Origin: Alphaproteobacteria bacterium | Lineage (GTDB): Bacteria > Pseudomonadota > Alphaproteobacteria > Bin95 | Assembly (NCBI GenBank): GCA_963665325.3 | Contig: OZ224045.1 | Coordinates: 2,176,001 to 2,240,000 of the forward strand | Length of the DNA stretch: 64,000 nucleotides | Reading direction: 5' to 3' | Shown here: positions 1 through 64,000 of the stretch, piece after piece | How the letters are laid out: the number at the start of each line of letters is the position of its first letter | Position numbering within the stretch: the first letter of the stretch is position 1 | The notes under the pieces: model-generated | The model's input: only the letters and a program-made list of their open reading frames with translations | Database searches by the model: none | Told to the model about the DNA's origin: nothing | Made by a program: the position numbers and the translations under genes

Positions 1-986
1 ACAAGGGCCAGACCCTTGCGCAGCCAGTCGTGCGCGGTCGGAACGATGCCGCGCGGCATGAGCAGCACCAGCAGGACCAGCACGATGCCGAGGATCACCA
101 GATTGTTGATGAACGCCGTTTCGCCGAGCTTCAGCGAGAGATATTGCAGGGCGACGACGCCCACGATCGGCCCGATCAAGGTGCCGACGCCGCCGGCCAT
201 GACCCAGATCAGGCACTTGGCCGACATCTCGAGGCTGAAGGCGTTCGGGTCGATGAAGGTCTGGTAGGTCGCCCACATCGCGCCCGAGGCGCCGCCCAGC
301 GCGCCGCCGATGCTGAACACCAGCAGCTTGTAGCGGCGGATATCGTAGCCGAGCAGGCCGGTCCGGACTTCGTTCTCGCGGATACTGATTGCGATCCGGC
401 CGAACTTGGAGCGGATCAGGACATGGAGCAGCAGGTAAACGAAGATGAGCAGCCCCATGAAATACTGGAACATCTCCCCCGGGTCCATTTCCCGGTCCGT
501 GAACGGCACCCGCATGATGGGGATGCTGGGAATGCCGTTGAAACCGCCCAGCCGCGCCTCGCCGATGGCGTATTCGGGGCCGGCCGTGTGGTTTATCAGC
601 TTCCACATGATGAGGGTCACGACCAGGGTCACGACGCCGAGATAGACGTCGCTCAGCCGCCCGTAGAACATGAAGTAGCCGAGAACGGCCGCAAATGTGA
701 AGCAGAGCGCGATGGTGAGGAGGAAGGGGACCGTAGTGTCGCCCAAATTGATCGAGATTACGGCGAAGGCGTAGCCGCCGAGACCGAAGAATCCGGCCTG
801 TCCGAAGCTGATGATGCCGCCGAAGCCCCAGATGTAGGCCAGGCTGAGCGCATAGATCGCGAGCACGACATACTGCGTCATCTGCAGGACCTCGAAGAGG
901 TCGAACCAGGCCGGAACGAACAGCAGAATCGCCAGGAAAAGGGCCGCTACCAGGGCAACGCCGCGCCAGTATCGGGATGCTGCCAT
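1..986 (-). CDS. Branched-chain amino acid/urea ABC transporter permease (LivM/UrtC type), runs off window start
   Basis: Not in ORF track. Manual translation from ATG at 986: MAASRYWRGVALV...LSLAYIWGFGGIISFGQAGFFGLGGYA, the LivM/UrtC SFG(Q/H)xxFFGxG motif; follows LivH-type gene. Confidence 0.88.
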   Translation of the reverse strand, partial: MAASRYWRGVALVAALFLAILLFVPAWFDLFEVLQMTQYVVLAIYALSLAYIWGFGGIISFGQAGFFGLGGYAFAVISINLGDTTVPFLLTIALCFTFAAVLGYFMFYGRLSDVYLGVVTLVVTLIMWKLINHTAGPEYAIGEARLGGFNGIPSIPIMRVPFTDREMDPGEMFQYFMGLLIFVYLLLHVLIRSKFGRIAISIRENEVRTGLLGYDIRRYKLLVFSIGGALGGASGAMWATYQTFIDPNAFSLEMSAKCLIWVMAGGVGTLIGPIVGVVALQYLSLKLGETAFINNLVILGIVLVLLVLLMPRGIVPTAHDWLRKGLAL

Positions 987-998
987 GGCCCGCTCGTC

Positions 999-1865
999 TC
1001 AGAGGCTGCGCGAGAAAATGCGCCCGGTGATCCCCTGCGGGAGCAACCGGAGGAGGATGAGCGCGACGAGAAGCAGTGCGGCGTCGCCGAACACGGGCCC
1101 GGACAGGAAGGTAACGCTCTGGCTGAGCGTGCCCAGCATGGTCGAGGCGCTGAGCGTGCCGGCGACAATGGCCGTGCCGCCCGTCACCACGGTGATGAAG
1201 GCCTGACCGATGAAATAGATGCCCATGCTGGGCACGACCCCGGAAATCGGCGCGAGCAGGCCCCCTGCGAGGCCGGTCAGCGCGGCGCCGATGCCGAAAG
1301 TCGCCATATAGACCAGCTTGGAGTTGACCCCCAGCGCCTCGGCCATGTTCGGGTTCTGCATGGTCGAGCGCGCGATCAGTCCGAAGCGTGTGAATCTCAG
1401 CCCCGCATAGATCGCGGCCAGCATCAGCGCGGCCGCGAAGATCAGCACCAGCGTGTAGCTTGCCATCTTGTAGTCGCCGATGGCGAAGCCGCCGAGCGGC
1501 GTCGCCACGCCCTCAACCGTGTTGCCGAACACCACGGTGACCAGCCCGATGATGAGCAGGCTCAACCCCCAGGTCGCAAGGATAGAATCCAGCAGACGGT
1601 TGTAGAGGAACTGGATGATGCAGCGCTCGACAATGACCCCGAAAACGCCCACGACGAGCGGTGCCAGCACCAGGATCGCAACCCAGAGATTGACGCCCAG
1701 CTTTGTGGTCAGCACCACGGTGTAGCCGCCGAGCATCAGGAACTCGCCATGGGCGATGTTGATGACCCGCATCATGCCGAAGATGATTGCGAGTCCGGCT
1801 GCGATGAGCACAAGCCCCGCGACAGCGCGCAGCAGCTCTATGAGGACGATAACGGCGTAATCCAT
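999..1865 (-). CDS. Branched-chain amino acid/urea ABC transporter permease (LivH/UrtB type)
   Basis: GLAIIFGMMRVINIAHGEFLMLG motif; hydrophobic, 288 aa. Confidence 0.92.
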   Translation of the reverse strand: MDYAVIVLIELLRAVAGLVLIAAGLAIIFGMMRVINIAHGEFLMLGGYTVVLTTKLGVNLWVAILVLAPLVVGVFGVIVERCIIQFLYNRLLDSILATWGLSLLIIGLVTVVFGNTVEGVATPLGGFAIGDYKMASYTLVLIFAAALMLAAIYAGLRFTRFGLIARSTMQNPNMAEALGVNSKLVYMATFGIGAALTGLAGGLLAPISGVVPSMGIYFIGQAFITVVTGGTAIVAGTLSASTMLGTLSQSVTFLSGPVFGDAALLLVALILLRLLPQGITGRIFSRSL

Positions 1866-1881
1866 GAAAGACCCCGGTGCC

Positions 1882-1909
1882 GCGGCCCCGCCTTGCCCGG
1901 CGGGGCCGC
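1882..1909 (-). terminator. GC-rich hairpin between binding-protein and permease genes (attenuator or mRNA stabiliser)
   Basis: Perfect 11-bp stem GCGGCCCCGCC/GGCGGGGCCGC with 6-nt loop. Confidence 0.55.
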
Positions 1910-1928
1910 AGCCGATCCGTGACGTCTT

Positions 1929-3185
1929 CTATTCGAGCGAGATTTCGTAATGCTTGTTGGCGTTCGGGTCCTTCTCGAGGTCGCAGACAGACTGGGTGTC
2001 GGCGGGCTGGACCTGGGAGAACTTCTCCTTGATGACGAACTGCTTGTCCTGGAGGTCCGCCACATAGACGTCCCGGATCGCATGGTGCGTCTTGCGGTCG
2101 ATGGTGACCTTGCCGGAGGGGAATTCGTACTCCTTGCCCGACTCCATCACCTCGATGAGCGCCATGCGGTCGAGGCTGCCTGCGGTCCGCACCGCATCGG
2201 CCCAGATCATCATGCCTTCCCAGGTAAAGGCCGAAAGCTCGGTCAGGAACGGCGTGTCGTCGGGATAGCGTTTCTTGACCGCCTCGACCCAGGCGTTGTT
2301 CATCGGCGAATCGATCTGCGGGTAGTAGCCGTAGCTGGTGATGATGCCGTTGGCGACTTCCGGCTTGATGATCTCGATCTCCGCGCCCGCCGCGCCGAAG
2401 GTCGTGGACGCGATCGGGATTTCCTCCTTCATGCCGCCCGCGGCCCACTGGTTGTAGAAGCCCAGATGGCCGGTTCCGACCAGCACGGACATCACCATGT
2501 CAGGTTTGGCTTCCTGAATCTTCGAGATCGTCGGCCCGAAATTGGTGACGTCCAGCGGGAAGAAGTCGGTGGAGAGCACTTCGCCCCCGTTCTGCTCGAC
2601 ATAGCGCTTCACCCAGGCCGCGGTGATCTGGCCATAGTTGTAGTCCGCGGCAATCGTATAGACCTTCTTGCCCCACAGATTCATCGTGTGCGGCACGAGC
2701 TGCTCGACCGTCTGGGCCGGCGTGGTGCCGAGCGTGATCTCGTTGCGGTCGCAAACGCCGCCTTCGTAGAGCGTGTTGTAGAAGTACAGCGTCTTGAAGC
2801 GGTGGAAGATCGGACGGATCGTCTCCCGGCTCGCGCTGGTGATGCCGCCCATGGCAACCGCCACCTTGTCCTTCAGCGCCAGTTGCGTCGCATATTGCGA
2901 GTAGAGCGACATGTTGGACTGCGGATCGTAAACAACGCCCTTGACCTGCCGGCCGAGCAGGCCGCCCTGCGCGTTGATCTCCTCGATCGCCATCAACATG
3001 ATCTGGTTCATCGGGATGCCGGCGAAATCGATGAAGCCGGACAGGTCGTGCAGGCCGCCGACCAGGATTTCGTCGCCGGCATCGGCCGAGATGGCCGGGA
3101 ACACTGTGGAAAATGCGGCGGCGCCCGCGCCCATTGCCGCGGTTTTCATGAAATCGCGCCGGGATCTTGTGTTCTTGACTGTCAT
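1929..3185 (-). CDS. Urea/amide ABC transporter substrate-binding protein (UrtA/AmiC-like), Tat-exported
   Basis: SRRDFMK twin-arginine signal; GGITSASRETIRP, YFYNTLYEGG and ADYNYG motifs; ATG 3185 with GAGGGAGG RBS. Confidence 0.88.
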   Translation of the reverse strand: MTVKNTRSRRDFMKTAAMGAGAAAFSTVFPAISADAGDEILVGGLHDLSGFIDFAGIPMNQIMLMAIEEINAQGGLLGRQVKGVVYDPQSNMSLYSQYATQLALKDKVAVAMGGITSASRETIRPIFHRFKTLYFYNTLYEGGVCDRNEITLGTTPAQTVEQLVPHTMNLWGKKVYTIAADYNYGQITAAWVKRYVEQNGGEVLSTDFFPLDVTNFGPTISKIQEAKPDMVMSVLVGTGHLGFYNQWAAGGMKEEIPIASTTFGAAGAEIEIIKPEVANGIITSYGYYPQIDSPMNNAWVEAVKKRYPDDTPFLTELSAFTWEGMMIWADAVRTAGSLDRMALIEVMESGKEYEFPSGKVTIDRKTHHAIRDVYVADLQDKQFVIKEKFSQVQPADTQSVCDLEKDPNANKHYEISLE

Positions 3186-3495
3186 CGACGACCTCCCTCG
3201 ATACATGACGGCAAGCGCATCCAGCTAAGAGCGACAGCGATGCACGAGCGCAAGCCTGCCAGATTAAGCCGGGGCAACAAAGACATAATTGGGAAAGCAG
3301 CCCGTGCGGTCTTTCGGATCGCGCGGTATCCGGCTTGCACCGCAGGATCGCCCCGGAGCGGTCGTTCGTCCTCCTCCCTGCGGCGAGATGAGGACGCCAG
3401 GGGCTGGCACAGCCATGCGCCCGGAAATTTGATCTAGCTCAATTTTTGGCGTCGGGGGGCGAAGCGAAGACCGCTTGACCGATGCGCTCCGGCGG

Positions 3496-4710
3496 TTAAC
3501 TGCCGCTAGCCCACCAGTCCCTGGGTCTCGACCGCGTCGCCCGTCCGGACCGATCGTCCAGCCAGAGCGCCGCCCGGCGTAGCGGCGAAAGCGCGAGGCG
3601 TAGCCAAAGCCGGCTGGTCCAGCGGCGGAAGTCCCGGTTGAAGGGGCAAACCCGAAGACAGATAGCGCAGTCTGAGGCGAGCTTGGCCCAATAGCCGAAG
3701 CACTTTTCCGCATCGGACGTCCATTTCACCACGCCCCGGATGGCGGACTGGTTGAGCCGGTCGGCGGTGGGCGGACCGTAGGGCAGGGCTTTCGCCGGAC
3801 AGGCGTCTGCGCAGCGCGTGCAGACGGCGCAGAACTTCGCCACGCCGAATTTGCGCGGTGCGTCATGGGCCAGCGGCAGGTCCGTGAAGATCTTGGAAAA
3901 ACGCAGGCGCGGGCCCGTCTCCGGGGTTATGACGAGTTGGTTGCGGGCGTATTCGCCGAGACCGGCTTTCAGCGCATAGGGAATGGCGAGCGCAGTGTCG
4001 TTCATGGAGGCGACCGCACGGTAGCCGAGCGCCCTGATATAGGCGGCAAGCTGCATGACGATTGCGGCTTCGTGGCTGTACTCCCGCCCGGTCGCAGCGC
4101 CGGCAAGCGCGGAGGGGTAGGTCGCGACAAGCCCCTCGTCCATTTCGTGGCCGAGCACGACGACATGCTCCAGCCCGTCGGGCAGACCCACCGGAGCCTC
4201 CGAGAAGTCCCGCACATCCACCCGCGACTCATAGGTCCAGCGCTCATCGTACTCGGTGATGCCGCACAGGCTTGCGCCGAAGAACCGGGCGACCTTCTTG
4301 ATCTCCGCCGCCATCGCCGCCGGATCGTCAACCGGGAACTGCTCCGCGACGACAGGCGTGTCGTCCGAGATCGCCGCCTGGAAACCCTCCCGCCTGCCTT
4401 GCTCGACATGGCGGTTGGTAATCAGGTCGGAGATCAGCCAGGAGGCGTTCCGGAGCGCGAAATCCCGCTGGTTGAAACCGTCTCCCCGGCGCGCAGTGAA
4501 GTCCGCCCGGTATGAATTGAAGAAGGCGTCCGTTTCCTTCGTGCGCACCCGCTCGTCCCAGAACGCGCGCGTGAAGACATCGTCGATCTGCCGGAAAGGC
4601 GTGAAGTCCGCAGTCGTCTCGATTCCCGCCGCCGCATCGCTTTCGGCGTGGCGTCCCCGCCAGCGAGCGCGGCGTTCTTCGAGGCTCTCCTCGTTTCCGG
4701 GCCAGCTCAT
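3496..4710 (-). CDS. rdhA: Reductive dehalogenase-like protein (cobalamin, two 4Fe-4S clusters)
   Basis: AGLGEYARNQLVITPETGPRLRFSKIFTDLPL; CAVCTRCADACP; KCFGYW...DCAICLRVCPFN; no Tat signal. Confidence 0.8.
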   Translation of the reverse strand: MSWPGNEESLEERRARWRGRHAESDAAAGIETTADFTPFRQIDDVFTRAFWDERVRTKETDAFFNSYRADFTARRGDGFNQRDFALRNASWLISDLITNRHVEQGRREGFQAAISDDTPVVAEQFPVDDPAAMAAEIKKVARFFGASLCGITEYDERWTYESRVDVRDFSEAPVGLPDGLEHVVVLGHEMDEGLVATYPSALAGAATGREYSHEAAIVMQLAAYIRALGYRAVASMNDTALAIPYALKAGLGEYARNQLVITPETGPRLRFSKIFTDLPLAHDAPRKFGVAKFCAVCTRCADACPAKALPYGPPTADRLNQSAIRGVVKWTSDAEKCFGYWAKLASDCAICLRVCPFNRDFRRWTSRLWLRLALSPLRRAALWLDDRSGRATRSRPRDWWASGS

Positions 4711-4743
4711 CGATGCGAGACTACCGCTTTTCCGGTCCGGGCG

Positions 4744-5349
4744 TCAGTGGCCGGTCTTGCGAAACCCCTCTCCTTGCTCGTCGAGCGCTTCCGGCGGCCG
4801 GCCGAGCCATCGACCCGCGACAGCGCGCCAGGTTGCGAGCCGGCTGAAATTAGGAGGATCGGCAAGCGTGTCGTCGTCGTTCAGGAAAGGGCTCGGGAAG
4901 AACACGGTAAGGCCGTTCTCGCCCTTCCCGTTCCATATCTCGAAGCCCCAGGTGAGCGGCCTGGCGTCCCGGTCGAAGCCCCGGAATATCTCGGCCCGCG
5001 AGGGCCGGCGGTGCGCGCGCAGCGCCGGGCCAGTCGGGTCTCCGGGCGAGCCCAGGTTCTCGCCGATGCAAAGGTGGAAATGCCCGCCATTGCCGAACAT
5101 CACCGTCAGGTAGCCATCGAAGAGGCTTATCCGCGTCGGTGCGCCGGGACATTTCCACTCCCAGGCGGCGCCCTGGATCATCGGGCCGAGGCGGATGCCC
5201 CGCCAGTGGTTCTCGAACAGGTCGCGGAGGAAGGCCTCCAGGACGGATTCTTCCAGCGGCAGTGCCCAGATTTCGCGCGCGAGCGTCCCGTTCTCGCGGT
5301 ACTGCCGTTCGTCCGGTTCGGACGGAATCTCTCGGTCCGTGTCCTTCAT
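4744..5349 (-). CDS. Hypothetical protein, possible HutX/ChuX-like fold
   Basis: ATG 5349 with GAGGTGG RBS; 201 aa globular; GYLTV...HFHL and NGKGENGLTVFF motifs; ends 33 bp before rdhA. Confidence 0.7.
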   Translation of the reverse strand: MKDTDREIPSEPDERQYRENGTLAREIWALPLEESVLEAFLRDLFENHWRGIRLGPMIQGAAWEWKCPGAPTRISLFDGYLTVMFGNGGHFHLCIGENLGSPGDPTGPALRAHRRPSRAEIFRGFDRDARPLTWGFEIWNGKGENGLTVFFPSPFLNDDDTLADPPNFSRLATWRAVAGRWLGRPPEALDEQGEGFRKTGH

Positions 5350-5444
5350 GTCTTCCACCTCCCGGCACCTCAAGTCTGTGCGAAGGTTCCGCCTGCGGCA
5401 ACGCTCCGGTTCCGTTGCCGGGCCGGCCGTGGAAGGGTGGGGCC

Positions 5445-6356
5445 ATGGGCGCATTTCTCGAAGTGGCGCTGCCGGCTTTCCTGCTGGTCTTCGCCGGGAT
5501 GGCCGCGGCACGCGCAGGCTGGATCGACGAGGCGGGCGCGAAGGGTCTGAACGCTTTCGTCTATTACCTCGCCATGCCGGCCGCGCTCTTCCGTGCGGCC
5601 TCGGAAGGCGCGCTGCTTCAGGGTTTCGACTGGCGCCTCGTGGCCGCCTATTTCGGTCCGACGCTGGTCCTGCTGGCGGCCGTCGAGGCGCTCGGCCGAC
5701 GGAAACCGGCGGAGGAGCGGGCGCTCACCGGCATGGGCGCCTGTTTTTCCAACAATGTCTTTCTCGGCATGCCGGTGATCGTGGCGCATATGGGGTCGGC
5801 TGCGGCCGGCCCGATGACGGTGATCATCGCGGGCACCACGGTCCTGTTCATCGGCCTGCCCGTGCTGCGGATCGAGATGGCGAGAGGTAGTGGGGGAGCT
5901 GTGGCGGCTGCACTCGGGCGCGCGCTCGCCAATCCGCTCCTGGTCGCAATTGCGCTCGGCACGCTCTGGGCGTCGGTATCCTGGCGCCTGCCGGGGCCGG
6001 TCAGTGTAGCGGTGGACCTGCTGGCTGCGGCATCCGCGCCAGCCGCGCTTGCCGGACTGGGCGCGGCGTTGGCGGGATACCGCATCGCCGGGGACCTCCG
6101 GGACAGCACTGCGCTCTGCGGGCTCAAGCTGCTCGCGCATCCGGTCATGGTGTGGTTTGCGGCGGGCGCAGTCGGGCTCGGCGAGTTCGAACGGGCGGTC
6201 GCGGTGCTGGCGTCGGCCATGCCGGTCGGCGCCAATGTGTTCGTGTTGGCGCAGCATTACGGCATCTACGAGCGCCGGGCCTCGGCCGCAGTGGTGCTCT
6301 CGACCCTCGCCGCCATGCCGCTTGCGGCCCTGCTGATGACGGTCTTCCACTCGTGA
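5445..6356 (+). CDS. AEC (auxin efflux carrier) family transporter
   Basis: FVYYLAMPAALF, SNNVFLGMP, NPLL, KLLAHP and AMPVGANVF motifs. Confidence 0.9.
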   Translation: MGAFLEVALPAFLLVFAGMAAARAGWIDEAGAKGLNAFVYYLAMPAALFRAASEGALLQGFDWRLVAAYFGPTLVLLAAVEALGRRKPAEERALTGMGACFSNNVFLGMPVIVAHMGSAAAGPMTVIIAGTTVLFIGLPVLRIEMARGSGGAVAAALGRALANPLLVAIALGTLWASVSWRLPGPVSVAVDLLAAASAPAALAGLGAALAGYRIAGDLRDSTALCGLKLLAHPVMVWFAAGAVGLGEFERAVAVLASAMPVGANVFVLAQHYGIYERRASAAVVLSTLAAMPLAALLMTVFHS

Positions 6357-6363
6357 GGCGGCC

Positions 6364-7212
6364 TTAGGCGCGCTGGCGGATGAGCCAGACGCCGATCATG
6401 GTCAGCGCAAAGCCGGGCCACATGGCTCCCGGCAGGTCTTCGCCGAGAAAGACCCATGCGAGCAGCGCGGTCACTCCGGGCGTCAGGTAGAAATTCGACG
6501 CTACCCGGCCTGCCTCTCCGTGGCGCAGCATGTAGAGCAGCAGGCCCATGGCGCCGAGCGAAACGCCGAAGGTGAGATAGGCGAGCGAGGCGACCATGCC
6601 CGGCGTCCAGACGGCGTGCGGCGCCTCGAACGCCCAGGTGAAAGCCCATGCCGTGGCCGCCGCCGCCGCGAGCTGCACGCAGTTGGCGCCGATGAGCGGC
6701 GCGTCCCGGCAGAAGCGCGCGTGGTAGAGTGTGCCGGCGGTGAGCGCGGCGATGGAACCGATTGCCCAGGCGATGCCGGCCGGGCGGCCGAGGTCGAAGG
6801 CGCCGATGCCCGCGACCAGCGCAACGCCCCCTGTACCCAGCAGGAAGCCCGCCCATTGCCGGCCCCGGAAGCGTTCGCCCAGCAGCGGCCCGGCAACTAG
6901 CGCGGTCGCGATCGGGTGAAGCGCGCCCATGAGCGCCATGGTCGCGCCCCGGATCTCCGTCATGGCGACATAGGCCGCGCCCAGATAGCAGGCATTGATG
7001 ATTGCGCCCGACAGCCCGAGATGGACGATTTCCGCGACCGTCGGCCGCCAGTCCCTGATCAGGAAACCCGCCACCGCTGCCAGCACGGCCGCCGCAATGG
7101 TGAAGCGGATCGCCAGGAAATAGAACGGCGTGATATCGGGCAGTCCGGCGCGGACCGCGACGAAGGCGCCGCTCCAGATCAGGACGAAGAGAAACGGGGC
7201 GAAGCGGGTCAG
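6364..7212 (-). CDS. DMT/EamA family transporter (probable CTG start)
   Basis: Frame extends upstream of track start: LTRFAPFLFVLIWSGAFVA...FLAIRF; CTG overlaps upstream TGA. Confidence 0.85.
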   Translation of the reverse strand: MTRFAPFLFVLIWSGAFVAVRAGLPDITPFYFLAIRFTIAAAVLAAVAGFLIRDWRPTVAEIVHLGLSGAIINACYLGAAYVAMTEIRGATMALMGALHPIATALVAGPLLGERFRGRQWAGFLLGTGGVALVAGIGAFDLGRPAGIAWAIGSIAALTAGTLYHARFCRDAPLIGANCVQLAAAAATAWAFTWAFEAPHAVWTPGMVASLAYLTFGVSLGAMGLLLYMLRHGEAGRVASNFYLTPGVTALLAWVFLGEDLPGAMWPGFALTMIGVWLIRQRA

Positions 7213-7970
7213 CTTGCGCTGTCCTCGATCACCTCGCCGCCGAGTTCCTCGACGAAAGCATGGATTTCGGCTGCCGCTTCATCGATGCGTGCACGGTCCG
7301 CCCCACGCACGACCAGCGCCACGCCGGTGCCCTTGTCGGTGTTGTAGAAGGGGTAGGAGCCGAGATCGAGCTCCGGGAAGCGCTGCTGCACGGCGCCCAG
7401 GCCTCTCGCCAGCACGCCTTCCACCAGCCGGGTCGAGATCGACCGGGAATGGATCACGGTACCGCGTCGGAGCGAAGGTTTCGCGACCTCGAACATGGAC
7501 TGCATGATCTGCGGCACGCCGGCGAACACGAACACGTTCTCCATGCGGAAGCCGGGTGCGATGGACAGGGAGTTGTCCACGAGTTCGGCGCCGACCGGTG
7601 TAATCGTCATGCGCTTGCGCGCCTCGGTGAACTCCTGGCCGCGCCGGTCGTACCATTCGGCCATCCGGCGGTAGCTCTCCGGGTGGTAGTGCCATTCGGC
7701 GTCGAAGGCGGCGGCGATGGATTCCGGCGTGATGTCGTCATGGGTCGGCCCGATGCCGCCCGTGGTGAACACATAGTCGAACCGGGCGCGGAGCGCGTTG
7801 ACCGCCTCGACGATCTCCTCGCGGATGTCGGGCACGATGCGCACCTCCGCGAGCTGGATACCGATCTCGTTCAGGCCGTTGCCGAGAAAGGCGATGTTCC
7901 TGTCCTGCGTGCGGCCCGAGAGGATCTCGTTGCCGATAATGCAGAGCGCGGCGGTAACCGTAGCGGCCAT
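7209..7970 (-). CDS. CinA-like competence/damage-inducible protein (molybdopterin-binding domain)
   Basis: IIGNEILSGRTQDRN, TTGGIGPTHDDIT and AGVP motifs. Confidence 0.9.
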   Translation of the reverse strand: MAATVTAALCIIGNEILSGRTQDRNIAFLGNGLNEIGIQLAEVRIVPDIREEIVEAVNALRARFDYVFTTGGIGPTHDDITPESIAAAFDAEWHYHPESYRRMAEWYDRRGQEFTEARKRMTITPVGAELVDNSLSIAPGFRMENVFVFAGVPQIMQSMFEVAKPSLRRGTVIHSRSISTRLVEGVLARGLGAVQQRFPELDLGSYPFYNTDKGTGVALVVRGADRARIDEAAAEIHAFVEELGGEVIEDSAS

Positions 7971-8101
7971 GGGGGCGGTCCTCGGCGGAGCGGGCCGGCG
8001 GAGGATAGCCCCGCCGGGCGCGCTCTTGAAGACGGCGCGGCGGTTGCACCGAAATGCTATGCTGGGTTCGGCCCCTGTACAACTGCACCCCCGGAGCCTC
8101 G

Positions 8102-8920
8102 ATGCAACTGAAGCGCCAGCAGACCCGCCGCCGGGAAGACGAGATTGCGATCCATACGGACGACGACCTTGCCGCCATGCGCAGGGCCGGCCGGCTTGCG
8201 GCGGAGGTGCTGGACCATGTGACGCCGCATGTCGTGCCCGGCGCGACGACGGAGAGCCTGAACACGCTCTGCCACGATTTCACGCTTGCGCACGGGGCTG
8301 TGCCCGCGCCGCTCAACTACAAGGGCTTCCCCAAGTCGATCTGCACTTCCATCAACCATGTCGTCTGCCATGGCATTCCCGGCCCGCGCCGGCTGCGCGA
8401 CGGCGACATCCTCAATATCGACGTCACCGTCATCCTCGATGGCTGGTACGGCGATACCAGCCGCATGTTCCTGGTTGGCGACGGAGTTGGCGTAAAGGCG
8501 CGGCGGCTGGTCGCGGTAACCCATGAAGCGATGATGCGCGGCATTGAGGCAGTGCGGCCGGGCGCACATCTCGGCGACATCGGCCACGCCATCCAGGCCT
8601 ATGTGGAACCGATGGGCTTTTCCGTGGTGCGGGATTTCTGCGGCCACGGACTCGGGCGGGAGTTCCACCAGCCGCCGAGCGTGCTGCATTTCGGCCGGCC
8701 GGGCGACGGTCCGATGCTGCGCGAGGGCATGTTCTTCACCATCGAGCCGATGATTAATGCAGGTCGCTTCCATGTGAAGATTCTGGCGGACAACTGGACC
8801 GCCGTCACGAAGGACAAGTCACTCTCGGCCCAGTTTGAGCACACGGTCGCGGTGGTGTCGGACGGTGTGGAGGTGCTGACCTACTCGCCGAAGGGATGGG
8901 ACAGGCCGCCTTATGCGTGA
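8102..8920 (+). CDS. map: Type I methionine aminopeptidase
   Basis: FPKSICTSINHVVCHGIP, NIDVT, GDTSRM, CGHGLG, FTIEPMIN, SAQFEHT. Confidence 0.97.
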   Translation: MQLKRQQTRRREDEIAIHTDDDLAAMRRAGRLAAEVLDHVTPHVVPGATTESLNTLCHDFTLAHGAVPAPLNYKGFPKSICTSINHVVCHGIPGPRRLRDGDILNIDVTVILDGWYGDTSRMFLVGDGVGVKARRLVAVTHEAMMRGIEAVRPGAHLGDIGHAIQAYVEPMGFSVVRDFCGHGLGREFHQPPSVLHFGRPGDGPMLREGMFFTIEPMINAGRFHVKILADNWTAVTKDKSLSAQFEHTVAVVSDGVEVLTYSPKGWDRPPYA

Positions 8921-9716
8921 CGGACCTGCGATCGGGTCCGAAAGCAGGGTCGGGCCGCTTTTCGGCAAGGAGGAACGAACCGGTAGCAGCGCGGGCCGCC
9001 GGAAGAGCGGCGGCGATCCGGCGGCCGACCAGCGGATCAAGAAGCAGCAGAAGGGACACAGGGAACGGCTGCGCCGGCATTTCCTGGAAAACCTGAATAA
9101 CGAAGGCAGCATAAAGGACTACGAGCTGCTGGAATTACTACTGTTCGGGGCCTATTCCCGGCGCGACGTGCAGCAGCTTGCCAGGGACCTGATCCAGACC
9201 TTCGGATCGCTGAGCGGCGTGCTTGCCGCCGAGCCGGCGGCGCTGCTCAAGGTAAGGGATGTGGGCGAGGCGGCCGTCTCGCTCATCAAGGTCGCCGAGG
9301 CGCTCGGCGTCGAACTGGCCCGCAAGGGTGCCGTCAGCGGCGAGGTATTGAACAATTACGACGCCGTGATCGCCTACTGCCGCGCCAGGATGGGCCGGCG
9401 GCCGGTGGAGGAGTTCCGCATCCTGTTCCTGGATAGCCGAAACCGCCTGCTTCGCGATGAACGCCAGACCACCGGCACGATCAATCATACCCCCGCCTAT
9501 CCGCGCGAGGTCTGCAAGCGGGCGCTCGAAGTGGGAGCGTCTGCCGTCATCCTGGTGCACAACCATCCGAGCGGCGACCCGACGCCGTCCGGGGCGGATA
9601 TCGAGATCACCCGGCGCATCGAGGCGGCTGCGAAGCTGCTCGGCGTCGCTGTCCACGACCACCTCATCGTCACGCGCGGCGAGACGCTGAGCTTCAAGGC
9701 CAAAGGGCTGCTCTGA
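8913..9716 (+). CDS. radC: RadC family JAB-domain protein
   Basis: GHRERLR, DYELLELLL and HNHPSGDPTPSGAD JAMM motif. Confidence 0.95.
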   Translation: MRDGPAIGSESRVGPLFGKEERTGSSAGRRKSGGDPAADQRIKKQQKGHRERLRRHFLENLNNEGSIKDYELLELLLFGAYSRRDVQQLARDLIQTFGSLSGVLAAEPAALLKVRDVGEAAVSLIKVAEALGVELARKGAVSGEVLNNYDAVIAYCRARMGRRPVEEFRILFLDSRNRLLRDERQTTGTINHTPAYPREVCKRALEVGASAVILVHNHPSGDPTPSGADIEITRRIEAAAKLLGVAVHDHLIVTRGETLSFKAKGLL

Positions 9717-9855
9717 ACGGGCCTTCAGCCGAGAAGGAGGCGCGAGGAGGCGCACGTTGAAGCAAGCGAGATGAGTTGTCTAAGGCACTCCATGACAAAA
9801 ATATGACGCATCCCGCGTCTCCCCCCACCCCGGACACCCGAAAGGCGCTTCTCCC

Positions 9856-11568
9856 GTGACCGACGGTATTCGTTCCGGCCTCGCCCAGTATGGCGATGCC
9901 GGGCTTTCCTTCTTTCTGCGCAAGGCGTTCATCAAGGCGATGGGCTATTCCGACGAGGCCCTGGAACGCCCCATCGTCGCCATCACCGATACTTTCAGCG
10001 GCTATAACGGTTGCCACCGCACCGTGCCGGACCTGATTGCCGCCATCGAGCGCGGCGTCATGCATGCGGGCGGGCTGCCGATCCGCTTCCCGACGATCTC
10101 GATCCACGAGAGCTTCTCGCACCCGACCTCGATGTTCCTGCGCAACCTCATGGCGATGGACACGGAAGAGATGGTCCGCGCCCAGCCGATGGACGCCGTG
10201 GTGCTGATCGGCGGTTGCGACAAGACGGTGCCGGCGCTGCTGATGGGGGCTGCGAGCGCCGGCATTCCCGCCATCATGGAGGTGACGGGGCCGATGATGA
10301 CCGGACATTTCCGGGGCGAGCGGCTCGGCGCCTGCACGGACTGCAGGCGGCTCTGGAGCCTCTACCGGGCGGGCGAGATGGACGATGCCGAGATCGAAGC
10401 GGCAGGCGGGCGGCTGATGCCGACGGCGGGCACCTGCATGGTGATGGGCACGGCGTCCAGCATGGCGCTGATGACCGAGACCGTCGGAATGATGCTGCCC
10501 GGCGGAGCGGCCATCCCGGCGGTCCATGCCGACCGGCTGCGCCATGCGGAAGCCACCGGCGCGCGCGCCGTGGCCCTGGCGGCGGAGGGGCTGACGCCCG
10601 ACCGCATCATGACGCCGGCGGCGTTCGAGAACGCCTTCCGGATGCTGCTGGCGGTCGGCGGCTCGGCCAACGGACTGATCCACATGACCGCGGTTGCCGG
10701 GCGACTCGGCATCGAGGTGGACCTTGCCGCCATCGACCGGATGGGCGAGGAGACGCCCGTGCTGGTGGACCTCAAGCCCTCCGGCCAGCACTACATGGAG
10801 GACCTGCACCGGGCAGGCGGTGCCGCGCCCATCCTGAAGGAACTCCGGGGGCTGCTGAACCTGGACACGCTGACCGTTACCGGGCGCACGCTCGGCGAGG
10901 AGATCGACAACGCGCCAACCGAAGTCGGCCAGACCGTGGTCCGCACGATGAGCGACCCGATCTGGCCGGAAGGCGGCCTTGCAGTGCTGCGCGGCACGCT
11001 CGCGCCGGACACGGCGGTCATCAAGCAGTCGGCGGCGAACCCGGAACTGCTGGTGCATGAGGGCCGGGCGGTGGTGTTCGACGGGCTGGAGGACCTGGCC
11101 GCGCGGATCGACGACCCGGACCTCGACGTCGCCGAAGACGATATCCTGGTGCTGCGCAATGCCGGACCCAGAGGCGCGCCCGGCATGCCGGAAGCGGGCT
11201 CGCTACCGATCCCGAAGAAGCTCGCTGCCCGGGGCGTGCGCGACATGGTGCGCATATCCGACGCGCGCATGTCCGGCACCGCCTTCGGCACCATCGTGCT
11301 GCACTGCTGCCCGGAAGCGGCGGTCGGCGGGCCGCTGGCGCTGGTTCGCACGGGAGACCGCATCCGCCTCGACACGCCCGCGCGCCGTCTCGATCTGCTG
11401 GTCGACGACGCGGAGCTCGCCGCGCGGCGGGCGGACTGGCGCCCGCCGGTCCACGCCGGCGCGGAGCGCGGCTATCTCAAGCTCTATCTGGAGACCGTGA
11501 CCCAGGCGAACCAGGGCTGCGACTTCGACTTCATGGCGAAGGCGGGCGGCGGGAATAGCGAAGCATAG
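9856..11568 (+). CDS. IlvD/Edd family dehydratase (dihydroxy-acid or sugar-acid dehydratase)
   Basis: GGCDKTVP, GTCMVMGTASSM, GPRGAPGMPE, ISDARMSGT. Confidence 0.92.
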   Translation: MTDGIRSGLAQYGDAGLSFFLRKAFIKAMGYSDEALERPIVAITDTFSGYNGCHRTVPDLIAAIERGVMHAGGLPIRFPTISIHESFSHPTSMFLRNLMAMDTEEMVRAQPMDAVVLIGGCDKTVPALLMGAASAGIPAIMEVTGPMMTGHFRGERLGACTDCRRLWSLYRAGEMDDAEIEAAGGRLMPTAGTCMVMGTASSMALMTETVGMMLPGGAAIPAVHADRLRHAEATGARAVALAAEGLTPDRIMTPAAFENAFRMLLAVGGSANGLIHMTAVAGRLGIEVDLAAIDRMGEETPVLVDLKPSGQHYMEDLHRAGGAAPILKELRGLLNLDTLTVTGRTLGEEIDNAPTEVGQTVVRTMSDPIWPEGGLAVLRGTLAPDTAVIKQSAANPELLVHEGRAVVFDGLEDLAARIDDPDLDVAEDDILVLRNAGPRGAPGMPEAGSLPIPKKLAARGVRDMVRISDARMSGTAFGTIVLHCCPEAAVGGPLALVRTGDRIRLDTPARRLDLLVDDAELAARRADWRPPVHAGAERGYLKLYLETVTQANQGCDFDFMAKAGGGNSEA

Positions 11569-11594
11569 CAACCGTCCCGGCCCCTCCGGTCGGT

Positions 11595-12551
11595 TCAGGA
11601 GACGGCGGGTTTCTCGCCCAGCGTCGCCTGCGCGCGCCGCGTCAGTTCGTGCCCGGCATCTGACACCGCTTCGGCCAGCGGGTCGATCCAGCGCTGCCCG
11701 TGGGTGGCCAGGCGGTGGATCATGCCGATCCGCCGCAAAGGCTCAGGCGGGGCGAAGCGCATGAAGCGGAGTTCGGGAGACAGCGCGCTCTCGCAGGCCA
11801 CGGCGGATTCGGGAAGCAGCGTAATGCCTTCTCCGTCGGCTACCAGCCGCGACAGGGTCGCCAGCGATCCGGCGCCCCGGTGGACGTCCTGCTGGCGCCA
11901 CATCGAGCAGGCCCCCAGCACCTGGTCGGCCAGGCAGTGCCCGTCCGCAAGGGTAAGCAGCGGCCCGACATCGGCCCGCGCCAGGTCCTCGGGGCGCGGC
12001 ATGCGGGAATGCGACCGGACGGCATCCACCGGGCCGCCGCGGCCTGCGACCAGGAACCGGTCCTCGAACAGTTCCCGTTCCGGGAGTTCGATCATTCCGA
12101 GCGGCAGGGCCAGGATTGCCACGTCGAGGCGGCCCGCATGCAGGTTGGCGACGAGCTCGTTTCCGGTCGCCTCGACGACACTCGGCTCGATGCGGGGCGA
12201 CGAGTCCTGCAAGCGCTGCAGCAGGCCCGGAAGCAGGTAGGCGGACAGCGTCGAGACGATCCCGAGGGAGACTTGCGCACGGCCCTCGTCGAACTGTTTG
12301 CCCATCAGCTCCAGGAAATTGGTCTCGTCCAAAATCCGCAGCGTCTGCTCATGCGCCTCCCGGCCCAGTCGGGTGAGGTGGATGCCCCGGCTCTCCCGCT
12401 CCACCAGCGGCCCGCCGAGCGAGGCTTCGAGTTCCCGGATCTGAAGCGATAGCGCGGGTTGGGAAACGTACACGCTCTCGGCGGCGCGGCTGAAGGAACG
12501 GTGCTCGACCAGAGCCTGGAAATAGCGCAATTGGCGCAAGGTAATCGGCAC
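11595..12551 (-). CDS. oxyR: OxyR-type LysR regulator
   Basis: TLRQLRYF...SFSRAA...VSQPALS HTH; GHCLADQVLGAC retains the C-X8-C redox pair. Confidence 0.8.
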   Translation of the reverse strand: MPITLRQLRYFQALVEHRSFSRAAESVYVSQPALSLQIRELEASLGGPLVERESRGIHLTRLGREAHEQTLRILDETNFLELMGKQFDEGRAQVSLGIVSTLSAYLLPGLLQRLQDSSPRIEPSVVEATGNELVANLHAGRLDVAILALPLGMIELPERELFEDRFLVAGRGGPVDAVRSHSRMPRPEDLARADVGPLLTLADGHCLADQVLGACSMWRQQDVHRGAGSLATLSRLVADGEGITLLPESAVACESALSPELRFMRFAPPEPLRRIGMIHRLATHGQRWIDPLAEAVSDAGHELTRRAQATLGEKPAVS

Positions 12552-12580
12552 GGCGCCGGCCTCCCGCAGGGATGAATCCA

Positions 12581-12595
12581 ATAAGGCTACCTTAT
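12581..12595. promoter_or_regulatory. LysR/OxyR-type operator palindrome
   Basis: ATAAG-GCTAC-CTTAT (T-N11-A) about 30 bp upstream of oxyR in the divergent intergenic region. Confidence 0.6.
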
Positions 12596-12709
12596 CCCAT
12601 TTCACGCGGTTTAGCGGGAGAATTGTGCCTTTTGCGCGGGGACGATACCGAAAGCCGGCCGGCCTTGCTACGGTCCTTGGCGAAGCCTCATTTCCAGGGA
12701 TTGCAGCCC

Positions 12710-13951
12710 ATGTTCGAGTTTCTGACGGAACGGTCCGACGCCAACCCGCATATCGCCCTGCAGCGCAGTTTCGGGCCGCTGACGCTCGATCTCCGTTCCG
12801 GCCAAGACAGGACGGTTGCAATCATCGATGGGCAGGGCATTCGTTTCGGCCCGCCCGGCTCCTCCGCAGCCGACCTCGTGCTGAGCGCTGAGCCTGCCGC
12901 CTGGGCGGAACTTCGCAAGGCCCGGCCGGCGCCGGGCTTCCAGACGCTCGCCACCATGCGCCGCGCGCGGCATCTCACCGTCACCGGCGACATGGTGAAA
13001 TTCTACCGCCACCTGCTGCTGCTGGAGATGCTGTTCTCGCCCTTTGAAGGCGGCGGGATACCGGAAGCAGCGCCGCCCGCCCCGGCCGTCGAGCCCGTGG
13101 TCGGGCGCTATCTGCGGCTGTCCATCGCCGGGCGGCCGCACCGGGTCTATTTCGAGGAGGCCGGCGCGGGCGTGCCGCTTCTCTGCCTGCACACGGCCGG
13201 AAGCGACGGGCGGCAGTACCGCCACATCCTGAACGACCCCACGGTGACGGACCGGTTCCGGGTGATCGCCTTCGACCTGCCCTGGCACGGCAAGTCTTCC
13301 CCGCCCAAGGGCTTCGAGGCGGAGGTTTACCGGCTCACGACCGATTCCTATGTCGAGACCGTCATGGCGGTGGCGGACGCGCTCGAACTCGAGTCCCCGG
13401 TCGTCATGGGTTGCTCCATCGGCGGCCGCGCCGTGCTGCATCTGGCGCTGAGGCACGGGTCCCGGTTCCGCGCGGCCATCGGTCTTCAGTCGGCGCTCTA
13501 TGCCGAGGACAGGAGCCTCGGCGACCCTCTGCCGGAGATGGCGCTCGCCCGGCCGGACATTCACGCCGGCATGACGGCGGGGGCGTCGATGGCGGGCATG
13601 ACCGCGCCCCAGTCGCCGGCGGCCGAGCGGTGGGAGACCATGTGGCACTACATGCAGGGCGGGCCGGGCATCTTCGCGGGCGACCTGCACTACTATTTCG
13701 AGGACGGCGACCTCAGGAACGGCGGCGCCGCGCCGCTGGCGAATTCGGACTGCCCGATCTACCTGCTGAGCGGCGATTACGACGTCTCCGCCACGCCGGA
13801 AATGGGCCGCGAGCTGGCCGAACTGATCGGCGCCGCGCACTTCGAGGTGATGAAGGGCGTCGGCCATTTCCCGATGTCGGAGAATCCGGAGGCCTTCCGG
13901 GGCTATCTCCTGCCTGTCCTCGAGAGCATCCTGGCGCTGCCGCCGGGGTAG
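12710..13951 (+). CDS. Alpha/beta hydrolase with N-terminal extra (SCP2-like) domain
   Basis: LHTAGSDGRQY, FDLPWHGKS, nucleophile GCSIGG, GHFPMSENP. Confidence 0.85.
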   Translation: MFEFLTERSDANPHIALQRSFGPLTLDLRSGQDRTVAIIDGQGIRFGPPGSSAADLVLSAEPAAWAELRKARPAPGFQTLATMRRARHLTVTGDMVKFYRHLLLLEMLFSPFEGGGIPEAAPPAPAVEPVVGRYLRLSIAGRPHRVYFEEAGAGVPLLCLHTAGSDGRQYRHILNDPTVTDRFRVIAFDLPWHGKSSPPKGFEAEVYRLTTDSYVETVMAVADALELESPVVMGCSIGGRAVLHLALRHGSRFRAAIGLQSALYAEDRSLGDPLPEMALARPDIHAGMTAGASMAGMTAPQSPAAERWETMWHYMQGGPGIFAGDLHYYFEDGDLRNGGAAPLANSDCPIYLLSGDYDVSATPEMGRELAELIGAAHFEVMKGVGHFPMSENPEAFRGYLLPVLESILALPPG

Positions 13952-13954
13952 CGC

Positions 13955-15310
13955 CTACTCCATGAGGCGGGCGGTGCGGCGGCGGGCGGCCTCGGCGATC
14001 GCCGTTGCATCGACGGTCGCGAGCGCGCCGTCGCGGACGACCGGGCGGCCGTCCACAAGGAGGTCGCGCACCGGGAACGGACCGCAAAAGACGAGCGCGG
14101 CCACCGGGTCCCAGGCGCCCGCGGCGGCAAGGCCCGAGACATCCCAGATCGCAAGATCGGCGCGCTTGCCTGCTTCGATGGAGCCGAGCTCTCTCGCGCG
14201 GCCGAGAATGCGCGCTCCGCCGAGCGTCGCCATTTCGAGGGCCTCGCGCGCGCTCATCGCGGTTGCGCCGTGCTGCATCCGTTGCAGCAGCATGGCCAGC
14301 CGGGCCTCGGGCAGCAGACTGCCGGAGTCGTTGCTGGCCGAGCCGTCCACGCCGAGGCCCAGAGGCACGCCCTTATCGAGCATGACCCGGACCGGGGCCA
14401 GGCCCGAACCCAGCCGGCAGTTCGAAGACGGGCAGTGCGCCACGCCGGTTTCGGTACGGGCAAAGAGGGAGATTTCGCCGGAGTCGAGCGCGGTGCAGTG
14501 CGCATGCCAGACATGCTCGCCGACCCAGCCGAGCGACTCCGCGTAGTCGCCCGGCCGGCAGCCGAAGGCCTCGAGCGAAAAGGCGACGTCCTCGGCATTC
14601 TCCGCCAGGTGGGTGTGCAGGCGCACGCCCTTGTCGGCGGCGAGCAGGGCGGCGTCGCGCATGAGGTCGCGCGAGACGGAGAAGGGCGAGCAGGGCGCGA
14701 TACCGACCCGCACCATCGCGCCGTCGGACGGATCGTGGAAGGCGTCGATCACCCGGATGCAGTCTTCCAGGATATCGGCCTCGCGCTCGACCAGGCTGTC
14801 GGGCGGCAGGCCGCCATCGCTCTCGCCGACGCTCATGGCCCCGCGCGTTGCATGGAAGCGCAGGCCCACCGTCGCGGCGGCCTCGATCGTATCTTCCAGC
14901 CGCACGCCGTCGGGATAGATATAGAGGTGGTCCGAGCTCATGCCGCAGCCGGAGAGCGCAAGTTCGGCAAGGCCAAGTTGCGCCGAGACGAACATGTCCT
15001 CCGGCTGCATCCGCGCCCACACGGGATAGAGCGACTTCAGCCAGCCGAACAGCAGCGCGTCCTGCCCGGCTGGCACGGCGCGCGTCAGCGTCTGGTAGAG
15101 ATGGTGGTGGGTATTGACCAGCGCCGGCGTCACCACGCAGCCGGCGGCATCGACGATCTCCCAGCCGGAAGGGTCGTCCGGCCCGCTGGCACCGACGCCG
15201 GCGATCTTGCCGCCTTCGACGAGGACATGGGCACTGGCGAGCTCGCTGCGGTCCCCGTCCATCGTGACGACAATGTCGGCGTTGCGGATCCAGAGTCTCC
15301 TGTCGCTCAA
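13955..15310 (-). CDS. 8-oxoguanine deaminase (amidohydrolase superfamily)
   Basis: NTHHHLYQTLTR, APCSPFSV, LHTHLAE, WHAHC, GVDGSASND; TTG start. Confidence 0.85.
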   Translation of the reverse strand: MSDRRLWIRNADIVVTMDGDRSELASAHVLVEGGKIAGVGASGPDDPSGWEIVDAAGCVVTPALVNTHHHLYQTLTRAVPAGQDALLFGWLKSLYPVWARMQPEDMFVSAQLGLAELALSGCGMSSDHLYIYPDGVRLEDTIEAAATVGLRFHATRGAMSVGESDGGLPPDSLVEREADILEDCIRVIDAFHDPSDGAMVRVGIAPCSPFSVSRDLMRDAALLAADKGVRLHTHLAENAEDVAFSLEAFGCRPGDYAESLGWVGEHVWHAHCTALDSGEISLFARTETGVAHCPSSNCRLGSGLAPVRVMLDKGVPLGLGVDGSASNDSGSLLPEARLAMLLQRMQHGATAMSAREALEMATLGGARILGRARELGSIEAGKRADLAIWDVSGLAAAGAWDPVAALVFCGPFPVRDLLVDGRPVVRDGALATVDATAIAEAARRRTARLME

Positions 15311-15321
15311 CGGATCGCTCC

Positions 15322-17913
15322 TCAGCCCAGCAGCCGTTTCAGTGCGTAAAGCTGCTCCAGCGCCTCCCTCGGGCTGAGCGAATCGGGATCGAGGGCGGCC
15401 AGCGCATTCTCGACCTCGGAGGGCTCCGGTTCAGCCTGCGGGTTTCGGGCGGCGGCGAAGAGCGGCAGGTCGTCGGCGAGGCGGGCGATGGCGCTGCCCT
15501 GCTCGCCCGTCTCCAGCAGGCGCAGCACCTCCTCCGCCCGCTCCACTACGGAGTGCGGCAGGCCGGCGAGCCGCCCGACATGAATGCCGTAGGAACGGTC
15601 CGCCGCGCCGGGCGCTACCTCATGCAGGAAAACCACGGAACCCTGCCATTCCTTGACCCGCATGGTGCGGAGCGCCAGCCGGTCGAGCTTGCCCGCGAGC
15701 AGCGTGAGCTCGTGGTAGTGCGTCGCGAACAGCGCCCGGCAGCGGCAGGCCTCGTGCAGCTGCTCCATCACCGCCCAGGCAATGGAGAGGCCGTCAAAGG
15801 TGGCGGTGCCGCGCCCGATCTCGTCGAGGATCACCAGAGACCGTTCGCCCGCCTGGTTCAGGATCGCCGCCGTCTCGACCATCTCGACCATGAAGGTCGA
15901 ACGTCCCCGCGCAAGGTCGTCGGAGGCGCCGACGCGGCTGAACAGCCGGTCCACCGCCCCGATATGCGCGCGGTCCGCCGGCACGAAGCTGCCCATCTGG
16001 GCCAGGATGGCGATGAGCGCGTTCTGGCGCAGGAAGGTGCTCTTGCCGGCCATGTTCGGCCCGGTCACCAGCCAGAGCCGGCGCTCCGGCGAGAGGTCGC
16101 AGCCATTCGCGACGAAGGGCTCGTCCAGCGCCGCCTCGACGACGGGATGGCGCCCGCCTTCGATCTCGAAGGCAAGGCTGTCGTCCACCAGCGGCCGGCT
16201 CCAGCCGCACTCGATGGCAAGCGCGGCGAGCCCGGAGGTCGCGTCGAGCAGGGCTAGCGCCTGCGCCGCCGCTGCAATCGCCGCGCCCGCCTCCTGCACA
16301 AGGGCAGCAAGGCGCTCGAAGATCGCCAGTTCAGCCGCAACCGCCTGCTCGGCCGCGCCCGCGATCTGCGCTTCCAGCTTTCCGAGCTCGACCGTGGTGA
16401 AGCGCATCGAGTTGGCCATGGTCTGCCGGTGGATGAAGGCGTCGTCCGTTTGCAGGCGGCCCGCGGCGGCCTGCGTGACCTCGACGAAATAGCCGAGAAT
16501 GTTGTTGTGCCGAATCTTGAGCGAGGCGGTCCCGGTCTCGGAGGCATAGCGCGCCTGCAGGCCGGCCACCGTCTTGCGGCTGTCGTCGCGAAGCGACCTG
16601 AGCCGGTCGAGTTCGCCGTCATAACCGGTGGCCACGAAGCCGCCGTCGCGAGCGGTCAGGGGTAGTTCGGGGCCGAGTGCCGGAGCCAGTGCGGCAACGG
16701 TCCCGTCATGGCCACGGAGTGCGGTGCAGGCTTCCGCCAGCAGCGGCGGCGGGGCATCCAACAGGCCGGCAATCTCGCCCGCGAGCGTGAGCGCGTCGCG
16801 GATGGCCGCCAAGTCGCGCGGGCCGCCGCGTCCGAGGCCGAGGCGCGAGAGGGACCGCTCGATGTCCGGGGTGCGGGCCAGCCGCCCGACCAGGTCGCGG
16901 CGCAGGCGCTCTTCGCGGCATAACCGCTCCACGGCGTCGTGGCGGGCTGCGACTGCCGCCGAATCGGTCAAGGGGGCGGCGAGCCAGGCCGCCAGCAGCC
17001 GTCCGCCGCCCGCGCTCCGCGTCCGATCGATGGTCGCGAGCAGGCTGCCCCGGCGCTCGCCGGAAAGCGTCGCCGTCAGTTCCAGGTTTCTCCGCGTGGC
17101 GGGATCGATCTCCAGCACCTGTCCCGGTCCGGCGGGGCGCGGCGGCTCCAGGCGCGGCAGGCGGCCCTTCTGCGTGAGCTCCAGATAGTCCACCAGCACG
17201 CCGCACGCGGTCTGCTGGGCGCGGTCGAAGCGCCCGAAGCCCTCCAGTGTGGCGACCTCGAAAGCCTCCAGCAGCCGTCGGCGGGCATTCTCGCTGTCGA
17301 AGCGCGCCGCCGGCAGCGGCGTGGCCGCGCCGTCGAATCCGATGTCATCCAGCAGCGTTTCGGGCAGCACAAGTTCCGAAGGCTCGATCCGCGCCAGCAA
17401 TACCGGCAGGCCGTCGCCTTCCACGCTCTCCACCCGGAACTCGCCGGTCGAAATATCGGCCCAGGCAACCGCCTTTGCGCCGTTCGCCTCGGCCAGCACC
17501 GCCAGATAATTGTGTCGCTGAGCTTCCAGAAGGGCGTCCTCGGTCAGCGTTCCCGGCGTGATCAACCGCACAACATCGCGCGCCACGACCGCGCCGCTGC
17601 CGCGCCTGCGGGCCTCGGCCGGGTCTTCGGTCTGCTCGCAGATCGCGACCTTGAAGCCCTTGCGGATCAGGCGCTCCAGATAGGCTTCGTGGGCGCGCAC
17701 CGGCACGCCCGCCATCGGGATGTCTTCGCCGTCATGGCGGCCCCGCTTGGTGAGCGCGATGTCGAGCGCGCCTGCGGCCTGGACGGCATCCTCGAAGAAC
17801 AGCTCGTAGAAGTCCCCCATCCGGTAGAACAGGAGGTAGCCCGGATGCGCGTCCCGGATGGCGAGATATTGCGCCATCATCGGCGTGTTGCTGGCGGGGC
17901 GGGCGGGTTTCAT
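15322..17913 (-). CDS. mutS: DNA mismatch repair protein MutS
   Basis: [43 protein letters not shown]. Confidence 0.98.
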
Positions 17914-18081
17914 GGGCGCTGGCGGCGGGCTTTCCGGAACTCGGGCGGCCCCAGCATTCCGCATCCGGCCCGTTTCGCCAATGCCGACGCGCGAGGGAAG
18001 CGCACAGTGCAGGCGATGGGCTATGCTGAACGCCGAATTCCGACTTGATGCCGGGCCCCGGGGGCCCAGGGGGGAAACGAC

Positions 18082-19044
18082 ATGGATTTCGGCTTCAGCA
18101 TCCCGCACAGGGGGCCGCTCGCCAATGCCGCCGACCAGAAACGCCTCGCCCGGACGGGCGAGCGGTTGGGTTATGCGGCGCTTACGGTCTCGGACCATAT
18201 CGTCATCCCGCGCGACATCGAGTCGACCTACCCCTATTCCGAGACGGGCGACTTCCCCGGCAGCCGGTCGGGCGAGGCGCTGGAAATGATCGCGCTGCTT
18301 GCCTTTCTCTGCGGCGTCACCGAGAAGGCGCGGCTGATTACCTCCGTCATGGTGCTGCCGCACCGCAATCCCGTGCTGGCAGCCAAGCAGCTTGCGACGG
18401 CCGACCTCCTGAGCGGCGGGCGCGTCACGGTCGGCTGCGGCGTCGGTTGGATGCGCGAGGAGTTCGAGGCGGTCGGCCTGCCGCCGTTCGACGAGCGCGG
18501 CCGGGTCGCGGACGAATATCTCCGGGTCTTCAAGGAGGTCTGGACCGGGGACCCGGCAAGCTTCGCTGGCGACTATGCGAGTTTTTCCAATGTCTCGACG
18601 CTCCCGCATCCAGTGCAGAAACCGCATCCACCGCTCTGGATCGGCGGCGAGAGCGCGCCGGCGCTCCGCCGTGTCGTTGCGCTTGGCGATGCGTGGTACC
18701 CCATCGGCAACAATCCGCGCGCAATGCTCGACAGCCTGGACCGCTACCGGGCCCGGCGCGACCTCCTGTTCCGCATTGCCGGGGAAGCCAGGCGCGACCC
18801 GGCCACCATCGGGCTCGCCTACTCTGCCCCCTGGCATTTCGAGGAGGCTGCCGATGATGGCGAGGGCGGACGGCGCTTCCTCACCGGCAGTGCGGAAGAG
18901 CGCGCCGCCGACCTCCGCGCACTCGGCGAGCTCGGCGTCGGCTGCGTCTTCCTGAACTTCGCGGCGCGCACCGTCGAGCGCACCGAAGAGCGCCTCTCCC
19001 GCTTCGCCGATGAGGTCATGCCGTTGGTCGGCGGGCGTGCGTGA
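18082..19044 (+). CDS. LLM-class (probably F420-dependent, Rv2161c-like) oxidoreductase
   Basis: [47 protein letters not shown]. Confidence 0.85.
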
Positions 19045-19075
19045 CCTCAGGAAAAGCTTGATAAGCTGCAGGTAG

Positions 19076-19110
19076 AAGAGAGGCGGCCTTCCAAGGCCGC
19101 CTTTTCTGTT
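19076..19110 (+). terminator. Intrinsic terminator-like hairpin after LLM gene
   Basis: AGGCGGCCTT-CC-AAGGCCGCCT followed by TTTCTGTT. Confidence 0.7.
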
Positions 19111-19207
19111 TCGAACGGCCTCTGTGCCGATGGAACCGCATTTCGGCTCAGGCCCGAAATTGCCGTATCTTGTTCCCGAATTTCAGAACAATTTCCTTTA
19201 GGGGGGC

Positions 19208-19234
19208 TTGACCTGAGAGAAAATGTGTTAGAAT
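19208..19234 (+). promoter_or_regulatory. Sigma70-like promoter with extended -10
   Basis: TTGACC-N15-TAGAAT with TG at the extended -10 position in an AT-rich patch; spacer is short. Confidence 0.45.
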
Positions 19235-19608
19235 GGGAACAGAGAGGCGGTCTTCTGGGGCCGCCTTTCGGCTTTTCTGCGCAGGAGAGCGGCTGGGGCC
19301 GCAAAAAGGCCCCGGCGGGAGCGGACAGGAGACGTGCGTCCGGCGCTTGCCTCGTGCGCGGGCGCAATCAGGCGCGCGAACCGCGCCGGCGCCAACGCGC
19401 TCGCCCGCGCGCGATACGCGCGAAAAAGGGTCCCGCCGCCCGGGAAAAAGCTGCGGCGGAGAGAATAGATCGAAGAGGGATCGAGAGGAGAGTCCCCATG
19501 CCGAATACGCAAAGCCGGGGAACCGAAACGGAATGCTCCGGGCCCCTGTCCGAAACGACGACGTCACGACCGAAGAAACAACAGCCCATGCGCCATCCGC
19601 ATCCGGAA

Positions 19609-19638
19609 CATGACAAAACATGACACTTCATGACACAT
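19609..19638. repeat. Three CATGACA direct repeats at exact 10-bp period
   Basis: CATGACAAAA-CATGACACTT-CATGACACAT at 19609, 19619, 19629. Confidence 0.85.
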
Positions 19639-20515
19639 CGCGGCGTCTCCTCCGAAGGCGCAGGACCATCTGCATCCACACGATGCCGCTCAGCACCATG
19701 AGGGCCCCGCACCATTGCCAAGGGCCGAGCCGCTCGTCATAGAGCGCCCAGGCGGCGAAGATGCTGGTGAGCGGCTGGAGGTTGTTCAGCATCGCGGTAT
19801 TCTCCGCCCCGGCAAGGCGCACGGCGGCGTAGTAGAGCGGGATCGAGGAGACCTGGCAGAGGATCACGACAAGGCAGCCGGCCCAGCCCGACCCGGTCAC
19901 AGGCAGTCGGGCTTCTCCGGAGAAGAGGGCGATCGGCACAAGGATCGCCGCCGCCACCGCCGAGAACCAGAACATCACCGGCATCGGGTCCGCATGCGCC
20001 AGGCCGCGTGCCAGCCACAGCACGCTGACCGAACAGGCCACACCGGCCGAGACGCCGAGGAACACGCCGGAGGGGTCGAGGCCGTCGAAGCCGACGCCGA
20101 GCGCGAGCCCGACGCCTGCAAAGGCGAGCGCCAGCGCGCCCATGACCGCCGCGCTCGGCCAGCGCCGGTCGAGTGCAGCGGAGAACACGCCGACCAGCGG
20201 CGGGTAGACAAAGAAGCAGAGCGCGGCGAGTCCGACCGGGATCGTCTCCACCGCCGCGATATTGCCGTAGAACATGTGCGCTGCCAGCACGCCGAGCCCG
20301 AGGCAGGAGAGCATGTCGCGCCGCGGCAGGCGCAGGTTGCGCCGGGTCGCCACGCAGATGATCCAGAGCATCAGCGCCAGCAGGACGGCGCGCACGGGCG
20401 AGATCGCGATCGGCGTCGCGCCTCCCTCATAGGCCGCGCGCGAGGCCGCGATCGCCAGCCCGAGGCCGAGCGAGGATGCGACGGCGAACAGATATCCCCG
20501 CCGGACGGGCGTCAC
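19628..20515 (-). CDS. DMT/EamA family transporter
   Basis: About 10 hydrophobic segments; FFVYPPLV, NNLQPLTS, QWCGALMVLSG; GTG start estimated. Confidence 0.88.
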   Translation of the reverse strand: MTPVRRGYLFAVASSLGLGLAIAASRAAYEGGATPIAISPVRAVLLALMLWIICVATRRNLRLPRRDMLSCLGLGVLAAHMFYGNIAAVETIPVGLAALCFFVYPPLVGVFSAALDRRWPSAAVMGALALAFAGVGLALGVGFDGLDPSGVFLGVSAGVACSVSVLWLARGLAHADPMPVMFWFSAVAAAILVPIALFSGEARLPVTGSGWAGCLVVILCQVSSIPLYYAAVRLAGAENTAMLNNLQPLTSIFAAWALYDERLGPWQWCGALMVLSGIVWMQMVLRLRRRRRDVS

Positions 20516-20612
20516 CCGCTTGCCGCCGCTCCGGGGAAGGGCCGGGCGCAATGCCTGTCCAGAACCATGCCGAGCCCCTATATGATGAATCGCCCGCCGG
20601 AGAGGTTTAGCA

Positions 20613-22391
20613 ATGCCCGATACCGAGCGCGAGAGCGCCACGCTGCCGGTCTGGGACCTGACCGACCTGTACACCGCGCCCGACGGCCCCGATGTCGCCC
20701 GCGACCTGGAGACAGCCGATGGCGAAGCCCGCGCGATCGCGGAGCGCTGGAAAGGCAGGCTTGCCGGACTCGACGGCGACGGGCTGGCGGAGGCGGTGGA
20801 GGCTTACGAAGGGCTCCACGAACGGCTCTCGCGGCTGGTGAGCTATGCGAGCCTGCTGCGCGCCGGCGACATGACATCGCCGGAGACCGGCCGCTTCCAT
20901 CAGTCCATCCAGGAGCGCTTTGCCGAGATTGCGACGCACACTGTGTTCTTCCAGCTTGAACTCAATGCCATCGACGAAGCCGTCCTTGCGGTCCAGCTGG
21001 AAGGGAGCGAACGCCTCCGCCGCTACCGCCCCTGGCTGGAGCAGAGCCGGTCCTTCCGCCCCCACCAACTGGCGGAGGACATGGAGCGCCTGATTCTGGA
21101 CCGCGACGTGGCAGGCTCCTCGGCCTGGACGCGGCTCTTTGACGAGACGCTCGCCGCGCTACGCTTTCCGTTCCGCGACCGTCGGTTCAGCATGGAGGAA
21201 GCGCTCGACAGGCTCTCCGACGCCGATTCCGGAGTGCGGAAGGCGGCGGCCTCAACGCTCTCCACCGTGCTCGGGGAAAATACCCGGCTGTTCGCGCATA
21301 TCCTGAACACGCTCCTCAAGGACAAGGAGATCGACGACCGCTGGCGCGGCTTCTCCCGCCCCGTCTCCGCGCGCAACCTTCAGAACCGGGTCGAGGACGA
21401 GGTGGTCGATGCGCTGGTCGCATCGGTAAAGCGGGCCTATCCCGGCCTTTCCCATCGCTACTACCGGCTAAAGGCCGAATGGTTGGGGGGCGGCAAGCTC
21501 GCCTGGTGGGACCGCAATGCGCCTCTGCCGGAGGCGGATAGTCGAGAGTTCTCCTGGCCCGAGGCGAAACGCGTCGTGCTGGACGCCTATGGCGGGTTCT
21601 CGCCCGAAATGGCGCAGGTCGCGCGGCGCTTCTTCGACAATGCCTGGATCGACGCGCCGCCCCGGCCAGGCAAGGCGCCGGGGGCGTTCTCGCATTCGAC
21701 CGTGCCGGGCGCGCATCCCTATGTGCTGCTCAACTACCAGGGCAAAGCCAGGGATGTGGCGACGCTCGCGCATGAGCTTGGCCACGGGGTGCATCAATCT
21801 CTGGCTGCCGGGCAGGGCCATTTTCTCGCCGGCACGCCGCTCACACTCGCTGAGACGGCGTCGGTCTTTGGAGAGATGCTGACCTTCCAGTCGATGCTGA
21901 AGACGGCCCCGCCAGAGGGCCGGCGCGCGCTGCTCGCCGGCAAGGTCGAGGACATGCTGAACACCGTCGTGCGCCAGATCGCCTTCTACGAGTTCGAGCG
22001 AAGGCTCCATGAGACGCGGGCGGGCGGCGAGCTGACGGCGGACGATATCGGCGACATCTGGATGGAGACGCAGCGCGAAAGCCTCGGCGACGCCTTTGCC
22101 TATGACGATTCCTACCGGGTCTTGTGGACCTATATCGGCCACTTCATCCACGCGCCCTTCTATGTCTATGCCTACGCCTTCGGCGACTGCCTGGTGAACG
22201 CCCTCTACGCGGCCTATGAGGACGGGAGCGAAGGGTTCGAGGCCAAATATCTCGACATGCTCGCGGCCGGCGGGTCGAAACGCCACGGCGAGTTGCTGGC
22301 CCCGTTCGGCCTCGACGCCCGCGACCCTGCATTCTGGGACCGGGGGCTCGCGCGCATCGCCGCCTTCGTGGACGAGCTGGAAGCCGCATGA
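20613..22391 (+). CDS. pepF: M3B oligoendopeptidase F
   Basis: WDLTDLY, GKAPGAFS, TLAHELGHGVH, LAETASVFGE, FYVYAYAFG. Confidence 0.93.
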   Translation: MPDTERESATLPVWDLTDLYTAPDGPDVARDLETADGEARAIAERWKGRLAGLDGDGLAEAVEAYEGLHERLSRLVSYASLLRAGDMTSPETGRFHQSIQERFAEIATHTVFFQLELNAIDEAVLAVQLEGSERLRRYRPWLEQSRSFRPHQLAEDMERLILDRDVAGSSAWTRLFDETLAALRFPFRDRRFSMEEALDRLSDADSGVRKAAASTLSTVLGENTRLFAHILNTLLKDKEIDDRWRGFSRPVSARNLQNRVEDEVVDALVASVKRAYPGLSHRYYRLKAEWLGGGKLAWWDRNAPLPEADSREFSWPEAKRVVLDAYGGFSPEMAQVARRFFDNAWIDAPPRPGKAPGAFSHSTVPGAHPYVLLNYQGKARDVATLAHELGHGVHQSLAAGQGHFLAGTPLTLAETASVFGEMLTFQSMLKTAPPEGRRALLAGKVEDMLNTVVRQIAFYEFERRLHETRAGGELTADDIGDIWMETQRESLGDAFAYDDSYRVLWTYIGHFIHAPFYVYAYAFGDCLVNALYAAYEDGSEGFEAKYLDMLAAGGSKRHGELLAPFGLDARDPAFWDRGLARIAAFVDELEAA

Positions 22392-23722
22392 GCGACGACA
22401 CGGCCAGTCTCGGCGGCCAGATGCGCCGCTATGCGCGGGTCGGTGGCGCGGTCGGCGGGCTCGCGGCGAACTATGCGGGCCGGCGGCTCCTCGGGCGAAA
22501 GATCGAGCACGATGCCCATGCGCGCGAACTGGCGGCCGCGGTCGGCGGCCTTAAGGGCCCGCTGATGAAGGTCGCGCAGATACTCGCCACCGTCCCGGAC
22601 GCGCTGCCCTCCGCCTATGCCGAGGAGTTGCGCCAATTGCAGGCCGACGCGCCTTCGATGGGCTGGCCGTTCGTTCGACGGCGCATGGCGGGCGAATTGG
22701 GACAGAGGTGGCAGGAGCGCTTCCGGGACTTCGAGCGCAGCGCCGCCCATGCGGCATCGCTCGGCCAGGTCCATCGCGCGACCGCCCCGGACGGAACGCG
22801 GCTCGCCTGCAAGCTGCAATATCCCGACATGGCCGCAGCCGTCGAGGCGGACCTCAAGCAATTGCGCCTGGTGCTGGCCATTTACGAGCGCCGCGACAAG
22901 GCTGTGCGTACCGAAAGCATCTTCCAGGAGCTGTCGGAGAGGCTGCGGGAGGAACTCGACTATCGCCGCGAGGCGAACCACATGCGCCTCTACGGTGCCA
23001 TGCTGGCCGGCGAATCCGGCGTGACGGTGCCGGAGCCGGTGGACGCGCTTTCGACCGGCCGCCTGCTCACCATGACCTGGGTCGACGGGCGCCCGCTGCT
23101 GGAGGCCGTGGACCTGCCGGTGGATGCGCGCAACCGGCTGGCGGAGCGCATGTTCCGCGCCTGGTATGTGCCCTTTTACGACTGCGGTGTCATCCACGGC
23201 GACCCGCATCTCGGCAACTATTCGATGCGGGAGGATTTCGGCATCAACCTGCTGGACTTCGGCTGCATCCGGGTATTCCCGCCGTCCTTCGTGAAGGGCG
23301 TCATCGACCTCTACCGCGCGATCCGGGACGGCGACGAGGCGCTGGCGGTCTCCGCCTATGAATCCTGGGGTTTCGAGAACCCGTCGCGCGAACTCATCGA
23401 GGTGCTGAACATCTGGGCCGAGTTCCTCTACGCCCCGTTGCTGGAAGACCGCGTCCAGCGCATTCAGGAAAACGAAAGCGGTCTCTACGGCGCCACCGTG
23501 GCGGCCAAGGTCCACCGCGAACTTAGGCGGGTAGGCGGCGTTAGCCCGCCGCGAGAATTCGTGCTGATGGACCGCGCCGCCATCGGCCTCGGCTCCGTCT
23601 TCATGCGGCTGCGTGCCGAAATCAACTGGCATCGCCTCTTCCATGGCCTGATCGATGGTTTCGAGGTGGATGCTCTGGCGGCGCGGCAACGGTCCGCCCT
23701 GGAGACGGCAGGGCTCGAATAG
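22388..23722 (+). CDS. ABC1/AarF/UbiB family atypical kinase
   Basis: LKGPLMKVAQ, AASLGQVHRA, KLQYP, HGDPHLGN, LDFG. Confidence 0.93.
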   Translation: MSDDTASLGGQMRRYARVGGAVGGLAANYAGRRLLGRKIEHDAHARELAAAVGGLKGPLMKVAQILATVPDALPSAYAEELRQLQADAPSMGWPFVRRRMAGELGQRWQERFRDFERSAAHAASLGQVHRATAPDGTRLACKLQYPDMAAAVEADLKQLRLVLAIYERRDKAVRTESIFQELSERLREELDYRREANHMRLYGAMLAGESGVTVPEPVDALSTGRLLTMTWVDGRPLLEAVDLPVDARNRLAERMFRAWYVPFYDCGVIHGDPHLGNYSMREDFGINLLDFGCIRVFPPSFVKGVIDLYRAIRDGDEALAVSAYESWGFENPSRELIEVLNIWAEFLYAPLLEDRVQRIQENESGLYGATVAAKVHRELRRVGGVSPPREFVLMDRAAIGLGSVFMRLRAEINWHRLFHGLIDGFEVDALAARQRSALETAGLE

Positions 23723-23958
23723 ATTCCGGCTGGCACGATTATCTCCGACGGCGCACGGTAGGTGCGACATTTTTGCTTGCGGGCTGACCCGTATCGGTTG
23801 CAGGCTCGCATTGGTGCCGTCAATGCAACGGTGATCGCGTTTGCCCGCTTTGCGTTCGGGCGATGCATGGCCGGGGCGCGAGAACGGCCTTTGCGAAAGT
23901 CGGATTCCGGCAGGGTATCGAAGACGGCTTCCCGCAACGGCGAAAGGGAGACGACGTC

Positions 23959-25593
23959 ATGGCAGGGAACCGACCTGAGGCGCTGGTGGCGGAAAGGGGG
24001 CTGATGAAGGGCCTTCACTCCGGCATGGGATTCGCGGCGAAAGGCATGGTGGCCGCTTTTGTCGTGTTCACCGTGCTGAATGTCGAGTTCGCCAACGGCA
24101 TCTACTCGGCGGTCCGGGACTGGATCCAGGTGTCTCTGGCCTGGTACTACATTCTCATCGTCGTCTTCCTGGTGTTTGTCTGCCTCTACCTGCTGTGTTC
24201 GCGGCACGGATCGGTCCGCCTCGGGGACGACGATTCGCGGCCGGAGTTCAGTAATTTCTCCTGGTTCGCAATGCTGTTCTCCGCCGGCGTCGGCATCGGC
24301 ATCCTGTTCTTCGGCGTGGCGGAGCCGATCTTCTATTTCGACAACTCCGGCGCCTTCGGCTATCCGAACAACCCCCATGCGGATGCGGTCGGCGTGACCG
24401 ACATGGACATGAATCGCGCTGTCCATGCCATGCGCGTGACTTATTTCCACTGGGGATTCCACGGCTGGGCAATCTACGTGATCATTGGGCTCTGCCTGGC
24501 CTATTTCGGTTTCCGGAAGAAGCTGCCGCTTACCATGCGCTCGGCGCTCTACCCGATTATCGGCGACCGCATCTACGGCCCCATCGGGCACGGCGTGGAC
24601 CTGCTTGCGGTGTTCGGCACCGTGTTCGGCGTGGCCACCTCGCTCGGCCTCGGCGTGACCCAGATGGCGACCGGCATGAATGTGCTGTTCGGCGTCGATC
24701 CCGGCATCGCAACGCAGCTCGTGCTGATCGTGGTCATCTCGATCGTCGCGACGATCTCGGCCGTTTCGGGAGTTGGCAACGGGATCCGCATCATCTCGGA
24801 GTGGAATATCTGGCTCTCGGTGGTGCTGCTGGCGTTCTTCCTGTTCTTCGGGCCGTTCAAATGGCTGATGGGGTTCTTCGTGACCTCCATCGGCGACTAC
24901 ATCTGGAACGTGATCCCGATGGGCTTCTGGACCGCCGGCACCGATGCGGAGATCGCCTGGCAGGGCGGCTGGACCATCTTCTACTGGGGCTGGTGGATTT
25001 CCTGGGCGCCCTTCGTCGGCATGTTCATCGCCCGCATCAGCCGTGGGAGGACGATCCGCCAGTTCATGGTTGGCGTGCTGTTCGTGCCGACCACCATCGC
25101 CTTCTTCTGGCTGTGCATGTTCGGCGGCAACGCCATGTACATGGAGCTCATGGCAGAGGGCGGCGTCGGTACGGCCGGCATCGTCGATCTGGTGAAGGCA
25201 TGGAACCTGCCGTCGGCGCTTTACGGCACCATCGACCGGTTGACCGATATCGGGGCGCTGCAATGGCTGATGTCGGCGCTGGCGACCCTGCTGCTGGCAA
25301 CCTGGTTCATCACCTCGTCGGACTCGGGCACGCTGGTCATCACCACCATGCTGTCCATGGGCGACGACAACCCGCCGCAACGCTTCCGCATCGTCTGGGG
25401 CCTGGGCGAGGGCTTCGTCGCGGGCGTGCTGCTGCTGGCCGGCGGCCTCAAGGCGCTTCAGACCGCCTCCATCGCAGCGGCGCTGCCGATCTCGGTCATC
25501 ATGCTGTTCATGACCTACGGCTTGATAAAGTCGCTGTCGGAGGACAGCTCGGCCGTGCCGGCTGAGGGGAAAGCCGAGGCGGCGCCTGCCTGA
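23959..25593 (+). CDS. BCCT family betaine/choline/carnitine transporter
   Basis: SWFAMLFSAGVGIG, FHWGFHGW, WTIFYWGWWISWAPFVGMFIARISRGRT. Confidence 0.96.
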   Translation: MAGNRPEALVAERGLMKGLHSGMGFAAKGMVAAFVVFTVLNVEFANGIYSAVRDWIQVSLAWYYILIVVFLVFVCLYLLCSRHGSVRLGDDDSRPEFSNFSWFAMLFSAGVGIGILFFGVAEPIFYFDNSGAFGYPNNPHADAVGVTDMDMNRAVHAMRVTYFHWGFHGWAIYVIIGLCLAYFGFRKKLPLTMRSALYPIIGDRIYGPIGHGVDLLAVFGTVFGVATSLGLGVTQMATGMNVLFGVDPGIATQLVLIVVISIVATISAVSGVGNGIRIISEWNIWLSVVLLAFFLFFGPFKWLMGFFVTSIGDYIWNVIPMGFWTAGTDAEIAWQGGWTIFYWGWWISWAPFVGMFIARISRGRTIRQFMVGVLFVPTTIAFFWLCMFGGNAMYMELMAEGGVGTAGIVDLVKAWNLPSALYGTIDRLTDIGALQWLMSALATLLLATWFITSSDSGTLVITTMLSMGDDNPPQRFRIVWGLGEGFVAGVLLLAGGLKALQTASIAAALPISVIMLFMTYGLIKSLSEDSSAVPAEGKAEAAPA

Positions 25594-25605
25594 ACGGTCC
25601 CGGGC

Positions 25606-25636
25606 CGCCGAGTTCGCGTTTCAGCTCAACTCGGCG
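25606..25636. terminator. Hairpin between convergent BCCT and dioxygenase genes; left 19 bp duplicate the icd 3' end
   Basis: CGCCGAGTT...AACTCGGCG 9-bp stem; 25606-25624 identical to 26589-26607. Confidence 0.55.
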
Positions 25637-25679
25637 TTCGGGAATCCGGCGGTGCTGGGCCGGTCCGGGCCGGCTTCGC

Positions 25680-26465
25680 TCACCCGGTTGCGCCTGCGAG
25701 CAGGCAGGCGTCGGCGAGCGGCACGACCGGGCTCAAGTCGCGGTGATGCTGGTGCTCGGGCCGCTTGTGGCAGGTCAGCGCGTTAGAGACCGGGTTGAGG
25801 ATCAGCGAGAAGATCGTCCGCGGCCAGGGCGTCATGTTGATGGATGAGCCATGCACCAGCGTGTCGCCGAAGATCAGCACCGTGCCTGGCGGTCCCTTGG
25901 CGGCGACCAGACCGCCCTCGGCCACGAGGTCGGCCACGGTTTCGTTGTCGACCACCCAGAGCGGATAGCTCGTCGTCTCGGTATCCAGCGTCGCCGGCGC
26001 GGCCCCGCGCTTGTGCGAGCCGCGGATGAAGACGATCGGTCCGTTGAACTCCGTCACCTCGTCGAGCAGCACATGGAGGTTGAGCGCCAGGGGTTCCGGC
26101 ACGCCGTCCTCCCCGTGATGGGTGGCAAAATCGTAGTGCCATTGCCAGACGTCGCCCGAGAACGCCTCCTTGGCATTCACCTTGACCTGCTGAATGTAGA
26201 GGTCGTCGCCGAGGATCTGCCGGGCAGGCTCCACGAGACGCGGATGGCGGACGAGGCGGGCATAGACGTCGCTGCGCCGGTGCAGGGCCATGGCTGTGCG
26301 CACTGCATCGCTCCGCTTCTCCCGGAAGTTCTCCGGCCGGTGCTCGGCGAACAGGCGCGGCAGCTCCGCCTTCAGGACCTCGACCTCGTCGCACGAGAAC
26401 AGCGACGGCAGAATGAGGAACCCGTCGTCCCGGAACTGCGCGATCTGCGTATCCGTCAACTTCAT
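25680..26465 (-). CDS. PhyH-family 2OG-Fe(II) dioxygenase, EctD/proline-hydroxylase-like
   Basis: WQWHYDFATHHGEDGVP (HxD), FIRGSH, LVHGSSINMTPWPR. Confidence 0.88.
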   Translation of the reverse strand: MKLTDTQIAQFRDDGFLILPSLFSCDEVEVLKAELPRLFAEHRPENFREKRSDAVRTAMALHRRSDVYARLVRHPRLVEPARQILGDDLYIQQVKVNAKEAFSGDVWQWHYDFATHHGEDGVPEPLALNLHVLLDEVTEFNGPIVFIRGSHKRGAAPATLDTETTSYPLWVVDNETVADLVAEGGLVAAKGPPGTVLIFGDTLVHGSSINMTPWPRTIFSLILNPVSNALTCHKRPEHQHHRDLSPVVPLADACLLAGATG

Positions 26466-26583
26466 GGGATTTTCCGCGGCCGACAGGCGCCAGCGTGCGC
26501 CAGGACCGGAAGGTTAGCCCGGACTCCTCACCGAGGCCACGGCCTACGTCTCTGTCGTGCAGGCAGGGAAGAACGGCCGCGGC

Positions 26584-27801
26584 TCAGGCGCCGAGTTCGC
26601 GTTTCAGGTTGCGGTCCACGGCGTCGAGAAAGCCGGTCGTGCTGAGCCAGCCCTGGTCCGGCCCGGCCAGCAATGCCAGGTCCTTGGTCATCTCGCCGCC
26701 TTCCACGGTCCCGATGCAGATCCGCTCCAAGGTGCGCGCGAACTCGGAGACCTCCGGCGTCCCGTCGAACTGGCCGCGATAGTCGAGTCCCCGCGTCCAC
26801 GCGAAGATCGAGGCGATGGAGTTGGTCGAGGTCTCGTTGCCCTGCTGGTGCTGGCGGTAGTGTCGGGTGACGGTGCCGTGCGCTGCCTCGGCTTCGATGG
26901 TCTTGCCGTCCGGCGTCATCAGCACCGAGGTCATGAGGCCGAGCGAGCCGAAGCCCTGGGCCACCGTATCCGACTGCACATCGCCGTCGTAATTCTTGCA
27001 GGCCCAGACATAGCCGCCTTCGAGCTTCATCGCCTGCGCCACCATGTCGTCGATCAACCGGTGCTCGTACCACAGCCCGGCTGTCTCGAAGCGGTCCTTG
27101 AACTCCGCCTCGAAGACCTCCGCGAAAAGGTCCCGGAAGCGTCCGTCATAGGCCTTCAGGATCGTGTTCTTGGTGGACATGAAGCAGGGATAATTGCGCA
27201 TCAGCGCATAGTTGAAGCAGGAGCGCGCGAAACCCCGGATCGACTCGTCGAGATTGTACATCGACATGGCGATGCCGCCGCCGGGGAAGTCGAACACCTC
27301 GCGCTCGATCGCCTCGCCGCCGTCCTCCGGCTCGAAGCGGATGGTGAGTTTGCCTTTGCCCGGCACGACGAAATCGGTGGCCCGATACTGGTCTCCGTAG
27401 GCATGGCGGCCGATGATGATCGGCTTGGTCCAGCCCGGCACCAGGCGCGGCACGTTCGAGCAGATGATCGGCTCGCGGAAGACCGTGCCGTTGATGATGT
27501 TCCGGATCGTGCCGTTGGGCGAGCGCCACATGGCTTTCAGGCCGAATTCCTCGACCCGGTCCTCGTCCGGCGTGATCGTCGCGCATTTGACGCCGACACC
27601 ATATTTCTTGATCGCGTTGGCCGAGTCGACGGTGATCTGGTCGTCGGTCTCGTCGCGCTTCTGGATCGACAGGTCGTAATATTTCAGGTCGATATCGAGA
27701 TAGGGCAGAATCAGCTTTTCCTTGATGAACTCCCAGATGATTCGCGTCATCTCATCGCCGTCGAGCTCGACGACGGGGGTTACGACCTTGATCTTGCTCA
27801 T
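26584..27801 (-). CDS. icd: NADP-dependent isocitrate dehydrogenase
   Basis: [47 protein letters not shown]. Confidence 0.98.
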
Positions 27802-27930
27802 AGGCGTGCCGCTCCCGGCGTGCTTGTCGGCCGCCGCCGAGGGCTTGGCCGTACCGTGTAAAGAGGAAGGGCCGCAACATAGGCCGGCACCTGCGGGCGC
27901 GCAAGCAGTGCGCCAGCGGGTTGCTTTGCG

Positions 27931-29151
27931 TTATGGCGATCCGGCGGCGCGGAAGCGGATGGGCATGGAGACCGTGCCGCGCAGGCTGACGCCGTCGCGC
28001 CAGTCGAGCCGGTCTGCCGCGATCTCGATAGCCTCCATCGCTGCCAGCAGGCGCGGGAAGGCCAGCGCCGCCTCCAGCCGCGCGAGCGGCGCGCCGACGC
28101 AGAAATGGATGCCGAAGCCGAAGGCGATCTGCCGACCCTGCCGGCGCGCAATGTCGAACCGCTCCGGGTCCTCGAACGCCTCCGGATCGCGGTTGGCGGC
28201 ATTTAGCATCAGGAAGACGCGCTCTCCGGCCCGGATGCGTTTGCCCCCCAGTTCCAGGTCTTCGATTGCAATCCGCGATACTGCCGGCGCCGGGGAGTCG
28301 AAGCGCAGCATTTCTTCCACCGCCGCTTCGATGCGGTCCGGCTCGCGGCGCAGCAATGCCTGCTGGTCGGGGCTGAGGATGAGACGCATCAGGCCATTCG
28401 CCAACAGGCCGGTGGTCGTCTCGTGTCCGGCGAACAGCAGCAGGATGCAGTTCGCCACCAGGTCGTCGTCGGAGAGGCCGGGGCTGGCGGCGAGCTCCGA
28501 GATAAGGTCGTTGGCCGGTCGGCGGCGGCGCTCCTTCAATAGTTCGCGGAAAGTGCGGTCGAGGCCGGCCGTCGCGGCTTCGGCCCGGACATGCTTATCG
28601 GGTGCGGTCTGCGAGGAGCCGACGAAGAGCGCCAGGTCGTGGCTCCAGCGCTGTATGTCGTCCAGCCGGTCGGTTGGTGCGCCCAGGATTTCCATGATGA
28701 CGCCGGCCGGCAGCGGATAGGCGAACTCCGAAACGAAATCCATGGCTTCGCCGTCAAGCGCCTTGTCCAGCAGGGCATCGATGCGACGGGCTATCCGGGG
28801 CGACATGGCCCCAAGCGCCGCCGTCGTGAAGCGCCCGTTCAGATGGGCGCGGATGTGGGTGTGTTCGGGCGGGTCGAGGAAGACGGCCCAGCGTCCAAGC
28901 GCCCCTTCGCTGCGCTGCAACTGTTTTCGGCGCGCGGTATCGAGCCCCTGGAAATAGGCTGCCATGCGCTCGGCCGAGAATCGCCGGTCGCGCTGGGCGG
29001 CAAGGCAGTCGTCGTAGCGGGTCAGCAACCAGGCCTTCAGCCGGTCGCTCCATGCGACAGGGACTTCGGCGCGCAGCCGGGCAAGTGCCGGGTATGGGTC
29101 GGCAATTGTCGCCGGGTCGGTCGGGTTGTAGATTTCGTCGATGGCCACCAT
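27931..29151 (-). CDS. Cytochrome P450
   Basis: I-helix AGHETT, ExxR (EMLR), NRDP, heme ligand FGFGIHFCVG. Confidence 0.96.
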   Translation of the reverse strand: MVAIDEIYNPTDPATIADPYPALARLRAEVPVAWSDRLKAWLLTRYDDCLAAQRDRRFSAERMAAYFQGLDTARRKQLQRSEGALGRWAVFLDPPEHTHIRAHLNGRFTTAALGAMSPRIARRIDALLDKALDGEAMDFVSEFAYPLPAGVIMEILGAPTDRLDDIQRWSHDLALFVGSSQTAPDKHVRAEAATAGLDRTFRELLKERRRRPANDLISELAASPGLSDDDLVANCILLLFAGHETTTGLLANGLMRLILSPDQQALLRREPDRIEAAVEEMLRFDSPAPAVSRIAIEDLELGGKRIRAGERVFLMLNAANRDPEAFEDPERFDIARRQGRQIAFGFGIHFCVGAPLARLEAALAFPRLLAAMEAIEIAADRLDWRDGVSLRGTVSMPIRFRAAGSP

Positions 29152-29232
29152 CGGCTCACCAGCCTCTCCGGTGGCCCGGAGCATGGCTCCCGAGCCCGCC
29201 TGGCGCAAGCCGGCGCCCGAAATCCGCTCCCG

Positions 29233-29934
29233 CTATACCCCGAGCCAGCGTTCGAGGTCCGCGCGCCCTCCGGTCAGGTCCTCGCTGCTGCCCGTCCACA
29301 CGATACGGCCCTTCTCGACGATATAATGCCGGTCCGCAAGGCGGGCGAGATCGGCCACATTCCGGTCTATGGCGAGGATCGCCTGCCCCTCGGCCTTCAG
29401 GCCGGCGAGGCACTCCCAGATGCGCCGGCGAACCAGCGGCGCGAGTCCCTCGGTCGCCTCGTCCAACACGAGCAGCTTCGGATTGGTCATAAGTGCACGC
29501 CCGATCGCCAGCATCTGCTGTTCGCCGCCCGAAAGCAGGTTGCCCATATTGCGCCGGCGCGCTTCCAGTTCCGGGAACATGGTGAAAATGCGGGGGGCCG
29601 TCCACGGATTGGCCTGCGTGCCGCGATTGCCGGCTGCCGCTACGAGATTCTCCTCGACCGTCAGATTCGGGAATACCTGCCGCCCCTCGGGCACAAGGCC
29701 GAGGCCGAGCCGCGCGATACGATGGGACGGCATGCCCCGCAATTCGCGCCCCTGGAACAGGATTGCGCCTGCCGCAGGCGGCACGATGCCGAACAGCGAG
29801 CTCACGGTGGTCGTCTTGCCCATGCCGTTGCGGCCCATGAAGCCCACCGCCTCGCCCTCGCCAACCTCCAGCGAAACGCCGAACAGCGCCTGGCTGCGCC
29901 CGTAAAACGTCTCCAGGTCCTCGATCCGAAGCAT
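29233..29934 (-). CDS. ABC transporter ATP-binding protein (LivF type)
   Basis: GRNGMGKTT, LSGGEQQMLAIGRAL, LDEATEGLAP. Confidence 0.95.
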   Translation of the reverse strand: MLRIEDLETFYGRSQALFGVSLEVGEGEAVGFMGRNGMGKTTTVSSLFGIVPPAAGAILFQGRELRGMPSHRIARLGLGLVPEGRQVFPNLTVEENLVAAAGNRGTQANPWTAPRIFTMFPELEARRRNMGNLLSGGEQQMLAIGRALMTNPKLLVLDEATEGLAPLVRRRIWECLAGLKAEGQAILAIDRNVADLARLADRHYIVEKGRIVWTGSSEDLTGGRADLERWLGV

Positions 29935-29935
29935 G

Positions 29936-30691
29936 TCAGGCCGCTTCGTCGCCGAGATAGGCGCGGCGCACGGCCTCGTCGGCGCGCACGGCAGTCGGCG
30001 TCCCCGAAGCGGCGATGCGTCCGCCGACCAGCACGCTTATCCGGTCGGCGAGTGCGAACACGACATCCATGTCGTGCTCGACCAGCAGCATGGTCTTTTC
30101 GCCTTTCAGGCCTTCGAGAATGCCGGTCATGCGCCGGCTCTCCTCGGCGCTCATGCCGGCCATCGGCTCGTCCAGCAGCAGGAGTTCCGGTTCCGCCGCC
30201 AGCGTCATCGCGATTTCGAGCTGGCGGTGCTCGCCGTGGCTGACGGCTCCGGCGCGGTCGTCGGCCGCATGGGCGAGGCCGACCCGCTCCAGCGCCGCCG
30301 CCGCCGGTTCGACAAGATCCGGGTCATTCCTGGCAGGCCGCCAGAACCGGAAACTGCGGCCATCGCGCGCCAGCACCGCCAGCATTACATTGTCGAGCAC
30401 CCGCATCTCCGGCATGACGCTCGTGATCTGGAACGAGCGTGCAAACCCCAGCCTCGCACGTGCATGGGCCGGTCGGCGGGCGATATCGCGTCCGCCGAGC
30501 AGGATGCGGCCGCCGTCGGGCCGCAACTCCCCGGCAAGCAGGGAGATCAGCGTTGTCTTGCCGGCCCCGTTCGGTCCGATGACGGCATGAACCTCGCCTC
30601 GTTTCACCTCCATCGACACGCCATCGACGGCGGCGACCCCGCCGAAGTTCTTCTGGAGGCTCTCGACCCGAAGCAGCGCTTCTTCAGCCAC
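29936..30691 (-). CDS. ABC transporter ATP-binding protein (LivG type)
   Basis: GPNGAGKTT, LLDEPMAG, EHDMD, VRRAYLG. Confidence 0.95.
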   Translation of the reverse strand: MAEEALLRVESLQKNFGGVAAVDGVSMEVKRGEVHAVIGPNGAGKTTLISLLAGELRPDGGRILLGGRDIARRPAHARARLGFARSFQITSVMPEMRVLDNVMLAVLARDGRSFRFWRPARNDPDLVEPAAAALERVGLAHAADDRAGAVSHGEHRQLEIAMTLAAEPELLLLDEPMAGMSAEESRRMTGILEGLKGEKTMLLVEHDMDVVFALADRISVLVGGRIAASGTPTAVRADEAVRRAYLGDEAA

Positions 30692-31607
30692 GACGCCCCT
30701 CCAGCAGCCCCGCGAGGCCGCCGCGCGCAAACAGCACGACCAGGATCAGCAGGAGACCGAAGGGAAGCTGCCAGTAGATCGTCCAGCCCGACAGCATCTC
30801 CTCCAGCAACAGGAACACCGCGGCGCCCATCAGCGGGCCGAACAGCGCACCCGTGCCGCCAAGGACCACCATGAAGATCAGCTCGCCCGAGCGCGTCCAG
30901 TCCATCATCTCGGGGCTGATGAAGTTGGTGAAATTGCCGAGCATCGCGCCACTGAGGCCGCACAGTGCGCCGGCCAGCGTGTAGGCGGCAAGACGGTGGC
31001 GGTAGAAGGCGAAGCCCAGCGAGGCCATGCGGCGTTCGTTTCCCCTGGCGCCCTCGATCACCATGCCGAACCGCGTGCGCACCAGCCGGTGCACCGCATA
31101 CAGCGTGCCGATCAGGACGGCGAAGCAGACATAATAGAGGGTGAGCCCGTCCTCCAGATCGACCAGCGGGAACTCCGAGCGGATGTCGATCACGAGGCCG
31201 TCATCGCCTCCGTATTCCTCGATGCTGACCACGGCGAAGAACACCATCTGGGCGAAGGCCATGGTGATCATGATGAAATAGACGCCGCGCGTGCGCAGCG
31301 CGATCGCGCCGGTGGCGAGCGCGAACAGGGCGGAACAGGCGACCGCGATCAAGAGATGCAACCAGCCGTCGTAGATTTCGTAATAGGCCGGAATGCCGAC
31401 GGCATAGGCGCCGATACCGATATAGGCCGCATGGCCGAAGCTGATCATGCCGCCATGGCCCAGGATGAGATTCAGTGAGGTGGCGGCCGCGGCAAGGCAG
31501 ACGAGGCGCGTCAGGATATCGACATAGAAGGGCTGGCCTGCGGCCAGTGCCAGCGGCGGACCGACGGCGAGCGCCGCCAGCAGCAGCCAGCCGACAGCCC
31601 GGCTCAT
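30684..31607 (-). CDS. ABC transporter permease (LivM type)
   Basis: GMISFGHAAYIGIGAY, RTRGVYFIMIT. Confidence 0.93.
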   Translation of the reverse strand: MSRAVGWLLLAALAVGPPLALAAGQPFYVDILTRLVCLAAAATSLNLILGHGGMISFGHAAYIGIGAYAVGIPAYYEIYDGWLHLLIAVACSALFALATGAIALRTRGVYFIMITMAFAQMVFFAVVSIEEYGGDDGLVIDIRSEFPLVDLEDGLTLYYVCFAVLIGTLYAVHRLVRTRFGMVIEGARGNERRMASLGFAFYRHRLAAYTLAGALCGLSGAMLGNFTNFISPEMMDWTRSGELIFMVVLGGTGALFGPLMGAAVFLLLEEMLSGWTIYWQLPFGLLLILVVLFARGGLAGLLEGRRG

Positions 31608-32527
31608 CGCGTCTTCGGCGGGAATAGGCCCTGCGGACGGAAGGCCAGCACGGACGCCATCAGGATGTAGATCAGCATTGCCGAAAGCGCAGGCGCGGAC
31701 GTCTCCGCCGCCTGCGCGCTCATCAACAGCTTGAGCCCCATGTCGAGGAAGGACCGGCCCATGGTGTCGATCATCCCGATCAGCAGCGCAGCCACGAAGG
31801 CGCCCCGGATGGACCCGATGCCTCCCACGATGACGACGACAAAGGCCGTGATGATGATCTCGTTGCCCATCCCGATAGAGGCTTCGGTGATCGGCGCGAT
31901 CATCATGCCGGCAAGCCCCGCCATGACGGCGCCGAGCGCAAACACCAGCGTGAACAGGAGGCCGATGTCGATGCCGAGCGCGCCTGCCATGGCCGGGTTG
32001 GAGGCGCCTGCCCGGATGCGCATGCCGAGCCGCGTCTTCGTGACCAGCACATAGAGCCCGGCGGCCACGGCAAGCCCGGCCCCGATAATCAGCAGCCGGT
32101 AGGTCGGGAACACCAGCCCGCCCGGCAATATCTGCTGCCCGTCCGCCCAGGCCGGCAGGCGGATCGCCATGCCCTCCGGACCCCAGAGGATCTGCACCAG
32201 GGCATCGAAGCAGAGAATGAGCCCGAAGGTGGCCAGCACATGGTCCAGATGGTCGCGGCGGTAGAGGCGGCGCACCACGAGAAGCTCGACCGCTGCGCCG
32301 ACCAGTGCCGTAGCCGGCAGCGCAAGCGCCACCGCCAACAGGAAGGAGTCCGTCGCATCCGTCAGCGTGGCGCAGAAGTAGGCGCCCACCATGTAGAGCG
32401 AGCCATGCGCCAGATTGACGAAGTCCATGATGCCGAAGATGAGCGTCAGCCCGGAGGCGAGCAGAAACAGCAGCACTCCGAGCTGAAGCCCGTTCAGCAG
32501 TTGCGCAGCGACAAGACCCGCATCCAT
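31604..32527 (-). CDS. ABC transporter permease (LivH type)
   Basis: GLTLIFGIMDFVNLAHGSLYM, RPQGLF. Confidence 0.93.
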   Translation of the reverse strand: MDAGLVAAQLLNGLQLGVLLFLLASGLTLIFGIMDFVNLAHGSLYMVGAYFCATLTDATDSFLLAVALALPATALVGAAVELLVVRRLYRRDHLDHVLATFGLILCFDALVQILWGPEGMAIRLPAWADGQQILPGGLVFPTYRLLIIGAGLAVAAGLYVLVTKTRLGMRIRAGASNPAMAGALGIDIGLLFTLVFALGAVMAGLAGMMIAPITEASIGMGNEIIITAFVVVIVGGIGSIRGAFVAALLIGMIDTMGRSFLDMGLKLLMSAQAAETSAPALSAMLIYILMASVLAFRPQGLFPPKTR

Positions 32528-32546
32528 GGGCGGGCCGCCTTCTTCG

Positions 32547-33731
32547 CTACATCTTGCAGTCGGCGGCGTAAACGTCCTGGTGGTCCTTCAGCACGGTATC
32601 GACCACCGTCGTTGTCCACACGCCGTCAGCGTCCTCCACCACCTGCCTCAGATAGAAGTTCTGAATCGGGAAGTGGTTGTTGCCGTAGCGGAAGGGCCCG
32701 CGCACGGAGGGGAAGTCGGCCTTCTTCATGGCCGCGCGCATTCCGTCCATGTCGTCGAGATTGCCGCCGACGGCCTCGACCGCGCTCTTGATGAGGAAGA
32801 TCGTGTCGTAGGACTGCGCGGCGTAGAAGGACGGGTAGCGCCCATAGGCCTTCTTGAAGCCCGAGACGAACTGCTTGTTCTGCGGCGTGTCGAGGTCGGG
32901 GCCCCAGAACTGCGTGTTCAGCGAGCCGAGCACGCCGGTCATGGCCGCCTCCTGGAGCTTCGGCAGCGCGATCGAGTCGACGGTGAACACCGTATAGAGC
33001 GCAATTTCGTCCTGCAGGCCGGCCTGCTGGTACTGTTTGATGAAGGCGCCACCGGCCTTGCCGGGATAGAACACGAAGATCCCGTCCGCGCCGGAGGCCT
33101 TGGCCTTCGCCAGTTCGGCGGAGAAATCGAGCTGGGCGTCCTTGCCCCACTTGGTCATGTCCTTGCCGAGAATCTCACCTTTGAAGGTGCGCTCGACGCC
33201 GGAGACCATGTTCTTGCCGGCGGCGTAGTTGGGCGCCATCACGTAGAGCGATTTGACGCCCCGCTGGTTCAGGACCTCGCCCATCGCCATCGGCGTCTGG
33301 TCGTTCTGCCAGGAGGTGGAGAAGAAGTTCTCATGGCAGAGCTTGCCGGCGATCTGCGAGGGGCCGGCATTGGAGCTGATGAGGAACTTGCCGCCGTCCA
33401 GTGCGGACTTGCGCGAGGCCAGCAGCACATGGGACCAGATGAACCCGGCGACGAATTGCACATCGTCCTGCTTGACCAGCTTGTCGGTCTTCTGCTTGCC
33501 GGTCTCCGGCTTGAAACCGTCGTCCTCGATGATGAGCTCGACCTCGAGGCCGCCCATCTTGCCGCCGATGTCCTGCATCGCGAGATTGACGGCATCGACC
33601 ATGTCGCGCCCGATGACGCCCGCAGGCGTGGTGACCGTCGTGATGAAACCTATTTTCACCTTGTCGGCGCCGAAAGACGGCGACGCCAACAGCGCGGCGG
33701 CAGCCGCCAGCGCTAGCGCGGTTTTCTTCAT
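32547..33731 (-). CDS. ABC transporter substrate-binding protein (Liv-type, aromatic-acid-binding-like)
   Basis: Sec signal; EDDGFKPETG, SNAGPSQIAG, FFSTSWQNDQ, SVRGPFRYGNNHFPIQ. Confidence 0.9.
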   Translation of the reverse strand: MKKTALALAAAAALLASPSFGADKVKIGFITTVTTPAGVIGRDMVDAVNLAMQDIGGKMGGLEVELIIEDDGFKPETGKQKTDKLVKQDDVQFVAGFIWSHVLLASRKSALDGGKFLISSNAGPSQIAGKLCHENFFSTSWQNDQTPMAMGEVLNQRGVKSLYVMAPNYAAGKNMVSGVERTFKGEILGKDMTKWGKDAQLDFSAELAKAKASGADGIFVFYPGKAGGAFIKQYQQAGLQDEIALYTVFTVDSIALPKLQEAAMTGVLGSLNTQFWGPDLDTPQNKQFVSGFKKAYGRYPSFYAAQSYDTIFLIKSAVEAVGGNLDDMDGMRAAMKKADFPSVRGPFRYGNNHFPIQNFYLRQVVEDADGVWTTTVVDTVLKDHQDVYAADCKM

Positions 33732-33828
33732 GTCGTGAAACCTCCCCGGTATGGCGGCAGACCGCCGGACTGCCGTAATCTATCGCCTTTCCGCCCTGGA
33801 CGGAAACCGTTGCGGGGGCGGGTGGAGG

Positions 33829-35292
33829 TCAGCGCAAATAGCGCTCACTGACGTGGCGGAGGAAGGCGCCGGTGTCGAGCGGTCGCCCCGTCGCCTGCTC
33901 GACGAGGCCGTCCGAGGAGGCATCGAAGCAACCCCGGCTGTGCACTTTTCCCCTGAGCCAGCCCACCAGGGGCTTGAAATTGCCCTGCCCGATTTCCCAG
34001 TCGAGGCCGGGCAATGCCGCCCGCATGGCTTCTGCGAGTTGCGCGGCCATGAGCGCGCCGAGCGTGTATGTCGGGAAATATCCGAAAGAGCCGCCCGACC
34101 AGTGGATATCCTGCATGCAGCCTTCGCGGGGGCCCGGCGGGCGGATGTCGAGGAGGGACTCGACGGCATCGTCGAAGGCGTCGGGCAGGTCCGCCGGATC
34201 GAGCTCGCCCGAAATCAACGCGGTTTCGCAACGGTGGCGGACCGCGATATGCAGCGGATAGCTCACTTCGTCGGCCTCGACCCGGATTAGCCCCGGCTCG
34301 ACATGCGTAAGTACGCCGTAGAGCCTCTCCGGCTCCCACGCGCCTTCCGCACCGAATTCCTCTTGCAGCAGGCGCGCATAGTGGACAGCGAAGGCCCGCG
34401 AACGGCAGGCCTGCATCTCGATCGACAGCGACTGGCTTTCATGCGCCGTCATCCCCCGGTTCCGGCCGACAGGCTGCCGGGCCCAGTCCCCGGGCAGGCC
34501 GCGGGTATAGAGCGCGTGCCCACTCTCGTGCAGCACCCCCATCAGGGCTTCCCCCGGCGGCCCCGAATAACGGGTGGTGATACGCACATCGTCGCGCTCA
34601 CCCGTCGAAAACGGGTGCGCTGACTCGTCTAGCCGCACATGCCGCTCTTCGAGTCCCAGCATGGCCATCATCCGCCGGGCGAGTCGCTCGAGCCCGTCCC
34701 GCGGCCCCTCCGGCCCCGGGGGCTTCGGCCCGCCCCGGACCCTGTCGATCGCGCCTGGCAGGACCGCTTCCAGTTCCTCGAACATGGCCGTGACGTCTTC
34801 GTTGCGCCGGCCCGGGTCGTAGATGTCGAGCAGCGCATCATAGGGCGCAAGACCCCGCGCCTCGCCCTTGATCTGCGCTTCCTCCCGGGTGCGTTCCACA
34901 ACTTCGCGGAGTGCCGGCAGGAAAGCCGCGAAATCCCCTCGAGGTCGTGCCGCGTGCCACACTGCCTGCGCCCTCGAGACGGCCCGCGCCTTCGCTTCCA
35001 CCAGCTCCGCCGGCACAGCGACGGCAGCCCGGTGCTGGCGGCGCATTTCCCGCAGATTGGCCGCCTGCCAGGGCTCTTCCGTTTCAGCGGTCGCCAGCGC
35101 TTCGGCCGCCTCCGGCGCGATCAGCAGCTCGTGCGCGAGCCCGCCGAGAGTGGCCAGCTGATGCCCCCGCGAGGCCTCGCCTCCGGGCGGCCCGTAGGTC
35201 AACGAATACCAGCGCACCGTTCGCGCAGCCGCATTGAGGTCGGCGATGCGCGCAAAACGACGCTCCAGCTGTTCATAGCTCCCGTTATTCAT
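33829..35292 (-). CDS. M32 carboxypeptidase (Taq type)
   Basis: HPF, RITTRY, HESGH, HESQS, IRVEADE, QDIHW, GYFPTYTLG. Confidence 0.94.
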   Translation of the reverse strand: MNNGSYEQLERRFARIADLNAAARTVRWYSLTYGPPGGEASRGHQLATLGGLAHELLIAPEAAEALATAETEEPWQAANLREMRRQHRAAVAVPAELVEAKARAVSRAQAVWHAARPRGDFAAFLPALREVVERTREEAQIKGEARGLAPYDALLDIYDPGRRNEDVTAMFEELEAVLPGAIDRVRGGPKPPGPEGPRDGLERLARRMMAMLGLEERHVRLDESAHPFSTGERDDVRITTRYSGPPGEALMGVLHESGHALYTRGLPGDWARQPVGRNRGMTAHESQSLSIEMQACRSRAFAVHYARLLQEEFGAEGAWEPERLYGVLTHVEPGLIRVEADEVSYPLHIAVRHRCETALISGELDPADLPDAFDDAVESLLDIRPPGPREGCMQDIHWSGGSFGYFPTYTLGALMAAQLAEAMRAALPGLDWEIGQGNFKPLVGWLRGKVHSRGCFDASSDGLVEQATGRPLDTGAFLRHVSERYLR

Positions 35293-35426
35293 CCGGACCC
35301 CCCCCGTTCCGCAAACCCTGTGCGGGATGTCTGCAATACATCCCGGAAGACCGCGGCGGCAAGGCTACCGAAACGTCGTTCAGCCTGCTTGACGCGTTCG
35401 ACGGCTAGCTGCCGGGACACTCCGTG

Positions 35427-36269
35427 TCAGCCGGGCCCGTCGCGACGGTTGATCGCATAGTCTCCCGCGCCGCGCCGCAGGGGCTGCGTCAGCATCCTGT
35501 GCAGGTGCAGCTCTCGGCGCTCCCGGAACGTGTCGAGGCCGATCGTCATGCGCTCGTGCCCGAGACCCGGCTGCGCCCGGTAGGTGCCGAACAGGCGGTC
35601 CCACCAGGGCAGGTTGAAGCCGAAATTGCTGTTGGTCTCGGCCGGGGCGTCGGAATGGTGCACACGGTGCATGTCCGGCGTCACGACGATCCAGCGCAGC
35701 GCGCGGTCCAGCCGGGCCGGCAGCCGCACATTGCCGTGGTTGAACATCGAGGTCCCGTTCAACAGGACTTCAAAAACGAGCACCGCGACCGCCGGCGGGC
35801 CGAGAAGGGCGACCGCCGCTATCTTGATCGCTACCGACACGAGAATCTCGACAGGATGGAACCGCGCTCCGGTGGTCACGTCGAAATCGAGATCGGCATG
35901 GTGCATGCGATGCAGCCGCCACAGCGCGGGCACCGCGTGGAACATCACATGCTGGAGGTAGATCGCGAGGTCGAGGACAACGACCGCCAGCACGATTTCC
36001 AGCCAGAAAGGCAGCTCGACAAGGTTGAGAATGCCCCAGCCGCGGATTCCGGCGATTACGGCCAGCGCGACCGGGGCCAGAGGGACGAGAACCCATACCA
36101 GCGCCGTATTCAGCGCCGCCGCGCCCAGATTGGCATACCAGCGCAACCAGCGCGGCTGGGACAGCCGTCTGCGGGGTCGGGCCAGTTCCCACAGCGCAAT
36201 GAGAGCGAAGACGCCAAGGAAGAACCCCAGCCGGATCGCCTGTTCGCCGGTATCGAAAAGCTCCGGCAT
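35427..36269 (-). CDS. Sterol desaturase/fatty acid hydroxylase family
   Basis: His boxes HVMFH, HRMHH, FNH, HRVHH; WWDRLFGT. Confidence 0.92.
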   Translation of the reverse strand: MPELFDTGEQAIRLGFFLGVFALIALWELARPRRRLSQPRWLRWYANLGAAALNTALVWVLVPLAPVALAVIAGIRGWGILNLVELPFWLEIVLAVVVLDLAIYLQHVMFHAVPALWRLHRMHHADLDFDVTTGARFHPVEILVSVAIKIAAVALLGPPAVAVLVFEVLLNGTSMFNHGNVRLPARLDRALRWIVVTPDMHRVHHSDAPAETNSNFGFNLPWWDRLFGTYRAQPGLGHERMTIGLDTFRERRELHLHRMLTQPLRRGAGDYAINRRDGPG

Positions 36270-36374
36270 TCCCCGACCCCGACAAGCGGTTGACGCGCCG
36301 GCGGCCCCACATCGCTACCCGCGCACTGTACGCGACTCAGGGTATCAGACGGGCCGGCCCTGCACGATGGCCGG

Positions 36375-37631
36375 TCAGCCCACCGGCCTGCCCTCCGCGT
36401 CGAAGCGGTTGGGAGCGGGATCCACGATGCGGGGGCCGTCGGGGGCGATTTCGAATACGGCCAGCGCCCTCTGGACCGCGCCGTCGGGCCGGAAACGGAA
36501 GAAGCCGCCGGCGCCGAAAAATCCGTCCGGGGCGGTGAGCGCGGCCATGTCGAGCACAGCCGAGCGCCGGTCTTCCGCCAGCAGCGCGGCGATTGCGGTC
36601 GCATCGTAGGCAAGCCCGGCCAGACGGGGCGCCGCCGCGCCGTACGCGGCCATGTAGCGCCGGGCGAAGAGGTCGAATGCTTCCGGCGGCGGACCCGCGT
36701 ACCAGGCTCCGGCAAGGCTCGGCTCGTCGAGCGGGAGCCGGTCGGGCCGGACGCCCGCCGCGAGATATCGAACCTGCTTCGGGTCGACGCCGTGGAAGGC
36801 GAGCAGAGCCGCTGTCGAGCGCAAGGCCTCTCCTTCGGCCGCGATCAGCACGGCGTCGAAAGGCGGGGGCCGCTCGTCCGTCTCCGGCGTGCGCTTGACC
36901 GGAGCGCCGGCGAATATTCGGACGCGCTCGGAAAGCGCCTTCGCGTCGAGGCCGGCGGAGAGGAAACCGCGCCGGACTACGACGGCGCCGTGTTTGCCGG
37001 CAGCGCGCCCGGCGGCCTCGGCGGTATAACGGCCGAACCCCGTATCGTAAGCCAGCAGGCCCAGCCGCCTCCGGCCCTCCGCAACGGTGTGACCGATCAG
37101 GCGTTCCACCTCTTCCTCCGGCGGCAGGCCGAACAGCCAGACGCCCTGTCGGAGGGCCGTGCGGTCATTCGAGAAGGCGAAGACAGGCAGGTTCTGCGCC
37201 CGCGCCGCCTCGGCTGCCGCCGAGACATTCGACCCGAAAATCGGCCCGAGCAGGACTCCGGCACCGCGCTCCACAGACTGGCGCGCTGCCTCCGCAGCAC
37301 CCGCCCGATTGCCGGCGGTATCCATCGGCATCAGCACGAAGTCCTCGCCGGCGGCGTCGTACAAGGCCAGCTGGGCGGCGTTCAGCATCGCCGCACCGAG
37401 CTCTGCATGGCGGCCCGAAAACGGGGACAGCAGGGCGGCGCGAAAAACCGCCGGCGAAGAAGGTGCGGCTGCCGGCGCTTGCGGCGTCGGCGCAGCCGGC
37501 GGGGCGACCTTGACGGGCGCTTTCGCCGGAGGTCTCGGCGGGCTAGGCTCACCTGTTCCCGAAGGCTGGCAGGCGACCAGCCCCATGCCAAGCAGCGCGA
37601 AAGAGGCGTAACGCCAGGATGCCGTGTTCAC
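36375..37631 (-). CDS. LppC/LpoA-like penicillin-binding protein activator lipoprotein
   Basis: Lipobox LVAC; LLSPFSG, LLGPIF, LAYDA, GFFRFRPDG; divergent from rsmI; start approximate. Confidence 0.85.
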   Translation of the reverse strand: MNTASWRYASFALLGMGLVACQPSGTGEPSPPRPPAKAPVKVAPPAAPTPQAPAAAPSSPAVFRAALLSPFSGRHAELGAAMLNAAQLALYDAAGEDFVLMPMDTAGNRAGAAEAARQSVERGAGVLLGPIFGSNVSAAAEAARAQNLPVFAFSNDRTALRQGVWLFGLPPEEEVERLIGHTVAEGRRRLGLLAYDTGFGRYTAEAAGRAAGKHGAVVVRRGFLSAGLDAKALSERVRIFAGAPVKRTPETDERPPPFDAVLIAAEGEALRSTAALLAFHGVDPKQVRYLAAGVRPDRLPLDEPSLAGAWYAGPPPEAFDLFARRYMAAYGAAAPRLAGLAYDATAIAALLAEDRRSAVLDMAALTAPDGFFGAGGFFRFRPDGAVQRALAVFEIAPDGPRIVDPAPNRFDAEGRPVG

Positions 37632-38539
37632 GACCCGTCTCCGACGGTGCAATCGGGCGCGAAGCTAATCCTCCCGGCCCGGCGCGTAAAGCGCATGATG
37701 ACAGGGCGCTGGCGCCGGCGCTCTATCTGGTGGCAACGCCCATCGGCAATGCCCGCGACATCACCTTGCGTGCCCTCGACATTCTGGCGGCGGCGGACCT
37801 GGTCGCCTGCGAGGATACGAGGGTGACCCGGCGCCTGCTGGAAATCCACGGACTGAAAGCGCGCCTAGTCGCCTATCACGATCACAATGCGGAGCGGGTG
37901 CGGCCCAGACTGATAGCCGCAATCCAGGCGGGACAGGCGGTGGCGTTGGCGAGCGATGCCGGGATGCCGCTCGTCTCGGACCCCGGCTTCGGCCTCGTGC
38001 GCGCGGTCCGGGCGGAGGGTCTCGCCGTGACTTCGGCACCAGGGGCGAATGCGGCGCTGACGGCGCTCCAATTGTCGGGCCTCGCGCCGGACCGGTTCGC
38101 ATTCCTGGGGTTCCTGCCGGCGCGGGAGGCGGCGCGCCGGCGGGCGCTCGCGCCTTGGGCCGGTGGGCCGGGGACTCTGCTCGTCTATGAGGCGGGGACG
38201 CGGCTCGCGGCCAGTCTCGCCGATATGGCGGCGGTGCTGGGCGCGCGCGAGGCAGCGGTCGCCCGGGAGCTGACCAAACGCTATGAGGAGGTTGTGCGCG
38301 GCAGGCTCGACGAACTTGCGGCGCGCTATGCGGAAGCCGGGCCGCCAAAAGGCGAAATCGTCATCGTCGTCGGGCCGCCCGCCGAGGCGGAGCCGATGGA
38401 AGTCTCCGACATGCAGCTGGCCGAGCGGATCGCCGCTCTCGGCCTCTCGCGGGCTGCCGGCGAACTGGCGGCGGTTTCCGGCCGGTCCCGCCGCGATCTT
38501 TACCGGCGGGGACTCGAACTGCTTGCCCGAAACGGGTGA
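37619..38539 (+). CDS. rsmI: 16S rRNA (cytidine1402-2'-O)-methyltransferase; start uncertain (possibly near 37709)
   Basis: LYLVATPIGN, ACEDTR, SDAGMPLVSDPG, ARELTK. Confidence 0.95.
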   Translation: MPCSRPVSDGAIGREANPPGPARKAHDDRALAPALYLVATPIGNARDITLRALDILAAADLVACEDTRVTRRLLEIHGLKARLVAYHDHNAERVRPRLIAAIQAGQAVALASDAGMPLVSDPGFGLVRAVRAEGLAVTSAPGANAALTALQLSGLAPDRFAFLGFLPAREAARRRALAPWAGGPGTLLVYEAGTRLAASLADMAAVLGAREAAVARELTKRYEEVVRGRLDELAARYAEAGPPKGEIVIVVGPPAEAEPMEVSDMQLAERIAALGLSRAAGELAAVSGRSRRDLYRRGLELLARNG

Positions 38540-38900
38540 CAGCCGCGGCCGGCGGGCCGAGCGGATCGCTGCCTGGCGGCTGCGTCTGGCAGGATACCGC
38601 CTGCTGGCGCGACGTTACCGTACGCCGGTGGGCGAGATAGACCTTGTCGCGCGCCGCGGCCGGCGGCTGGTCATGGTCGAGGTCAAGGCGCGGCCGACCG
38701 AGGCCTTGGCGCGGCAGGCCGTACCGGAACGCCAGCGCCGCCGCATCGAGATGGCTGCACGGCGCTTCTTGGCGGCAAACCCACGATACCGGGACTACGC
38801 CGTCAGGTTCGATGTCATCGCCGTGGTGCCGGGGCGGCTGCCTATCGTGATTCCGGATGCCTGGAGGGATGGGGACGGCCGCAGGCATCGGGTCGCATGA
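38523..38900 (+). CDS. yraN: YraN family nuclease
   Basis: GRRAERIA, GEIDLVA, VEVKAR, RFDVIAV; TTG start estimated. Confidence 0.92.
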   Translation: MPETGDSRGRRAERIAAWRLRLAGYRLLARRYRTPVGEIDLVARRGRRLVMVEVKARPTEALARQAVPERQRRRIEMAARRFLAANPRYRDYAVRFDVIAVVPGRLPIVIPDAWRDGDGRRHRVA

Positions 38901-39676
38901 GTGCGGCCGAAGACAGGCTGCGCGAGATCGGCGTGCTCGGCGATGCGCCGCTCGACATCGGCGAGGCCGCCCTGCTGCTCGGGTCCTTCGACCGTCCCGG
39001 CGTCCCGCTCGACCGATACCGTGCGCATTTCGATGAATTGGCCGAAGCGGCCGGGAACCCGGACCGGCTCGCCTCCACGCTGGGAGGTGCGTTCGGCTAT
39101 ACGGGAGATCGGGCGACCTATGACGACCTGCAGAACGCCAATCTCCTGCGCGTGATCGACCGGCGCAGGGGCCTGCCGGTCGCGCTCGGCATTCTCTATA
39201 TGGCGGTGGGCCGCCGGCTCGGCGCGCATGTCGAGGGACTGGACTTTCCGGGCCATTTCCTCATCCGGGTAGACCGGGCGGAGATCGTGGACCCCTTCGA
39301 GCGAGGCGAGAACCGCGAGCCGCCGGCGCTCAGGCAGATGCTGAAGGCGGCATACGGCCCTTCGGCCGAGCTGGAAACGGCCCATTTCCGCGTGGCGACG
39401 GACCGTGGCGTGTTGCTGAGGCTGCAGAACAATATCCGCCTCCGGCTTGCCCGGCGCCGGCAGTTCGAGGCTGCGCTCGACGTGCTGGAGCGCATGACAT
39501 GGATCGCGCCCGGCCTGGCGGAACTGGTACGCGAGCGCGCGATGCTGGAGGCCGCGCTCGGCCGTTTCAAGGGCGCGATCGAGAGTCTGGAGCGCTATAT
39601 CGGGATGGAGCGCGCCGACGGTCCTCGCCTCGAGGCCGCAGCCCTTCTGCAACGCTTCCGCGCCCGCCTCCACTGA
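38897..39676 (+). CDS. SirB1-like transglutaminase-core plus TPR protein
   Basis: NANLLRVIDRRRGLPVALGILY, FPGHFL, VDPF, RLQNN. Confidence 0.87.
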   Translation: MSAAEDRLREIGVLGDAPLDIGEAALLLGSFDRPGVPLDRYRAHFDELAEAAGNPDRLASTLGGAFGYTGDRATYDDLQNANLLRVIDRRRGLPVALGILYMAVGRRLGAHVEGLDFPGHFLIRVDRAEIVDPFERGENREPPALRQMLKAAYGPSAELETAHFRVATDRGVLLRLQNNIRLRLARRRQFEAALDVLERMTWIAPGLAELVRERAMLEAALGRFKGAIESLERYIGMERADGPRLEAAALLQRFRARLH

Positions 39677-39761
39677 TCGAACCCCGCGCCATCGTGCGCA
39701 GCGGAGTCGGGCGCGATATGATGCGCTCGCGTTCCGCATTTCCCGACCGGATTCCTGACCC

Positions 39762-40730
39762 ATGACTCTCGCCGTCGCCGTTCAGATGGACCCTATCGAG
39801 AGCGTCGATATCGACGCCGATAGCACCTTTGCGCTCTGCCTGGAGGCCCAGGCTCGCGACTATTCGCTGTTCCACTACCTGCCGGATGCCCTTGTCTTCC
39901 GGGACGGGCGGCTGACGGCGCGCGGCCGGCCGATGACGCTGCGGCGGGAGAAGGGCCGCCATGCCGCGCTCGGCGCGCCCGAGACGGTGGACCTCGCGGG
40001 TGTCGATGTCGTGATGATGCGCCAGGACCCGCCCTTTGACATGGCCTACATCACCGCGACGCACCTGCTGGAGCACATCCACCCCGGGACGCTGGTGGTC
40101 AACGACCCGGCCTCGGTCCGCAATGCGCCGGAGAAGCTGTTCGTCACCCATTTCGAAGGCGTGATGCCGCCGACCCTGATTACCCGCGACGAGGCCGAGA
40201 TCGCGGCCTTTCGCGAGGAGCACCGCGACATCATCCTCAAGCCGCTGTTCGGCAATGGCGGCGCCGGTGTCTTCCACCTGCGCGAGGACGACGAAAACCT
40301 GAACTCGCTGCTGGAGATGTTTCTGACGTCTTCGAGGGACCCCATTATCGCCCAGCGCTACCTGCCGGAAGTGCGGGAAGGCGACAAGCGCATCATCCTT
40401 GTGGAGGGCGAGGCGGTCGGCGCCATCAACCGCATTCCGGCGGCGGGTGAGTCGCGCGCGAACATGCATGTCGGCGGCAAGGCGGTGCAGAGCGCCCTGA
40501 CGCCCCGCGAGGTCGAAATCTGCGAAACCATCGGCCCGGCGCTGCGCGAACGCGGACTGACCTTCGTCGGCATCGATGTCATCGGCGACTATCTCACCGA
40601 GATCAACGTCACCTCGCCCACCGGGATTCAGGAGATCGAGCGCTTCGACGGCGTGCGGATCGCGGCGCTTATCTGGGATGCAGTCGAGGGGCGTCTGGCC
40701 GCGAAGGACGGTGCGGGGCCAGCGCAGTGA
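39762..40730 (+). CDS. gshB: Glutathione synthetase
   Basis: [35 protein letters not shown]. Confidence 0.98.
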
Positions 40731-42241
40731 GCGGCCGCCCGGCGGTCGCACATGTCGCGACGGTCGCCTTCGACGGCATCGAGGTGCGCGAAGTCGATGT
40801 GCAGGTGCATCTGGGAAGCGGCCTTGCAGCGTTCAACGTCGTCGGACTGCCGGACAAGGCGGTGGCTGAAAGCCGCGAGCGGGTGAGGGCGGCGCTCGCC
40901 GCCATTGGCCTCGGCCTGCCGGCGGAGCGGATCACCGTCAATCTCGCGCCGGCGGACCTGCAGAAGGAAGGCAGCCATTTTGACCTGCCTATCGCGCTTG
41001 GCCTGCTGGCGGCGATGGGGGCCGTGCCGCAGGAGGATATCGACAACCGTATCGCGCTGGGCGAACTCGGCCTCGACGGCGCGCTTACCGCGGTCGCCGG
41101 CGTACTGTCGGCCGCCATGGCGGCCGTCGAATCGCACAGGGCCCTGGTATGCCCGGCGGGCAACGGGCCGGAAGCCGCCTGGGCGGGCGACCTCGAAGTG
41201 CTGGCGCCGAAGACGTTGCTGGCCTTACTGAACCATTTCCGGGGACGGCAGCTGCTGACGCCGCCCGAGCCCGGCGATATCGCTCTGGAACCGGACGGGC
41301 TGGACCTCCACGACATCAAGGGACAGGAGACCGCCAAGCGGGCGCTGGAGATCGCCGCGGCCGGCAGCCACAACCTGCTGCTGTCGGGACCGCCGGGAGC
41401 CGGCAAGTCGATGCTGGCGGCGCGCCTCCCCGGCGTGCTGCCGGCGCTCGAGCCGGCCGAGGCGCTCGAGGTGTCGAGGATCCACAGCGCCGCCGGCGCC
41501 CTGAGCGAGGGACGAATTCCGCGCCGGCGTCCGTTCCGGGACCCGCACCACTCCTCTTCGATGACGGCGCTGGTCGGCGGCGGGCAACGCGCTGCGCCCG
41601 GGGAGATTTCGCTCGCGCATCGGGGCGTGCTGTTCCTCGACGAATTGCCCGAGTTCACGCGCCCCGCGCTGGAGGCGCTCCGTCAGCCGATGGAGGTCGG
41701 CAGGGTCGCGATCGCGCGTGCCAACCGCCATGTCGTCTATCCGGCCCGCTTCCAGCTCATAGCGGCAATGAACCCCTGCCGCTGCGGCCATATCGACGAG
41801 CCGGACCGCGCCTGCAATCGCGCGCCGCGCTGCGCGGCGGACTACCGCCGCCGCCTGTCTGGCCCTTTGCTGGACCGCTTCGACCTGTTTGTGGACGTAC
41901 CGCGGGTTGCGGCCGCGGACCTGGCGTTGCCGCCGCCGGCCGAGAGCAGCCGGCACGTCGCCGCCCGCGTCGCGGAGGCGCGCGGCAGGCAGGCGGCGCG
42001 CTATGGAGAGCCGTCCCTGAACGGAGACATCGACGGTGCACGGCTCGTCGAGGCGGCGGCCCCGGACGAGGCGGGCGTATCCCTTCTGCAAAGCGCGACG
42101 GAGCGCCTGCGGCTCTCGGCGCGGGGCTACCACCGCGTGCTCCGCGTGGCGCGCACCCTCGCCGATATGGATGCAAAGGACCGGGTGGGCCGCTTGCATA
42201 TCGCGGAGGCGCTGAGCTATCGCCAGGGACTGGCGGGCTGA
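40727..42241 (+). CDS. comM: ComM/YifB Mg-chelatase-like AAA+ ATPase
   Basis: [47 protein letters not shown]. Confidence 0.94.
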
Positions 42242-42249
42242 CGGCCCTC

Positions 42250-42891
42250 CTACCGGCCCAGCAGTTCGAGATAGAGCGGGTCGGCGAGGTCGATGGCGGG
42301 GCCGTTGCTGTAATACACCCAGCCGCGCACCCGAACGCGCCGCCCTTCCAGGGTTCCCGGCGGGAAGGCGCGCGAGATGCGGCCGCGGCGAAGGTAAACG
42401 GTGAAATCCTCGCGCCAGTCCTCGCCGAAATTCACGAAGCTGCTGCGGAAGCCCCTGGCGGTCGCCAGGACGCGCCCCTCCACGATGGCGAAACGGTCGA
42501 GGACCGAGCGCGCGCGGTCCGCTGCGATGGTCCGCGCTTCCCGCCCTGTCCAAAGGCCGGGTTCGGATGCGCGGGCCCGGCGCTCCAGCTCGAGCAGGGC
42601 CTCGGCCCGTTCGCGCGAAACGAGCGGAGGCGCCACGACGGCCAGGCCGCGTCCCACCAACTCCCGCTGAAGCCAGAGCGGGCCGGAAAACACGTGCGCG
42701 AGGCGCCTCCCGTGCCGGTCGAGACGGGGCGGGTCGGGTTCGTAACTGAGGCCGGACCGGGCCAGAAAGGCCGCGACAAAGGGCTCGGCTCCCTCCAGCA
42801 GACGCACGTCGGCCGGCTTGACTTCCCCGGCGCCCGCAAGGGCCGGGCCGGCGGGCAGCAAGAGGAACAGGGACAGGAGGTAGCGCAGCAT
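42250..42891 (-). CDS. Secreted thermonuclease-like protein with C-terminal OB-like region
   Basis: Signal peptide; DRHGRRLAHV, LVGRGLA, ERRAR...GLW; VNFGEDWREDFT. Confidence 0.75.
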   Translation of the reverse strand: MLRYLLSLFLLLPAGPALAGAGEVKPADVRLLEGAEPFVAAFLARSGLSYEPDPPRLDRHGRRLAHVFSGPLWLQRELVGRGLAVVAPPLVSRERAEALLELERRARASEPGLWTGREARTIAADRARSVLDRFAIVEGRVLATARGFRSSFVNFGEDWREDFTVYLRRGRISRAFPPGTLEGRRVRVRGWVYYSNGPAIDLADPLYLELLGR

Positions 42892-42934
42892 GGGTGTCTG
42901 GAAGCCTTGCACGGCGGCCGCTAAGGTTCGGGCG

Positions 42935-43903
42935 ATGGGCGGGCGGACGGACCTTTTTCCGGCAATCGAGGCGGCGCAAAGCGGCATGCTGCCGCTGGAC
43001 AGCGGCCATGTCATGTATTGGGAGGAGGCCGGCAGCCCGGACGGCCTGCCCGTGCTCTTCCTGCATGGCGGGCCGGGAGCGGGCTGCACGCCGGCCTATC
43101 GGCGCTTCTTCGACCCTGCGGCCTACCGTATCCTGCTGTTCGACCAGCGCGGCGCCGGCCGCTCGACGCCCGGCGCGGAGACGCAGTCCAACACCACACA
43201 GCATCTCGTCCGCGACATTGAGACGCTGCGCCGGCACCTTTCGGTGGACCGGTGGCTGGTGTTCGGCGGCTCCTGGGGCAGCACGCTCGCGCTGGCCTAC
43301 GGAGAGGCGCATCCCGAACGCTGCCTCGGATTCGTCCTTCGCGGCGTGTTCCTTGGGCGGCGCGCGGAAATAGACTGGTTCCTGCACGGCATGGGCACCT
43401 TCTTCCCCGAGGCGCACCGGGCGTTCCTCGCCCCGATTCCGCCGCAAGAACGCGGGGCCGGGCTGCTGGGCGCCTACCACCGCCGGCTGACGGACCCGGA
43501 CCCGCGCGTCCACCTGCCTGCCGCGCGCGCCTGGTCGCGTTACGAGAACGCCTGTTCCGCGTTGAGGCCCGGTCCCGTGGACACGGCGGCCGTGGCCGGA
43601 GACCGCGCTGCCCTGGCGCTTGCCCGGCTCGAGGCGCACTACTTCGCGAACGGCCTGTTTCTCCGGGACGACCAGCTCCTGGACGACCTTCACCGCATCC
43701 ACGGCCTGCCGGCGACCATCGTCCAGGGGCGCTACGATGTCGTCTGCCCGATTGCGACGGCGGACGAATTGGCGCGCGCCTGGCCCGGAGCGGATTATGT
43801 GCCGGTGCCGGAAGCCGGCCACTCCGCAATGGAGTTCGGCATTCGAGCCGCCCTGGTGGCCGCGACGGAGCGAATGAAATACCGGCTGGCCGCCATGGCG
43901 TGA
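42935..43903 (+). CDS. pip: Proline iminopeptidase
   Basis: LHGGPG, FDQRGAGRS, FGGSWGSTL, QGRYDVVCP, AGHS. Confidence 0.96.
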   Translation: MGGRTDLFPAIEAAQSGMLPLDSGHVMYWEEAGSPDGLPVLFLHGGPGAGCTPAYRRFFDPAAYRILLFDQRGAGRSTPGAETQSNTTQHLVRDIETLRRHLSVDRWLVFGGSWGSTLALAYGEAHPERCLGFVLRGVFLGRRAEIDWFLHGMGTFFPEAHRAFLAPIPPQERGAGLLGAYHRRLTDPDPRVHLPAARAWSRYENACSALRPGPVDTAAVAGDRAALALARLEAHYFANGLFLRDDQLLDDLHRIHGLPATIVQGRYDVVCPIATADELARAWPGADYVPVPEAGHSAMEFGIRAALVAATERMKYRLAAMA

Positions 43904-43922
43904 CCCCGCCGCCGCGGGCCGC

Positions 43923-44622
43923 TCAATATTCGTCGCGGCGGCGCAGCCAGGTCATCGGGAATGGCAGGTCCTGCTCATCGCGGCCCCTCGGCACGAGATC
44001 GAGAAGCTGGTAGGCGGCGTTCATCGGATCCAGCCCGCGTGAATAGCAGGAATAGGTGTGGAACAGCTGCCCGTCCGCATCCTTGCAGAAGACGCTGAGC
44101 CCCGGCGCCTCGCTACTGCGCATGGGAGTTTCGCGGTAGTTGTACATGACCGGCCCCCGCCGCGAACGCCTCCTCGTCGAAGGAAACGCTGAAATCCCGA
44201 TTGAACCCGCTGAATAGCGAGGAAACCCACGGGAAGCGCCAGCCCATGCGGTCGCGATAGGCAAGGAGCGCGGCCAGCGGCGCGCGCGACACGGCGGCGA
44301 ACGCAACGTCCCGGGCCGTCAGATGGACCACCATCGGGTCGTAGCCGTCGGCCCAGAAGGAGCAGCTCGGGCAGCCCGCCTCCCAATCCGGCCCGAACAT
44401 GAAATGCGAGACGATGAGCTGGGTCCTGCCGTCGAACAGCTCGGCAAGTCCGATCTCGCCGGTCTCGCTCTCTAAGCGGTAGTCTTCCGTCACTTCCACC
44501 CAGGGCAATGCTCTTCTGGCAGCCGCCAGCGCATCGCGTTCGCGAGTCAAAGCCTTTTCCCGGTCGAGAAGCGCCTTACGGGCTGCGAGCCACGCTTCGC
44601 GCGAGACAACTGGATGATTCAT
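43923..44622 (-). pseudogene. DUF899 thioredoxin-like protein, split by +1 frameshift
   Basis: N half MNHPVVSREAWL...GCPSCSFWAD and C half YNY...FHTYSCYSRGLD...WLRRRDEY lie in different frames; join at G5 run 44154-44158. Confidence 0.85.
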
Positions 44623-44768
44623 GCGGTGCTTCCTGTGTGCAGTGATATGAAGTCGCGCGGGTAGCGCAGGCATTTGTGCGTCAACAGCACGAATGCTGTG
44701 CGAGGGCGGGAGCCTTGGAAAACAGGGGTCCTTTCCCCCATAATATGGATTATCCAATCGGAGGATGA

Positions 44769-46049
44769 GTGATGGACGGGCAGCAAGCTATCGGGAACCG
44801 GGTTGAGGCGGACACGGAAACGGGTTCTTCGGCCTATGTGCCGACCCTCGAGATCACCGAAGGGCAGCCGCCCCCCGTCGCGGCGAATGGCGGCCTGTCC
44901 TACATGTCGCTCGACCGGGACGGCGATGCCGGAACCGCGGCGGCCATCGAGGCGGCTCTCAAGGAGATTGCCGACGGGCACAGCGACGCGCTGATCGACC
45001 GGATCGAGAATGCGCCGCCCGGCCCCATCGAGACAAAATGGGGCCTCGGGTTCCGCGAATACCAGGAATGCGTGGACTATATTCGGGACCAGGGCATCGA
45101 AGCCCCGGAAGGCGGCCTGGTGCTGCCGCTGCGCTACACCATCTATGAGCGCCCGTCCTATTCCATCGTGTCGTCCAACGCGCTCTGGCGGGACCCGTCG
45201 CGCAAGGCCGAGGCGGAACTGTTGCGCAAGGCCGAGGACGACAGCGGGCGGCGCAACCTCTACTTCCCGCAAGTGATGCGCGATGCACGTCGGATCGGCG
45301 AATACTATCCGGGCGTCTCGCCCAGCAGCCCGGAGAGCATGGACAGGCTCGGCGTCTCGCTGGCGCATCTGGAGTCCGAATGCACGAACTTCTACGATTC
45401 CGCGGAGGTGGAGCGCGTTTTCTACCCCGAGATCGAGAAGCTTCTGCTGGAGTTCTTCCCGGATGCGACCGATGCGCTCGTCTATAACCACGATGTGTTC
45501 GACAAGGACTACCAGGGCGACCGCACCGAAGACCAGGACGCGAAAAATCCTGGTGTGAACGCGCGTTACGCCAACCTCGTGCACAACGACCTGAATGACA
45601 ATAGCGGGCGCGTGCGCTGCCGCGAACTGCTGACCAGGAACCTGCGCAACTTCGGGCGCACGCAGCACTACACGGAGGCGGAGGCCGACGCGAAAATGTC
45701 GCGGCGGTTCATGTCGATCAATCTCGCCAAGCCGATGGAGACGGTGGAGCAGTTCCCCTTCGTGCTCTGCGCCTGGCCGTCCTTCGCCGACCAGCCCTAT
45801 ATCAACAACTACCGCGTCTATGACGACCGCGTCGGCGAGACCACCCGCTTCACCTACCGCCCGGACCATGACTGGTACTGGTTCCCGCGGCAGACGCCGA
45901 CCGAGGTGTCGATGCTCAAATGCTACGACTCCGTCACGGACGGCTCCGTATCGCGCTGGTCCTTCCACACGGCCTGCCAGGACCCGACGGTTCCCGTCGA
46001 TGCACCCTGCCGCAAGAACGTCGTGGCCCGCTCCTACGTCTTCTTCTAG
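44769..46049 (+). CDS. CmcJ/NvfI (AsaB/GA4-desaturase-like) Fe(II)/2OG oxidoreductase with N-terminal extension
   Basis: VHND, RFMSINLAKP, FPFVLC, HDWYWFPRQTPTEV.MLKCYDS, FHTA.QDP; GGAGGA RBS. Confidence 0.72.
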   Translation: MMDGQQAIGNRVEADTETGSSAYVPTLEITEGQPPPVAANGGLSYMSLDRDGDAGTAAAIEAALKEIADGHSDALIDRIENAPPGPIETKWGLGFREYQECVDYIRDQGIEAPEGGLVLPLRYTIYERPSYSIVSSNALWRDPSRKAEAELLRKAEDDSGRRNLYFPQVMRDARRIGEYYPGVSPSSPESMDRLGVSLAHLESECTNFYDSAEVERVFYPEIEKLLLEFFPDATDALVYNHDVFDKDYQGDRTEDQDAKNPGVNARYANLVHNDLNDNSGRVRCRELLTRNLRNFGRTQHYTEAEADAKMSRRFMSINLAKPMETVEQFPFVLCAWPSFADQPYINNYRVYDDRVGETTRFTYRPDHDWYWFPRQTPTEVSMLKCYDSVTDGSVSRWSFHTACQDPTVPVDAPCRKNVVARSYVFF

Positions 46050-46058
46050 GAGGAAGCG

Positions 46059-46493
46059 CTAGAACGCGGCGCAGACGAATTCGACGGCGCGCAGCACCGA
46101 CTGCTGGTCGAAGGCGCGCTTGTAGGCTTCGGCGATCTCCTCTGTGCGCCGTACCGCATCCGCGCCGGGTTCGGCCAGGACGATCAGCAGCTTGGCTTCC
46201 TCGCGGCCGATTGCGCTCGACCGGTCCCGCCATTGCCCGGCCCCGTCCAGAACGGTCAGGCCGTCCGGGAAGCGCGGCGTGACCTGGGCGGCAAGGAAGT
46301 CGTTCCACTCCTCGTCAGACACCGTCCTTCCCCTGGGCCTGCCGCGCCCGAAGAACATTCGGTACTCCGCATAGCGCTCGAATCCGGGCGGGCAGAGCTC
46401 CGTTTCGGCCTGCGACGCCGCGATGGGCAGGAGCAGCATGGCGGCGAGGAGAAGAACGACTCGGATGGCGGAAGTCGACATAGTCGAGGCCAT
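46059..46493 (-). CDS. DUF3574 family secreted protein
   Basis: Signal peptide; FFGRG...VSDEEW..FL...VTPRFPDGLTVLDG.GQW, YKRAFDQQSVL. Confidence 0.82.
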   Translation of the reverse strand: MASTMSTSAIRVVLLLAAMLLLPIAASQAETELCPPGFERYAEYRMFFGRGRPRGRTVSDEEWNDFLAAQVTPRFPDGLTVLDGAGQWRDRSSAIGREEAKLLIVLAEPGADAVRRTEEIAEAYKRAFDQQSVLRAVEFVCAAF

Positions 46494-46533
46494 CTTGGGA
46501 ATGTTGCGGTCAGGTGTTCGCAATCGGCGTTGT

Positions 46534-47358
46534 CTAACCCGGCCTAGCTCCCGAGGCGAGGACAGCGGGTAGGGAGAGGTCGAGTATGCCGTCTGGACCG
46601 GCCATGGCGCGGGCCTCCGCCAGCACGGAGGCCTCGATGGCGGCGCAGGCCTCGGGCGTCTGCGCGTCCAGCAGCGCGCGGGAGCGCACCGTGGCGTGGC
46701 GCAGCCCGTCGACCAGAGCCTCGGGTGAGACGCGGCGGCGGACCGCGATTTCTTCCACTTTTGTCTCCCGGAAGCCGGCCGCCTCCAGGACACGCGCGCA
46801 TTCCCCGGGGTCAGCGAAGCGGAACATCTCCGGCCCTTCGGGAATGCCGCCCGCATGCGGGTCGCCGTGGGCTGCGACCGCGCGGCGAAACATGCCGAAA
46901 TGCGCCACCCGGTCCGCCGTGCACCAGGCGGAAAACGCATAGCGCCCGCCCGGCCGCAACACCCGGAACGCTTCCGCGACCGCGCGCTCGGGCCGGGCGA
47001 AATGCAGCATGCCAAAGGAGCAGGTGACGGCATCGAAGCTTCCCTCGTCGAACGGCAGCGCCTCGGCGTCGCCTTCGCGGAACCCGGCCTCCAGGAAGTT
47101 ACGCTGCGCTTCCTCCACCATGGCGGCGGCGAAGTCCACGCCGGTTGCCCGCGCGCCGCGGCCGGCGGCCATCGCCGCGCCGTAGCCGGGGCCCGTCGCC
47201 ACATCTAGCACCTCCATGCCGGACTCGACGCCAGCGGCGTCCAGCACCGGGCCGAGGCCGAGGCGCGTCGAGTCCCATGACACGGCGCGGTAGCCCGCCG
47301 CCTGCCGATTCCAGCCCGCGCGCTCGAATGCCTTGAAGGCGTCGGGGTCGAAACTCAC
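46534..47358 (-). CDS. Class I SAM-dependent methyltransferase
   Basis: [28 protein letters not shown]. Confidence 0.92.
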
Positions 47359-48410
47359 GCCGCCGCCTCGGCCAGGATGCGGGCGGCTTCCTCGCAGTCG
47401 GCGCGGTCCACATCATGGTGAGTGACCGCGCGCATACGCGTCGGCCCCATCGCGCCGATCCTCAGACCCGCATCGCCGGCGCGCTCGGCAATCTCGGCAG
47501 CGCTCCGCCTGGTGCCGCCCACGTCGAAGAACAGGATATTGGTCTCGCAGGGCTCCACGGCGAATCCGTCCAGCCCCGCCAGCGCGCCGGCCAGCAGGGC
47601 GGCGTTGGCGTGGTCCTCCGCCAGCCGGTCCCAGTGCCGGTCGAGCGCATGGAGGCCGGCGGCGGCGAGGATGCCGGCCTGGCGCATGGCGCCGCCCATG
47701 CGCTGCTTCCAGCGCCACGCCTCGTCGATGAAGGCCGCCGAGCCCGCGAGCACTGCGCCCACGGGGCAGCCGAGGCCCTTGCTGAGGTCGATCCACGCGC
47801 TGTCGAAACAGGCGCCGTAATCGGCCGCGGATATGCCCAAGGCCACGACCGCATTCGGCAGCCGCGCTCCGTCCAGATGGGTCGCCAGGCCGTGCGCGCG
47901 GGCGACGTCGGTGACCGCCCGGACCGACTCCAGCGGCCAGACCGTGCCGCCGCCCATATTGGCGGTGTTCTCGACCTCCAGCAGCGCGGAGCGGGGCGCA
48001 TAGCGGTGTTCCGGGCGGATTGCGGCTTCGGCCTGCTCCGCCGTGTAGATGCCGCGTTCGCCCGGTATCGGCGCGATCTGCACGCCCGAGAGTGCGGCCG
48101 GCCCGCCGCCCTCGAAGTTCAGTATGTGGCAAGACGCCTCGGCGATCACCTCGTCGCCAGGGCGGCAATGGACCCGGATGGAAATCTCGTTGCACATCGT
48201 GCCCGAAGGAAGGAACACCGCCGCTTCCTTGCCGAGCAGCGCCGCCACCCGTTCGCAGAGCGCATTGACGCTCGGGTCGGCGAAGGACTGCTCGTCGCCG
48301 ACCGGGGCCTCGGCCATCGCCCGGCGCATGTCCGGCGTCGGCTGGGTCTGGGTGTCGCTGTAAAGGTTGATGCGCGGCGCGTTGGCGCCTTCCCGCGTCG
48401 CTAATGCCAT
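47355..48410 (-). CDS. ltaE: Low-specificity L-threonine aldolase
   Basis: [39 protein letters not shown]. Confidence 0.9.
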
Positions 48411-48461
48411 TGGGTCGCTCGCCGGTTGGGGATTGGGTCGCTCGGTTTCGTCTCGCGCTGG

Positions 48462-50180
48462 TCAGGCGCCGACGGCATAGGCCATGCGGCGGGGGTCGGC
48501 GCCGCCGGTCATCAGGCCGCGCTCGCTGTCAGCGTCGATCATGCACACGGAGCCTGCGAGCCAAATGCGCTCCGGCCACCGTTCGATCTCGTGGCCGCGC
48601 TGCGCCAGCTCGTCGCCGGCTTCCTCCGCGATGGCGCTCTCCAGCTTCAGCAGGCCCGGATAGTAGGCATGCGGCTCGAAGGACGACGGGAAGCTGTAGC
48701 TGGCGAAGCGGGGCGCGGAGACGGCCTCCTGGGCGGACATACTGTGGACCGCAAGGTTCATGAGGCATTGCGACATGGCTTGGGTCTGGACATCGCCGCC
48801 GGGGGTTCCGAAGGGCACGAAGCGCGTTCCGCCGTCCATCACGGCCATCGCCGGGTTGGGCGTGAGGCGGGGGCGCTTGCCGGGGGCGAGCGCAGAGGGA
48901 TGCGCGGGATCGGTCCAGGACTGGCAGCCGCGCGAGGAGATCGCGAGGCCGACGCCCGGGGCGACCGTGCCGCCATAGGAGCCGTCGGACGGCGTGGCGG
49001 AGAAGACATTGCCCGCCTCGTCCACGACGCAGATGTAGGAGGTGTCCAGCGGCGCGACTTCGGGCTCCCGCGTCGGAACCGGCGGCGCAGGGATCGCGGA
49101 ACGTGAGCCGGCATCGCCCGGCGGCGGCATTTCCGGCATGGCGCGGCCCATGTCGATCTCGGCCCGGCGCAGGGCGGCGTAAGCCTCCGACGCCAGCGTG
49201 TCGATCGGCACGTCCACGAAGCGCGGATCGCCCAGATAAGCGTCGCGGTCCGCCATGGCGAGCTTGACCGCCTCGACCGCGGCATGCACCGCGTCGGCGC
49301 TGTTGTGGCCGAGCGCATGCAGGTCGTAGCCGCCGAGGATGTTCAGCACCTCGATCAGCGCCGGCCCCTGGCACCAGGGCCCGCAGGCATAGACATCCGC
49401 ATTGCCGAACCGCCCGCGCACGGGCTCCTCTATGCCGACGCGGAAGGAAGCGAGGTCCTCGCGCGTCATCCAGCCGCCTTCCGCGGCCTGCCAGTCGGCG
49501 ATGCGCCGGGCGATGTCGCCCTTGTAGAAGGCGTCGCGGGCGGCGGCGAGCCCGGCCTTGCGCCCGCCCTTGCGTGCGGCGGCGGCCTCCTCGTCGACCA
49601 TGTATTGCAGCGCGGTAGCCCCTTCCTTCTGGAAGAACAGCTCGCCCGTCCGGGGCGGCCGCCCGCCCGGCAGGAAGATCGCAGCCGTATCCGGCGCGGC
49701 GCGGAACTCGGCCTCGTGCTCCGAGATGATCCGCTCCATCAGCGGATACATGGGGAAGCCGTCGCGGGCGTAACGGATCGCCGCCTGCGCGACCTCGCCG
49801 AAGCTCATCCGGCCCCAGAGCTCCAGCGCGGTGGTCCAGGCGTCCGGGGCCGCGGGAACGACCGTTCGCAGCACCCCGTTCGGGATCGCGCCGCCATATT
49901 CGCGCTGGAAATGTCCGATATCGGCAGCCTTAGGCCACCAGCCGAGGCCCGAGACGGTGATGACCTTCTGCGCGTCGGCGCTATAGACCATGATCGGCGC
50001 GACGCCGGCGACACTCACCAGGTCGCTTTCGAGAATGCCGAGCGCCAGCCCGCCGGCCACGCCCGCGTCGATGGCATTGCCGCCGGCTTCCAGCACGGAG
50101 AACGCCGCGCTCGCCGCAAGCTGGTGTCCGGCCACGACCATATGCCGGGTTGCGACCACTTCGGCCCGTTCGCTCGCCAT
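48462..50180 (-). CDS. ggt: Gamma-glutamyltransferase family protein
   Basis: GGNAIDAG, RDAFYKG, autocleavage Thr in DTSYICVVD, PGKRP, GTPGGD, ADPRR. Confidence 0.92.
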   Translation of the reverse strand: MASERAEVVATRHMVVAGHQLAASAAFSVLEAGGNAIDAGVAGGLALGILESDLVSVAGVAPIMVYSADAQKVITVSGLGWWPKAADIGHFQREYGGAIPNGVLRTVVPAAPDAWTTALELWGRMSFGEVAQAAIRYARDGFPMYPLMERIISEHEAEFRAAPDTAAIFLPGGRPPRTGELFFQKEGATALQYMVDEEAAAARKGGRKAGLAAARDAFYKGDIARRIADWQAAEGGWMTREDLASFRVGIEEPVRGRFGNADVYACGPWCQGPALIEVLNILGGYDLHALGHNSADAVHAAVEAVKLAMADRDAYLGDPRFVDVPIDTLASEAYAALRRAEIDMGRAMPEMPPPGDAGSRSAIPAPPVPTREPEVAPLDTSYICVVDEAGNVFSATPSDGSYGGTVAPGVGLAISSRGCQSWTDPAHPSALAPGKRPRLTPNPAMAVMDGGTRFVPFGTPGGDVQTQAMSQCLMNLAVHSMSAQEAVSAPRFASYSFPSSFEPHAYYPGLLKLESAIAEEAGDELAQRGHEIERWPERIWLAGSVCMIDADSERGLMTGGADPRRMAYAVGA

Positions 50181-50273
50181 CGGCCCTCGGCTCCCCTGTT
50201 TCCCCGCCTTGTCATCCGGGCGGCTCTTCGTGCCATGATGCGCGAGGGCGAACCGGAAAGCGAGAGAGGCTGC

Positions 50274-51425
50274 ATGCCGATCCATTTCAGCAAGGAAGAG
50301 TTCTCAGGGCGTCAGCGCGCGGCGGCGGAGGCGATGGCGGCGGCCGGCTTCGACGGCCTGCTGATCTTCAAGCAGGAGAGCATGTTCTACCTCACCGGCT
50401 ACGACACATTCGGTTTCTGCTTCTTCCAGTGCCTGGTGCTCGGCGCTGACGGGCGGCTGGCACTGCTGACCCGCGCGCCCGACCGCCGCCAGGCCGAATT
50501 CACCTCGGTGCTCGGCGATATCCGGGTGTGGGAAGACGCCGCGGATGCGCGGCCGGAGAACGAGCTGAAGGCGATGCTGGCCGAGTTCGGCCTCGAAGGC
50601 CGGCGGCTCGGCGTGGAGTGGCAGTCTTACGGACTGCCGGCGGCGCTCGGCTTCCGCCTCCGCGATGCGCTGGAAGGGTTCGTCGATCTGGGGGACGCTT
50701 CCGGGCTTGTGGATGGGCTGCGGGTCATCAAGAGCCCGGCGGAGCTGGCCTATGTACGCAAGGCGGGCGAGCTTGCCGACCGCGCCTGGGACGAGGCCGT
50801 GCGGCTGGCGCGGCCGGGCGCCTTCGAGGGCGACATCCTGGCGGCGATGCAGGGTGCGGTCTCGCGGGCCGGCGGCGACGAGCCGGCAAACGAGACCGTC
50901 ATCGGCTCAGGTCCCGGCGCGCTCATGTGCCGCTACTACACCGGCAGGCGGCATCTGGATGCGGACGACCAGCTGATGCTGGAGTTCGCTGGGACATGGC
51001 GGCACTACCATGCCTGCCTGATGCGCACGATCCGCATCGGCACGCCGCTGGAGCGCCAGCGCTTCCTCCACGACGCGGCGGTCGAGGCGCTGGCCGCCTG
51101 CCGGGAGGCGCTGAGGCCCGGCCGGCCTGTCGGGGACGTGTTCGATGCCCATGCCCGCGTGCTCGATGCCCGCGGCCTGGCCGAGCACCGCATGAACGCC
51201 TGCGGCTATTCGCTCGGCGCCACCTTCGCGCCCGTCTGGATGGACAGCCCGATGTTTTACCGCGGCAATCCCGTGCTCGCGGCGCCCGGCATGGTGTTCT
51301 TCATCCATATCATCATCTTCGACAGTGATTCCGGCCTTGCCGCGACTTCGGGCACGACCACCGTCGTCACCGAAACCGGCAATGAGCCGGTCACCCACGC
51401 CTCCACCGACCTCGTCGTCAACTAG
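50274..51425 (+). CDS. M24-fold hydrolase (Xaa-Pro peptidase/creatinase/DoeA-like)
   Basis: FSKEEF..R, YLTGYD, RVIKSPAEL, YHACLMRT, GYSLG. Confidence 0.85.
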   Translation: MPIHFSKEEFSGRQRAAAEAMAAAGFDGLLIFKQESMFYLTGYDTFGFCFFQCLVLGADGRLALLTRAPDRRQAEFTSVLGDIRVWEDAADARPENELKAMLAEFGLEGRRLGVEWQSYGLPAALGFRLRDALEGFVDLGDASGLVDGLRVIKSPAELAYVRKAGELADRAWDEAVRLARPGAFEGDILAAMQGAVSRAGGDEPANETVIGSGPGALMCRYYTGRRHLDADDQLMLEFAGTWRHYHACLMRTIRIGTPLERQRFLHDAAVEALAACREALRPGRPVGDVFDAHARVLDARGLAEHRMNACGYSLGATFAPVWMDSPMFYRGNPVLAAPGMVFFIHIIIFDSDSGLAATSGTTTVVTETGNEPVTHASTDLVVN

Positions 51426-51450
51426 CAACCGGCGGGGAGCCGCTTTGCCG

Positions 51451-52596
51451 ATGGATTTCCTGACGCCCGAACAGGAGATGTGGCGCGAAACCGTCTTCCG
51501 CTTCATGGAGGAGGAGGTCGGCCGCGACTATGTCCGCGAGAAGGACCGGAACCGCGAATATCCCTATGAAGGATACGCGAAGATCGTTTCGCAGGGCTGG
51601 ATCGGCCTGCTGGTGCCCGAGGAGCGGGGCGGGCAGGGCGGCGACATCTTCGCCTACGCGCTGATGTGCGAGGGGCTGGCGCGCTACGGGCCGGACTTCG
51701 CCACCGCGCTGATGGTGCCGATGTTCACGGCGCAGAACATCGTCCATCACGGCACCCCGGGGCAGGCCGCCCGCTATATCGAGCCGTTCCTGGCCGGCGA
51801 GATGCGCTTCGTCATCTCCCTCTCGGAGCCGCAGGCGGGCTCGGACGCCGCCAATGCCCGCACGCGCGCCCGGCGCGACGGGGACGAATGGGTGGTGAAC
51901 GGGCAGAAGCTCTGGAACTCGGGCGGCGGCGCGAAAGGCGCCGTGCTCTGCGCGCTCGTGCGAACCGAGGCGGGGTCCGAAAAGCACAACGGGCTTTCGG
52001 TGATGCTGATCCCGAACGACGCGCCGGGCGTGACCGTCCACAAGATCGAGGCGCTCGCGCGCCGGGCCACGGGCTCCAACACGATCTTCTTCGACGATGT
52101 GCGCCTGCCCGGCCACGCCCTGCTCGGCGCGGAGGGGCAGGGCTGGCAGATCATGACCGAACATCTGGAGCTGGAGCGCATTTCCATCGCCGCCGGTTAT
52201 GTCGGCTGCGCCCAGCAGGCCGTGGACGATGCCTGCGACTATGCCCGCACGCGGGAACAGTTCGGGCAACCGATCTTCGATTTCCAGGTGATCCGGCATA
52301 TGCTGGCCGACATGCAGACCCGGGTGGACGCCGCACGCCTCCTGACCTACCGCGCCGCTGCAGCGGCGAACGGCGGCGACCCATGTCCGAAGGAAGCCGC
52401 GATGGCGAAGCTGTTCGCGTCGGAGACCCTGCAGGAGGTTTCGCGGCAGGGCGTGCAGATCATGGGCGGCATCGGCACCACGCCGGAGGCCGATATGGAG
52501 CGCTATTTCCGGGAAGGCATGCAGGCCACCATTGGCGGCGGCACCAGCCAGATCCAGCGCACCATCATTGCAAGGCATATGCGCCATGCCCGCTAG
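51451..52596 (+). CDS. Acyl-CoA dehydrogenase
   Basis: LSEPQAGSD, NGQKLW, REQFGQPI, IGGGTSQIQR. Confidence 0.95.
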   Translation: MDFLTPEQEMWRETVFRFMEEEVGRDYVREKDRNREYPYEGYAKIVSQGWIGLLVPEERGGQGGDIFAYALMCEGLARYGPDFATALMVPMFTAQNIVHHGTPGQAARYIEPFLAGEMRFVISLSEPQAGSDAANARTRARRDGDEWVVNGQKLWNSGGGAKGAVLCALVRTEAGSEKHNGLSVMLIPNDAPGVTVHKIEALARRATGSNTIFFDDVRLPGHALLGAEGQGWQIMTEHLELERISIAAGYVGCAQQAVDDACDYARTREQFGQPIFDFQVIRHMLADMQTRVDAARLLTYRAAAAANGGDPCPKEAAMAKLFASETLQEVSRQGVQIMGGIGTTPEADMERYFREGMQATIGGGTSQIQRTIIARHMRHAR

Positions 52597-53122
52597 AGCC
52601 GGACTGGCGCTCATCGCGTTGCTGGCGGCGGGCCCGGCGCTGGCGGCGGATTCCTGGGACAAGATGCTTTGCATGGCGGGCGGCGGCGCGCCGTCTGCGA
52701 ATGTGCTGCATTGCACGCGCGCGCTGTCGGACGGGCTGTTCGAGACTCCGGAGGAGCGCGCAAGGGGCCTTTTCAAACGCGGCACGGCGCAGATCGAGAC
52801 CGGGGCCTATGCCGATGCCGTCGCCGATTTCGACGAGGCCATCGGCCTGCGCCCGGAATATGGCGAGGCATTCCACAATCGCGGCGTCGCCAAGTGGCGC
52901 CAGGGCAAGCTGGAAGGCGCGCTTGCGGACTTCGACGAGAGCGTCGCGCTCGGCCAGGTGGAGCTCTGGCGCGCCTACAAGGTGCGCGGCGACCTCAAGG
53001 CGGAAATGGGACAGCTCGACGAGGCGCTGGCCGACTACAAGCGGTCGCTCGCCATCCGCCCGGACTGGGACTACGCCCGCAGGGCGCTAAGGCGCGTGAT
53101 GATCAGGAAGCAGGGGAACTAG
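52586..53122 (+). CDS. Secreted tetratricopeptide-repeat protein
   Basis: Signal peptide; about 3 TPR units (RG...A.ADFDEAI.L.P). Confidence 0.85.
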   Translation: MPARAGLALIALLAAGPALAADSWDKMLCMAGGGAPSANVLHCTRALSDGLFETPEERARGLFKRGTAQIETGAYADAVADFDEAIGLRPEYGEAFHNRGVAKWRQGKLEGALADFDESVALGQVELWRAYKVRGDLKAEMGQLDEALADYKRSLAIRPDWDYARRALRRVMIRKQGN

Positions 53123-53325
53123 AGCTCGGCTGTGTTGCCGGAGAACTTGGATAGGTGCATTGCGGAGTCCACGCTCAGCGAGGTTTCGTCCTTCACAAGA
53201 CGCTCGATCCGTGTCCTGGGCACACCCAGGCGCTTCGCGAGTGCGGGCGCACTCATATCGAGCGGCTCGAGGTAGAGCAGCGCAAGCACCTCCCCTGGAT
53301 GATACGGCTTCTTCGGCAAGGTCAT
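53119..53325 (-). pseudogene. higA: Truncated HigA-family antitoxin
   Basis: HPGEVL...LEPL.MS...LAKRLGVPRTRIERLV; ends at 68 aa, before the usual W..LQ..YDL helix. Confidence 0.75.
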
Positions 53326-53381
53326 CCTGGCCTCATCGGCGCTAGCCCGCAATCCAGATATCTGCCGCGCTGTCTTGCCCC

Positions 53382-54971
53382 TCAAATCTCGTCGCTGTAG
53401 GCGTAGTCGCGGTCCAGGCGGCGGCCCATGGCTCGGGCGTGGGGGGCGCCTTCGGCTATCAGCGCTAGCACATAGTCGTCGTCCGGCAGGCCGGCGGCGG
53501 CGGCCAGCATCCGCACCTCGTCCAGCAGTTTGCCTTCGGGCGGCAGGACGGGCGCGGGCAGGGCCACCTTCTCCCGCTCCGGCGGCGGGCCCGCCTCCAG
53601 CACGGGGCGGCGATCGCGCCATTCGGTCGCCTCCTCGAAGGCCTGACCTGCCGCCAGCACCACCCGGTCGTGGAAGGGCGCGGCCGCGATCTGCACGCCG
53701 AGCGGGAGGCCGCCGGAAAATCCAGCAGTGATCGTCAGCGCCGGGCCGCCGGTCACGTCGAACGGTGTGGTGATGCTGGGGTAGATCCAGAAATTCGCGG
53801 TGTCGTGCGCATCGAGCCGGGGGGCGGGGCCTGTGGCCGAGGGCGCGATCAATATGTCGAAGCGCTGATAGACCGGCTCCATGGCCCGGCGCAGCTGGCG
53901 CCAGCGACGGTGCGCGGCGACATAGTCCTGCGACGTGTAGCAGACGGCACCGAGCGCGCGGGAGAGGAAATCCTGACCGAAGTCGCGCGGGCGCGCCTGG
54001 AGGTCGCGCCGGTGGACATTGAACAGCTCGCTTTCGGCTATGGTGATCTTGACGTCGTACCAGTCCTGCGTTGGAGGCATACGCGCTGTCTCGACCCCGG
54101 CGCCGAGGCTGCCGAAGACCTCCGCCATATGCTCGCAGGCAGCCACCATTTCCGGCGCGCACTTCAGGTCCTCTTCCCAGTAGTGGCGCAGTAGGCCGAC
54201 GCGCAGCCCGGCCATGGAGGGCGGTGCAGGCTGCTGCGGGCGGGTTGAGGAGCGTGGGTCCTCCGGGTCGTGGCCGGCCAGCGCATCCATCAGCAGCGCG
54301 CAGTCCTCCGCCGTCCAGGCAAGCGGCCCGCAATGGTCGAAGGTGAAGGAGTTGGGGATGACGCCCCGCCGGCTGACGAGCCCGTAGCTCGGCATCAGCC
54401 CGGCGACCCCGGAAAGCGCGGCCGGCCCCCTGATGGAGCCGCCGGTGTCAGTGCCCATTGCGCCCAGGCAGAGCCCCGCCGCCACCGCAACGCCGGACCC
54501 GCTCGACGAGCCGCCGGAAAAATGGTCCGTATTCCAGGGGTTCCGCGCCGGCGGCCAGGGCAGATCGAAGCTGGGGCCGCCATGCGCGAATTCGTGCGTG
54601 GCGAGCTTGCCGGTGATGACCGCGCCCGCCGCCTTCAGCCGGCGCACTGTCTCGGCGTCTTCCGCCGGCACGCGGTCCTGCTGCGTCTTCGAGCCGCCGG
54701 CGGTCAGCACGCCGGCCGTGTCGTAGATGTCCTTCAGCGCGACGGTAACGCCGTGCAGCGGCCCCCGCCGGCGGCCGGCGGCAATCTCCGCATCCGCTGC
54801 TCTGGCGTCCTCCAGCGCGCCCTCGGCCATGACCGTCACATGGCTGTTCAGGCGCGCGTCATGGGCCTCGATGCGCGCGAGCGTCGCCTCGACCAGTTCC
54901 ACAGAGGACAACTGCCGTGCCGCGATGGCCCGCGATACCTCGGCAAGCGTGAGATTTGCGAGATCGACCAT
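53382..54971 (-). CDS. Amidase-signature family enzyme
   Basis: GPLHGVTVALKD, GGSSSGSG, GTDTGGSIRGPA. Confidence 0.95.
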   Translation of the reverse strand: MVDLANLTLAEVSRAIAARQLSSVELVEATLARIEAHDARLNSHVTVMAEGALEDARAADAEIAAGRRRGPLHGVTVALKDIYDTAGVLTAGGSKTQQDRVPAEDAETVRRLKAAGAVITGKLATHEFAHGGPSFDLPWPPARNPWNTDHFSGGSSSGSGVAVAAGLCLGAMGTDTGGSIRGPAALSGVAGLMPSYGLVSRRGVIPNSFTFDHCGPLAWTAEDCALLMDALAGHDPEDPRSSTRPQQPAPPSMAGLRVGLLRHYWEEDLKCAPEMVAACEHMAEVFGSLGAGVETARMPPTQDWYDVKITIAESELFNVHRRDLQARPRDFGQDFLSRALGAVCYTSQDYVAAHRRWRQLRRAMEPVYQRFDILIAPSATGPAPRLDAHDTANFWIYPSITTPFDVTGGPALTITAGFSGGLPLGVQIAAAPFHDRVVLAAGQAFEEATEWRDRRPVLEAGPPPEREKVALPAPVLPPEGKLLDEVRMLAAAAGLPDDDYVLALIAEGAPHARAMGRRLDRDYAYSDEI

Positions 54972-55112
54972 GTGGGTCTGCCTTTCCTGCCCGGGGAGAG
55001 CGAGCCGCCATTATGCCCGCAGCCGAACGCCGGGGACACTGCGCCGGGCTTGACCGGCGGGCGGGTGCGCGCCACGAATGGCGGGCTCCGAACGGGCACA
55101 GGGAGGGAATGC

Positions 55113-55898
55113 ATGCGCTGGGTGCGGATCGATACGGATGACGGCCCCCGCTACGGCATTGTCGAGGGCGAAAGTATCGCGACGGTGCAGGGTTCTCCCT
55201 TCGGCGGCCATTCGCCGACCGGGGAGCGCGTTGCGCTGGACACGGCCCGTTTCCTGCCGCCGGTGATGCCGCCCACCTTCTACGCCGCCGGCCTCAACTA
55301 TCCCGAGCATGCTGTGGCGGCGGCCAACAAGCGCGGCGAGCTTCCGTCCCTGCCGGAAACCGCCGATATCGGCTACCGCGCCGTCAATGCGCTCACGGGC
55401 CACAATTGCCCCATCGTGATCCCGGCGGACGCCACCGAGCGCGTCCAGTACGAGGCCGAGCTGGTGGCGGTGATCGGCCGGACGGCGCGCAATATTCGCG
55501 AGGACGAGGTGCGCGGCCACCTGCTCGGCTACACCATCGGAAACGATGTTTCGGAGCGCCACTGGCAGGCGCACGACCGCACTCTCTGGCGCGCCAAGAA
55601 CACCGACAGTTTCGCGCCGATGGGCCCCTGGATCGACACGGAATTCGACCCGGCCGGAACCGAGACCGTCGTGCGGCTGAACGGTGAGGAGACCATCCGC
55701 TTCGCCACCGATTCGATGATCTTCTCCGTCGAGATCTTCATCGCTCGCATGTCGCGCTATCTCACCCTGGTGCCGGGCGATGTGGTCTGGATGGGCACCG
55801 AGGGCGTCGGACCGAACCTGAAGCATGGCGACCTCTGCGAAATCGAGATCGCCGGTCTCGGCACTCTCTCCAACCCGGTGGTCCGCGAAGGCATGTAG
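55113..55898 (+). CDS. Fumarylacetoacetate hydrolase family protein
   Basis: GLNY, YEAEL, GYTIGNDVSER, AKNTDSFAPMGP, TLVPGDV. Confidence 0.93.
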   Translation: MRWVRIDTDDGPRYGIVEGESIATVQGSPFGGHSPTGERVALDTARFLPPVMPPTFYAAGLNYPEHAVAAANKRGELPSLPETADIGYRAVNALTGHNCPIVIPADATERVQYEAELVAVIGRTARNIREDEVRGHLLGYTIGNDVSERHWQAHDRTLWRAKNTDSFAPMGPWIDTEFDPAGTETVVRLNGEETIRFATDSMIFSVEIFIARMSRYLTLVPGDVVWMGTEGVGPNLKHGDLCEIEIAGLGTLSNPVVREGM

Positions 55899-55924
55899 TG
55901 CTTCTTCCCGACGAAGGCTGTCCG

Positions 55925-56341
55925 ATGACTACACCCACCATTATTCCTACCCTGCGCTACCGCGATTCCCGCGCGGCGCTGGACTGGCTCTGCCGCGTCT
56001 TCGGCTTCGAGCGCCACCTCGTCGTCGAGGGGGACGATGGCGCGATAGAGCACGCCCAGCTGACGTTCGGCCACGGCATGGTCATGCTGGGCGAAGCCAG
56101 GGAGGGAGAATACGACACCCGCATGGTCTCGCCCGGCGAGGTCGGCGGCCGGCAGACGCAGTGCCCCTATCTGATCGTGGCCGACGTGGACGCCCACCAT
56201 GCCCGCGCTTTGGCTGCCGCGGCCGAAATCGTCATGGCGCCGGAGGACCAGCCCTATGGCGGCCGGCTCTACAGTGCGCTCGACCCGGAGGGGCATCTCT
56301 GGAATTTCGGTTCCTACGACCCCTACGCCCCCGCGCCCTGA
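55925..56341 (+). CDS. VOC/glyoxalase family protein
   Basis: PTLRYRD, HAQL, DVDAHHARA, DQPYGGR, DPEGHLW. Confidence 0.92.
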   Translation: MTTPTIIPTLRYRDSRAALDWLCRVFGFERHLVVEGDDGAIEHAQLTFGHGMVMLGEAREGEYDTRMVSPGEVGGRQTQCPYLIVADVDAHHARALAAAAEIVMAPEDQPYGGRLYSALDPEGHLWNFGSYDPYAPAP

Positions 56342-56396
56342 GCGCCTGCCGAACGACCCGATCTGCGCGTGTCGCCGGATGCGCGAAGGAGGCCGC

Positions 56397-59300
56397 ATGA
56401 CCCTCTCCGCCGTCCTGATCGCCAACCGGGGCGAGATCGCCGTTCGCATCGCCCGCGCCGCGGCCGATCTCGGCCTGCGCTCGGGTGTGGTCTATTCCGA
56501 GGACGACGCCGCCTGTCTGCACACGCGCATGGCTGATGAGGCCCATGCGCTCTGCGGGTCCGGTGCCGCGGCCTATCTGGACATCGGACAACTCGTGAAG
56601 ATCGCCAGGGACGGCGGCTACGACTCGGTCCACCCGGGCTACGGCTTCCTCTCGGAGCGCGCGGAATTCGCGGAGGCCTGCGCTGAGGCGGGTCTCTGTT
56701 TCGTCGGACCGGGCCCGAAGCATTTGCGGCTGTTCGGAGACAAGGCGGAGGCGCGGAAGGCGGCGCGCGCAGCGGGAGTCCCCGTGCCGGAAGGCATCGA
56801 CCGCGCGGTTTCGCTGGAAGAGGCGCAGGGCTTCTACGAAGCGCTCGGGCCCGGCAGCGCCATGATGATCAAGGCGCTTGCTGGCGGCGGCGGGCGCGGC
56901 ACGAGGGCGGTGTTCGAAGCCGGTGGGACCGAGCCGGCCTATGCGCGCTGCCGCTCCGAAGCAGAGACCGCGTTCGGCTGTGGCGATGTGTATGTGGAGG
57001 CGTTCATCCCCCGCGCCCGGCATATCGAGATCCAGGTCCTCGGCGACCGGACTGGCCATGCGGTGCATCTGGGCGAGAGGGAATGCAGCGTCCAGCGCCG
57101 CTACCAGAAAATCGTGGAGACGGCGCCCGCGCCGGGGCTTGATCCCGAGCTGCGTCGCGAGATGGCCGAAGCTGCCGTGCGGCTCGCCCGGTCGGTCGGC
57201 TACCTCAATCTCGGCACGTTCGAGTTCCTGGTGGACGCCGGCGACGATCCGGAAGGCACGGCCTTCGCCTTTATCGAGGCCAACGCCAGGCTGCAGGTGG
57301 AACATACGGTGACGGAGGCTGTTACCGGCGTCGATCTGGTCGAGACTCAGTTCCGGCTGGCCGGCGGCGCCACGCTCGCCGATCTGGGTCTGGACGACCC
57401 GGCCGCCGTCCGTCCGCGCGGTTATGCGATACAGGCGCGTGTGAATATGGAAACGGTGGCGGCGGACGGCTCGGTGCGGCCCGGGTCCGGCCGGATCGAC
57501 GCCTATGAGGCGCCGAGCGGGCCGGGCGTGCGCGTGGACGGTTTCGGCTATGCCGGCTATCGCACCGGCACCGCCTTCGACTCGCTGCTTGCCAAGGTGA
57601 TCTGTCATTCGCCTTCGCCCGATTTCGCCGATGCGGCGGCGCGGTCCCGGCGGGCGCTCGGCGAGTTCCGCATCGAGGGCGTGGCGACCAACATTCCGTT
57701 CCTGATGAACGTGCTGGCGCAGGAGGACTTTACCGCCGCCCGCACCCACACCCGCTGGGTGGAGGAACGGATTTCTGCGCTTGCTGCCCCGCCGGAGGGA
57801 TTGCGGCCCCGCTATGTCGCTGCTGTCCACGACACCGGTGCGGAGGACGGTTTCGCGGGCGCCCGCGTGGACAGCACGGATCCGCTGGCGCTCTTCGCAC
57901 ACGACGAGGCAGTCAAGGCCGCCCAGGTCGCAAGGGACCGGCAGCAGCCGCCCGATCCGGCCGGCCTCGCCGGCGTGGCGTCGCCCATCCAGGGCACGAT
58001 CGTCGCGCTGCTCGTCGCCGAGGGCGACCATGTGCTGGCGGGCCAGCCAGTCGCCGTGGTCGAGGCGATGAAGATGGAGCACGAGATCCGGGCCGAAAGC
58101 GCCGGAATCGTCCGCCAGGTCACGATGAAGCAGGGCGATGTGGTCCGCGAAGGCTGGCCCATCGCCTTCGTCGAGCCGGCGGATGTCGAGGGCAATTTCG
58201 CCGAGGGCGGCCGGGAGGTCGATCCGGATTTCATCCGGCCGGACCTCGAGGAGGCGATCCGCCGCCATGGCCATACGCTGGACGAAAACCGCCCGGAGGT
58301 CGTTGCCCGACGCCATGAGCGGGGCTACCGGATGCCGCGCGAGAACATCGACCGGCTGGTGGACCCCGGCTCATTCCAGGAATACTGGCCGCTGCTGACC
58401 GCCCTCCAGCACCAGCGCTACGACATCGAGACGCTGAGGCAGAAATATCCGGCCGACGGCGTGGTGGCGGGCACGGCCTCGATCAACGGCTCCCACTTCG
58501 ACGACGAGCGCTCGCGGGCCATCGTCGTTCATTACGACTACACCGTGCTCGCCGGCACACAGGGGCGGCGCAACCACTACAAGCAGGACCGGATGTTCGA
58601 GCTGGCGCACCGCTTCCGGCTGCCCGTGGTGCTGTTCTCGGAGGGCGGCGGCGGACGGCCGGGCGACGACAATACCGGCCCGCGCGTCGCTTTCGACACC
58701 GACACCTTCACCACCTTCTCAAGGCTGAGCGGTCTCGTGCCGCTGGTCGGGATTAACAACGGGCGCTGCTTCGCGGGCAATACGGCCCTGCTCGCGTGCT
58801 GCGATGTCATTATCGCGACGAAGAGTTCCACCATCGCCATGGGCGGCCCGGCGATGATCGAAGGCGGCGGCCTCGGCGTCTATACGCCGGAGGAGGTCGG
58901 GCCCATGGAATTCCAGGTTCCGAACGGCGTGGTCGACATCCTGGTTGAGGACGAGGACGAGGCGGTCGATGTCGCCAAGCGCTACCTCTCTTATTTCCAG
59001 GGGCCGACGGACTGCTGGGAGGAAGGCGGCGACCAGCGGATGCTGCGTCACGCCGTGCCGGAAAACCGGGTGCGCCTCTACGACATGCGGGAGATCGTCC
59101 ATACCCTCGCGGACAAGGATTCCGTGCTGGAGCTGCGCGAGAAGTTCGGCATCGGCATCATTACCTGCCTCATCCGCATCGAAGGCCGCCCGATGGGCGT
59201 CATCGCCAACAATCCGCACCATCTGGCCGGCGCGGTGGACTCCGATGGCGCGGACAAGGGCGCGCGCTTCCTGCAACTCTGCGACGCCTTCGACATTCCC

Positions 59301-59792
59301 GTGCTCAGCCTGATGGATTGCCCCGGCATCATGGTCGGGCCCGATCACGAACGCACCGCGCTGGTCCGCCATTGCACGCGGTTGTTCAATACCGGCGCAA
59401 ACCTTAGCGTGCCGATGTTCGGCGTGATCGTCCGCAAGGCTTACGGGCTCGGCGTGCAGGCCATGTGCGGGGCGAGCGCGCTGGTGAGCTTCTGCATGGT
59501 GGCCTGGCCGACGGCGGAGTTCGCCGGCATGAACATCGAGGGCGCGGTGAAGCTGGGCTTCCGCCCCGTGTTGGCTGCCATCGAGGACCCGGAAGCCCGT
59601 AAGGCCGAGTTCGACCGCCGGGTTTCCGACGCCTATGAGCGCGCCCGCGCCGTCAATGCCGCCGCCGGCGGCGGGCTCGACGATGTGATCGACCCGGCCG
59701 AGACGCGGCGCTGGATCGTGAACAGCATGAAGCGCCTGCCGCCGCCGCCGCCGCGCGAGGGCAAGAAATACGCCTTCATCGACACCTGGTGA
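56397..59792 (+). CDS. Single-chain biotin-dependent acyl-CoA carboxylase (BC-BCCP-CT)
   Basis: LIANRGEIA, HPGYGFLSE, RECSVQRR, EANARLQVEH; biotinylation motif EAMKME; CT motifs DYTVLAGTQG, RKAYG. Confidence 0.94.
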   Translation: MTLSAVLIANRGEIAVRIARAAADLGLRSGVVYSEDDAACLHTRMADEAHALCGSGAAAYLDIGQLVKIARDGGYDSVHPGYGFLSERAEFAEACAEAGLCFVGPGPKHLRLFGDKAEARKAARAAGVPVPEGIDRAVSLEEAQGFYEALGPGSAMMIKALAGGGGRGTRAVFEAGGTEPAYARCRSEAETAFGCGDVYVEAFIPRARHIEIQVLGDRTGHAVHLGERECSVQRRYQKIVETAPAPGLDPELRREMAEAAVRLARSVGYLNLGTFEFLVDAGDDPEGTAFAFIEANARLQVEHTVTEAVTGVDLVETQFRLAGGATLADLGLDDPAAVRPRGYAIQARVNMETVAADGSVRPGSGRIDAYEAPSGPGVRVDGFGYAGYRTGTAFDSLLAKVICHSPSPDFADAAARSRRALGEFRIEGVATNIPFLMNVLAQEDFTAARTHTRWVEERISALAAPPEGLRPRYVAAVHDTGAEDGFAGARVDSTDPLALFAHDEAVKAAQVARDRQQPPDPAGLAGVASPIQGTIVALLVAEGDHVLAGQPVAVVEAMKMEHEIRAESAGIVRQVTMKQGDVVREGWPIAFVEPADVEGNFAEGGREVDPDFIRPDLEEAIRRHGHTLDENRPEVVARRHERGYRMPRENIDRLVDPGSFQEYWPLLTALQHQRYDIETLRQKYPADGVVAGTASINGSHFDDERSRAIVVHYDYTVLAGTQGRRNHYKQDRMFELAHRFRLPVVLFSEGGGGRPGDDNTGPRVAFDTDTFTTFSRLSGLVPLVGINNGRCFAGNTALLACCDVIIATKSSTIAMGGPAMIEGGGLGVYTPEEVGPMEFQVPNGVVDILVEDEDEAVDVAKRYLSYFQGPTDCWEEGGDQRMLRHAVPENRVRLYDMREIVHTLADKDSVLELREKFGIGIITCLIRIEGRPMGVIANNPHHLAGAVDSDGADKGARFLQLCDAFDIPVLSLMDCPGIMVGPDHERTALVRHCTRLFNTGANLSVPMFGVIVRKAYGLGVQAMCGASALVSFCMVAWPTAEFAGMNIEGAVKLGFRPVLAAIEDPEARKAEFDRRVSDAYERARAVNAAAGGGLDDVIDPAETRRWIVNSMKRLPPPPPREGKKYAFIDTW

Positions 59793-59898
59793 GCCGGGAG
59801 ACGGCGGGCTTGCCCCTCGGCGCGGCAATGAGGGAAAATCGGCATGGCGGCCGCAGCCAGGCATGCTGACGTCCTCACCTTCCCTGGAGAACCGACCG

Positions 59899-61407
<1,509 letters not shown>

Positions 61408-61550
61408 CTTTTCCAGGCATCCTGGCAGGGGGAAGTTCCGGCTGCCTTCACGAACGGTATTGACGAGCCGCCGACGGTGCGGCCACATGTAGCAGTGGGT
61501 CAATGAATACGGGAGCTTTGCCGCCCCCATCTCGCTGCGAGTGCGCCGCT

Positions 61551-62651
61551 ATGATCGCTGCACCCCGCTTCACCGGTCTGGTTGAAAGCCTGCCCTCGAC
61601 GATCCCTTTCGTCGGCCCGGAGACTCTGGAGCGCCGCCGGGGCGAGGCGTTTCGCGTACGCGTCGGCGCGAACGAGAGCGCCTTCGGCATTTCTCCGGGC
61701 GCGGCCGAGGCCATGCGAGAGGCCATCGCGAATATCTCCTGGTACAACGACCCGGAGGGCTACGAGCTTCGTAGCGCCATCGCTGCGCTCCACGGCGTTT
61801 CCGTGGACGAGGTGCTGCTCGGCGCGGGCATCGACGAGATGCTCGGCAATGTCGTGCGCATGGTCGTGGAACCGGGAGCGCCGGTGGTCACCTCGCTCGG
61901 CGCCTATCCGACCTTCAACTACCATGTCGCCGGCTTCGGCGGCGTGCTGGAGGCCGTGCCCTACCGCGACGACCGGATCGACCTCGAAGCCCTGCTCGAT
62001 GCAGTGCGCCGGCTGGGGGCGCCGCTCGTCTTCCTGGCCAATCCTGACAACCCGATGGGCACATGGCACGACGCCGCAGAGGTGCGCGCGTTTATCGACG
62101 AGCTTCCGGAGTCGACGCTGCTGGTGCTCGACGAGGCTTATATCGACTTCGCGCCCGCTTCGGCCTTGTTTCCCATTGAAGCGGACGATCCGCGCGTCAT
62201 CCGCATGCGGACATTCTCGAAGGCGCACGGCATGGCGGGAGCCCGCGTCGGGTACGCCATCGCGCCCGCCCGGACCATCGGCGGCCTCGGGCGCATCCGC
62301 AACCATTTCGGCGTCAACCGCATCGCACAGGCGGGCGCGCTCGCCTCGCTCGGCGACACCCGGTTCATCGCCTCGGTGGTCGAGGAGGTCGCGCGGGGGC
62401 GCAACGACTATTACGCGCTCGCGCAACGGCTCGGGTTCTCGACCGTGCAGTCCGCGACGAACTTCGTCGCCATCGACATGGGCGGCGACGGCGACCGGGC
62501 CCGCGCCGTGCTGACGAGGCTCCAGGACGAGGGCGTGTTCGTGCGCATGCCCGGCATTGCCCCGCTGGACCGCTGCATCCGGGTGACGGTGGGCACGGCG
62601 GACGAGCGCGCGCTGTTCGCGGAAGTCTTCGAGGCAGTGCTCGATGAATAG
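61551..62651 (+). CDS. PLP-dependent aminotransferase, HisC-like
   Basis: ANPDNPMG, LDEAY, RTFSKAHGMAGARVGY. Confidence 0.92.
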   Translation: MIAAPRFTGLVESLPSTIPFVGPETLERRRGEAFRVRVGANESAFGISPGAAEAMREAIANISWYNDPEGYELRSAIAALHGVSVDEVLLGAGIDEMLGNVVRMVVEPGAPVVTSLGAYPTFNYHVAGFGGVLEAVPYRDDRIDLEALLDAVRRLGAPLVFLANPDNPMGTWHDAAEVRAFIDELPESTLLVLDEAYIDFAPASALFPIEADDPRVIRMRTFSKAHGMAGARVGYAIAPARTIGGLGRIRNHFGVNRIAQAGALASLGDTRFIASVVEEVARGRNDYYALAQRLGFSTVQSATNFVAIDMGGDGDRARAVLTRLQDEGVFVRMPGIAPLDRCIRVTVGTADERALFAEVFEAVLDE

Positions 62652-62710
62652 CGGTTCGGTTCGGCCCCGGAGGATTTGCAGGGGGACGGTGCGCCGGTAG
62701 TCTATCGGCC

Positions 62711-64000
62711 ATGAGCGGGGAAGCGGTTCTGGGCGACGGGCGTGTCCGACCGGACTGGACGATGACGCATCTGGTCCGCGCCCGTGCGCACGAGCATGGG
62801 CGACGGGTGTTCGCGACATTCGAGGGCGGCGCGTCGCTGACCTTCGGGGGGCTCGACCGGGAGTCGGACCGGTTCGCCGCCGCGCTCGTCGCCTGCGGTG
62901 TAGGTCCGGGCGAGCGGGTGATGGTGCTGCTCGGCAACGGGCCGGAAATCCTGATCGCCTTTTTCGGCACGATGAAGGCGGGCGCCCTCATCGTGCCGAT
63001 CAACACCGAGCTAAGGGGCGCGTTCCTGGCGCACCAGGTCGATAACGCCGCGCCGGCAATGGTCGTCGCCGAAGCCGGGCTGTTGCAGGCGTTCGACGGC
63101 ATCGAGGGGCCGGTGCCGGGGCAGCTGGCCGTCGTCGGAGGCGAGATGCCCGTGGCCTTGCCGGGCCTCTTCGCCGAGAGCGCGGTCTCGACCTTCGAGA
63201 CGTTCCTGGCCGCTGGTGACGGCAATCCCGTTCCCGAAACAGTTGCCCGGCCCGGAGATATCGGGGCCATCCTCTACACATCTGGCACCACCGGGCCGTC
63301 GAAGGGCGTGCTGCTGCCCCACGGCCACCTCTTCCTCATGTCCGCCGCGACAGCGCGCGCGACCGGGCTGACGGCCGGCGACTGCTATTACGTTTCCATG
63401 CCGCTCTTCCACATAAACGCGCTCTGCGCGCAGACGATTGCGGCTCTGACCGTGGGCGCGCAGGTGCATATCGTGCGCCGCTTCAGCCCCAATCGCTGGC
63501 TGGACGAGGTCATCGCCTGCGGCGCCACGCACACCAACCTGCTGGGCGTCATGCCCGAGTTCCTGTTCAACACGCCGCCTACGCCCCGCGACCGCGACCA
63601 TCGCCTGCGCGTGACGCTGGCTGTGCCCATCGGCCCCTGGGGCAGGGAGTTCGAGGCGCGCTTCGGACTGCGCATCCTGCAGGGCTTCGGGATGACGGAA
63701 TGCGGCATGCCGTTCTGGTGCCCGCTGTCGGAGCCGGTGGAGCCGGGCTGCGCCGGCTATATCTCGGAGCAATGGTTCGAGGCCTGCGTCGCGGACCCCG
63801 AGACCGACATGCCTCTGCCGGCAGGCGAGGTCGGGGAGTTGCTGGTTCGCCCGAAAATGCCGGGCTGTTTCTCGGTCGGATACTACCGGATGCCGGAGCG
63901 CACGGTGGAGGCCTGGCGCAATTTCTGGTTCCACACGGGCGATGCCGCCCGGTTCGACGAGCGGGGCCGGCTGCACTATGTGGACCGCCTGAAGGACTGC
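62711..64000 (+). CDS. CaiC-like AMP-dependent acyl-CoA ligase, runs off window end
   Basis: Not in ORF track. Manual translation from ATG 62711 gives ILYTSGTTGPSKGV, MPLFHINA, GFGMTE, WFHTGD. Confidence 0.92.
   Translation, partial: MSGEAVLGDGRVRPDWTMTHLVRARAHEHGRRVFATFEGGASLTFGGLDRESDRFAAALVACGVGPGERVMVLLGNGPEILIAFFGTMKAGALIVPINTELRGAFLAHQVDNAAPAMVVAEAGLLQAFDGIEGPVPGQLAVVGGEMPVALPGLFAESAVSTFETFLAAGDGNPVPETVARPGDIGAILYTSGTTGPSKGVLLPHGHLFLMSAATARATGLTAGDCYYVSMPLFHINALCAQTIAALTVGAQVHIVRRFSPNRWLDEVIACGATHTNLLGVMPEFLFNTPPTPRDRDHRLRVTLAVPIGPWGREFEARFGLRILQGFGMTECGMPFWCPLSEPVEPGCAGYISEQWFEACVADPETDMPLPAGEVGELLVRPKMPGCFSVGYYRMPERTVEAWRNFWFHTGDAARFDERGRLHYVDRLKDC

What the first reader, a model, noticed from the sequence alone, without database searches (positions are those of the whole stretch)
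3496..5349. Candidate new module: HutX/ChuX-like protein co-transcribed with a B12 reductive dehalogenase
Seen: a 201-aa unannotated ORF (4744-5349) ends 33 bp before an RdhA-like gene on the same strand. Its motif order W...IQGAAWEWKCP...GYLTV...GHFHL...WGFEIWNGKGENGLTVFF...RLATW resembles, as I recall it, the HutX/ChuX pattern (W..IxGxxxExKxP..GYxxL..HxHL..FxFxxxGExxxKxxL). Established: HutX/ChuX/HemS proteins are cytoplasmic tetrapyrrole (heme) carriers, and RdhA needs a corrinoid. Inference: this could be an undescribed corrinoid chaperone or maturation factor for a non-respiratory dehalogenase. No heme-uptake genes are in the window.
Basis: partly seen in the sequence, partly recalled or inferred. 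Interest (0 to 1): 0.78.

Follow-up and report, generated by a model that had tools for sequence, protein, structure and literature searches.

The report
ChuX-fold B12-linked protein beside dehalogenase
A small cytoplasmic protein with the fold of bacterial heme carriers, whose relatives mostly sit inside vitamin-B12 uptake operons, lies here next to a B12-dependent dehalogenase gene, making it a candidate for a protein that handles B12 or its cobalt inside bacterial cells.

Summary
The ORF is real: 4744-5349 (-), 201 aa, ending 33 nt before a cytoplasmic RdhA gene (3496-4710, -). It belongs to Pfam DUF7676 (E 5e-63). Sequence comparison with ChuX/HutX is not significant, but a confident AlphaFold model (pLDDT 92) matches only ChuX/HutX/HemS/PhuS/ChuS structures (Z 10.3-5.8; next unrelated Z 3.8).

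The corrinoid idea gains independent support from the family's context. In most informative loci DUF7676 lies in the order cobalamin riboswitch, btuB-like receptor, DUF7676, btuFCD, sometimes with cbiZ, cobD or cobQ.

The RdhA-specific part is weak. The adjacency has a single origin in one narrow clade (at least 82% identity). None of 24 other RdhA loci has DUF7676, and a 91%-identical RdhA ortholog lacks it. rdhA also carries its own conserved promoter-like motif, so co-transcription is unproven.

Best reading (0.55): a cytoplasmic corrinoid-binding carrier or processing protein of the B12 regulon, placed beside RdhA in this lineage. Main rival: a cobalt chaperone, suggested by rare fusions and one operon with the nitrile-hydratase accessory protein and by a conserved HxHxC motif. 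I found no paper on this in the searched library.

The parts
4744..5349 (-). DUF7676 gene (P0001, 201 aa). It is cytoplasmic: the N-terminus is hydrophilic with no signal peptide. It has the ChuX/HutX/HemS fold. Family-conserved residues G60, E64, H90, H92, C94, N140 and G141 are all present.
   Evidence: PF24724 E 5e-63; conservation; pLDDT 92.3; fold matches.
5358..5362 (-). GGAGG Shine-Dalgarno sequence 8 nt before ATG 5349. It supports the 201-aa start over GTG 5511.
   Evidence: Read. Homologue lengths.
4711..4743 (-). 33-nt spacer between the DUF7676 stop and the rdhA ATG. It has no predicted terminator and no clear Shine-Dalgarno sequence. It holds the -10-like hexamer TAGTCT (4723-4718), 7 nt before the ATG.
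4742..4747 (-). -35-like CTGACG, which overlaps the DUF7676 stop codon and lies 18 nt upstream of TAGTCT. TGAC-N18-TAGnCT-N7-ATG is conserved in 9 related loci, and also in the G369 locus that has no DUF7676. This is inferred to be rdhA's own promoter, possibly for a leaderless mRNA.
   Evidence: This is sequence inspection, not a promoter-scan hit; one search found no promoter-like site at its threshold.
3496..4710 (-). Cytoplasmic RdhA homologue (P0002, 404 aa). It has eight invariant Cys residues for two 4Fe-4S clusters. No Tat-type signal is visible, and the next gene downstream is not an rdhB anchor.
   Evidence: TIGR02486 169.8 bits against 160.35; PceA E 5.5e-49, NpRdhA 4ras E 6.8e-30; invariant C294, C297, C300, C304, C337, C348, C351, C355; downstream gene is a Peripla_BP_5/6 solute-binding protein.
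5445..6356 (+). Divergent Mem_trans (auxin-efflux-carrier type) membrane transporter of 303 aa. It is conserved next to DUF7676-RdhA in all 9 related loci and absent from the G369 locus.
   Evidence: PF03547 E 1.5e-30; 87-99.7% identity in L001-L008 and L099.

Best explanation
The ORF encodes a cytoplasmic protein of family DUF7676, a divergent branch of the ChuX/HutX/HemS fold (shown). In most lineages the family is part of the cobalamin regulon (shown). The usual order is cobalamin riboswitch, then a btuB-like TonB-dependent receptor, then DUF7676, then btuF/btuC/btuD-like genes, often followed by cbiZ, cobD, cobQ, DUF1636 or DUF6925. By analogy with ChuX/HutX/HemS, which take up imported heme in the cytoplasm, DUF7676 most likely binds the imported corrinoid after BtuCD releases it. 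In the window's lineage the gene has left the btu operon and sits between a divergent transporter gene and a cytoplasmic RdhA. There it may supply that corrinoid enzyme. This local role is a lineage-specific recruitment, not the function of the family (inferred).
For: Fold: the AF2 model has pLDDT 92.3 and pTM 0.88. The top Foldseek hits are ChuX 6u9j/2ovi, HutX 5exv, 2ph0, 2hqv, 3fm2 and HemS/PhuS/ChuS, at probability 1.00 down to E 0.022 and 0.97-0.99 for the weaker PhuS/HemS/ChuS rows. The first 15 VIA-align rows are all from this superfamily (Z 10.3-5.8, 113-133 aligned residues, rmsd 2.9-3.7), and the next row has Z 3.8. ESM Atlas neighbours include clusters that mix ChuX_HutX, LFE_1968-like and DUF7676 members. 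One family member gives a weak PF22684 hit.
Context in reference genomes: 6 of 19 loci have RF00174 (120-135 bits) upstream of receptor-DUF7676-Peripla_BP_2-FecCD-ABC-CbiZ-DUF6925, and 2 of 19 lie directly after cobQ.
Context in an even sample of the class: 16 of 401 genomes carry the family. Of the 15 loci examined, 9 have riboswitch-receptor-DUF7676, and a tenth has a receptor cut by the contig end.
Context in metagenome loci: 42 of 80 have at least one B12 marker. In 29 the receptor is directly upstream, and 22 have a riboswitch by nhmmer.
Transporter type: all 8 receptors tested score best to TIGR01779 TonB-B12. The permease scores best to BtuC, the ATPase scores best to 'corrinoid ABC transporter ATPase', and CobD passes its cut-off.
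Genomes G041, G051 and G166 hold both DUF7676 and a HemS-type protein, so DUF7676 is not their heme carrier.
Conservation: G60 is invariant, and E64, H92, C94, N140 and G141 are kept in at least 90% of rows down to 26% identity. All are intact in P0001.
Local pair: DUF7676-RdhA with a 33-36 nt spacer and the divergent transporter are kept in 9 further loci, while the genes downstream of rdhA differ.
Against: No binding data exist, and no tool here could dock a corrinoid or map the conserved residues onto the pocket. Sequence homology to ChuX/HutX is not detectable. The window has no cobalamin riboswitch, and none was found in the genome among the 150 of 452 candidates scored. The genome shows no btuB-type receptor, cbiZ or DUF6925 by tblastn, so here the gene is detached from uptake. 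A sizeable minority of loci show no B12 gene: 5 of 15 in the class sample (two after glnA), 3 of 19 reference loci, and 17 of 60 informative metagenome loci, including a 19-row clade. An HxHxC motif and the nitrile-hydratase accessory links fit a metal-ion site as well. Some loci recur between collections (identical rows) and relatives share synteny, so the counts are not independent events.
Confidence: 0.55

Rival explanations
1. Cobalt handler: DUF7676 binds Co(II) itself, or takes cobalt out of imported corrinoids, and passes it to cobalt-requiring proteins. It would be a cobalt chaperone on a ChuX-like scaffold and not a corrinoid carrier.
For: Two of the 148 family representatives scanned are fusions of a nitrile-hydratase accessory domain with DUF7676: P0238 at TIGR03889 47.3 bits (cut-off 46) and P0147 at 44.7 bits. 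Locus L132 has the order NHase beta (TIGR03888 161 bits), accessory protein (53.9 bits), DUF7676. H90/H92/C94 and E64 are conserved residues of the kind that bind metals. In L044 a second, divergent B12 riboswitch drives DUF4198-CbiM cobalt uptake next to receptor-DUF7676. One member is fused to a thioredoxin-like 2Fe-2S ferredoxin, and DUF1636 lies in several operons. TonB-dependent receptors can serve cobalt uptake in Methylobacterium extorquens (PMC2773004, passages read). B12 riboswitches are known to control cobalt transporters (established knowledge).
Against: All characterised proteins of this fold bind tetrapyrroles (titles of the matched entries). The usual partners are Peripla_BP_2/FecCD/ABC importers of the BtuFCD type and cbiZ, which act on corrinoids and not on free ions. 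No cobN or cobW neighbour was looked for.
Confidence: 0.2
2. One reading: a chaperone or maturation factor dedicated to loading the corrinoid into this non-respiratory RdhA, and co-transcribed with it.
For: The genes are on the same strand with a 33-nt spacer and no predicted terminator. The pair is kept in 9 other loci (L001-L008, L099) although the genes downstream of rdhA differ. RdhA needs a corrinoid (established knowledge), and the family is tied to B12 elsewhere.
Against: The adjacency has a single origin: all 10 RdhA-linked rows form one clade (SH-aLRT 97), nested among cobQ-linked, unlinked and btu-linked rows. None of 24 other RdhA places in 15 genomes has DUF7676 within 1.5 kb. G369 has a 91%-identical RdhA preceded by prephenate dehydrogenase and no DUF7676 match in a 97%-complete genome. 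G001 has both genes on different contigs. Only 1 of 80 metagenome loci is RdhA-linked, and it belongs to the same lineage at 96% identity. The motif TGAC-N18-TAGnCT-N7-ATG before rdhA is conserved with and without DUF7676, which suggests independent transcription.
Confidence: 0.12
3. An ordinary heme-binding ChuX/HutX-type protein whose position next to RdhA and the btu genes is incidental.
For: The fold is shared with heme carriers.
Against: There is no PF06228 sequence match. The operons are under cobalamin riboswitches, not heme or iron control. Three genomes with DUF7676 also have a separate HemS-type gene. cbiZ, cobD and cobQ are neighbours.
Confidence: 0.05

Closest known systems
ChuX (E. 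coli O157:H7; PDB 2ovi, 6u9j) and HutX (Vibrio cholerae; PDB 5exv), Pfam PF06228
   Same: Single-domain alpha+beta fold of about 160-200 aa (VIA Z 10.1, 10.0 and 9.5). Small cytoplasmic protein encoded inside a TonB-dependent receptor plus ABC importer operon for a metal-tetrapyrrole. chuX/hutX sit in heme utilisation operons with chuW/hutW and hutZ (PMC6395792, passage read; PMC6775658, abstract in the listing).
   Different: No detectable sequence homology. The operons are controlled by cobalamin riboswitches and encode BtuB/BtuFCD-like proteins, CbiZ and Cob enzymes instead of heme genes. The conserved H-x-H-x-C strand and E64 are specific to DUF7676. P0001 is about 40 aa longer than the matched chains. 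The ligand is untested.
HemS/PhuS/ChuS two-domain cytoplasmic heme chaperones and degraders (PDB 2j0p, 4imh, 1u9t)
   Same: Each half has the same fold (Z 7.4-5.8). They receive heme from the inner-membrane ABC importer.
   Different: They are tandem duplications of about 340 aa, whereas DUF7676 is a single domain. Three DUF7676 genomes also carry a HemS-type gene, which implies separate roles.
LFE_1968-like family (PF22684; PDB 3na2) and 2hqv/2ph0/3fm2 structural-genomics proteins
   Same: Same fold (Z 9.8, 10.3, 9.8 and 8.5). One DUF7676 member gives a weak PF22684 hit at 25.3 bits, below the cut-off of 27. Atlas clusters mix the three families.
   Different: Their functions are unknown, and their contexts were not examined here.
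Known cobalamin handlers: human CblC/MMACHC and bacterial BtuM (recalled, not searched here)
   Same: The proposed role is the same: take newly imported cobalamin, bind it base-off with a protein ligand, and process or pass it on.
   Different: The folds are unrelated. No activity is known for DUF7676. The comparison rests on recall.
RdhA accessory proteins of organohalide respirers (PceT/RdhT trigger-factor-like chaperone, RdhB anchor). The pceABCT operon appears in the listing; the roles are recalled.
   Same: Small genes next to rdhA that are thought to aid maturation.
   Different: DUF7676 matches only PF24724. It is absent from all 24 other RdhA loci sampled. The RdhA here has no visible Tat signal and no rdhB.

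Membership tests
Pfam DUF7676 (PF24724) | HMM score above the gathering cut-off of 27 bits over the whole 166-position model | tested here: met
   211.9 bits, E 5e-63, model positions 4-166. The genome search also finds it at 212.1 bits.
ChuX_HutX (PF06228) | Sequence match to the family HMM | tested here: not met
   No hit at E <= 1. hhalign of A1 against a 20-sequence ChuX_HutX alignment gives probability 0.3%. Single-sequence and profile searches against PDB sequences found no ChuX/HutX chain.
ChuX/HutX/HemS structural superfamily | Shared three-dimensional fold over most of the domain | tested here: met
   Model pLDDT 92.3. Foldseek gives probability 1.00 for ChuX, HutX, 2ph0, 2hqv and 3fm2, and 0.97-1.00 for the HemS/PhuS/ChuS rows. 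VIA Z 10.3-5.8 for 15 entries of this superfamily against 3.8 for the best unrelated one. This rests on a predicted structure, not a solved one.
ChuX/HutX functional class (cytoplasmic heme carrier) | Heme binding | not testable with these tools
   No binding assay or ligand docking is available.
ChuX/HutX functional class (cytoplasmic heme carrier) | Encoded in a heme uptake or utilisation operon | tested here: not met
   The neighbours are cobalamin riboswitches, BtuB/BtuFCD-like genes, cbiZ, cobQ, cobD or RdhA. The window's genome has no PF06228 gene.
Cobalamin (B12) riboswitch regulon | RF00174 aptamer upstream of the operon that holds the gene | tested here: met
   Met for the family: 6 of 19 reference loci, 9 of 15 class-sample loci, and 22 of 80 metagenome loci by an nhmmer profile. 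NOT met for the window's own copy: the window has no Rfam hit, and none was found in the genome among the candidates scored.
Reductive dehalogenase RdhA (TIGR02486), for the neighbouring gene | HMM score above the curated cut-off, and two 4Fe-4S cysteine motifs | tested here: met
   169.8 bits against 160.35. PceA E 5.5e-49. Eight invariant Cys residues.
Respiratory RdhA system | Tat signal peptide on RdhA and an adjacent rdhB membrane anchor | tested here: not met
   The N-terminus MSWPGNEESLEERRARWRGRHAESD... has no hydrophobic stretch (by eye). The next gene downstream is a solute-binding protein 290 nt away. No dedicated rdhB search was run.
Dedicated RdhA accessory gene | Co-occurrence with rdhA across independent lineages | tested here: not met
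   One clade only. None of 24 other RdhA loci has it. The G369 ortholog is without it.

The most novel reading that the evidence does not exclude
DUF7676 is the corrinoid counterpart of the HemS/ChuS/HutX heme-processing proteins. On this reading it is a cytoplasmic protein that receives imported corrinoids, including inactive analogues. With electrons from a 2Fe-2S ferredoxin (found fused in one member, and as DUF1636 in several operons) it either strips the upper ligand and readies the cofactor for enzymes such as RdhA, or opens or empties the ring to release cobalt for non-corrin cobalt enzymes such as nitrile hydratase. That would be a first bacterial cytoplasmic B12 trafficking or cobalt-salvage protein on a heme-carrier fold.
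Probability: 0.15. Interest if true: 0.85.

Novelty: new variant of a known kind. Interest (0 to 1): 0.62.

Why it matters
It is poorly understood how bacteria handle cobalamin between the inner-membrane importer and the enzymes that use it. A small family on the fold that does this job for heme, placed between btuB and btuFCD under B12 riboswitches in many lineages, gives a concrete protein to test. If it binds corrinoids, it extends the ChuX/HutX/HemS fold from heme to a second metal-tetrapyrrole class. It could also help with heterologous production of corrinoid enzymes such as reductive dehalogenases, which is limited by cofactor loading (abstract of bioRxiv 10.1101/2021.10.06.463429 in the listing). 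If it handles cobalt instead, it bears on cobalt supply to both B12 and nitrile hydratase. The family is uncommon (16 of 401 sampled genomes of the class), so any role is an accessory one.

Tried and rejected
1. Complex prediction of RdhA (alignment A5) with DUF7676 (alignment A1) gave 'no answer', score 0.00 in both runs, and the controls were not run. This is no evidence either way.

2. RNA evidence for co-transcription. The only RNA-library run (X1, share 0.05) gave one 215-nt contig over 3437-3651, the 3' end of rdhA. Nothing covered the junction or DUF7676. Contigs cannot show transcript ends, so the question stays open.

3. Sequence routes to ChuX/HutX all failed: phmmer and a profile search against PDB sequences, and hhalign.

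4. The promoter and terminator scan of 3200-5700 found no promoter-like site and one terminator-like site inside rdhA, fewer than the shuffles gave. An inverted-repeat search found nothing in the spacer.

It was repeated with A1.

6. Folding DUF6925, a co-operonic family noticed in passing, from a 6-row alignment gave pLDDT 59. That is too poor for a fold search, so none was run.

7. I looked for a wider nitrile-hydratase link. The window's genome has NHase beta and the accessory gene about 323 kb from DUF7676, so they are not linked.

8. Earlier notes of this scan held nothing, either by words or by sequence.

9. Literature. 'DUF7676', and 'PF24724/DUF6925/PF21973', gave 0 papers. 'ChuX'+'cobalamin' (two papers read in passages), 'HutX'+'B12' and btuB/btuF/riboswitch/heme-binding gave nothing that links the fold to B12. 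For riboswitch+ChuX/HutX/HemS, none of the 12 papers listed, of 51 that held at least two of the terms, contained 'cobalamin riboswitch'. The library lacks most subscription journals, so an earlier description cannot be excluded.

10. I considered that the ORF might be a chance frame in 66%-GC DNA and rejected this because of the Pfam match and the homologues.

11. I could not map H90, H92 and C94 onto the heme pocket of ChuX/HutX, because no tool returns residue-level structural alignments or coordinates.
Full report
OBSERVATION

On the minus strand an ORF runs from ATG 5349 to stop TGA 4746-4744 and gives 201 aa.
- A longer reading from GTG 5511 exists. However, homologues are 195-209 aa and start at the same point, and GGAGG lies 8 nt before ATG 5349.
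- Exactly 33 nt downstream (4743-4711) starts a 404-aa gene (4710-3496).
- That gene passes NCBIfam TIGR02486 'reductive dehalogenase' at 169.8 bits against a cut-off of 160.35.
- It matches PceA (8q4h, E 5.5e-49), NpRdhA (4ras, E 6.8e-30) and, more weakly, QueG. It keeps eight invariant cysteines.
- Its N-terminus has no hydrophobic signal region. The next gene downstream is a solute-binding protein, not an rdhB.

WHAT THE SMALL PROTEIN IS

It belongs to Pfam DUF7676 (PF24724, E 5e-63). NCBIfam has no model for it.

The family is small. 281 representatives at 50% identity reach E <= 0.001 among 1.84 billion proteins. In an even sample of the class, 16 of 401 genomes carry it. The window's genome has one copy.

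Sequence methods do not connect it to ChuX/HutX:
- There is no PF06228 hit.
- Nothing was found in PDB by sequence or by profile.
- hhalign against a 20-sequence ChuX_HutX alignment gives probability 0.3%.

Structure does connect it:
- An AlphaFold2 model from a 35-row alignment has mean pLDDT 92.3 and pTM 0.88.
- The best Foldseek matches are ChuX, HutX, 2ph0, 2hqv, 3fm2, HemS, PhuS and ChuS, with TM-score about 0.55 on the target.
- VIA-align places 15 entries of this superfamily first (Z 10.3-5.8). The best unrelated entry is at Z 3.8.
- ESM Atlas neighbours include clusters whose members carry ChuX_HutX, LFE_1968-like and DUF7676 domains side by side.

The fold assignment is therefore sound, but it rests on a predicted structure.

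CONTEXT OF THE FAMILY

I used three samples.

(a) Reference genomes, 19 loci.
- 8 loci (L001-L008, at least 82% identical to P0001) have RdhA 33-36 nt downstream.
- 6 loci (L013-L018) have a cobalamin riboswitch (RF00174, 120-135 bits) followed by a TonB-dependent receptor and then DUF7676.
- In 5 of those 6 (L013-L017) Peripla_BP_2/FecCD-type genes follow DUF7676. L013 also carries the ABC ATPase, CbiZ and DUF6925; L015 carries the ABC ATPase and DUF6925 (L014 and L018 classed by tblastn).
- 2 loci (L011, L019) lie directly after cobQ.
- 3 loci (L009, L010, L012) show no B12 gene.

(b) The class sample, 15 loci from 14 genomes. One further hit on a 1.9-kb contig and two hits below the cut-off were not examined.
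- 9 loci have riboswitch, receptor and DUF7676 on one strand.
- A tenth, L053, has the receptor cut by the contig end and FecCD/ABC downstream.
- Two loci follow glnA. One lies beside a homocysteine S-methyltransferase-domain gene, one beside a GntR regulator, and one beside fructose-bisphosphate aldolase.

(c) Metagenome contigs, the best 80 of 301 relatives.
- 42 hold at least one B12 marker by tblastn or nhmmer. In 29 the receptor is directly upstream, and 22 have a riboswitch.
- 1 locus is RdhA-linked: L099, 96% identical, the window's own lineage.
- 17 loci have at least 2.5 kb of flank on one side and no marker. 20 are too short to judge.
- Some loci recur between samples (identical rows).

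The transporters are of the Btu type:
- All 8 receptors tested score best to TIGR01779 'TonB-dependent vitamin B12 receptor' (221-344 bits, below its strict cut-off of 599.7).
- The permease scores best to BtuC, and the ATPase scores best to 'corrinoid ABC transporter ATPase'.
- In L050 the operon continues with DUF1636, CobD (TIGR01140, 328 bits against 290.55) and CobQ.

Genomes G041, G051 and G166 also hold a two-domain HemS-type gene. DUF7676 is therefore not their heme carrier.

THE RdhA LINK

- In a maximum-likelihood tree of 113 rows (quick search, SH-aLRT support), the 10 RdhA-linked proteins form one clade with support 97.
- That clade is nested in a 14-row clade with the cobQ-linked L011 and the unlinked L009, L010 and L012. 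This in turn is nested in a 51-row clade that is mostly btu-linked. The adjacency therefore arose once, from a btu/cob-linked ancestor.
- RdhA homologues at E <= 1e-40 occur in 16 of the same 401 genomes, at 25 places. None of the 24 places outside the window's genome has DUF7676 within 1.5 kb.
- G369 has a 91%-identical RdhA ortholog. It is preceded by prephenate dehydrogenase, and the genome (97% complete) has no DUF7676 match.
- G001 has both genes, on different contigs.
- The RdhA itself belongs to a large family with members at about 70% identity in Rhodobacterales.
- Within the clade, the block of divergent Mem_trans transporter, DUF7676 and RdhA is kept in all 9 other loci, while the genes after rdhA differ. 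This is moderate evidence for a local functional unit among close relatives.

CO-TRANSCRIPTION

- No terminator or hairpin is predicted in the spacer, so read-through is possible.
- rdhA lacks an obvious Shine-Dalgarno sequence. It is preceded by cTGACg-N18-TAGTCT-N7-ATG.
- The same arrangement, with TAATCT, TAGGCT or TAGACT as the hexamer, is conserved in L001-L008 and L099. It is also present in G369, where a different gene lies upstream. L056 has TTGCCG-N17-TAGCGT-N6-ATG.
- I read this as rdhA's own promoter, possibly giving a leaderless mRNA. This is inference from sequence; the consensus scan did not call it.
- In one DNA run, a contig from a relative diverges from the window exactly at 4710 (record 8), which again marks a boundary at the rdhA start.
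- The public RNA data were uninformative.

RESIDUES AND FUSIONS

- In a wide alignment reaching 26% identity, G60 is invariant. G55, E64, P71, G79, T82, H92, C94, N140, G141 and L171 are kept in at least 90% of rows, and H90 in most rows. All are present in P0001.
- H90, H92 and C94 alternate on one predicted beta-strand, so they face one side of the sheet.
- Of the 148 representatives scanned, 2 are fusions with a nitrile-hydratase accessory domain. One is fused to a thioredoxin-like 2Fe-2S ferredoxin and one to NHL repeats.
- L132 has the order NHase beta, accessory protein, DUF7676.

INTERPRETATION

Two things are shown: the protein has a heme-carrier fold, and its family is embedded in the cobalamin regulon. 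The function is inferred.

- Most economical reading: a cytoplasmic corrinoid-binding protein that does for imported B12 what ChuX/HutX/HemS do for imported heme (confidence 0.55).
- Main rival: the NHase links, the metal-type motif, the CbiM neighbour in L044 and the documented cobalt role of some TonB-dependent receptors (PMC2773004, passages read) keep a cobalt-handling role alive (0.2).
- A plain heme role is unlikely (0.05).

The window's copy has no riboswitch. The genome shows no btuB-type receptor, cbiZ or DUF6925 by tblastn, though it has cobQ and a second RdhA paralogue at 32% identity. Here the protein would serve internally made or otherwise imported corrinoid.

NOVELTY

DUF7676 is already catalogued as a family of unknown function. 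I found no paper that mentions it or links a ChuX-type fold to B12 uptake. The caveats are that one search listed only 12 of its 51 papers and that the library lacks most subscription journals.

I rate it a new variant of a known kind. The evidence for fold and context is good, and the function is untested.

Noticed in passing
L013:9818-10816, L015:9676-10860, also L103, L109, L121, L152: DUF6925 (PF21973, E about 1e-124) is a second family of unknown function in the same B12-riboswitch btu operons, usually right after cbiZ. NCBIfam has no model for it. An AlphaFold model from 6 sequences reached only pLDDT 59.
   Followed up: partly
window 4711-4747, and the same place in L001-L008, L099, L055, L056: The motif TGAC-N18-TAGnCT-N7-ATG lies directly before this RdhA family's start codon, with no Shine-Dalgarno sequence. 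This suggests a leaderless mRNA from a promoter that overlaps the stop codon of the upstream gene.
   Followed up: partly
L132:90-1764; proteins P0147 and P0238: The nitrile-hydratase accessory protein occurs fused to DUF7676 (two representatives) and as its upstream neighbour after NHase beta (one locus). This is an unexplained link between this fold and a non-corrin cobalt enzyme.
   Followed up: partly
L044:10641-11138: Two cobalamin riboswitches lie back to back on opposite strands. One leads the receptor-DUF7676 pair, and the other leads DUF4198 plus CbiM, a cobalt uptake pair.
   Followed up: no
whole genome G000: No cobalamin riboswitch was found in a 5.58-Mb, 100%-complete genome that has cobQ and two RdhA paralogues. 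Only 150 of 452 first-look candidates were scored, so this is not a proof of absence.
   Followed up: no
L050:11182-11580, also L108, L109, L116, L119, L139, L178; protein P0164: DUF1636, a thioredoxin-like metal-binding family, recurs in the btuB-DUF7676-btuFCD-cobD-cobQ operons. One DUF7676 member is fused to a 2Fe-2S thioredoxin-like ferredoxin. This hints at a redox step.
   Followed up: no
window 4710 (run X2, record 8): A DNA contig from a related organism in one public run matches rdhA (24 differences over 291 nt) and then diverges exactly at the rdhA start codon. Relatives with a different upstream neighbour therefore co-occur with this lineage.
   Followed up: no
window 1929-3206, 6364-7086, 7209-7970: The flanking genes are ordinary: a Leu/Ile/Val-type solute-binding protein with permease ORFs further on, an EamA transporter, and a MoCF_biosynth/FAD-synthase-middle-domain protein.
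   Followed up: no
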